Of a stretch of 64,000 nucleotides of DNA, positions 1-64,000 are shown piece after piece (within the stretch, counting starts at the first letter, position 1; each line of letters begins with the position of its first letter). A program made the position numbers and the translations under genes. This DNA is from Ylistrum balloti (taxonomy: Eukaryota): positions 1 to 64,000 of the forward strand of contig NW_026782096.1 of the NCBI RefSeq assembly GCF_031769215.1, in the 5' to 3' direction. The notes beneath the pieces are model-generated. The model saw nothing but the letters and a program-made list of their open reading frames with translations, ran no database searches and had not been told where the DNA came from.

Positions 1-38
1 ACATTGAAAAAGTGTGACAGCAAGTGTATTATAATAAA

Positions 39-464
39 GGAGGAGTGCCAATTTGGGCCTTCTGGCGGCCATGACCGATATTTTTTATTTCTTGTGTAGG
101 AATTCCTTGGGGTTAGGCGGTCATGATATGACATAAAATTAAGGTCAGATCTGAGCCATTCATTAGTTATGGGGGGGTAAAGTGGGGGGTAAAATTCATA
201 AACAGCTCCATTATGACAAACCTACATTATATTTTTGGATTTTTTCTTCTTAATTTTCATGTAATAATCCACATCAAAACATTCATTAGTAAAATTGATT
301 GAAAAAAATATTCCATTGTTGAAAAGTAGGTCATGGTAATTAAGCTCATTAATTGCTAATTATATTAAAGATGAACTTAATTTTCTGCCTTAATGCACAT
401 AAAAACAATACCTTTATCATGTGTCATGCTTTAGTAAGATTTATTTTTGAATACTTTATAGAAA
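39..464 (+). repeat. Left terminal inverted repeat
   Basis: 39-422 is the reverse complement of 3222-3614 except for 2 substitutions and a G7 vs C16 homopolymer. 423-464 matches 3180-3221 at 33/42. Confidence 0.95.
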
Positions 465-987
465 ATGGAGAATTAATTAATGGGAGGGGGCGGGTTCACA
501 CTTTTGACAACTTTTGGTTGATATCAGAGTTATCTTATGTAATTATATTAGATAATAAATATCTAATAAATAAATGTTAAATTGTACTGCATTAAGAACT
601 GTTTAAAATAAATTGCTTGATAAATGTAGAGATATTTAAACCAGTTTGGTACGACTGGTTGAGCTTTAAGCTAAAATGGCGGGATATAATGCCATCCCCT
701 GACATATACCTTGTTAAGGATCTTTGTGTCTACCGGTGAGTATACATGTGCACCTTGTCTCAGACAGTTCATATACCCTTATATATACAATTAATACGTG
801 GCAACTACACTTCACAACCTCAGCGATTTTAGTATACTTTCTTGGTTTGACTGTCACTGATATTGTACATATAATTTAGACATATAATTGTAATTCAACT
901 GTTGTTCATAATTTTGTTCATCCAAATTAAGGTTTTAATAAGGAGTGTTTTCTAAGTTTATGCCCTGTTTTCTTTTCTTTTATCAAT

Positions 988-3012
988 ATGCCAGTGCACA
1001 GGCAGTGCGCTTGTTGTAAAGCACAATATAAAGTAAGGCTCTGTTGTCTGAATAAAACAGACATTCTGTCTTACTTGAAAGCAAATATTAATGATGCCTT
1101 AAGGTTTGGTGACCCCGTATGTAAAAAATGCAGGGGAAGATACTACAATCACCATTCATCTACTGAACATCCTAGTAGCGATGTAGAGCACCAGCTTGAG
1201 TCACCTGAAAACAAAAAAATCAAACTTGACATTCCACGGGCTACATTAGGTGAATCTCGATGTTTCATTTGTAAAATGTTAAGAGAGGAATGTAAAAGTA
1301 AAATGGTAATGCTCTCAACAGAAATGAGAGTAAAGATTTTTATTAAGACAGGTATCCTTGTCCCAAACACCTGCAGATGTTGTTCTTCCCACATAGTGAA
1401 TGGTGATTTCCCATCTGATAGTCTATCTTCACTCGCATATTCCAGCAAAGACACTGAACTGGATTCTTCTGAAATATCAGAGATCCTTTTGACACTTAGG
1501 GCAGCTGCTTCAAAGAAAAGTTGTTTAGACTTTGATTCCTCAGATGGATTAACTGATCAAGATTACTACCGTCTCACAGGTCTGTATAAAAATCAATTTT
1601 CTGACCTTTTACGATCAGTTAATCCCTCTCTTTACTCTACACTGAACAGAAGCGCAAGGACTGCATTAGCCATCCTGCTTGTAAAGTTGAGGACTAGCAT
1701 GTCTTTATCAATATTAGCTTCTCTGTTCAACATGACAAAGAGAATATGTGGAAAATGTATTCATTCAGCTCGCCAAGCATTGATGACCCACTTCGTTCCT
1801 TCACACCTTGGCCTGCAACACATCACTAGAGAACAAGTAATTCAAAACCATACAACGGTATTTGCAAGGAAGATGTTTGCCTCTGGTGAAGATGTCGCTA
1901 TAGCTGTTGCTGATGGCACATATATTTATGTTGAAAAGTCCAGCAACTATACTTTCCAACGACGCTCTTTTTCGATGCACAAAGGACACCCTCTCCTGAA
2001 ACCAATGCTTCTTGTGGCCTCAGATGGCTATATACTGTCTGTCCTAGGCCCATATTTAGCAGACGGTCGAAATAATGACGCCAACATTACAAAACACATG
2101 TTGAAAACTAACACTGAGAACATCAAGGATTGGTTTCAAGATGATGATGTTCTTGTCGTTGACAGAGGCTTCAGAGATGTGACAGAACTGTTGAATGATG
2201 CTGGCATCAAAACAGAAATGCCATTTTTCTTGCCAAAGGGGCAGAAACAACACACACATACTGAGGCAAACGAATCTCGTCTTGTAACAAAGGTAAGGTG
2301 GGTTGTGGAGTCGGCAAATGGGCGGATTAAGCAGTGGAAGACCTTGGGACATGTTTTGCCCAACACTCTCATTCCAGTTGTAGGTGATTTTGTGAGAATT
2401 GTGTGTGCAATTTGTAATGCTTTTCGCCCCCCACTTGCCTCTGATTCTCCCAATGACCTCATCATTGCTGAGCGAATGTTGGCTCTGTCAAAATGTCCCA
2501 ATAAATTGCAAATTCAAGTTGAAAAAGAAGGTTTGGCTAGGAAAAGAGCCATATGGGTCAAGCTTGATGAGGCCAGTTTGCCTGACTTTCCTCAGCTGAC
2601 AGAACCGGAGTTGAGAGATCTTACCATGGGAGTATATCAGTTGAAGCAGGCAAAGTCATATACCATGGAGCACTTGTCTGAAGATGGCCAGTATGAATTA
2701 ATGGCATGCAGGGAAAAGCCTGGCTTAATTAAAGTTCAGATTCGTTCCAGACATGTTGCTTCGAAACTGTACAACCTGTGGATTGAGTATTCCCCTGGTT
2801 TGACTCCTATATCTGGTTGGTATTGCCAGTGTAAGGTTGGTGCCAGGGTAGTGGGCTGCTGTGCCCATATTGCATCTGTTCTCTGGTACCTTTCTTATGA
2901 GCGACACCAGCCTAGGATAGCACACCCAACTGCCTCATCAAGCTACCTCAGCTGTGCTGATGACGCAATGATGATTGAGGACTGGTCTGAGTCTGACAGT
3001 GACAATGAGTAA
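988..3012 (+). CDS. DDE transposase (IS5/Harbinger/ISL2EU-like catalytic core) with HTH, N-terminal Cys-rich motifs and C-terminal SWIM zinc finger, 674 aa
   Basis: Uninterrupted ORF. Catalytic motifs ADGTYIY, VVDRGF and RWVVESANGRIK. HTH-like segment LLVKLRTSMSLSILASLFNM. SWIM-type YCQC...GCCAHIASVLWYL. Several CxxC pairs at the N terminus. Confidence 0.93.
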   Translation: MPVHRQCACCKAQYKVRLCCLNKTDILSYLKANINDALRFGDPVCKKCRGRYYNHHSSTEHPSSDVEHQLESPENKKIKLDIPRATLGESRCFICKMLREECKSKMVMLSTEMRVKIFIKTGILVPNTCRCCSSHIVNGDFPSDSLSSLAYSSKDTELDSSEISEILLTLRAAASKKSCLDFDSSDGLTDQDYYRLTGLYKNQFSDLLRSVNPSLYSTLNRSARTALAILLVKLRTSMSLSILASLFNMTKRICGKCIHSARQALMTHFVPSHLGLQHITREQVIQNHTTVFARKMFASGEDVAIAVADGTYIYVEKSSNYTFQRRSFSMHKGHPLLKPMLLVASDGYILSVLGPYLADGRNNDANITKHMLKTNTENIKDWFQDDDVLVVDRGFRDVTELLNDAGIKTEMPFFLPKGQKQHTHTEANESRLVTKVRWVVESANGRIKQWKTLGHVLPNTLIPVVGDFVRIVCAICNAFRPPLASDSPNDLIIAERMLALSKCPNKLQIQVEKEGLARKRAIWVKLDEASLPDFPQLTEPELRDLTMGVYQLKQAKSYTMEHLSEDGQYELMACREKPGLIKVQIRSRHVASKLYNLWIEYSPGLTPISGWYCQCKVGARVVGCCAHIASVLWYLSYERHQPRIAHPTASSSYLSCADDAMMIEDWSESDSDNE

Positions 3013-3179
3013 CTATGTGTACGACCATTGTATGTATAGTGGAGTGAAATGCAACACTAGAGGTTAAGATTGATATCTTTCATTAGCCATTTCTGTGTTA
3101 ATACTTCGGTAAAACCACTAGATACAGACATATGGTCAAAGTTGTCGAACTAAAATTCAAAGCACCGCCTCTTCTTTGT

Positions 3180-3614
3180 TTTCTTTAAAGTATGCAAAAA
3201 TATTTCTTATTAAAACATAGTACATGATAAAGGTATTGTTTTTATGTACATTAAGGCAGAAAATTAAGTTCATCTTTAATATAATTCGCAATTAATGAGC
3301 TTAATTACCATGACCTACTTTTCAACAATGGAATATTTTTTTCAATCAATTTTACTAATGAATGTTTTGATGTGGATTATTACATGAAAATTAAGAAGAA
3401 AAAATCCAAAAATATAATGTAGGTTTGTCATAATGGAGCTGTTTATGAATTTTACCCCCCACTTTACCCCCCCCCCCCCCCCATAACTAATGAATGGCTC
3501 AGATCTGACCTTAATTTTATGTCATATCATGACCGCCTAACCCCAAGGAATTCCTACACAAGAAATAAAAAATATCGGTCATGGCCGCCAGAAGGCCCAA
3601 ATTGGCACTCCTCC
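3180..3614 (-). repeat. Right terminal inverted repeat
   Basis: Reverse complement of 39-464, compared by eye. Confidence 0.95.
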
Positions 3615-4427
3615 TTTGTGTAATAATACATTCAAAGATATTTGCCTTAATAATCAAAACCATTAAGACATTTTTATCGTCTTTGTTGAATACATTCTTA
3701 ACACATAAACTAAAGTTATATTTTATGGTTGATAAGTACCATGTACATGTATTGAAACAGAAAATAATTGAATCTCAAAATCTATGGAATTCCGCCAAAA
3801 AAAAAAAAAAAAAAAAATAGAAAGAAAGACGAAAGTTAAAATCTGTTGTCCTGGAAGATTAAGCATCCTTTATTTCTTCGAGGATATCAACCATGTAACT
3901 TTTAGTCAACCGTCACGCATTCTAACTATCATCAGACACGTGCATCTTCACATCACAAGTAAAAATAGAATTTACCATTGAGATCATTATTATGTCAGTA
4001 AACTTGGTCGAAATATCGATATAATCGGCTGATGCAGAGTGTCTGTTGGGTCCTTGATTTCTTATTCTGATAAGAATACACAATGGACTTTGAAAAAACA
4101 AAAAAAACTATGTCACAGAGATGCTTTAAACAGGAAAAATGGCGGAAGAAGATTGTTCATCCCTATCGAATGTATCATACATCAAGGACGAAATAGGTAA
4201 ATTGTTTGTTAATGGATATACAGTCCGTTCCTTGAACTATTCCACTAGGTCGTGATTTATAAGATTGATGGCATAAAAACACACTCAATATGTGTCTGAA
4301 AATATGTGTTATTACCACGTGGGGCGTTAAACCCAGCAAACTAAGGGTAATCTATAAAATAAGTAATGTTTCTAGACTTTGATACAAATATACATACTTA
4401 CATCCACTTACTTACTCCCATTATCAT

Positions 4428-4586
4428 GGACGAAACAGCTGTATTGTATAACATCACTGACGAGTCTTAAAAGGACGAAACAGCTGTATGATGTAGTATC
4501 ACTGGCGAGCCCTAGAAGGATGAAATTGCTGTATGATGAAGTATCACTGACAAGTCCTAGAAGGACGAAACAGCTGTGTGACACAG
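4428..4586 (+). repeat. 45-bp tandem array (~3.5 units) of hammerhead-ribozyme motifs
   Basis: GGA(C/T)GAAA recurs at 4428, 4473, 4518 and 4563, an exact 45-bp period. Confidence 0.95.
4451..4494 (+). ncRNA. Minimal type I hammerhead ribozyme, predicted cleavage after GUA at 4488
   Basis: acatca-CTGACGA-gtct(taaaa)ggac-GAAA-c(agct)g-TA-tgatgt. All core nucleotides are present. Stem I is 6 bp, stem II is 4 bp, and stem III is 2 bp with a palindromic loop. Confidence 0.85.
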
Positions 4587-4939
4587 TTTAATTCATTATT
4601 TGGCTCTACGGTATCTAACTCTGAATGTGAAATAAAATGTGTTATTCGCTTATAGTGTAGCATTATTAAATTGAGATCATTGTTGAGATTGTATAAAAGA
4701 CACTTGTGAATGTAATTAATTAAACTGCATCATACAGCAGTCAAACACGCGTATTCAGATAACTTTTCTCCTTCTTTATCTCTGTAAAGTAGTAATCTGG
4801 GATTGAGGGATTTTCTAATGTCAATTTAAGCCGCCATCTTGGATGTTGTCAATCATAGGCTAGATTTATCAATTGATGGTATGATAAAGGATTTCTGACT
4901 GGTAAATTTAATATCAATTTATCATGATTATCAATACAC

Positions 4940-6620
4940 ACCTTATAAAAGAAAAGGTAATTGTCGATAACTCTTTTGTCAAACATAATTTTGTTAATTT
5001 CTTTTCTCCGGTCTTTGCGAGTGTACGACAATCTGACATGTTTCGAATTATTTTATGCTCGTCAAGCACTCTCACAGATTTCGTTTGGCCAGTCACCATC
5101 TCTTTCATTATATCAAAGTTATTATCCGATTTCTTTGAGCTTTTGTTGTCGATATATTGCATACTATATGTGGTACCTGAAATATCACACGGCTTTTTTC
5201 AGATTGGTCCATCCTTCAGTCTGGAGGCGGTGTCCATATAACAAGTCCAATAATAATAATAATACAACAAATAATAAAAATTAAACACTGTGTGGTTTTG
5301 CATTTGGTAAAAAAAATATTCCACAAACGCCATACTTGTACAAAAGCATAAGTGTTACCTACAGGATATACTGCAGTTTGTACGTGTATTACATAGAAAA
5401 GGAATTCACGTGGCAATTATGCAATTGATACTGAGCATGTTTATAACCAGGTCTAGGTCCCATATTCCCATCGTCATTTCCCCTTGTTTTCTTGTGCATC
5501 GGTCTTGGCCTTCATGGCTAAACTTTTCCAACACTCTAATGCCCTTGACAAGTGGGTGACTAAAACCTCGGCAGTCATTGGATAAAGTAAATACATGATT
5601 GGCACTGACGAAGTCCTGTGATATACCCGATACATCACTCATGCCAATTATGCATCATCTATTACATGCCTAGAGAATGTTTGTAGTTCAGCGTGATACC
5701 GCCCACTTTAGGACAAGTAGCATTTCAGTCTTTGCTAGGCTTGAGCGATATTACTTGCGTTGGTTTTTGGGCGAAACGAAGGCCGCCACCTCCACTGTCA
5801 AATCACCTGGGTAGGTTCCCATTGGCCATAACCTCTTTTGAATACCACAGAGTCTACATTACAAAAGAATACGTGGGTATCCAGTCTCTCTCTATGTAGC
5901 TGTGCAACTTAAGCCTAGCTTAAGTGGTCGTATATGCTGCGACAACAGCATTGGTGCGTCCAGAGACTTCATAAAATCTTTTGTGTGTGACCTGTCCACC
6001 AATCTTTGAAGTCCAGGCTATCACCGGTCATCTTGTCAAAATAGATGGCAGGGTCAGATACATAGGTCGATTGCACCATGTTCATCCATTGACCGAATTT
6101 CCACAAGAAACCTAAGTTATTAAAAGTAAACTGATAAAATGAAATAGTTTGTACAAATAGTTGAATACACATCTATTTTTAGTTCGAGATGAGTAATATT
6201 TGTGTTGGTGTTTTATCACAACGAAAATGTATCTGTTAAGCATGAATGTGGCAAGCCTTCTAAATCCAGGGTTCTTCTTGATGTTGTCTTTGTCCAGCGG
6301 TTTTCGTAGTCCATGATGTAGTTATTTTTTGTCGTCAATTCTACACTATTTTGAGCACTCACTAGCTTGCTTTTCTTTTTCATTTTTAAGAAAGCATTAA
6401 CATAATCGGTGAACACTCAACCAGGTTTTGTTTTGGAGATTGTACTAGGCGATGCGATCGAAATGCCACATTTCGTGAACCCGAAGTATCTAAGACCTTT
6501 TCTTATGGACGTTTCATTTTTTTTGAGGTTGTTTTTTTTATTGTTTGTAGACGGAGGCTTAAAATGTAGATATCTGCCTAACATAGTTGTTCTCGTAAAA
6601 TATCAATTCTTTATGTAAGA
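4940..6620 (-). pseudogene. Fragmented protein-primed family-B DNA polymerase (Polinton/Maverick type) relic
   Basis: Minus-strand remnants in several frames: VHEMWHF, FTDYVNAFLKMK, LWKFGQWMNMVQSTYVSDPAIYFDKM, AAYTTT*ARLKLHSYIER, FCNVDSVVF (decayed YCDTDS), KVGGITLNYK, NFDIMKEMV and MFDKRVI. Multiple stops and frameshifts. Boundaries approximate. Confidence 0.85.
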
Positions 6621-9399
6621 AACATAACAACACCATTCATAATCGCTTTAGATGAAATGAATCTTTTATAATAACTTTACCTCAATTATACATTGCTTAC
6701 TTTTAGTAATATAGTTTTAAAATGAAAATATTTAATAACAGTTTAATTCTTATAAATTATGATCAATTAAGAGATAACGATGCTTGAGATAATCATAAAT
6801 CTAGCTATAAATAAATAAGAATTATTGTCTGAAATTGAGACTCTTATGTTATTCGTAACCCTGGTAAGTGTCATTCTATGTAAATGTTACTGTGTATGCT
6901 ATGTGAGTTTAGGGTAACTTTACTTTAAATGTACAACATACATAATACCAAATATGGACACAAACTATAGCTCATGTTAGTCCACTTCCTTTCATTGTTT
7001 ACAGTATTGCATCATAACTAAATAAAAAGGTAAACATCAATGCTAAATAGTATTTTATTCATGCATTTAAAAGAGGGGGAGGGGTGTTTACGTAAGTAGG
7101 AAGAAGTAAGTGTATGAAGGTTCTGGCCGATTATAGAACGTTAAACAATTACAAACACTGGTTCATGTTAAGGCACAAAAATATTAAACATATTTACAAA
7201 TTTCACCAGTTTAAAAACATGGAAATACAGATTGAATCTACTCATTCATATCTATACATATTTTTAAATTACATCTTTTACTTCATAAGTCATTGTTTAA
7301 TAAACCTCATTTTTGTATGCTTGATTGTCAAGGGGATGTATAAGGTTTTTAATAAAAAAAGGTCTTGTAGCAATGATGATCATTAATGATGAAAAATTGA
7401 TCAAATATTTCGCTTCAGTGAGTTGTTCTAAAATGTAAATTATAGACTGAAATATTTTTCGTATGTTTTTAAAAAATAGGACTGCACTTTCAAAGAAACC
7501 ATACCTATCTAATTTCTGTCCATTCATCCATTCTTAACCAATTTATTTTATTCCCGTTTCTTGAAGCACTGAATTGATCATGTTGTATTTGTTTATATTG
7601 TGACTGGTAGGGAAAGATAAGATGGGTAACAATCTGTAATTAGGATTTTTTTTACAGAAAACATTACTTTTTCAATATAATATTAGTATTTGCTGAAAAG
7701 TATGCAGGCTTCAATTGTCAGTCTTCCTTGAGCCTAAGTGCCACAAATGATCATCACGTGGTCAAGTATTTTAGAATGGGATACTTAATTAACAGTTAGA
7801 AGAAAGAGTTAGAAAAAAAAGAATGTTATATATTTGACAAGGAGTAATCAAGTCAGTTATCACCGATAAGAAAATATGAGTAGTTGATTAAAACATTAAG
7901 TTTTATAATTCAATAAAAGATAAAAAGACGTAGGTGGCCGTGATCCACCGTTTACATCAATAAGACTCCCTATCACCCAAACATGATTCAGACTAAATAA
8001 GGACAAAATCCAATCATTATAACTGGAAGAGTAGGATTTTAAATAATTTGTTCTATTTCCAATATTGGTCCCCACCCCAGGGAGCCGAGTTTCACCATTT
8101 ATACAAAATTAATTCCAAGGAGAAGGGAGTTGACAGATATCAATATTCTGAATCATCTATTAATTTTGCTGTACAATAGTTTGAGTATATGTAGTATGGA
8201 ATTGTGCTAGTCGGTGTTTGGGAGTCTTTTAAAGGCTTATAATTACTTAGACTAAAAAGGAAATTTTTCATTCCTTTATCTTATCAAAACTTCAAGATAT
8301 CACAGCAAACAAAACATTTTACGAGACATGTTAGACACAGCTTTTCACACACCCATATTCAATGCAATATCTTACTTGAGTTGAGAAATGCGGACCCAAT
8401 TTTGCCACCCTCATTAAGGTCTAGATTTTGGTCCCCTTTCAAAACATGTTATGCAACATTCTGACGGAGCTAATAAAAGGGAAATCTGCCATTCATTAAA
8501 ATGACTAATAAAGTAAAGCTAAAAATTAAATTAAATTCGAACAGATCTACCTCTTGCTGGATATTGATAATTACCAGATTTCTGAACCCTATCGCAATCG
8601 GCCTGATCGACCACCATGTTAGCAAGTTGCCGATTTTAGAAGATTATCATAACAACCAAACTGTCAAACTGTATTATTAAACGCCATGGATCGAGGCAAG
8701 ACATGATTAGTAAGTGAAATCTTTTCACAGAACAATAATTAAAGTTTCGTTGCTTGTGCTGAAAATGCATATTTCTGAGTGGTTTTTTCTCTCTCTCATA
8801 TTTCAATGGAAAAAAAATCTAGCTCCGCCCACTTGATAATGATTGGAGGATTCAATGGCAACACGCCACCTCACGGGTCTGTTGGAACTTCTACTTTGTT
8901 TGAATGGGGTATCTTTTTACATTTCCCTGGTGTGTGGATCGCTTCATTCAATGATGTAAAAAAAAAAAAAAAAGGAATTGTAAAAAAAAAAACAAACAAA
9001 ATTACAACATCATTATATATTCAAATATCTTACAATGTACACAAATAACAAACAACGAATTAATAACGGATTTATCATACATATCAGCATGAAACTTAAA
9101 GTGAAATCCTGTGAAATGTTTTAATTTACGGGTAGTTTCTCATTTATTACGTCGACAAATGATGTCGACAAATAACCCCCATATTAGACAATTGTCGATT
9201 TTAGCAGATTTTCATATAATCAAAACTTTATTATCAAAAGTTATTGATCAATTCAAGATTTTCTTACTGAATGAAATAAAACGATAGCTTTAAGTTATTG
9301 TATCATATGGCTCAGTAGTGTCTGTATTAAATCGTCGACAATTGATGTTATTAGCGAGAGGGTGAATATAATTATCAACTGCAAAAGTGATTCGATTGT

Positions 9400-10745
9400 G
9401 TATCATTGACATTAAACGACGTCGTGGCATATATAACATATTATTGATATTAAACGACATCGCGACATATATAAGATAGTCACTGACTTTAACGACATGG
9501 TGAAATACCTCGCTATATTATTTTTCATTGACATAAAACGACACCATTACATATATATCAATGACATTAAACGACGTCGTGGCATATATAACATATTATT
9601 GATATTAAACGACATCCCGTCACATATAAGATATCAGCGACATTAAAACCACATCTCGACATGTATAAGACAATATTGATGTTAACTGTCATCGCCCGAA
9701 AGTAAGTTATCATTGACATTAAAGACACCGCAAAAGAAATGATATATCACTGACTAAAAAGACATCTTGACATATATTAGATAAAACTGATATTAAACGA
9801 CATGGTTAGATATATAAGATAATACTGACATAAAACAACATCGCGACATATATAAGATATCACTGACATTAAACGACATCTAGATATATATATAAGTTAT
9901 CACTGACATTAAAAGACATCTTGACATATATTAGATAATACGTATATTAAACGACATGATGGGATATATTAGATAATACTGATATTAAACGACATGGTTA
10001 GATATATAAGATAATACTGACATAAAACAACATCTTGACATATATAAGATATCACTGACATTAAACGACATGGTGAGATATATTAGTAACATAAAACGAC
10101 ATCTTGACATATATAAGATATCACTGACATTAAACGACATCTAGATATATATAAGATATCACTGACATAAAAGACATCTTGACATATATTAGATATATAT
10201 ATTACATGATGGGATATATTAGATAATACTGATATTAAACGACATGGTTAGATATATAAGATAATACTGACATAAAACAACATCGCGACATATATAAGAT
10301 AATACTGACATTAAACGACATCTAGATATATATATAAGATATCACTGACATTAAACGACATCTAGATATATATAAGATATCACTGACATTAAACGACATC
10401 TAGATATATACATAAGATATCACTGACATTAAACGACATCTAGATATATATAAGATATCACTGACATTAAACGACATCTTGACATATATAAGATATCACT
10501 GACATTAAACGACTTCGCGACATATATAAGATGATACTGACATTAAACGACATCTTGACATATATAAGATATCACTGACGTTAAACGACATCTTGACATA
10601 TATAAGATAATACTGACATTAAACGACATCTTGAAATATATATCATTGACATTAAACGACATGGTAAGATATATTAGTAACATAAAACGACATAGCGACA
10701 TATATAAGATATCACTGACATTAAACTACATCGCGACATATATAA
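9400..10745. repeat. ~38-bp minisatellite (~35 units) starting at and running downstream of the NXPE stop codon
   Basis: Consensus gatatcactgacattaaacgacatcttgacatatataa. The array decays toward 9400. Confidence 0.95.
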
Positions 10746-11514
10746 GATAGCATTTCGTCTGTAACATCTGTCATTGTGTTGGTAGGCGGATGCGCGTCTA
10801 CATTTTCGTTTCCAACAGTACGGTCCCAGTTATCGATGTAGAAGACTTTATTGTGTATTCCCATGAACTCTTGGAACCATATGTCCTCATGTCTTCGCCG
10901 AATATAGTCAAGGGGTTCAAGACTGTCTTTGTACGTGATAGAATGTGGACCTTGTATGATAACTGTAGAATCTGGGGCTCTTCTTAGCAGACGATCAACG
11001 CCAGCACGTGCGTCCTTGACCAGGGCACGAAACACAGACAAAGTTGTCCTGGTGAGATGATAGTACAGATGTATGATGACTATTATTGGTTTATCATGAG
11101 GTGTCCTGTCCAGCCAGTTTCCAACTGACCGCATTGTGTCAAGCGGTTGATGAGGACCAACATAAAATGGTGGGTTATGAGGAGCCCACATCAAGTCTAT
11201 ATTACGTTTTATGTTCCGCGCCATTAACAGCTTGTGCCAAGGTTTTTCTTTCGTGTAATGATCCGTCAGAGTTTTTGATTTAGTCTTTGAACAGAAAATA
11301 GAATAGACTGATCGACTATTTGAATCACCCAACACTACAAATCTCTTATTATCCAAGCAGGTATCGGGCCGACTTGTGCCAAGTGTACACTTCCGGTTAA
11401 TCCATGTATTCTTAAAGTAATAGCCGACAGGTGTGATATCATTCCATGTTGCTTTAGGCATGCGCTCCTGACAAGGTCGTGGCGGTGAAGGCAAGTATTC
11501 AGGATAACCAATTC
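10721..11514 (-). CDS. NXPE: NXPE-family gene, exon 4 (PC-esterase/SGNH-like domain). Full model complement(join(10721..11514,12615..12664,13709..14455,14800..14870)), 553 aa
   Basis: Motifs VVLGDSNSR and NVDAHPP, and C-terminal LSYIC. The acceptor ttatttaaAG follows a pyrimidine tract. Exon lengths 71+747+50+794 = 1662 nt, with compatible phases at every junction. Confidence 0.92.
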
Positions 11515-12614
11515 CTTTAAATAAACGGAAAAGAATGTTAATAGTTGTCACAATATTGCAAGGAGTTTTGTTCTAACTCATCAAAGACTTTCAAAGGACA
11601 ACGAGGAAAAATATATGTAAATACTTTTTATATATGACATACATTCCAAGAAACTGTCATTGGTATACAGCTGCATCCTTAAAAACAACACATGACAATT
11701 TTGAAATATTTTACACAACATCATCACTTTTTGAACTTCTGCTCCATGCCGCGTTTCAATTGCAATGAATTTAATTGGTGGCATCAATGAACAAGAATAA
11801 TATGCGATATCGTATATTTTCAACGTATATAAGGAGCTGGTTAAAATTCTGAAATCGCAGAAACAGGATCCGTACTTTTATATAATATTGTGCATTTATT
11901 GTATTGAGTTAATATCCGATTTGCTTCTACAGGTATAATCTAGTTCATCAGTATTTAGTTTTATTTGATAAAATAATTATCTTGCCAGATACACTCGCAT
12001 ATACAACTTGACTGATTAGGGCATTTTTCTCCAGTTATATCTTGATTGACAAAAATATAGAGAATATTGACGTGAAAACAAAACAGCACTTCTAACTCGA
12101 AATCGATTCAGACATGACGCATTAATGACACAAGAAAGCGCAAGGGGTGTGCAAAGGACACTCAAGTGCCGCGCACTATTTAATACAAAAATAAATAAAG
12201 ACGCAGTATAACCAAAGTATGGATTAAACTGTATCATACAGTCGTTCTAGGACTCATCAGTAACGCTAAGGGTTTAAATCTCAAAACCTAATCAATATTC
12301 TAGTTTTTCCGAAGAGTAAGCAGTTCGTGTCTCTTGTAATGTTTTCCCCACAAAGCTGACTGAGGATAATGCCAGCTCTACAGAATTCCACGACAAACCA
12401 ACACACCAACATATTGCACAAGAAAGCAGAACTACATCAAAAGTTATCTTGTTGAAAGATTGTATACAATGTTTCGTGTCAATTTGTCTATAAAATAGAC
12501 AGGTATGTATTTGTCTATATGTGGCAAATATATATGAATTTAGATATTTAGAATTTCCAAAACACGTCAATGACGTCATACAGATCATACTCGCTTGCCA
12601 ATAATATAACTTAC

Positions 12615-12664
12615 TTTCTTTAACTTGTATTTTAAAAGAGGAGAATCTTTGGTGCTTCTTGTAC
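12615..12664 (-). CDS. NXPE: NXPE-family gene, exon 3 (50 nt, YKKHQRFSSFKIQVKE)
   Basis: ttacAG acceptor and GTAAGT donor. Phase 2 in and phase 1 out exactly bridge exons 2 and 4. Confidence 0.8.
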
Positions 12665-13708
12665 CTGTAATGAAACAAATATAATATATGCTATTTATCT
12701 ATGTATGTGAAATTTGATACAGAAATAAGTAGATGGAGTAGTAAAGATGTTTGCAATAAAAATGTAGTATTTATGTACAACTCAATTACATTACATACTT
12801 AAACGCAGCAACAAGCGTTACCTATTAATAAATGTCTAGCATAGCTATGCAGTAATATGTATAATAAAACCAATTACATTTGACCTAACAAAGCTGTTAT
12901 TGGTAAAAGATCCAGAACGATTCCATTGTGATGTCATAATTTCATACCGTCACATACATCGTGACGTCACCAAAGAAAAACCAAGAAATTTTTGAGAAAA
13001 AGAAAAAAAGACAAATAAACAAACAAAACAAATCAACCCACCCTTCCCTCACCCCCTAAAAACAATAAAACAACAAAAATGAACTAAATACACAATGAAG
13101 GACCAAGATTAGGTCAAAGTATATAGTTCTATAATCAGATGCTGCAAGAGAAGATTGTCTTACAAATTTCTTAATTATTTGTAGGAACACATCATCAATT
13201 AAAGAGTTAACCTGAAATACAGTTTTGTCACGACAGCCTCTCCATTTCTAAGATTGCTGATAACCACTTCTTCTATGACTAATGTCTTAAGAGATATTTT
13301 GTATTCAAAAAGATTAATTTTTGTTAATGCACCAAAATACTTAAAAATAAATGATTCTCTTACAGGAAACAGATGTATGGAAATCATCATGATTATGTGT
13401 AATAAAATCACGTTTAGTTGTGTATGTATCTCATCTCTCGACATTATGCCCAGCGTTCACCATCCTAGAAATAAAGTTTAATGTTCTCAGCTCTAAGTAG
13501 GGAGGTATTCAAAATTCTACATCACTGAAAATTCGAGAGTCCATATGATCATTGCAACGACTTATATTTATTATGACTGTTAAATTAACATAAATGAATA
13601 AACAAAACAAAACAAAAACAAAACAACAGCAAAAACAAACGAACGAACGAATGAACAAAAACAGGAAATTCTACTGAAATGCAAAATCTTGGACAACTAT
13701 CTACTAAC

Positions 13709-14455
13709 GTTGAAATATGCCTTGTTAGGTCACTGATCATGCTTGTTTTATTAGCTTTCACAGTTTTCATGTCTTTACATGTCACAAAAGTAGACTTTGG
13801 TTTACAACAAAACCATGGAAGTCCATAATTTTGCTTGGTCAAGTTACATCTATCCGCCAATGTACATCCTTTTAAAATGGCGTCGTGTTTCGGGCTGCAT
13901 TGCGTTTCTTCCTTATATCTACCACTCGGGTCTATGAACTGAGAAGCCATCATTTGTAGCAGCCCATGTTCATTCACATACTTCATAATAAGCGATATGT
14001 GATGTCGTGAGTTAGCAACTGACACTATGACCTCTGGACGACCTTTCCATGGTAAGAGTAGTACCCCAGTATACGACCCATTTCTGTGATCTAAGACGTA
14101 TCCATTGACGTTGGCTTTGATCTTCGTCTCCTTTAACCATACTCTGAGGAAGTCACCACCGGTACTCACAGGTTTACCGTCTGTGCCAAACAGTCGGATT
14201 CTTATCCTCAAAGTGTCTCCAATTCTTAATGGGAAAGTTGTTGGTAACACTAAAATTTCAGACAGTCTTACAGACAAAAAAATGTTATCGTTTGTAACAT
14301 TCATCTTTTGATAAATATCGATTTCTTCTGTACCAGAAGAAGACTTTTGAAAGTTCATGTCAGTATGTGATATCAGAATACTTGGTCTCTTTTCGTCTTT
14401 CCCATGTATTCCGTAGGTAGGAAGTTTAGCAAACGCCGAGTCAGACCAAATCTTC
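13709..14455 (-). CDS. NXPE: NXPE-family gene, exon 2 (filamin/Ig-like neurexophilin region)
   Basis: GGDFLRVWL...NGYVLDHRNGSYTG and PWFCCKP motifs. tttctAG acceptor and GTTAGT donor. The frame is open throughout. Confidence 0.9.
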
Positions 14456-14799
14456 CTAGAAATTAAAACAAATCAAGTAAGATTTATAGTATGCAATTTG
14501 TTAAAATTGAATTAAAAGTGTTCTTGTTAGCTTGTCGTATGATTGCACACAACATGTTTATATATTATAACAAATCTTAGAAGTATGGACTTTAACTGTT
14601 TTACCGTTGGAAAATCACGAAAAAGAGGATTTGCTGTCTGAGGTTTGAATTTTAATATGAAACTGGGTCAATAGAAGAATGTTATACATGCTTTACATCC
14701 CAATCGCCAATCTCTTTAATTTTCTGAGCTAGAAACCACGATGCCAGATAGTACATAATAAAAATCATGTAATGCTGTGGCTATAGGACAAATACTTAC

Positions 14800-14870
14800 T
14801 TAAATAGAAGAATGGAAAAGAGGCACATTGTCCCCAACAGGAACAACCACCTTCGATTACGTGACATCAT
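14800..14870 (-). CDS. NXPE: NXPE-family gene, exon 1 (type II signal anchor MMSRNRRWLFLLGTMCLFSILLF)
   Basis: ATG followed by a basic stretch and a hydrophobic helix. The GTAAGT donor is in phase 2, matching exon 2. Confidence 0.85.
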
Positions 14871-16491
14871 TCAGCTGTTCAACAATAAACAAAGTAAAAC
14901 ATTAAAACAAACCATGCTGTGTGTGACAGGCCTGCTGTGTGAGGATGTTTGTGCGGGGAGGGAAAAATCGCAAAATGTTTCTTTCGTCCATCAGTATTAA
15001 AACCTTTAAGTATTATAATATTTGCATGCATATATGTATTCTGAATTCAACAGCTGTAGCAGGGACATGTGATTTTTCTTGCAAGACTGCATATTGTTGT
15101 TTGAAGAATTGTTTCTTTGAGATAGTTTATTTTCAAATATCCATCTAAAACAAGCATGATAGACTTGTTACTCTCATGCAATATTGATAAAGTTAATAGA
15201 ATGCCTTAACGAAATTATATGAAGTCAGCTGTCGACTTAAACCCAAAGAAACCACATGCCTTTATTCAAGTAATGTAAAAGTTATTTAAGACGAGGTGCT
15301 ATTTTTCGGTATTTTCGAGGATGGAAGAAATCGAGAAGTATATAAATGTCTTAAATAAATCCAGATAACAAGTGTTCATTTGATGAATTTTGCAAAAAAG
15401 AAAAAAAACAATCTATTGCATCAAGCGTTTGATAACACCACTAAAGTCGGAAGTATAATAAAAACACCCTTTACAGTTCTCATTCCCTTGTAAGTGCACG
15501 TGATTGATATACCAGTATAGACCTCTAATGTATTTTTATAATAACCAATTGGTGGACTGTTGGTCCTCTTCCTGATTAATCAGAATGAACAGGACTATAG
15601 AGCAGGCACTAAGATTCTGGTTTCTTGGTATTGTGCGTACTGATAAGCCATGTTGTGTGTACTAATGCTTGTCAATTAAGAAGATTGCTTTGGACTTATT
15701 AACACTATGTGGTGAAATAGTTAAGAGATGGCTGGCGAATGACTGACAGGTTGATTCCAAAGGCTGAGATTTCTTAGTCGTATATTTAAACATATAGATG
15801 TATACATATTATTGTCAAGTCATGCCTTTCCTCAGCGGTAGAATTATAGAATATGTCTTTAATGTATTGATGATGCCACTCATCGTCGCGGAGAACTATT
15901 GCTATGCTGAAATTCTTTAAATGTATCTCGATGTTGTATAGAGAATCTTCTGTCTTTCGGGTTAAACTTTCTTTCTAATTGATGTTATATACAACACCAG
16001 TTGGCCATCACATGTTTAGGTATCATATCGCTGTCATAACAATACATCATATAAGACAATTTTGCACTATTAACTGGAAATAAACTTGCACGTTAATATA
16101 TTGCACCACTGTCCAATGCAAACGTGTGCACATACGCTGATGCGAACCCTTTCAATATTTATGTCAGGTGATTGCCATTTGTCAGCAGATGAGTGTACGC
16201 TGTAAATATTTATGTCAGCAGTTTGCCATGTGTCTGCGTGTTAGAATGATGTGCAGTTGTAAATATTTCATAGACGTTTGTCGTTTTAGAAAACAATATT
16301 GAGTCTTATTTATTGTCACTTGGCTAAACTATTCCAAATCCATGTTTAAATACATAGCACATTTAATTAGAAAATGTGCAACAACTGATTCATTATGGCC
16401 ATTCAGAAATGCATTCATGAACAACGCACAGTCGAGATCTCTTGTGCAATATTAAAATCAATAAATTTTACTTTAAACTTGAATTGTTATT

Positions 16492-16778
16492 NNNNNNNNN
16501 NNNNNNNNNNNNNNNNNNNNNNNNNNNNNNNNNNNNNNNNNNNNNNNNNNNNNNNNNNNNNNNNNNNNNNNNNNNNNNNNNNNNNNNNNNNNNNNNNNNN
16601 NNNNNNNNNNNNNNNNNNNNNNNNNNNNNNNNNNNNNNNNNNNNNNNNNNNNNNNNNNNNNNNNNNNNNNNNNNNNNNNNNNNNNNNNNNNNNNNNNNNN
16701 NNNNNNNNNNNNNNNNNNNNNNNNNNNNNNNNNNNNNNNNNNNNNNNNNNNNNNNNNNNNNNNNNNNNNNNNNNNNNN
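16492..16778. other. Assembly gap (287 N)
   Basis: Run of N abutting a CA microsatellite. Confidence 1.
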
Positions 16779-16832
16779 CACACGCCACCACACACACACA
16801 CACAACCTCACACACACCCTCACACACCCTCA

Positions 16833-16870
<38 letters not shown>

Positions 16871-16900
16871 ACACACACACATACACACATATATATATAT
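16779..16900. repeat. (CA)n / (TA)n microsatellite
   Basis: Seen directly. Confidence 0.95.
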
Positions 16901-16949
16901 TCAAATGTATATACATACACTGTGTATATTTGAACATTTTCAGTTGTAT

Positions 16950-19620
16950 ATTCTTTTATAAAGAATACGGCTACATAGAGTTTGCATGTAATTCAACATA
17001 CTTCTTGTGGTGTCACTTTTGATCTTCGACATCTTCAGCTTTTGTAAAAGGGCTTTATTCTTGAATTTGTAATATACAATATCGTTCCCTTTCTAATATA
17101 TTTTTTTACGCTCAGAGCAATAACTTAGCAACCAAGCATAAATATAATATATATCCATTTTCCATCGCCCTTTGCATCTCATTTACCTGATTTCTTCCTA
17201 AAGACCCATGCATTATTCACACGTAAAGAAAAACATTTTATATACATTCAATCACCCACGTGATTCCACAGCCAATTTCTCTCTCTCCCTTCCACGATCT
17301 GTTCACCAATACACTCATCTACACATATAATAGCATACCACTTGCATACACACCTTTCTTCTCCGTACACATACATGTACATACCTTCTATCACTTGCAT
17401 ACCTTCATGCTACGCATCTCATTAGATTTACACCTGTACATACTAACATAAATACACACGTCTACAATCATTCAACTCCGCTTCACAAAAACAAATCATT
17501 ATATTACTTCACTTACGCACACACATATATGCATGCACATATACTCTAATGTACACCCAAACATCTTTTTCATTCTTAACCCCTATTGATTCATTTCGTA
17601 TGACTTCTTTTATCAATTTTCGCCTGTTTTGGTTATATTATCGCTGTTGTTCTCATCACAGTGCATGGATTATTTTTATTATTTTATAGAGTTTATAAAA
17701 TGATTTTATGTGATCTACTTCATTAATAATGCTAATAACATATTTGTTTCACTTTGAATATCAATATAAATGCACCTTACATTTTTAGATATTGTCGTTT
17801 CATCGAGCAGCAACCTGATCAATCGTATAGAGAACTTCTGTGTTGGTTCAAACACCTTTAGACACATCAACCAAGCTATTGGCACCATTGACCAGGCTTT
17901 GAACGAATATGGGAATTATTCCTACCAAAGCCTTGTATACGTCAGTGACAAGCCTGTTAAAATTCTTTTATCACTGACTAAGTTTTCCGTGAAACGTGTC
18001 AGATATTTTTTCACTTTGTTTGTGTTTGCATTTGACATAAAATACTTAATTTCATACTGAAGTATTGACGAAGGATCAATTCTTTTCTTCTGTTCACTAA
18101 CATAATAATTTCTGAAAATTGTATATATCCAACCAATGTTAATAATTCATCAATTTCAGCATAATTTGTGTATATGATCTTATAACCAATCACCATGTAC
18201 TGTAACTGACGGTTGTTATTCAAAATTCATTCTATCGAATGAGACCATAACTCTGTTCCACAATATATGAAAATACCTGCACTTAATAAAATGATGTTCA
18301 TAATCTTCAGTGATGTTACATAAATTACACGAATTGTTTGTCTCTATTTTCAATTTATATAGCGGCTCTTCATTGGGAAGTGTCTTGCTGTAGAGTTTTC
18401 ATTTGATTATTTTGTAATTGTTATCTTCCATACTAAATATATAGCTAAACATGTTTATCATAATTTATATATCTGACATGTTAAATTTACCTTTCCAGCT
18501 TCTTTACAGAAACTTTCAATAAACTTTCTTTGTATCACCAATTCATAAAATGCTTTGTTAGATTTTCTAAATGTTGTGTATTGTTCCGGCTCTTCATCAT
18601 AAACATGCCGCTATCTTTTTTAACCTTTGTTTTTAATGAGGCCACTGTTTTCAGGCTCTTTGTCCACTCTTGTAATCGCTTGCCTTAATTGTATCATTTT
18701 GCTAATCCAATTTGTTTTTATTTAAGTTTATGAAGTACAACATTCTCTTCTACAAATCTCCTGTTATTTAAAACATCGTCTATTAATTTGATTTTACTAC
18801 GTATCCATTTATTGAACATTAAGGATTTACCATTACTTTTGATATGCTTATTTCTCCAAATTATTTCTTTCCTAATATCCCTAAATTCTGTCCTATTTTT
18901 TGGTTTTCCGCCCTCTAACTTTACCTACGGTTCTATACTTCTAACATAATAAGCAGGAATATTATTTTCTAAATCAATGAGTTTTTTTTAAGTTGCCAAT
19001 ATTCATTTTGAAAATCAAGTTATTGGCACCAAATTTTTCATAATATGATTACGGTATTATTTTCCAGTAGGCACTTGAACCATCAATGAGTCTTTTTTAT
19101 CCATGCTTTTCTCAACATATCTATGCGACTTTCAACATCTCGGACTTTTCGGACTTGTCAAGAGAGACAATTCTATTTTCCCAGTTCAAATTGTTACAAA
19201 TCTTTTGATTTGTACCGAGATAGATTCCCAAACCTTTAACTTTCTTTTGTCATTTAATACCCTCATAATTGTTTGCCCGTCTTTTGCTTTGTTCTTCTGT
19301 CCTTTCTCTTTATATCACGTATTATTTATGTATTTTCTTACAATTTTAAAGCCTTTCAATCTACTTTCTAATACATAATTTTGTAATCTATATTTAATAC
19401 TTAGCCAGTTAATACCATCTTTCCTATAAGTTAATATGCCTAAGCCAAGCTTTGGTTTCTCACTTAGTTCTCCTTCTTCATACCCTTCATTCAATGAATC
19501 TATAATCAAATTTTCAACTTTATCCCAAAACTGTTGATTAAGTTCTACAGTTAGCGCATCTGTACCTGGACTTTTTTCAGTTTCATTTTGAATACTGCAT
19601 TTAATATTCTGAAACTCTCA
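16950..19620 (-). mobile_element. Degenerate L1/Tx1-like LINE ORF2 (RT and downstream region)
   Basis: Minus strand near 19.5 kb reads KSPGTDALTVE...FWDKVENLIIDSLNEGYEEGELS, the Tx1-type start of the RT region. The rest is riddled with stops. Boundaries approximate. Confidence 0.7.
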
Positions 19621-20620
19621 AAGGATGAGAAAGTCCGGCAGGCAGGCGTTCATGTAAAGACAGAGAGGAAGTGATCAGTAAGTAAGGTTGTAGAGGACGC
19701 AGAATGCAGGCTCAGACACAAAGACACAGTGGGGTCAGTTTGCTGCGGTAGACATGGTCTGAGAACAACACACAGACAACAGTAGAAATCAGCAGACTAT
19801 AGAGAGAAATGGGGACAGAATGTGATCAGAGTTCAGGTGGAGGAAGAAAAAAGGAGGAAAGCAGTGGAGATGGGCTGCCAGGGCGCATGGACAAATGGAA
19901 CACAGAGGAAAAACAACTAACTTAAAAGGACATCTAGCAATATCCACCATTACAGTTCCTTCTGCGTTCAGTCTATGACCTCTTACCATCATCGGTCAAT
20001 CTCCACCGATGGGGATTGGTACCAGACTCGGCATATGCGCTGTGTGACAAAAGAGGGACCTTGGACTGACAAGCTGCCAGACGACACTAACTCAGGGCCG
20101 TTAGACGTGGAGACATAACGAAGTACTTCGTGAGCTTGCAGATACTTTGGAAGGCCAAAAGGAAAGTAGAAAAAACAGAAAGCTTTTACCATCAACATCG
20201 TGAAGGAAAAACAGAGATCTTCAGCACCGAAAACCAACAGGAAGGGGGGACTACTGGAAATGACAGACAAGTTGACAATGGAAGCGGATCTGAATCGCAG
20301 ATCGTCTTTCCATGACATTGTCCATACAGCTCTCAGACCAGACATTGTACGGTGGTCCAAGGAAAGGAAGAAGTTGATACTGGCAGATCTGACTGTACCG
20401 TGGGAGGAGAGGTGTGAACAAGCCATTGGGAGGAAACGTACCAAGTACGAGGACCTGTTGACAGAGTGTCGGGAGCAGGGATGGCAGATATGGAACTTCC
20501 CTGTTGAAGTTGGGTGTAGAGGTTTCCCTGCACAAACATTGTGAGGAATGTATAGCGCATTAGGAGTTATAAGGACGGAGAGGAGTTAGGGGTTGAAACA
20601 TTCAGTGATGGACGGACTGG
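19620..20620 (+). mobile_element. 3' fragment of a Hero/NeSL-like non-LTR retrotransposon (zinc knuckle + restriction-like endonuclease)
   Basis: RPDIVRWSKERKKLILADLTVPWEERCEQAIGRKRTKYEDL...VEVGCRGF (ORF 20200-20544). A decayed zinc knuckle and a WRHNEVL-like segment lie upstream. Confidence 0.8.
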
Positions 20621-20699
20621 CTGACGACTTCAACGGATCGGCACTGCCAACTACCACTAATGGTATCTGTGCTATGTAAGTTTCTAAATTGCTGACATT

Positions 20700-21150
20700 G
20701 TTGTTTTGTCTTCTAGTTCTATTTTTGCAGCAATGAACTGTTATATGTTTAAATTTGTCGTACAATAGTTCCATATTTGTCTTTTATTTAAAACGGTATT
20801 TTCGCATTTATGTAACTTTTTCTATGCAGACCTTTACATTTTGAATACATTCTCTCTCGCTTAGTATTGTGTTATTGATTTTCCGTATTCCTAGACCGGA
20901 TTCATTGTCCCTGTTCTATTCTTAGTTTTATTTGTATCGCCTGATCATCAGTGCCTGGGTAGATTTCGACCAAATTTGGTCTGAAACAATATCAAAGGTA
21001 TGTTATAATTTTCTTCATTGAGATCACCACTGACAATCACTGTCCCCAACATATACTCATCCACACACGCCTTGAAATTTTTAAGTAAGCCATTTCTATT
21101 TCTAATGAAATTTGATTTGAAGCATACATATTTATCTTGTATATCTTTTT
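20700..21150 (-). mobile_element. Possible ORF1 remnant of the same L1/Tx1-like LINE
   Basis: Weak decayed similarity (..ARENVFKM..). The orientation matches the 17-19.6 kb relic. Confidence 0.35.
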
Positions 21151-24100
21151 TGTATTTTAATATTTACAAACACATATCGCCCATCATTTGATACTAATGT
21201 TCGTGTACGTGTACAGTGCTCAAGTACTTTGATTAATAAGGCGTTTCCGTACTAACTCACGAGCATCGTAGGCGGTCTTGCCTCGAATTGTGGTAAAGTC
21301 CTTATTTATGGACATGTGCTTCAGGTCATGATGTTTATTAGATCACATTTTACAAGATGATCATAGGGTAATACGACCATCTACAACTTATGAATAATAG
21401 ACGTTTACGTAACATCAACATAGGTTGTCGACCATAACGACGAGTAGGAGAGTAAACATTGTTGACAAATTACAAAACAGAAACAATGTAAATAGCTCGC
21501 TCATAAGTTTGTCGATTATGACAACGGCGATGACACAGCACATTTTTTTGTCGATAGCTGTACGGTAAGAAGTATTTACTCTCCAAATGAGAAGTGTATT
21601 TCGCTATGTTTGCCCGATTTGTTATTGGGAAACAGAGTATTTTTGTAGCAAACGAAAGACAATATAATGATGAAGATGGATATTTTCATATCAAAACTAG
21701 TTATAGAAAATAACTTACCTTCGATATCACCTACACACAGGATAAATGTGTTGGCTTTTCCGTCGTTGATAAATCTACTTAGGGTAATTATTCCAACTGT
21801 GTCGTCCATGCAGGAACATTACGTAATACAATACAATTAAATGGATATGGATCGTTCGATATTCCACAAGCTTGTCGTCCCCTTACATTTTTGTGGTAGA
21901 GTGTATTTTTTCGATGATGACAACTCTGTTTTGTTTCCACTGTCATCTTGATTTGTAATAAATGTGTCACGTATACTACCTATTTATGTAGTAACCGTAT
22001 GTTCGATATGCTATATTCAGTGTACAGGTAACTTGTAATTTTATCATATGGACGCACATCCGTGTTATTAAACCATTCACTTATATATACGAATAACAGA
22101 TTTTAAATCCGTGAATTCCGAGTTGGTGACCACCTTCTTCGATTTTTAGCATAAAAAGATAAATAATTTAGATGTTTTTTTTATCTTAGAAACACTGACT
22201 ATTTAGGTGAAAATTGCCAATAATAAAGCACATCGGTCCGTCTTTTTTAATCATGAAAATTATCCTCGCATATTTCTCTACCAAAACCCTTAAGTCTTTA
22301 AAAAATTTTAATATTAGATGGTCAAATAAAAGATTTGTAATTTTAGACCTTATTTCAGTTAAACAAATTCTTTCATAAGCATCATATTTGGAAATGAATG
22401 TCCTTACTAACAGCCAAACAGATAACTGTAGATCTTAATATTTATTACATTATGTAAATTTAATGAATACTGATAATTTAGATAAATTATCAAATTTAAA
22501 CTTTATACTGACTTCAGATATTTTTATTGGTATATTATAGCATGCATTTTATTTATTTAAACTTATCTAAAAGTATTAATTTGATATACATTTATTAATT
22601 TTTCCTTTGTGACAAATGTCGCAACGTGCAAGGTATCGAAGGGACGTGACATGTATGCTGCTATATTTGCATTGACAGGTTCAATATACTACTTACAATA
22701 CGGAGGACCTATAGGGCCTGTTGATACGATGTCGTTCATGATTTAGACTATTCATTTGTTTTAGCTCCATATACGTAGTCCAGGGAGCTTTAGGCATGTG
22801 TGGACTTTTCGGCTAGCAGAAGCATTGTGGAACTTTAGTGGAGACTGATTCTTAACAATGGTACAACTTCCTAAATTGAGATGAAATTATAGGATTCGTG
22901 TTAATATGAACTTAAACCTAGAGGAACATTTTAGTTGTTTTGTTTTTGAGAAGTTTATCAAAATGTGGCATTACAAGGACTTATCGACTGATTTTTTGTA
23001 GTACAAAGTCCTTTACATATTTATGAAGCGAAATGTCGGTAGCCTGTGTCGTGTGACTACACATTTTGCGCCTGCTCGCTGTGTTTGACAGGCGGCCCGA
23101 CACTCGGACATGTGTTTACCTGGACCCTAACTCAAAGTAAAAGAAAGATAAACTTCGAGACCCCATTTTGTAATTCAAATACGAAGCATTCCTTTTACTG
23201 AAAGAGATTGGCGTGAGCTTATTATTTTCAATTTACAGATGGTGTGTGCGTGGAGGCGAGTTATTGTGCGGGCTCGGTCACATGTGTATTAGACAGTTTG
23301 AAGAGCTAGGGGAAACTCCTGTGAGGATAAGTGCATGTGCAATAGACGTAAATATCCAAAGGGGAAGCCTAGTTTCACCATTGGTGCCCTTTTGCCGTGA
23401 ACATGATGAAATTTTGCTAGACCAGAGACGTAAATAACGCAGAGACTTGGTCACAGATGTGTACCCATGTGTACTTCTAAAGGATTTCCGAACGTTGCGA
23501 CCTGCGCCATATTGCATACGTCGTATTGGATATACGCTTCCGTGACTATTCATTGTAATACATAAAGTTTATTTTGTGACATCTTTGAAATGTTGATGAG
23601 TTTTGATTATTAATCATTTATACAAATAATTATATGAAAATACATAAAATTCCAAAAAGACCAAAGTCCTTTTATATGTGTTGATGGCAAATCGGCTTAC
23701 TGTGTTGTCACAGAATATATGAAACTACTATTTTATCAATAAATTGGTTTTAATCTAGGTTTCCTTTATTGATACTTTGATACAGTATTTCATCAGTCTT
23801 CTTTGCAACGTTGTAATACATCGTCAATGATATTTAGTAATTGAGAAAAGTCCATGGTCGATGCTAAGTGAAATTAACTTTACCTCTCATTGTCAAGTAT
23901 TGGTAACTTCATTTACCCGTCTCACATTTTGACAAACTCCTATTTCGTTTCTCGCTCAATTTGAAATCAAGTTTTGTATTTCAATTATATATATGATGTT
24001 CACTTGACTACAGAGTCAGTTTCGGTATATCCTGGCCCCAAAAGAGCTGTGAAAAGTCGGTATTTTAACAACAAGTCAGTGGCGAAGCTCTAGGATTCAG

Positions 24101-26839
24101 ATTAATACAAGTTCTGTTTTTGTTCTGTATTCTGTTTAAGGTGATTCCCAAAATTTAAATAATATGATAATAATTTGACTCAAAATCTCAACATCGATGT
24201 GACGTGTCCCCAATAAATTTTGATAATTTGATAGAAATTGATTAATAACCAAGCTATGAAAAGTAGATTATTTCTTAACAAAGTTTTCTTATATTGCCGC
24301 TGTCCGGCTGTGTGTATGTGAAAATCTGTGTCGTTCTGGTCTTCAGATTGAAATAAATTATTTTTGTTGCTTAAAATGATTTTCAAGTTTCAGGATCATA
24401 ATACCTTATTCACTCGCCTCAAAATTCAATATCGCGGTGATATCCATGATAAAATTCAATAATTAAAGTCGAGAAAAGGTGAGTATTTTTTCACAAACCT
24501 TCAAAATCTCGCGCTCGATATCTTTCCTTCAAGAAGATAATACAGACAAGAGTGATTCTGCGAGATTGCAGGTGGGGGCGGGGTTGCCAATATCTGTAGT
24601 ACCTATCTGGCTAGACATTCTTATTTTATAACACCTTATTATAAGGTACAGGAGAAAGTAACCATTTTCACAAATCAGCTAGCATTAATTCATTGTTCCT
24701 ATGTTGATAAGGTAAGCTGGTTAGATTGGATAGCTAAAGTAGCTTCAGGTAAGGAGGTAAAGGTAACTGTGGAGAGCTATTGATTGCTGATGAGTACCAC
24801 ATAATGGCCAATGAAAATAAACACATTTTTGTGTTTATCAATAAGCAGTTGAATTTGAGTCAATTAATTGTAACTTTTGTTTCTGTGTTCAATTATGTAT
24901 AAACATGCAGACAGAATTTACTGTAAGTGGACGAACAAGAGGAGGGGCAACTCTATTCCATTTACTAAATATACCTAGTGACTTTTACAAAAGTTGGTGT
25001 TATTTGCATTGTCAGCTTAACTGAATGAATAAGAACATTTGATCAGCTTGATATAACAACATTATTAAGCAATCTATATCAGTAGTTTTAAATATAAAAT
25101 ATTGATTGATATCGAAAACTTATCCTGTAAAATGTAGTGACATTTGACCTAATTCAACATTATTGTTAGATGTGTTAATGAGAAATATCCTATATTGATT
25201 AGTATCGATCACCTATTTGTAAAGGTATACTATATACCTGGAAAAAATACTAAACGGAGAACAAATTAGACCTTCACAATTGTAAAATGTGCAAATACTA
25301 AATACATTTAATGAAGGATGATAGTCTAGCATATGAATAATTGTGATAACTCTTGTATATTGTAAATAACAAAGCATATCGATTCAACCAAGGTGTATAG
25401 GAAACAGTCTGTAAAAGAGTGGAGATTGTTGACCGCCTTTATGTAAGGGAAAGCTTTGACGATAATCAGTTGTAAGGTCATACTGGTCAATTCCTATGAT
25501 ATCTTATGCACAAAGCTTATCATGATTGTCATTATTTGAACTATTATATAACTGTATAAGCGGCCAATTTCGAAGCCAATACAGGAAGGAAATATAAAAA
25601 CGTGAGTTATTTTTTCTAGGTATGACCAGCTGTAAAATATGTACTTTTATATGAAGGTGATTTATGGCGGAAGAAAAAAAACAGATTCAGAGTAGATCCA
25701 CTTTATATAAGCATAATGTACCCTGAAAATGCTTTTCATTATTTCGAATTTATAATGGTGATGTCGTTTAAAAGAGTTCTTAAGTTTTTTAACATGAAAG
25801 GGGTGTACGTAAAGCAGATCTGTTTGTGAAATTATGATAAAGTAGTGATATAAATTCACGGAATAAACGGAATAAATGGAATAACAAGGACGTCATTAAG
25901 ATATACCTTCAAATAATCGCAAGGGATTTGAATTCGCGATTGGCTCTCCGCGTCGAAAAGAATACCACGCGAAATATCAGTGACTGTTACTCAAGGAAAC
26001 TGTTACATACTTGTTTTCTGAACTTGAATAACCAAAGGTCGATAATGACATTGGTGGTGATGAGTATACTTGGGTCACCGATTACGTACGTCTTAAAAAC
26101 ATGGACTGAAATATAATTTTAATTTACATTTTTATAAATATTTGTGTATCAACTAAATATACATAGCCACCCGAGCTGTCTAAGAATGTTTACATAACGA
26201 AGAGAAACTCCGTGTCAGCTGTTAATTTCGTGGGACTTTTTTAGTCAGGAGGGTTTCCTTAAACAAACACATTTGCGATTAAAAATTCATACGTAAATTT
26301 TATGGGAAAAAAGAATTTTTATTAAAACATAAATTGCTGTTCTAAAAGCTTTGGATTGCTGATATTGTACACCATGTAAACAAAGCTACCTATGCACTCT
26401 GCATAAAAAGACAGTTTTACACGCGAACGTTTATATGATAAATTACGAAGTGGTTTCCATTCTGTTATAGGTTAATATACTCTTTAATCCAAGTTAATAG
26501 TTACATAACATACGTACGGAAACCTGTTGGGCGCATTTCATAGGTTTTAAGTTTCACGATATATATAGAAAAATCAACATCTAGTTACGCGAAATTTTCG
26601 CTTTATACAATGTATCATGAATTTATTGAGTCAAAATGCGATATTAATACATTTTTTCATAAGAAAATCACATTGTAACTCATAATATCACAAGCTTTTA
26701 TTACGAAACTTTTTTTTTTCAACGGGACGTTTGTGATTTTTGCATTTTGGTATTATAAGTCATGTATAAGACAAAGTTGTCAAGGTAACGAACCGTAGAC
26801 TATTCACACAACTCACGGCATATACACTGCCAAACTTAA

Positions 26840-29350
26840 CGTGACTGCCGACCATGACATGATGATTGACCAAGGAGATTTATGGCCCGAAGACGTCGTA
26901 TACAGATCATGGCTTAGCACTAAAGAACGGCAAGATAAATTTGATGACAAAGGAAAAAAAAAGAATAAATCTCGATGGAAAACAAACAAAAGCAGTTACA
27001 GAGATAATCATCATACGAACAGCATTGACTGGTATGAGGATAGTAGACTGTTATGATAGGTTTAACCGAGGTTCTGAAAACTCGTGGCGATATAATCCAA
27101 ACCGTGACGATTTTTACAAGGATATTGACTCGTTCTTATATCTGAAATGCTATCAACATTAATTATGGCATTCTCGATTAGGGTGTGGAACGTATGGAGT
27201 AAATGTGTGTCCGAAATATTACGGGAGACTCATTGCGATGTTATTGCTATCACAGAATATTAACTATGCAATAACTCGTTAGATTATTTCGAAGCCAAAG
27301 ACGTACCATCCGATTTGTGTTAAACAACCAATGGAATCCGTTAAAGATACCGGCGTGCCTTTTCTTCGTTGAAATTCAGTGAGCGCTCTATATTTATTAA
27401 GATTAGCAGTGACTTCAATAAACAAATAGATACAATGCAATACCTACGTGACGTTTTAACCTCTTTTGAAGAGAAAGGGAAAGTTATGTCACTGGAGATT
27501 TTATCATGCTCATTCTTAAGGATCCTAAATACCACATAGCAAAGCCGAGCGCCCTAAAGGCACCATTGATGACCTGAGCCTTTGTGCAGTTCATTACCGA
27601 TGTGCGCGTAACCAAAGTATACGTTTAGATCATTTGAAACAATGTTATATTGTATCACCACTGATCAATCTACTGTCTACAATTTTATAAAATGTTGTAT
27701 AATGGACAGCGTGGAATTAGATCTTGGACCGGACCATTTACCGATCATATCAGTTTTACTTTGATGTCGCGCAACTAGTAACAAAACTCAGGAAAACCAA
27801 CACTCACATTGCATAGCATAGAGCTAGTGTAGATTGTGTGGTTACATACCAATTTCTACTGAAACGCTAAGGAAAATCCAGGAATTTGATCCAACTACAC
27901 AATTTGGTGTGGACGGTTGAATCGGTGAACACAAACCCGACGGAATACAATTTAGGTTATAAAGGGAATGAAACAGAAGCTAAAAATATCTTCAGAAACA
28001 TGGACACAGAAACTTATAATGAATATATGACAAAAGTTAACACTGAACCTGACGAAACTGTTAATATAGATATCCGATCTCTGTGCCGGCAGTACAGTGG
28101 ATGACACCAGTCTCGACCTTCCACTTCATAACAGTTGAAGAATAAGGTACCCCATTCCCGTGTGAAGATCTTAATATACGGGGGATAGATTAAAAACCCA
28201 ACGAGCCTATCTGATATGGCGGTAAAATGGGAATAGAAACAATAATGCTCTTCAACAGTATTCGTTCTACAGGTAATATTCCAAAACCTTGGAAAATAGG
28301 ATTGATAATCCCGATTTTTAGAGGTGGTTTTATAAAAAGATTGTACAAAAGACACAGAAGTATACTATATAATTAGTACCAAGAAATCAGTAGTGCCGCA
28401 TTTACCAATTGTGTTAGATCAAGGTAAGGTGGAGTTATCTCCACTTGTATGTATCTTATCCATATCAATGACCTTCTTGTCGAAATGGGGATCTACCGAT
28501 GTCGGCGCAAGCGTCTTTTCTATCAAATGCTACAATCCGTGCCAATCAGACGATATCGCCTTAATTGCTACAAGTCAAAAAGCATTGCAAACTCTATTAG
28601 ATGTCGCAAAAATAGTTATTCTATAGGATAAATGCTCAGTACTTACATTTCGTGGAAAATGTGTCTACCTGAATTACATAGAAAATCGGCGAAAAGAAAC
28701 TTTACTTTTTGCAATGTCTCACTTACTGTGAAACAGACAATATGTCGAAAGAAACATTCATTCGCAGACTATACAAATACATAGATGGGACTTATCACAG
28801 ACAATTTGAACCAGATGTACTACCTACTTTGGTAAAATATACCCTGATCTGGTATATTTATGATTATGTTAATTGTGTAGTCGCATTCAAACTACAATGG
28901 AAACAGAGTTAGAGGATCAATAGAACAAAAGATCTATCATCCAACAAAAGAAATGCTGACAGTGACTTCACACGATATTTAAGGACATTCAGAAAGTAAA
29001 CAGTACCTATGTTACGTACACCAAACGTCGAGGTGTGTACCGAATGTATAGCAACACAATTCGGCTCTTCATTACCGAGTGTACATCTACTTTTCTCCTT
29101 AGAGACACTTATATGACAAAGAGTGTCACTTCTCAGAGGACAGGCCAAACGTTCAGGATTCGAAAACGGTGTTGTTAACGCGTTTTTATCGCTTTCACTC
29201 ATACAATTGACTGAGGTGATGTTCGTACTGCGAGATAAATATCTTGTTCAAAACAACTGTTTTAACCTGTGTAAATATTCCTACTTCACTGGTGAGGAAA
29301 GAAAATTGATGGTGATGGGACGTTACCGATTTTTGCATTTTGGATTTTAG
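26840..29350 (+). mobile_element. Degenerate APE-type LINE (CR1/L2-like): ORF1 tail, endonuclease and RT remnants
   Basis: LWPEDVVYRSW (ORF1-like), DHLPI (end of endonuclease), LFNSIRSTGNIPKPWKIGLIIPIF (RT start) and SDDIALIATSQKALQTLLDV (YADD box), in the expected order. Confidence 0.75.
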
Positions 29351-32300
29351 AATAGCATGGAGATTTTAAAAACGCTAACCATCATTGATAAATTCGTACA
29401 AAATGTTGGTTGTATCTGTGCCTAATATACCTTTTATGTGTTTCACTCTTATATTGAAATTCATAACAAAGTTCCAAAGTTTTATACACAACATTTCGCC
29501 CCACATCTGTCAAAGATCAACATCTGAGAACCAAGATACTTACGGAGACGAATTAATGTACAGAGACGGATTAATATAAACTGAAAAAAACTTGTTTCCT
29601 AATCCAATTCTAATTCTTGTATTGTTATATTTATATATATAAGAATGAAATAAAGTTTATATCAAAATACTTAAGTATTGAACGAAACTTTTAGATTTAT
29701 TGATCAACTATTCGGTAACTTGTACAGGTTTAAGGGTTTTAACGTAGGAACTGCTCTGTTACTGCTACATTATAATACACACATGTAAATGTCTGTTAAT
29801 GGAAGAAAAAATAATAATTAAAACAAACTGTTGAACTTGTAACATATAAGATAATTTGGGACGACTCCTGTGCCAAGGCGAGTGACAACCTACGAAAGCT
29901 TTACCGAGTAGCCAGAAACAGGCGACCCTGCTAGAGTCAGGTCATGGAAATATGTAGGTAAGCACGTGAGTTACGGAGCGATCGCTTAATGTAATAACTA
30001 CGCTTAATGTAATAATTATTATCAAGTTAACAGTGTTGTGCAATAGATGTGCCTTGTTAAAGCTGCAACCTGATGACATTCATCAACAGTACGAGCCTCG
30101 GGGAAAGCTTTCGGTGATAAATTAGTTACTGCTCACTGATGTAACTACGGAAGAGCGAAAGGACCAAGCAATGATAAAATCTGTTTCGATAAAGAATCTA
30201 ATGAAGGATTTGTAAGTGAATGTATGCTCAAATATGGTGTAGTATGACAAGTTACATTTCTTGCTTTTCACATGTGCAGTGAAACATTTGTACTTGAGCA
30301 TTTTTTTTTTTTTTTTTGCCATTTTCGCATCGAAAGTGTCCCAGGAATACAAGAGCTCATAGTAATAAAAATCAAGCTTTGTGCATAATATTAGACTACT
30401 AAAAGTTTTACATCGGTTTCCGTATACAATTTTTTAATTAATGTATTTTATTTGCTACACAAAAACTACACTATGTCATTATTCTGATGCTAGTCTTTCA
30501 TCTCTCATTCTACGTCTTTTTCTTTTTTTCCCATTTAATGCAAATATGAAAGGTGAGTGTTTACATTAGCCCTGCTTTACTAGAAACCTGCCATAAAAAA
30601 TCACTCTCGAGAATCATCGGGTTTTATCTAAAGAGCGATAATCGTAGAGGTTTACATAGTTTTCTCGTCATTCCTGTAACGGATAAGGAAATTATTATCC
30701 TACAGATATATATATCTTTGTTTGTAACATTAGAAGTGTAGACCCGACTAGGACAAGTTTGATGTCAATCTTCTTTTGTTTTCATCCTTTATCTTCATAG
30801 CGTTGAATTGATTAAATAACTTTCTTAGATATATTTAGTTGACACTAGTATCCAATCTTTGATATTCTTTATCTAATTTCAGTTAAGTGTTATGCTGTTT
30901 TTTCATTCATCAGCATGTTAACAGCCCGTGATGATGTACATGATACAGTACAAAATGATGACAATTTCTAAAACGGAAGAAAAAAGTACTCAGTTTTTTA
31001 GTCCATTATATTTGGGATTTGTTAAACAAGAAACGATCTGCATATTTTAGTTTGGTGTGTTTTGCCGTGGGTATTTGATGTACCTAACATTGATATCTAA
31101 ATACTTTCTGAGATAATGGGCCTACATATTTGATATAATTTATTTTGATAAAAGGTGTGAAAAATATATGAAAGATGGATATGTAAAATGCTCACATTTG
31201 AAATATGAATCCCGTTTATGTAAGGCTGATGAATATTGACCTTTACGCCTGAAAAGTTTATTTCGAAATTTAGTAAATTTTCTGGTTTACCTCTACATTT
31301 TTCTTCCTGAAAACTAAGCTTATCCTAGTGCTTCTATCAAAGTTCAATGTCATACCTGCCACAGCGGCTTAATTTGTTGTTTTTAAACACCGGCCTTTGA
31401 ACCTAGACCGTGATATAGAATAAGTCCATTTAGGTATTAGATAGGTCTGTCATTACAGGTGATATACGCGTTAAAAGGTACATATCGCAAAATTTCGGTG
31501 TGCTGTTTCTTGTACCTTGGCTGGTTGATTGACAGGTTTTCCGTCTCAGCAACTCCTCCTGTGTCCGCAACTGTGGCGAATGTCTGTGTTCAGATGACGT
31601 TCGGGTACATGTGTTACAATTATGGTAATTATCATTACCTAACAAGTGTTAGAGATCACAGATGTCATCAGGGTACATTGACCTCGTTCAACTTTGACCC
31701 TTCACAGCGAAGTCTAACGGAGAGTAGAAAAACTGCGGTAAGCAACCCAGTCTAAAGCACATACGTAGTCCTTCTAGTGGAGCGGATATATCAAACAAAT
31801 GTAGTCATTATGATAAAAGCATGAAACTTAACACAGATGAAATTCATGTCAAAATAAAACTTTGTGGCCTCTGGGTCATGGCGAAAAAACCCTATGACGT
31901 CACTGGAGGCTATTTCCCAGAAAGGTCGCATGGGAAATGGCCGCCAAATATCTCTAAAATTGATCATACAGCTGGGTTTGTCTGGTTTTGTTAGCGATAT
32001 ACTAAGGGTGTTTTCCTTCAAGTCGTCTTGTCAAGCGTAACGTTAAACTATTCGGTATCAAAGATAGTCCTAATATTTCCAGAACCTATTGAATGTAATA
32101 TTATATTATGTTGTATCGGCCTTCCGAAATTTAGGCTCTTAGCATCATTGCCCCTGACGAATCCTAGGACAAACACGCCTTTAAAATGTCATACAAACAA
32201 ATTTGACTGATTTCCTTTCAATATCTATGCACTGTATCTATAACAGAGTATTCATATTCGCAGGAGTGAAAACTAACGATAACAGAGTATATTCGCAGGA

Positions 32301-33291
32301 GTGAAAACTAACGATATATTGATATCTTTATATACAAGTAAATGCGAAATCGTCAAAACATCCATACTATTATAATATATTTCATGCTTCGGCATTGTGC
32401 CTCGTATGCGTGTCTTTTTTCATTTCTTCATATATTTCTTTACATCAGTTATCTCGTCGAGAATTCGCTTTACGCTCCCTCCCCATCTTATCCTGTACAG
32501 TAACTTTCATTTTACTAATACTTTGTCCTATGGTATCATTGGCCGCTTTCCCCCCGTCCATTATACCGCTATTACCTTGTAGATCTGCCTCCATTTTACA
32601 TACTTTTTACGAAGCCGTTTTTCTGCTCCATGTTGTCAACCTGCACTTCAAGTAGCCAGTACAGGTGAGTGTACAAAAACAGGTAAGGACTTAAGTTTTT
32701 TCGATGGCAACGGGCACCAATTGTACACCTTATATAGAGTCATTTTCATATGGGAAAGCATCAATATATATCAGTGAAACTTAAGATGTCAATACTAATA
32801 AATATTCCTCATCCTCATACAACCACGCCAACACATACGTCATGAGACAGACAGACAGATGGACGTACGGACAGAATAGATTTTATGGATATGGTTTTCT
32901 CTTTTTTTTTTTTTTGAATAATATGAATGATATATATTTTTGATATAATATATAATATGAAAATGCAAAAGTTAAGTTGATTTGTAAGTTTATATCTACG
33001 ACTAATAGCTTACCATGTTTTGTTGTCCATCTTGTTGTTTACACATTCAGCACATAGTTCTGTTTTAGCAAGTAATCCGAGTAATTGCAGCGGTAATTGT
33101 GCACATACAGTGTCTAAATAACTTGATGAGTTGCTGTAGTTTGTTAGTCAGAAGTAAAGTCCTTGTGAAACTCCTCTATCTTGGTAGGGGTCGTTAAGGT
33201 AATAATGTAGAATGAGTGTAATTAATAATAGATGTAGTTTTGTATGTGGATGTATGTGGAGTGAATTGTCTGTTGTCTATGATTTGTAGTA

Positions 33292-33418
33292 CAGTCGAAC
33301 CTCGTTATCTTGAAGTCAATGGAACTGTGGGAAATCTTCGTGTTATCCAGATATTTGAAGTTTGGTCTATGCCCACGAATTACTTCAAATTATACACAGT
33401 CTTAACTAGGTTCAACTG
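33292..33418. mobile_element. Tc1/mariner (pogo/Tigger-like) MITE with TA target duplication
   Basis: TA|CAGTCGAACCTCGTTA ... TAACTAGGTTCAACTG|TA. TIRs match at 14/16. Confidence 0.8.
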
Positions 33419-33849
33419 TATCTAGGCCCTGTTGCCATAGAATGTGTAATGTGTGTGTGTGTGTGCACACGTGTGTTTGTTAATAACTGACTTACATTGT
33501 TTTATATAGTCATAAGTAACAATCTTATTAAGAAAACAAGTGTAGGACATTCTCATAAGAATGTTCTTTATCCACACACGTTACATTGATACAATTACTT
33601 GGTCATTTGACATACTTCATATTAACTAATATTCTAATCATAAGATCTTAATGGACACAACACCCACAAATGTGCATGGTTTCTAAGGTAGGAACCGTTC
33701 ACTATACAGAAAATATTACTTTTCTTGATAACACAACTGAACAAAATGAAACAAACAAAAATTCTTTTTGTTATTACCGACCTTTGATTGACATGCCAGA
33801 TAAAACTAGTGGTTTAAAAGTTAGGTCCAAGAGTTCGAAATCATCTCTT

Positions 33850-34550
33850 AGTATATCATAAAAGTTCATTCTCAGTGAATGTTGGTTGTATTTGTGCCTG
33901 TTATACCTTTTATTTGTTTTATTCTAAAATTACGATCCATAACAAAGTCCCAAAGTATAAATGTATGCCTTTCCATCTCACCTGTCGAAGATCAACATCT
34001 GAGAACCAAAATACTTAGTATCAACTCATTCTTTTGGGTATTTTTTGGAGTTAGCCATTCCTACATGTCAGAAGACCAAGTTTAGTCAGGGGTGGAGGTA
34101 ATAACAGGACTTTTCTCACAGGATCCTGCTGCACAAAATATATGTTCTTGTAAATTTTATTTTTCAATAGTCACCTCCAAGATCTCACTCTTTAGACCCT
34201 TAGCATTGCTCACAGGTCCTAGCCTTTTGTACAATGTTTTGGTTACACACTAACATGGGTACTCAAGATTCTAGTGTGGACTACTAGACCTATAATACCA
34301 GAGACGCACAAACGGTCAACACCTTCCAATAAAATTTTAGTATTAGGTATAGTCAAGCAATGAAGTAATCGGGCAATATCCATTATGTAGTGATGTTCCA
34401 GGAAATGATAAACAAAACGAAATAATGATATCAAGAAAAACACAATTTGGGGTAGCAGTTAGCAAGTTTACATGAAAATCCTGATAGATAATCAATTTTG
34501 GTGAAATGTCGAAAGCATTCTCGCAGATTTTCCTAAAATGCAAATATTGA
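33850..34550 (-). mobile_element. LINE fragments, partly duplicated at ~29400-29540
   Basis: 33880-34020 closely resembles 29400-29540 (shared aatgttggttgtat..gtgcct..ataccttttat and gatcaacatctgagaaccaa). YQDFHVNLL near 34.5 kb resembles the GDFN box of an APE endonuclease. Confidence 0.5.
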
Positions 34551-35678
34551 ATTTTCAGGTCAATATCTAAATAATAAAATTAGTACATGTATGTTTCAAG
34601 GTGGTTTGTATACATATAACTTCATCATTATGATATTCCAGGTGAACGGTTTACCTTTATAATGTCTATTATATAAACAATAATACCACCAGCAATGTTT
34701 TTATCAAATCAATAACTAGCGTGAAGTCCTGGTAAATCATTATACTGTCATCCAAGTGACTCTCAGTAAGACACACTGTATCTACTCAGTCCTAATACTT
34801 CTCATATTTAGATGAGAATTGAAAGCTCACCGAAACTCAAGCCAGGTTTCAACAAGTGTATACACCAATAAAAGTCACAGTAAAATCACAGAAAACTTCG
34901 AAACCAAGACAACATTCATTGAAAGGTTCATCAAGTTTTTCATACTTGCATAATTTACCTTTAAATTAATGAATCTGTTGATCCTTGCGTACAAAGTAGA
35001 ATTTTTTTTTTATTGATATTGCATAATAATAGAACTTTTAACGCTGAAACAATAGGAATTGTACCTTTCTTGACTAAATCCTGCAAGGTGCATATCAATG
35101 CGAAAATATTGCGAAAACACAATGAACTATGGAATTCGAAATAAAATACATCAGGATCTCGATTGTTGCTACTAGCCTCTTCATTGTAATGTAAGTATTC
35201 CAATTTCACTTTTTAAGTTTCATATTGAGTCTTAGAAGCATTAATCAAAATGAACTGAAAACTCATTTAAGATACTTTTTATCACTTAATCCAGAAAAAT
35301 TACAAATTTAGATCTTAAAGCAAAAATGTTGAAGTTGAATAAAATGCGGCAGTCATCCTATTGAGGCTTTTTAATCCATGATGCAACATTATTGTCCATA
35401 TTCTGAAATCGCAATTGTTTCCTGACTGGGGCAGCCAATGAAAAGCACCCCAGGGTAGGTAACACTAGTGACATATACTTGGGGAGAATTCATTGGACAG
35501 CGGAAGGATAGTGTGCTAAAATTACCAATAATAATATTTGTCACGGTGTCACTATTCAATAAAAAATGTATTTCATCACGGACTTAAATATCTAATATAC
35601 AAGTCTGTGATTTCATTAATTGGAATAATACGTGATACACCTGTGCATTAATTACACCTCCGAGACTGAATCTCCAAT

Positions 35679-36990
35679 ATGACAATTACTGTTATTGATA
35701 GCAAGCTACAACAATGGTCAAAAAGAATTTTAACACCTATTGGGAGAATCACTGTTCTTAAATCACTTATCATTACAAAAATGAACCATTTGTTTATATC
35801 TCTACCTTCTCCAAGTAAAGAGTTCATACAATCTCTGAAGAAAAAATTCTTTAATTTCATTCGGCAATCTCCAATTGATAGAATAACACGCTCAATAATT
35901 ATTCAAGATTATGGTAAGGATGGGCTCAAAATGATTGATTTACAGAATTTTATGTATGGCCTGAAAACTACTTGGATTAGGAAATTCCTCCTTTCCAAAG
36001 ACAGTGAATGGTCAAACTTGTTGGAAGAAACTTGTGAACTAAAAAAAATAGCAGAATTTGGAATTGTATACATAAAAAATAATCAGTCACAAAACATGTT
36101 CTGGAGAGATGTTTTTGAAGCATGGATTAAAGTCTCAGAAATGATAAATATTAAAAGTTTTGATGATCTTTTAAAATTGCCAATTTGGTACAACAGAAAT
36201 TTCAAGATTGGTGAGAATTCTATAATTTTTTATGACTGGTATTCAAAAAATGTAGTTTTTGTTGGAGATTTGGTTCAAGAGGTGGATTTTTAAGCTACGG
36301 TGACTTTAAAAAGAAATATAATATAACTTTCTACATTATAAAAGTATTTGTGAATCAATCCCAACATTTATGAGAGATAATGATATAAGAGCACATAATT
36401 TATCTATTTAAAAACCTTTTATACCTTTCCACATTAATGTGATATTAGAAAATAAAATAGGAAGTAGGGACATGTACAATACTTTCATTAACCGAAAAAG
36501 CACTAACACAGCAATAGTCAAATGGATATCTATTAACCAGTCATGTTCAAATATTAAGTGGAAAGCAAGTTTTGCTCTCCCTTTCAAAATTATATACAGA
36601 CAGCAGTATTCAATGGGTAATTTTTAGACTTATTTCGAGAATACTTCCTCTTAATCACTATCTAAAAATAATTGGAATTAGACAATGTGATTGATATAAC
36701 CTGTGTAAAGAAATTAAAGAAAACATTGTCAAATAACACAAAACTTCTGGCAGGACATATGCAGATGGATTCACTTAAAAACCAACCAATCTCTTGAAAT
36801 TAAAAAAGATATTATTTTATTTGGTAAAACATCTGACTTTCAAAAATCTATTCCACTCAACATTATTATGATTCATGCTAAATTTTTTATCTACTATACA
36901 TGTAGCTCTAGACAGAAATGAAATCAAAGTTTAATTGAGTTCAAAAAATACTTATCTAATATGTAGGAAACTGACAAGCCAAAGGGAAAA
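35679..36990 (+). mobile_element. 3' part of an L1/Tx1-like LINE ORF2 (5'-truncated, frameshifted)
   Basis: 204-aa ORF with WSKRILTPIGRITVLKSLII, GLKMIDL, LKTTWI and PIWYN, typical of Tx1-clade sequence downstream of RT. Decayed zinc-finger region follows. Confidence 0.85.
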
Positions 36991-39003
36991 TGAAACTGAG
37001 AAGTTTGAGACGATATGGGAACTATGGTAATTTATTTTTAACATTCGACACATACATGTGCAATAAACTTACTAGTATCGTCCTTTTTTCTTCAGATCCT
37101 TCTTCATGTTTGGTAAGCAATCAGGACGTCCATTTAAACCCCATAACCTCCTCTACACAAACATGTATCTGTCTAATGACTTTATTTTGAACGAACCGCA
37201 CACCGAAGAAGAAGCTAGAAATATGTCTCCAGACTTCAATATAAAACGACAGGTATCTTAACATGCATAGTACAAAAGACAGTCGTTTTCTATAACCAAA
37301 CCTGACAAAGGTTAATATTTTACATCATCCCATTCCGCTAAGAGGGGGTGGGGGCACTTTAAAGGTAAGCATCAAGCTGTTTTACACGGATGGTAAACCT
37401 GTGAGACCGGCGGTAACGACCTCAAAATATGGTCGAAAGAACCTTCAAACAATGAAACTAATATATATAAATGGCTATATGTCGTTGATCACGGAAACGG
37501 AACTTGAACTGGAACAGTTTTGTTACCTTGGCAACGTCCTCACAAACCAATTTATCCATAGAAAAATTCAAGAGATCACATAAACACTCTTCATGGATTA
37601 CTTGGAGAAACAGGACGCGTTACACACCATGGCGTCGATGTTTATAGACTCTACCGGTAAACATACGGAAGAAAACTAGAATCTTATAAACGATAGGTGT
37701 GTACGAATACCGGAAGTGCAGTGTTGGCTGCAGACGCAGCAACGTATTTGCGCATGCCCATTTGTTTCTGGGATTTAATTTATTAGCATTTATTAGCATA
37801 ATTGATGGCAGCTGGTTTGTAGCATGTCCATATTAATATCATTATATAGCATAATATAAATAATTCCTCTGTACAATGGCTTAACATAAGTTACTGTAAA
37901 GGGTTATTTTTTCCAATGTTGAACTCTATTTCAACTTAAGTTTCTTCGCAAAAAAATTTCTAAAACAATAGGTTTACCTGCATCTTAAGCTTGATCATGT
38001 GAATACCTGTGACAATTGTGGTAACGATTTATATTTTAAACAATAATGTCTGATGACTTATTACAATTATAGTTTGTGATGCAATAAATTAAATTCCAGT
38101 CCACAGGCTCTTCACCTACAGCGAAAATATCAGTCATTTGATAATAACTTTATGCTGACTTGCAAATAGACAGAATAGTGAAAAATGTTGATTTTGAAAA
38201 CTGACAAAATGTTTGCATATATCTTTAGGTATATACTGCAGGTAAAGCACTGATCAAACCTGTACAACTTCATTAATTTTTATTGCGAAATTAAATACAT
38301 AGGTAGACTGGTTCCAATAATACAAAATAAAAAGAAGAAATATTTTCACTGTTTTATTTCATCAGGTTTGTATCCTTGCTTTCCTTGTCAATGTCTGCAG
38401 GAATGATATCACCACGGCTAGATCACCCTTATACTTTGGTAAGTAATTATGATGTGATGTACTATCTTTTTGCTCCTAGAGAGAACTAAGCATATAGTGT
38501 AACATACACATGTTTGATTTGAGCAATTTAATGTGAGGGTTGTTGTATTCTCATCTCTAAGGCTGACTCAGATTGTAAGGTAGACTTATTCTGCTCAGGA
38601 TGTAGGTCATCAAACTTGGTATACTGGATATTGTTGAACAAATAATTTAAGATAAGGTAAATTGACTTTGAAGAAAACAGGTATTGTTAAACAGTAGGTT
38701 TTCCATAGCTTGATGCATCCAGGAGACCCTAACATGATGATTCATTATCAGGCCTTCAACAACAGTCAACAACTTAATGGTTAAGGGTTAAATTTGAGAG
38801 TTTGTTTTAAAAAAAATCAACTGTATGTATTTATATATGTATTCATTGGCATGAAAATTCATTACAACCAGAAATCAGTGAATGATGAGGTCACCTGAGC
38901 ATGTGTTATTTTCTCCTTAAAGGATGCAAACAACTCAATTACTATTATGTTAGTATTCCAAGTTCAACACAAGTGATAACTATCTAGATTCATAGAAATA
39001 TAC

Positions 39004-39154
39004 CCATTGAAGGCCACAAATGGCATCTCGGACTGTCTTTTCCTTCAGAAGTCAGCAGCTGGATGTTCATGTGTGAAACTAACCACCCACCATCAGCACA
39101 AAACCCCAACATTTTACACCTGTCTACACCTGCACCACAGATACCAGATACTGC
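39004..39154 (-). CDS. Candidate internal exon of an unidentified gene (AVSGICGAGVDRCKMLGFCADGGWLVSHMNIQLLTSEGKDSPRCHLWPSM)
   Basis: ctatttAG acceptor, GTATTT donor and a 50-codon open frame. No family recognised. Confidence 0.35.
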
Positions 39155-52397: not shown

Positions 52398-53174
52398 TTG
52401 CCGATTTTCCGTCTCCGTGAAACTACCTATCAAAACTGTATATGGGTGAGAAGGCGGCGACAATCGGTCTACCAAAACATACACGGTCAGTTGGATTTAT
52501 AGTGGCGAAGTCATTACCCTCTCCTCCAGCTAAAACTGGCGATCCTGTCTGTAGTAGGACTTGACTCTCAGTTGGGGCTTACATACAAGTTTATTATTCA
52601 AAAACCAAATCCAAATATCTCAATATCTTTAAAGCAGAGAATTTACTAAATTTGATAAGTCTGATAATTACATATAAACTTAAAAACATTAATGTTGTCC
52701 GCATGTCGAGTACACATAATGTTATGATATTAGAAAGGATGGGTAGGTGACATTCTAAGACGAAATATGAAATGCCAATATTAGAACATAGATTTATAAC
52801 CAATGGTGGTGATCTTCCTATAGGTAATTGTCCTTCAGTGTACACAACACAGATGTTAACTGCTAACTTCTTATTATCGCGGTGTTATTTCTTCCGCTGC
52901 TTTCGAGGGTGAAATGATATCGCGAACATTCGATATATTGTCCGTTTCAGGTGGAAAAGACATATTTTTGCATTAAAAAAGATACAATTTCGAATAAAAA
53001 CCCAAAGTACAATTTGTCTGTCTTCACTATATATGTGTAGGAGTTCCCTCCCTTCTCATCACATTACGATGTCCTGTATATATCCAGTATTAGGAACAGA
53101 ATATCCTCCATAAATAGTAGAAATTAACATTCGAAATGAAATGCCTCGGTTTGATAGTTTGAATCCTGACTTGA

Positions 53175-53525
53175 CGGAAAGGAACGAGGTATTCTCATTT
53201 GAGTCCTAGTTTTTACGGAAAGGAGCGAGGTATTCTCATTTGAGTCCTAGTTTTTACGGAAAGGAGCGAGGTATTCTCATTTGAGTCCTAGTTTTTACGG
53301 AAAGGAACGAGGTATTCTCATTTGAGTCCTAGTTTTTACGGAAAGGAACGAGATATTCTCATTTGAGTTCTATTATTACCGGAAAGGAGCGAGGTATTCT
53401 TATTTGAGTTCTATTATTACCGGAAAGGAGCGAGGTATTCTTATTTGAATCCTAGTTTTTACGTAAAGGGTGAGATATTTTCGAGTTGAGTCTTAAAATT
53501 TACGTAAATGAGCGAGATAATCTCG
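53175..53525. repeat. 41-bp minisatellite, ~8 copies
   Basis: Unit cggaaaggagcgaggtattctcatttgagtcctagttttta. Starts at 53175 and 53216; decays rightwards. Confidence 0.95.
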
Positions 53526-53801
53526 AGTTGATTTGAGGAAATTGACGAAGTTTATGATCTAGATTTCATTCCATCGCTTAATCGATAGTTGGGGAGAGGA
53601 CCGGTTAGAGAACTCAGTTGGATTTCTAGGCTCAAAAGTCATCGTCATTTTGGATTAGAAGCTCACAGCTCAATCTTCCCATGTGTCGTGTCTGTATAAC
53701 AGTGCTTTCCTCAATTTTTCGGAGTTTGTTTTTCTTGGAATGATGAAAGTCAGGTGAAGCGCTGCATCTGTCGAGATAGAGGTGATTGACCCTGGTACGG
53801 G

Positions 53802-54359
53802 TTTAGGTATGACTTGTATGCTTTTCTTCAAACTAACGCAACGCTGCCAGTAACACATGATCCCGCGGTGTATGAAGGGATGAACTCCTGGAGAGTCAAC
53901 AACGTCAATGCAAATATGCTGCAAAGTGAAAATTTTACAACATTTAATTGGTTTGGCACATAATCAAGGTAGCAGAAAAAACATTTTATCGATGTAGAAT
54001 TTATATCAATTTATCATACTATTGTAAATTATATAAAGCAATGCTTGAATGCCGACTCTTTCAGAGGTCTTAATAATTTGGCGTTTTAGGTATGACTTGT
54101 ATGCTTCTTCAAACTAACGCAACGCTGCCAGTAACACATGATCCCGCGGTGTATATTTCGCCAAAGGAGAGTCAACAACGTCAATGCAAATATGCTGCAA
54201 AGTGAAAATTTTACAACATTTAATTGGTTTGGCACATAATCAAGGTAGCAGAAAAAACATTTTATCGATGTAGAATTTATATCTATCATACTATTGTAAA
54301 TTATATAAAGCAATGCTTGAATGCCGACTCTTTCAGAGGTCTTAATAATTTGGCGTTTT
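53802..54359. repeat. ~283-bp tandem segmental duplication
   Basis: 53802-54087 is repeated at 54085-54359, nearly identical except for one replaced patch. Confidence 0.95.
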
Positions 54360-54360
54360 C

Positions 54361-54641
54361 AGATAGACAATCGCCCGCAAACGAGACAAAATACGGACCG
54401 GCAATCTCGCTCCTTGGCCTATTTCGCCAAAGCGAGGGAGCAACAGCGCGATGCGAGGAAGTGACATCACGAATGCGAGGGAGTAAAGGAGCGAGAACGC
54501 GACGGCGAGGGAGCAAGAACGCAACGACTAGGGAGTGAGGGAGCGAGAACGCGACGGCGAGGGAGCGAGAACGCAACGGCGAGGGATCGAGATCGTTATC
54601 GCTCTCTTGCGACCTCGCTTCGCATTGCTACATCGTCAATC
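54361..54641. repeat. GC-rich short element with internal ~22-bp gagggagcgagaacgcgacggc repeats; possible MITE
   Basis: Internal repeats seen directly. The ends AGATAGACAAT and ATCGTCAATCT form only an imperfect 11-bp inverted repeat. Confidence 0.45.
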
Positions 54642-55791
54642 TACAGGACAGTAATAGGAGCCGTATTGAGCTTGTATGTCGTGTTTTCCTCGGTGGTTTA
54701 AAAAAAACAAAACCATCAATCGCGATCTGACGTAAAAGGGTTTTGCGTCACATGAATAATAACGCGAGTCCCCTCTCCCGCCACATCTCCGTCGATTTCG
54801 TCCCGAAACAAGACCTTCGCGCTTGCGCTTTCGTCCTCGAGCCAACAAAAGAGATTGATATTAATATACATTTCAATATACAAAACTATGAAATATATTG
54901 GATAAAAATGCTTCAATATAATTATCAGTTTTGCACTGGGACTTTGAATGCTTTTATATGGATAAAGATAAACTTATGTAAGGTAATAGTTCGGCCATCG
55001 CCAATTTATTTGGGTGGGGGGGGGGGAGGGGGGAGGGGGGGGGGCGGGAATAGCGAAACGAAATGGTATCGGAGGATTCCATGTTTTCATCTAAAAGGGC
55101 TCACTGTCTTCTTCCGTCAAAATGTCTAACGTCTGGTGTAGAAACCGGAGGATACTCGGGCGGTAGGTAACGTGACCAACATCTACATATACAGCAAAGT
55201 GATTCCGAACTATCACCCCTCCCACATCCCCCTTCCCATGTTGCAATATAATTATTATTCAGCAAATTGCAAGATATTTAGCGAAATCAGACATTAGCAG
55301 TATAGAGTACAGGTTACACCTTTAGCGAATATGCTTATTATATATAGGTACTAGTAAACATACACCTTATGTGCTGGCCTAGTTCGTTTGACCGTTTCAT
55401 TTCTCTATTATTACTTCAGAGGTAAGAAATCATCGTATCGATGATAAAACTTGTCATATTTCGCCATAATGAGTGTGTGTAACGACTCCCGGTTCTATAT
55501 CTGTAATTTACAGGTATTAATAAAACCCCTAATCAATGTCATATCTGTCTATCTCCCTGTAGAAGTGATTGTACCTGTCCGGCCGGTGTTGTAAGTGATT
55601 TACGTTCTAGATGGGCAACTGCTTCCTGACAACCGTCCACAACCTGAGTGTGCAGGGAACAATTTATGTGCTGTATTTAGGAGTGCGTGGGAGTATTAGT
55701 ATTAATCCCAAGCCACAGTCGACCGAACTCTACTAACTTACTCAAAACGACTGGTCTGATATTCCGATACATATAGATACACCATAGAATT

Positions 55792-55827
<36 letters not shown>
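55792..55827. repeat. (ATC)12 microsatellite
   Basis: Seen directly. Confidence 0.98.
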
Positions 55828-56829
55828 TATCAAAGTCCGTGATACCAAAGGGTGATGTGGATATACTTGTATTATACTCACAGGAACCGGACGTTCTACA
55901 ATGTATATATAGCTATTATCCTACTAATCAAAGTAACAGGACCTGCTGTTTTAGTGGTATAACAGTTATATTTCACAGACAAAACGTCTGATTTCTGTAA
56001 TAACACTCGTACAGATTATGATGAAAATTATCCCCTTTCACTTCAAGCATTTGATATACATGAATGTCGTTTTTATTGCTTTGATGCATTGCTTACTAAA
56101 ATGAAATGATAAATGACAATTCTTGGAACAGAGACAGATTGCAAGTCTGTTGTGCTGAAAGTATGTTCTAGCAGAGACGTGTGTTATGTACGTCTATGAT
56201 TTAAGTAATTATAACGAGCATGTTGCCCAATTATCTCTTTTACGATCTACATGCAATTTGTGGAGGGATTAAGATTTTCTACATTGTTGCATTAAATTTT
56301 ACTTTGTATCAAACTATGCAACTATGTACCAAATTCAGTAAAATATTCCTTACTAGGCTCACAAATATAATAGCTCGGACTACTGTCTAAAATTTTAGTC
56401 CCTGGTCAGATCAAGGAACCATCTGGTCTGACCGCACGTTATCAGATTGACCTGTAGCTCGCCACAACTGCGCCCAGTCTCCCACTCCTCACATATAATA
56501 CACTGCACATGCGTCCGACGCCCGTATCGTATTACATAACATTAATTGAATGTATTGTTATACTGCTACACGTACTCTCAGAATGGCCCCTATCAAAAGA
56601 TCATATTCGTCGGTTGTTGATCTTTGATTTCCCTACACGGGGCCCCGATCGGGAGATCAATATTCCAGCACACACGCATACACACTCGCCGCTTTTAACG
56701 CGCGTGGGCGTAGCTAGCTGGGGTTGGAGCACACACGTATCGCTCTCCAGCTCACGGAGATGAGAAAATTAGAGTGAAAAAATCTTCTGGATATATTTAT
56801 GTTAACGAAACGTGTTCCTGTTTTTGCAG

Positions 56830-56895
56830 GATTTCAACGTACGACATTTCTGTGAATTCTGTTGCTGCTTTTCCTCGATTTCGGGACAAGACAGG
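56830..56895 (+). other. Candidate 66-nt exon (coding status unknown)
   Basis: Strong acceptor tgttcctgtttttgcAG and strong donor AGG|GTAAGT, in a CpG-richer island. Confidence 0.4.
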
Positions 56896-59489
56896 GTAAG
56901 TCTGATGTCGTATGCCAGCAAACATCTGGCCTGCTGATTCTCTCGTACGGGGAATGTCGTGTTATTACTGTAACGAGGTAACCTAAAGCCTGCTGTATCC
57001 TAACGTGTTTGGTGCCTCGAGCTTGTTTGTATAGTAGTTCACGGACCGTGTCCAAGCTGTGGTTTGGTCAACATGTTGGCTGTGATGTCAGAGCTGTTAG
57101 GCTAAACACGAAAGCGAGCTTTAATGATTGGTAATGGGTAGGCGACATACGTAACGTGTTAAATGATCACGGCCATGTCCAGTGTCAAGAGAAACCGGTG
57201 TGGGGTTTGTGGGTTAGTCTAGATCTACAGACGGAAGCTAAGGTGTTCCGTGGAGGATGAAAGTAATTGGACCGCGGGGTTAATGGGAACATGGCTCAGG
57301 GGAGACACGTCAGTTTGTACAACAAATAGTCTGCAACGAATCAGTGGTTACGAAAAAGATGCTGGTCAATTCACTCTTATGTAGGGTGGGGCTTTGTTCT
57401 CGCTATAAACAGACTTACTATATACATGTTTTTTGGGGTGCCTAGGTACAGTGTATATGTGTATATACCCTACATAGCTATAATATTATATAAAATTAAC
57501 TCATTCTCCTATCAGAGGCATCACTTCTGTTCATTATGTTATCATATTAATATGGAATCGTGTTTGTAACCTGAAACTGGTCATTATTTGGTGGAGATAT
57601 ACAGCTAAAGAGCAGCTGGAGTGATGTATTGGTCTGCTGAAAATGGACTATTATCACAGACTTCAAAATTCTGACCAGTTGCCATAAACACTGGACTGGT
57701 CAGAAAGGAACTGTGAGAATCATAGAACTATGTTTCTATTGCCCATGTTAAAGTATAATTATTGTATACCTATAAATATATATAGATATGGTAAGATGGA
57801 GGGTCCAGAGCTGTCATCAGGAAGCTGGGTCCCTGTCAGAGGGAAATGTGGAGAGGGGGTGGGGTGAATATGAAAGGTTTGATTATAAATTTTGCTTATC
57901 ACAAATGAAATTGTGCTGCAATGTAATGGCAAAATGCAAAAAACAGCAGACTGATATTTACGAGCAGAGACGCTTGTATTTTTTCATGTCTGGTATGACC
58001 GTGTGCATGCTGCAATATGACTGAATAAAAATGTTTTATTTATTTGACAAAATAAAGATTTTCAATAAGATTATGGACAGTTTTGTGGTTAAAGTGATGG
58101 GACTTTGTAATAGTAATAATTCTTGAATCCAAGAGTTTAGAAGAAAACGAAATGGTAAGCTGTAAATATGATGTTATTTGGTAATATAAATTTCAATCTG
58201 ACACAGACATTTGTTACACTATTCGATTCTGGTCGGCAAGTGTAGCTCCAATTGGCTTATTACAAATATATGTGAGAGCTGCAATCTTTTTCAATTTTTT
58301 ACATTGTACAGGCAATAGCTAGTCACAAATACAATCTCACTGCTATGTATGGCATAAAGCTAAAATGATCAATCTTTAAAACCAACATTGTCAACTTAAC
58401 CATACTAATAGGCATGGTTAGATATTTTTCAGTGCGTCATGCATTTGCTTCAGTTTTTATCGAGTTGATGTGTTTACATCTGTCTTGGTAGACTGTGCTT
58501 CTGCACATGGTGAAATATGTTCTTCGAAAATTGTGTTGTTCTCATAAGAGTTCTAAAATGTGCCATATTATCAGGGTAAAAAGAACTATTAAGATAGTTT
58601 TAGCCATGATATTTAGATGCCACTTGTAGTTAGGTCCATGCTCAAACCATGCAGTAGACTGATTTTTTAAAAATATTCCAAATGACAGTTTATATCATGA
58701 ACTTCCTTATTGCTTTATATAAGAGATCAGAAAAGTCACCACCCAAATGTCCTCTTTGTCATGTTGAAAGGTAAATTCTGGCCCCAAGCAACCTTATTTA
58801 TAAATGTCAATATTAATGCCATGGAGCATCATTTATACTCCTTTCCAGGAAGTTTATTTCTTTCAGTTCCTTGTTTGATACTTGTTTAGGATATTACATT
58901 GCTCTGTATAGGTAGCTTACAGGTAACTTGTTGAAGAAGGGCAATAATACCAAAAAAGTGTGTAAGGTTTTCTCTTCCCAGCTGAAGCATATTGTGTATA
59001 CCATACAAATATTTTACTTTAAAGAGAGAATATATATATATATATATATACCCAGATTCAGAATTCCAGAAAGTTGAATTATTTATGCAGATAGTGCCCT
59101 GTATGACATGATTAACACAATACTGTATAGTTTTTAATTTTGAAGGGCTCGTATTTAACTATTGTTCACCTTGGACTTCTGCATGGTTATTTTACTTTTC
59201 GTTTGTCTATTATGTGGTATTGATATATACAGGCAATACATATATTTTGTGAGATTTACAGTTAAAATATTTCCTGGGTATTTAATTGCGGGTTATGTTT
59301 CCTAACCACAAATATAGACAAAGTAAATCCCTGTTGATTATAACTAACTATTCAGTATGTGACCTGTTAGAAAAGCAAAGGTTATACACAGAAACTGAAT
59401 ACATTGAGTTTATTTATTCTATATCAATTGTAAAAGAAATCTTTCCAACTTATGTTAAATGCGCTTGTTTGACCCAATGGAAGTGTGTG

Positions 59490-59545
59490 TGGGGTCTTAC
59501 TGTGGGAGGAAACCAGAGTACACAGGGAAAACCCATGTGACCCCA
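59490..59545 (-). mobile_element. SINE central-domain fragment (V-domain/Meta-like)
   Basis: Minus strand gggttttccctgtgtactctggtttcctcccacag resembles the conserved GGTTTTCTCCGGGTACTCCGGTTTCCTCCCAC core. A similar decayed motif lies at ~55140-55165. Confidence 0.6.
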
Positions 59546-59732
59546 TACCTTTTCACTTTTTTCTCCAGATAAATTGAGTGGTCAAACTGGACATTGAAAT
59601 CGACGTTGAATATTAGGGAAACATAGAAATGTAGCTGAAAGTGTATAAAACACACACAATGTTTTTCCTAATGTTTTTACTATGATGTCCTTTTCACTTC
59701 TGAATAACGTTATACTTTCTGTGTGATTTCAC

Positions 59733-59893
59733 CTGTTTGTGCTTCATACCAGTAAAAGTCAAGGATATTAAGCGATAGATGTATTGTACAATATCTTGTG
59801 CTTGCATTGTGTATACAGTATGTACAGGGACCTTGCACACATTCCCAACCCATGGTCAATATATATGCATCAGTATAATGACGGGTTTTAACT
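59733..59893 (-). CDS. Candidate internal exon of an unidentified gene (VKTRHYTDAYILTMGWECVQGPCTYCIHNASTRYCTIHLSLNILDFYWYEAQT)
   Basis: Pyrimidine-rich ttacAG acceptor, CAG|GTGAAA donor and 53 open codons. No family recognised. Confidence 0.35.
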
Positions 59894-61849
59894 CTGTAAA
59901 AAGGAAAACTGACCATATTATTTTTAATTATGTCTTTTGATATTCATAAAGCAAGTTATGACCTGACAAATTTGAAAATATAGGTAGAAATGGTGAGGTA
60001 GACATTTTCCTGTGTGGTAAAAACATGCTCTCGTCTCTAATGGGTAGCTCAATAACTATGCTGAAATCGAAATTGCAGAATGTACTCTTGTGGTGAAAAT
60101 GTACATTTGTGGTGGTATACAGTATCCATGACTGTGTCCCTACAGAATGTCTTTTGATGTCATGCTTGTGGAAATTCAACATTAACATTACACATCAAGG
60201 TGCTCTCTACCTCAATAACGCCATGTTTTCTCTTATTTCGCTGATCACTAATGTACACTGTACCTGATCTTGGCCCGGGTCCCAAAACCCAGTCCAGGAT
60301 TATGATAGATAATATATATCTCCGGAATGGAAAATCAAATTCATTTCTAATTTTCTTCTAAAATCTATTTAAATGTGTTGAAAATCTTAAACTTTGAATG
60401 AAGTAGTTACAATTTCATATTTGATTGCTGAGTTCAAATTTTCATCCCCTGAAAAATGCAAATCACAGATAAACCAGGGATGTTTAATATATGTCCCTGA
60501 AATAAATAAGATTTCATGGATTTGTTCAAACATTTGTTATGTTAGACGCACTATTAACGTTTCTCAATGTTTTCATGGACATATATAATACATAGGTACA
60601 TGCAGTCTTAGTAAAGGGGGAAGTATGAGACCAATAGGATACACGAGTAAACAGTTAAATAAATTAAAGGGACATGACGGTAAAACATTAATTCTGTTAT
60701 TGATTGTGACTTATACACTTCCAGTTATGTATCTATGCTGTCCCCATATTCACAGTAAATTTCCAATGTCCAGCTTGACCACTTCTTTGGTTTGGGAAAA
60801 CTCTCTGAAATTTAGTGCTGATAATGTCACACGACAGTTTGGAAAACAAGGCAGTTTATTTCATAAACCTGAACACATGATGTCAGGCAGAAATGACAGT
60901 AGTGACAGTTAGTAAAATCTTGTTTTTCAGCGCTGGATTTTGTTATGGCTGTGGCAAATGTCATTCTATAACTCAAAGTCAATTCAGAATTACAAAATAA
61001 GTAACTTTAGTCGCTAACCAATTCAGGTGGGAAGCCACTTTTGTTTACAGGCAACTTTGTTTTACGTGCATGCATTATTATGTATGACACAAAAATTTAC
61101 ATATCCAGACTGTTGATGAACAGATAAATATTTCATGTTTATAATTATTGATTAATCGCTTTATTTACATATTTCAGTGAAAAACAACTAATTTTTGATA
61201 AGGTAATGATACAGTTGATATGTACGTACGTAATAAAAAAAATTTGTGAGAAAAAAAAATTGTTTCACCATGATGTCACTTTAATAGTAAAGAATAGTTA
61301 TAAATTTTACCTAAAAGAAAGAGCATTCGCAAATGATGATAAAATAATATTTCATATCATTTAATGTAAATACACAAAATTGAAGGATGCTGTCAAATTT
61401 TGATGAGTTTTGTTTTGCTGCCAGTCTACTAGAAAATAAGATTTCTAAGCTCAGAGTTGATGGGGAGAGGAGGAATGTCCTTATGGAAGTGACCAATAGG
61501 AAACAAGATGGGATACTTGGACACTGTAGCAACATTTCATTAGGTTTAGGTATTATCGATGGGGTTGTTGATAACAGCTCGTCACCAACAAATTGCCTCC
61601 TCTACATGGTAAACATATCATTACAATAGATATGGTCTTTGTCACATTCATAAAGTATGTGTATAACACATACTTACTAAGGTCTGAAACAGCTGGTGTC
61701 ATCTACTACAAAATATCACAAAATCAGTCAGAAATAATGAACTACAATGATCTGGGAAACCAATTCTCATCTGTAACATCTGTGTAATCATCTGGAGTCA
61801 TAGTTATCACTGACATCTCTAAATCAAACTCTACATTATTCTATTAAGG

Positions 61850-62720
61850 TAGAGGGGACAGGTGGTGTAAAGGGCAGAGCAGGGTGGGGAGGGTTGGGTC
61901 AGGTGGTGTAAAGGGCAGAGCAAGGTGGGGAGGGTCAGGGTGTAAAGGGAAGAGCAGGGTGGGGAGGGTTGGGTTAGGTGGTGTAAAGGGCAGAGCAGGA
62001 TGGGGAGGGTCGGGTTGTAAAGGGCAGAGCAGGGTAGGGAGGGTTGGGTCAGGAGGTGTAAAGGGCAGAACAGGGTGGGGAAGGTCAGGTGGTGAAAAGG
62101 GCAGAGCAGATTGGGGAAGGTCAGGTGGTGAAAAGGACAGAGCAGAGTGGGGAAGGTCAGATGGTGTAAAGGGCAGAGCAGGATGGGGAGGGTCGGATGA
62201 TGTAAAGGGCAGAGCAGAGTGAGGAAGGTCAGGTGGTGTAAAGGGCAGAGCAGGGTGGGGAGGGTCGGGTGATGTATAGGGCAGAGCAGAGTGAGGAAGG
62301 TTAGGTGGTGTAAAGGGCAGAGCAGGGTGGGGAGGGTCAGGTCAGTTAGGGTAAAAGGCAGAGCAGTGTGAGGAGGGTCAATAGAAAAAAGGGTAGAGCG
62401 GATGGGAAAGAGTCAGGTAGGGGTAAAGGGCAGAACAGGGTAGGGAGGATTAATGGAGAAATGGGTAGAGCAAGGTGGGAATGAGTCTATTGGGGAGGGG
62501 GAGGTAGGGTAAAGGCAGAACAGGTTGGAAAGGAGTCAAGTGGGGAAAAGGACAGAGCAGAAAGGGTAGGAGTCAGTGGGGTAAAGGGCAGAGCTAGGTG
62601 GGGAGTGTCAATGGAGCAAAGGGCAGAGTAGGATTGAGGGCAGGGCAGACAGGCTGGGGAGGGTCAGGTAGGATAAAGGACAGAGCAAAGCAGGGAGGAG
62701 TCAGAAGAGTAAAGGGTAAG
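61850..62720. repeat. G-rich ~36-bp minisatellite (gggcagagcagggtggggagggtcaggtggtgtaaa)
   Basis: Seen directly. Regular to ~62345, then decaying. Confidence 0.92.
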
Positions 62721-62949
62721 ATGTGGCTGTGGATAGAGGTTATGACCGAGGAAATGAAAATACATAAAATGCACGTTATCAACTCCAGCCACTCTATTGC
62801 TGGCACATGCTGCTTGTAGTAATAGCTAGATGCCATAACCTACTTCTGGTGTTAGAAAAGGAGATGCTGCAAATGTTAATTTATAGGTCATGAGTTTTCC
62901 TCTCACCTGTGCATACTGGTTAACATCTAGGTCATAATTTCCCCTTTCA

Positions 62950-64000
62950 CCTTTACATACAGGGTAATAGAATGTACAACTTTCCTTTTCAACTGTATAT
63001 ACAGGCTAACATGTAAATCACTACTTCCACTCTCACCTGTACATACAGGTTAACATGTAAATCACTACTACCCCTCTCACCTGTACATACAGGTTAATAT
63101 AAAGGTCACTACTTCCCCTCTCACCTGTACATACAGGTTAACATATAGGTCACTACTTCCCCTCTCACCTGTACATACAGGTTAACATATAGGTCACTAC
63201 TTCCCCTCTCACCTGTACATACAGGTTAACATATAGGTTACTACTTCCCCTCTCACCTGTACATACAGGTTAACATATAGGTCACTACTTCCCCTCTCAC
63301 CTGTACATACAGGTTAACATATAGGTTACTACTTCCCCTCTCACCTGTACATACAGGTTAACATATAGGTCACTACTTCCCCTCTCACCTGTACATACAG
63401 GTTAACATGAAAATCACTACTACCCCTCTCACCTGTACATACAGGATAACATATAGGTCACTACTTCCCCTCTCACCTGTACATACAGGTCAACATATGG
63501 GTCACAGCTTCCCTTTTCACCTGTACATACTGGTTATGATATGGGTCACAGCTTCCCTTTTCACCTGTACATACTGGTTATGATATGGGTCACAGCTTCC
63601 CTTTTCACCTGTACATACTGGTTATGATATAGGTTACAGCTTCCCTTCTCACCTGTACATACTGGTTATGATATGGGTCACAGCTTCCCTTCTCACCTGT
63701 ACATACTGGTTATGATATAGGTTACAGCTTCCCTTCTCACCTGTACATACTGGTTATGATATGGGTCACAGCTTCCCTTCTCACCTGTATGTACTGGTTA
63801 ACAGAAGGTACAACTTCCTGTCTCTCCTGTACATACAGGTTAACATGTAAATCACTACTTCCCCTCTCACCTATACATACAGGTTAACATTTAGGTCACA
63901 GCTTCCTTCTCACCTGTACATACAGGTCAACATATGGGTCACAGCTTCCCTTCTCACCTGTACATACTGGTTATGATATGGGTCACAGCTTCCCTTCTCA
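62950..64000. repeat. 44-bp minisatellite with internal palindrome; continues beyond the window
   Basis: Unit cacctgtacatacaggttaacatataggtcactacttcccctct. A second subtype starts at ~63490. Confidence 0.97.

Follow-up and report, generated by a model that had tools for sequence, protein, structure and literature searches.

A very young, high-copy transposon family of the Spy type in Ylistrum balloti that inserts between AAA and TTT without duplicating its target

The stretch of Ylistrum balloti DNA that we analyzed (64,000 nt, positions 1 to 64,000 of contig NW_026782096.1; hereafter the window) carries near its start a DNA transposon of 3,576 bp, the extent of which we established by reading the sequence directly (Table 1). 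The element begins GGAGGAGTGCC... immediately after an AAA and finishes ...GGCACTCCTCC immediately before a TTT. The interval 36–3617 given in the original prediction corresponds to the element plus both halves of its target site. The analysis also confirmed the terminal inverted repeats, the AAA and TTT flanks, the uninterrupted 674-aa open reading frame (ORF) and the three DDE residues described there.

Table 1. Features of the transposon copy and its target site, in window coordinates
Feature	Position	Strand	Remarks
AAA, left half of AAATTT target	36–38	.	host DNA, outside the element
DNA transposon, very probably Spy group	39–3614	+	at least 40 near-full-length copies, 98–99% BLAST identity; 240 termini in genome
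Left terminal inverted repeat	39–472	+	core 39–422, weaker part to ~472; begins GGAGGAGT
Transposase ORF, 674 aa, intron-less	988–3012	+	no stop inside
N-terminal Cys4 motif (C7, C10, C45, C48)	1006–1131	+	conserved in aligned relatives
C2CH motif C92-x2-C95-x36-C132-x2-H135, THAP-like spacing	1261–1392	+	all four residues invariant in 44 relatives
Helix-turn-helix region, aa 227–265	1666–1782	+	Pfam HTH_Tnp_4, E 0.075; AF2 model helical
DDE catalytic domain, aa 309–477 (D309, D392, E441; D82D48E)	1912–2418	+	Pfam DDE_Tnp_4
Codon 334	1987–1989	+	His in window copy; Arg in family consensus and in 42/44 relatives
C-terminal SWIM-like motif C613-x-C615-x9-C625-x-H627	2824–2868	+	residue conservation
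Right terminal inverted repeat	3172–3614	-	core 3222–3614
TTT, right half of target	3615–3617	.	34/34 readable right flanks are TTT

The terminal inverted repeats span ~385–435 bp. An inverted-repeat search returned one pair of arms at 100% identity (36–177 with 3476–3617) and a second at 95% (171–472 with 3172–3473), with the similarity between left and right fading from ~423 to 472. Gapped alignment of the first 384 nt reproduced the differences that had been counted originally, namely exactly 2 substitutions (at 357 and 396) and one 9-nt G/C homopolymer difference; the C-run at 3467–3475 in the right repeat of the window copy has 9 C more than the family consensus. A search for sub-repeats within these long repeats produced just short two-copy matches at chance level.

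The reading frame encodes a transposase with a Pfam DDE_Tnp_4 match (E 1.2e-17) in which the three catalytic residues are invariant across 44 aligned relatives. Their spacing is 82/47–48 in 39 of these relatives, including an ant protein discussed below, and 80/48 in an oyster protein (P0077). The upstream helix-turn-helix match is weak in the window protein; 37 of the 44 relatives match the same profile (best E 4e-7), and the AF2 model is helical over residues 190–297. By Foldseek, the whole-protein model resembles DDE transposases and integrases only weakly and generically, and neither the whole protein nor residues 78–160 has a sequence match among solved structures. Within 39–3614 there is no second sense ORF of at least 80 aa, the other ORFs of this size being antisense within the transposase gene, and no second ORF for a YqaJ exonuclease or a Myb/SANT protein.

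Three conserved Cys/His motifs in the protein appear zinc-finger-like. In the N-terminal Cys4 motif, C48 never varies; of the 44 relatives, 43 have C45 and 39–40 have C7 and C10. The second motif is of the C2CH type. THAP zinc fingers have a C2CH signature with C-x2-4-C-x35-53-C-x2-H spacing and a beta-alpha-beta fold, and the spacing of the window motif is compatible with this rule. The AF2 model of residues 78–160 has a pLDDT of 86, and the solved structures closest to it are those of THAP and ZAD zinc fingers, all weak matches (Z at most 3.0); at the top stands the THAP domain of the P element (3kde; Foldseek E 0.94, Z 3.0), equaled by ZAD domains. The Pfam THAP profile matched neither the window protein nor the relatives profiled. 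The third motif is SWIM-like, its three Cys being invariant and its His present in 43 of 44 relatives. The Pfam SWIM profile (PF04434; CxCxnCxH) gave sub-threshold matches in 16 of the 44 (best E 0.0014) and none in the window protein, atlas clusters with SWIM score 0.94, and two relatives carry the UniRef name 'SWIM-type domain-containing'.

We tabulated the flanks of the family copies across the genome. AAA precedes the left end in 32 of the 34 copies read and TTT follows the right end in all 34, and the DNA outside these triplets is unrelated from copy to copy. Two copies (L005 and L018) have TTC or TGC in place of AAA, one of them being the copy that is identical to the family consensus; two further apparent exceptions (L002 and L023) are losses of 1 and 3 nt from the tip of the element itself. 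AAA and TTT are complementary, lengthen the inverted repeat and are found at nearly all copies, and so might be taken for the outermost bases of the repeats, belonging to an element that inserts with neither sequence preference nor duplication. Copy L004, however, sits inside a satellite of 55/56-bp units. With the element in place the sequence is GGTGGTAAA-element-TTTCACTGG, whereas many intact units read GGTGGTAAATTTCACTGG (in context, ...GGTAAATTTCAC...); triplets owned by the element would be missing from these units. Because the element-free units already read AAATTT, the AAA and TTT are target DNA and no base was duplicated or lost, as judged from this one locus, where the empty site is paralogous and recurs in many units of a single satellite. 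The two copies without AAA likewise count against element ownership of the triplets, and an equivalent test in silkworm gave an equivalent answer (PMC4122938), making this alternative hardly credible. The predicted insertion between AAA and TTT without target site duplication is thus borne out by the flank table, by the satellite site and by an ant element with matching ends and flanks.

This mode of insertion is that of the Spy group (PMC4122938; PMC11304231, 182 elements). Like Spy elements, the Ylistrum balloti family also has one ORF free of introns, ~700 aa in length, in which a helix-turn-helix lies upstream of an IS5-like DDE domain, as well as long, variable inverted repeats opening with GGA and an invertebrate host. 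The window protein is 54–55% identical to its closest non-self relative in the searched collection (317 relatives scored) and 42–49% identical to named relatives, the nearest of which belong to species for which Spy elements have been published. We examined one such locus, in the ant Cyphomyrmex costatus, for which the 2024 survey lists Cyco-Spy with a 352-bp repeat (PMC11304231). Its protein is only 49% identical to the window protein (over 95% of the length), but the locus, AAA-GGAGGAGGG...CCCTCCTCC-TTT with repeats of ~300 nt or more, has the same GGAGGAG terminus and AAA/TTT flanks, and a similar catalytic spacing, D82D47E. In a quick tree without outgroups, the window protein nested within the set of relatives with starred support. 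For scallops, the 2024 table holds only repeat-less fragments (PMC11304231). An oyster locus (L035, encoding P0077, 685 aa, the length of the published Crgi-Spy) was dropped as a link to the literature after a search for a clean 37-nt repeat pair there found none. A P. maximus relative (P0032) reaches at most 57% identity in the Ylistrum balloti genome.

Two details depart slightly from published descriptions of the group. The Spy terminal motif 5'-GGANNNNG-3' is called 'relatively well conserved' (PMC4122938); the terminus of our family, GGAGGAGT, has its GGA, a T at position 8 and a G at 9, and that of the ant element is GGAGGAGG. The descriptive range of the 2014 sample for catalytic spacing is D(79-80)D(44-62)E (PMC4122938), which includes the second interval of the window protein (48), whereas the first (82) is 2 residues longer; a 2015 paper used target duplication rather than spacing to define the groups.

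ISL2EU and PIF/Harbinger elements provide the main alternative classification, under which the insertion would have produced a 2-bp (AT) or 3-bp duplication. The transposase belongs to the same Pfam family as theirs, PIF/Harbinger elements share its preference for AT-rich targets, and ISL2EU, which published trees place as sister to Spy, has an N-terminal THAP zinc finger resembling our C2CH motif; Repbase initially filed oyster Spy elements as ISL2EU. However, ISL2EU elements duplicate 2 bp of target, most often AT, and many of them encode a YqaJ exonuclease in a second ORF, and PIF/Harbinger elements generate a 3-bp duplication and need a second, Myb/SANT protein (PMC4122938), and the window element has none of these. 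Its ends lack a direct repeat, the G following AAA excludes an AT duplication, the ends, flank table and satellite site show no 3-bp duplication, and the satellite site gained zero bases. We therefore consider an ISL2EU or strict PIF/Harbinger element highly improbable, and conclude with considerable confidence that the element at 39–3614 is a complete member of a Spy-group family (PHIS superfamily) that is very young and present in many copies. The family is new and its kind is known.

Allowing up to 2 mismatches, we counted 240 genomic occurrences of the terminal 27-mer and 0 of the reversed control, corresponding to ~120 copies; some terminus pairs lie just 2.06–2.11 kb apart (C135, C419 and C772) and may represent deletion derivatives. 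The copies stem from a recent burst. They carry 0–0.50% substitutions relative to the consensus (~0.3% overall; 8 substitutions, or 0.22%, in the window copy), their mean pairwise divergence is 0.62%, variable columns show a star-like pattern (231 singleton, 42 shared), and one copy does not differ from the consensus at any aligned position. The predicted youth of the window copy thus stands on the divergence between copies (0–0.5%). The argument first offered for it, the similarity of its two repeats, does not hold, because the element is cut-and-paste and the two left/right differences are family-wide rather than specific to this copy.

Many copies are nonetheless defective, the reading frame being kept in 6–7 of 29 copies and broken by frameshifts or stops in 22. 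Four pairs of broken copies share a lesion while occupying different AAA/TTT sites: a 14-nt deletion (L025/L029), an 8-nt deletion (L007/L020), a stop at codon 31 (L010/L024), and a 1-nt deletion with 7 shared substitutions (L004/L009). Defective copies have therefore been moved in trans.

The broken frames, together with ~2.3 replacement changes for each silent one among the copies, as seen without constraint, could mean that the family is the dead relic of a single recent burst and the window copy an inert fossil whose frame is open by chance. In keeping with this, the window copy carries a substitution, R334H, and the assembly contains no empty allele or second haplotype for it, its 806-nt right flank being unique there. 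Yet one copy matches the consensus everywhere aligned, three encode the consensus protein, copies lie just ~0.3% from the consensus, and 13 of ~40 loci are no more than 5 kb from a contig end, a placement compatible with heterozygous insertions but no proof of them. We regard a dead family as unlikely, while still giving it real weight; the family may be moving today.

The original prediction also proposed that the window copy may be autonomous. Its open frame and intact DDE residues agree with this, but relative to the family consensus its protein carries two changes, G237S and R334H. The second of these, at a position where 42 of 44 relatives have Arg, may weaken its transposase. Because R334H replaces a nearly invariant residue, other copies, at least 3 of which encode the consensus protein, look likelier as sources of transposase; the window copy itself is probably movable.

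How the element might insert can be sketched from the protein and its target. In the 674-aa transposase, zinc-finger-like and helix-turn-helix parts that would bind DNA precede an RNase-H-like DDE domain, and a SWIM-like finger comes after it. Once bound to the long terminal inverted repeats, the protein would excise the element and join both ends to the two strands at one and the same position, the center of the palindrome AAATTT; such joining would leave no gap to fill and hence no target duplication. Blunt, non-staggered chemistry has been proposed for Spy (PMC4122938) and would apply to this transposase. All 44 aligned relatives have the three Cys/His motifs, in contrast to the 2014 report that most Spy transposases lack a zinc finger (PMC4122938). 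Zinc-binding modules (Cys4, THAP-like C2CH and C-terminal SWIM-like) may be common to the group's transposases, judging from residue conservation, and one of them could help to read AAATTT or to assemble the blunt-joining complex. That the group carries three such modules and that the Ylistrum balloti family is still jumping are tentative readings, somewhat short of probable.

No cut-and-paste transposons other than Spy elements are known to insert without target duplication, and this family offers natural material for dissecting the protein and end features that matter: ~120 copies at ~0.3% from their consensus, several encoding the consensus protein, and defective copies moved in trans. The conserved Cys/His motifs are concrete candidate residues for target choice. 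The family's long repeats resemble those of the most active known Spy, and the active cgSpy of the bee Colletes gigas likewise has long repeats, of 467 bp. The suggestion that a scarless single-ORF element would be of interest as a tool is no longer new: bee and oyster Spy transposases were shown in 2024 to be active in human cells without duplication, Spy elements were developed as tools in the same year, and one is already under development for gene delivery (PMC11304231). In the host genome, the family is a sign of recent, possibly ongoing insertion and accounts for several contig breaks; insertions differing between the two chromosome sets may have broken the assembly at the 13 loci near contig ends.

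A protein in four outside read sets that had seemed identical to that of the window copy proved to be the family consensus protein, with consensus bases at 1696 and 1988 and with the flanks absent. The window copy begins 35 nt into its contig, and a second contig (C224) carries at its start both the identical left flank and 2,935 nt from the beginning of the copy. With the left flank taken from C224 (base 2939 onward) and the right flank from window position 3615 onward, the element-free form of the site would read ...ATAATAAATTTGTGTAA....

The original prediction described a TIR-bounded element with AAA and TTT flanks, a 674-aa ORF and DDE residues, and we confirmed each of these observations (see table). 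An inverted-repeat finder paired the arms, ungapped, at 100% identity over 36–177 and 3476–3617 and at 95% over 171–472 and 3172–3473. Gapped alignment of both ends reproduced exactly the predicted TIR differences, two substitutions (357 and 396) and one 9-nt G/C homopolymer difference in the first 384 nt, with similarity tailing off by ~472. A doubled TAAC follows the final codon (GAG TAAC TAAC) in most copies of the family; in the window copy (3007–3012) and four others it is single, and the stop codon is intact either way. The window copy lies 35 nt into its contig, and the start of contig C224, in reverse reading, holds its left flank and its first 2,935 nt. Because flank and copy are the same, the two contigs overlap within the element, and C224 and C239 should be joined there.

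Coordinates of the features discussed (L, numbered genomic copies of the family; C, contigs of the window's own assembly, G000)
Feature	Location	Strand	Description
Spy-type element proper	window 39–3614	+	3,576 bp; left end GGAGGAGTGCC, right end GGCACTCCTCC; direct reading
AAA left flank	window 36–38		direct reading
TTT right flank	window 3615–3617		direct reading
Transposase ORF	window 988–3012	+	674 aa; sole long sense ORF of element
Motif 1	C45/C48 + C7/C10		C7/C10 in ~90% of 44 relatives
Motif 2	C92-x2-C95-x36-C132-x2-H135		THAP-like spacing
Motif 3	C613-x-C615-x9-C625-x-H627		SWIM-type signature
Satellite around L004	L004 1–1503 and 5084–6586 (G000:C226:1852472–1859057)		empty-site control
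L025/L029	2268		common lesion, 14-nt deletion
L007/L020	1336		common lesion, 8-nt deletion
L010/L024	codon 31		common lesion, stop
L004/L009	2427		common lesion, 1-nt deletion
Contig-end loci of family	C239:1, C224:1, C261:1, C809:3, C84:1, C819:1, C639:253, C26 end, C765 end, C780 end, C541 end		
Second Spy-like lineage	G000:C258:1567685–1569730, C49:4999–7044, C959:43707–45752, C712, C1121, C737		
Exon-sized ORFs	window 10721–11551 and 13585–14358	-	NXPE4_C (E 1.2e-47), Neurexophilin (E 8.7e-7)
444-aa ORF	window 51150–52484	-	PT disordered repeats (Pfam PT, E 6e-64)

The flank survey covered 29 full-length copies, aligned together with their flanks, and a reading of 10 more. As expected for genomic copies, AAA stood at 32 of 34 left flanks and TTT at all 34 readable right flanks. 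Two apparent exceptions (L002 and L023) are copies in which the tip of the element itself is slightly truncated; the real left-flank exceptions are TTC in L005, the copy identical to the family consensus, and TGC in L018. Outside the triplets the flanks are unrelated from copy to copy, with a mild symmetric site preference (pyrimidine at -4 in 22/30; purine at +4 in 22/30, G in 15), and no copy in this flank table has direct repeats between its left and right flanks. The decisive test of insertion without duplication came from copy L004, which lies inside a 55/56-bp satellite. The occupied unit is ...ATGTCGGGTGGTAAA–element–TTTCACTGGTCTGATG..., and intact units beside it (>10 neighbors) read ...ATGTCGGGTGGTAAATTTCACTGGTCTGATG..., indicating that AAA and TTT are host bases and that none were gained or lost. 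Insertion between AAA and TTT without target duplication, as predicted, is thus upheld, and the alternative that these triplets belong to the TIR is contradicted, since intact units already hold both. The satellite has a 111-bp higher-order unit, is at least 3 kb long, and contains AAATTT once per unit. The same empty-site test defined Spy in silkworm (PMC4122938).

PHIS groups were defined by target duplication in a 2015 paper. The defining features of ISL2EU (2-bp AT duplication, YqaJ ORF) and of PIF/Harbinger (3-bp duplication, Myb/SANT ORF) are absent from the window element. Spy elements share an AAA/TTT target, a single long ORF whose catalytic residues are spaced D(79-80)D(44-62)E, and an N-terminal helix-turn-helix, and have variable TIRs of 9–1,474 bp with terminal GGANNNNG (PMC4122938). 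The target, single ORF, and helix-turn-helix are all present in the window element; its transposase spacing (D82D48E) and terminus (GGAGGAGT) are close to those published but inexact. The 82-residue spacing recurs in 39/44 relatives, among them a Cyphomyrmex costatus protein with 49% identity to the window transposase over 95% of its length. This ant locus reads AAA–GGAGGAGGGTC...GACCCTCCTCC–TTT with inverted repeats of ~300 nt, and measured ~3.27 kb here, whereas the 2024 survey gives Cyco-Spy of this species as 3,461 bp with a 352-bp repeat and an AAA/TTT motif (PMC11304231). In a quick maximum-likelihood tree without outgroups, the window protein grouped with four others (support 99); the sister of that group (support 97) was an insect group that includes the ant and a Leptopilina protein, and both groups stood among many bivalve proteins. 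The ant-locus link and the target behavior indirectly suggest membership of the Spy clade and, with the single ORF and helix-turn-helix, support the predicted Spy-type interpretation. First described in 2014 (PMC4122938), Spy was extended in 2024 to 182 elements in 172 species, and activity in human cells was shown for the Colletes gigas and Crassostrea virginica transposases, which integrated at AAATTT with no duplication (PMC11304231). That survey's table has four mollusc entries, of which the two from scallops are repeat-less fragments, 284 and 372 aa long (PMC11304231). No relative of the window family above 54–55% protein identity was found in the collection searched. The window element represents a new family, very probably within the known Spy group.

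Pfam matched DDE_Tnp_4 at residues 309–477 (E 1.2e-17) and, weakly, HTH_Tnp_4 at residues 227–265; an alignment of 44 relatives showed no variation at D309, D392, or E441. Three Cys/His motifs are also kept in 44/44, insects included. For an AlphaFold model of residues 78–160 (pLDDT 86), the first match was the P-element THAP domain, a weak match (Foldseek E 0.94, Z 3.0) that ZAD fingers equal. SWIM matched weakly in 16/44 relatives by Pfam, residues 560–645 matched SWIM-carrying clusters at 0.94 in an atlas search, and two relatives carry a SWIM-type name in UniRef. The whole-protein model (pLDDT 83) matched DDE transposases and integrases, all weakly, and no solved relative was found by sequence. 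Most Spy transposases appear to be without a zinc finger in the 2014 description (PMC4122938), whereas the window family and its 44 aligned relatives have these three conserved motifs; no mention of SWIM or zinc was found in the three Spy papers. The motifs are a modest addition to the Spy picture, with no change of kind.

Against a consensus taken as the majority of 29 copies, individual copies carry 0 (L005) to 18 substitutions (0.50%), the window copy 8 (0.22%). Pairs of copies diverge by 0.62% on average, and variable columns comprise 231 singleton versus 42 shared, a star-like excess that marks a single recent burst. The 1% BLAST difference between copies is in large part homopolymer length. 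Copy divergence bears out the prediction that this copy is recent, but the argument from TIR similarity does not hold: both left/right differences are also in the family consensus, and such dating is invalid because insertion of a cut-and-paste element does not copy one repeat from the other. Open frames are kept by L001, L002, L003, L005, L006, and L014, and by L015 with a 9-nt in-frame loss; the remaining 22 copies have real frame lesions, many outside homopolymers. Four pairs of copies at different AAA/TTT sites have a frame-breaking lesion and 3–7 derived substitutions in common. These lesions are therefore older than the insertions, and the broken copies were mobilized by transposase produced elsewhere.

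Two substitutions, G237S and R334H, separate the window protein from the consensus protein, which L002, L003, and L005 encode. Position 334, within the catalytic domain, is occupied by Arg in 42/44 relatives and by His in the window protein alone. A database protein, P0001, listed as 100% identical to the window protein is actually the consensus form, and the four outside contigs encoding it have consensus bases at 1696 and 1988. For the copy predicted to be possibly 'autonomous and mobile', mobility is plausible, as the element DNA looks fully mobilizable because its ends are intact; autonomy is in doubt, as R334H may impair its own transposase.

Searching the window's own 648-Mb assembly gave at least 40 near-full-length copies at 98–99% BLAST identity. 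The terminal 27-mer occurred 240 times at ≤2 mismatches (reversed control, 0), and these termini put the family at about 120 copies. Some end pairs are just 2.06–2.11, 3.09, and 3.32 kb apart. Those with perfect termini 2.06–2.11 kb apart (G000:C135:78545–80655, C419:107072–109133, and C772:69195–71268) are likely internally deleted non-autonomous derivatives. Thirteen of ~40 near-full-length loci lie ≤5 kb from a contig end (expected ~2%), and seven contigs end inside a family element, reflecting either heterozygous insertions or repeats breaking the assembly. Two distinct copies, L006 (G000:C765:523501–527078) and L012 (G000:C412:1225994–1229569), have a common left flank (148 nt at 97%) within a tandem repeat of unit ~27 bp, and four derived substitutions in common, every one to the left of position 1024 in the element. 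On the right, neither the element parts nor the flanks of the two are related; this looks like recombination or duplication with a breakpoint within the element between ~1024 and 1285.

Another Spy-like lineage in this genome has about eight open frames of 702–721 aa, with 55–57% identity to a Pecten maximus protein, and 1,120 candidate matches at first look indicate that Spy-like transposases are abundant here. Within the window, the exon-sized ORFs at 10721–11551 and 13585–14358 resemble a host gene of the NXPE family, located ~7 kb away from the element. The 444-aa ORF lies in a low-complexity repeat region with long overlapping ORFs on the opposite strand.
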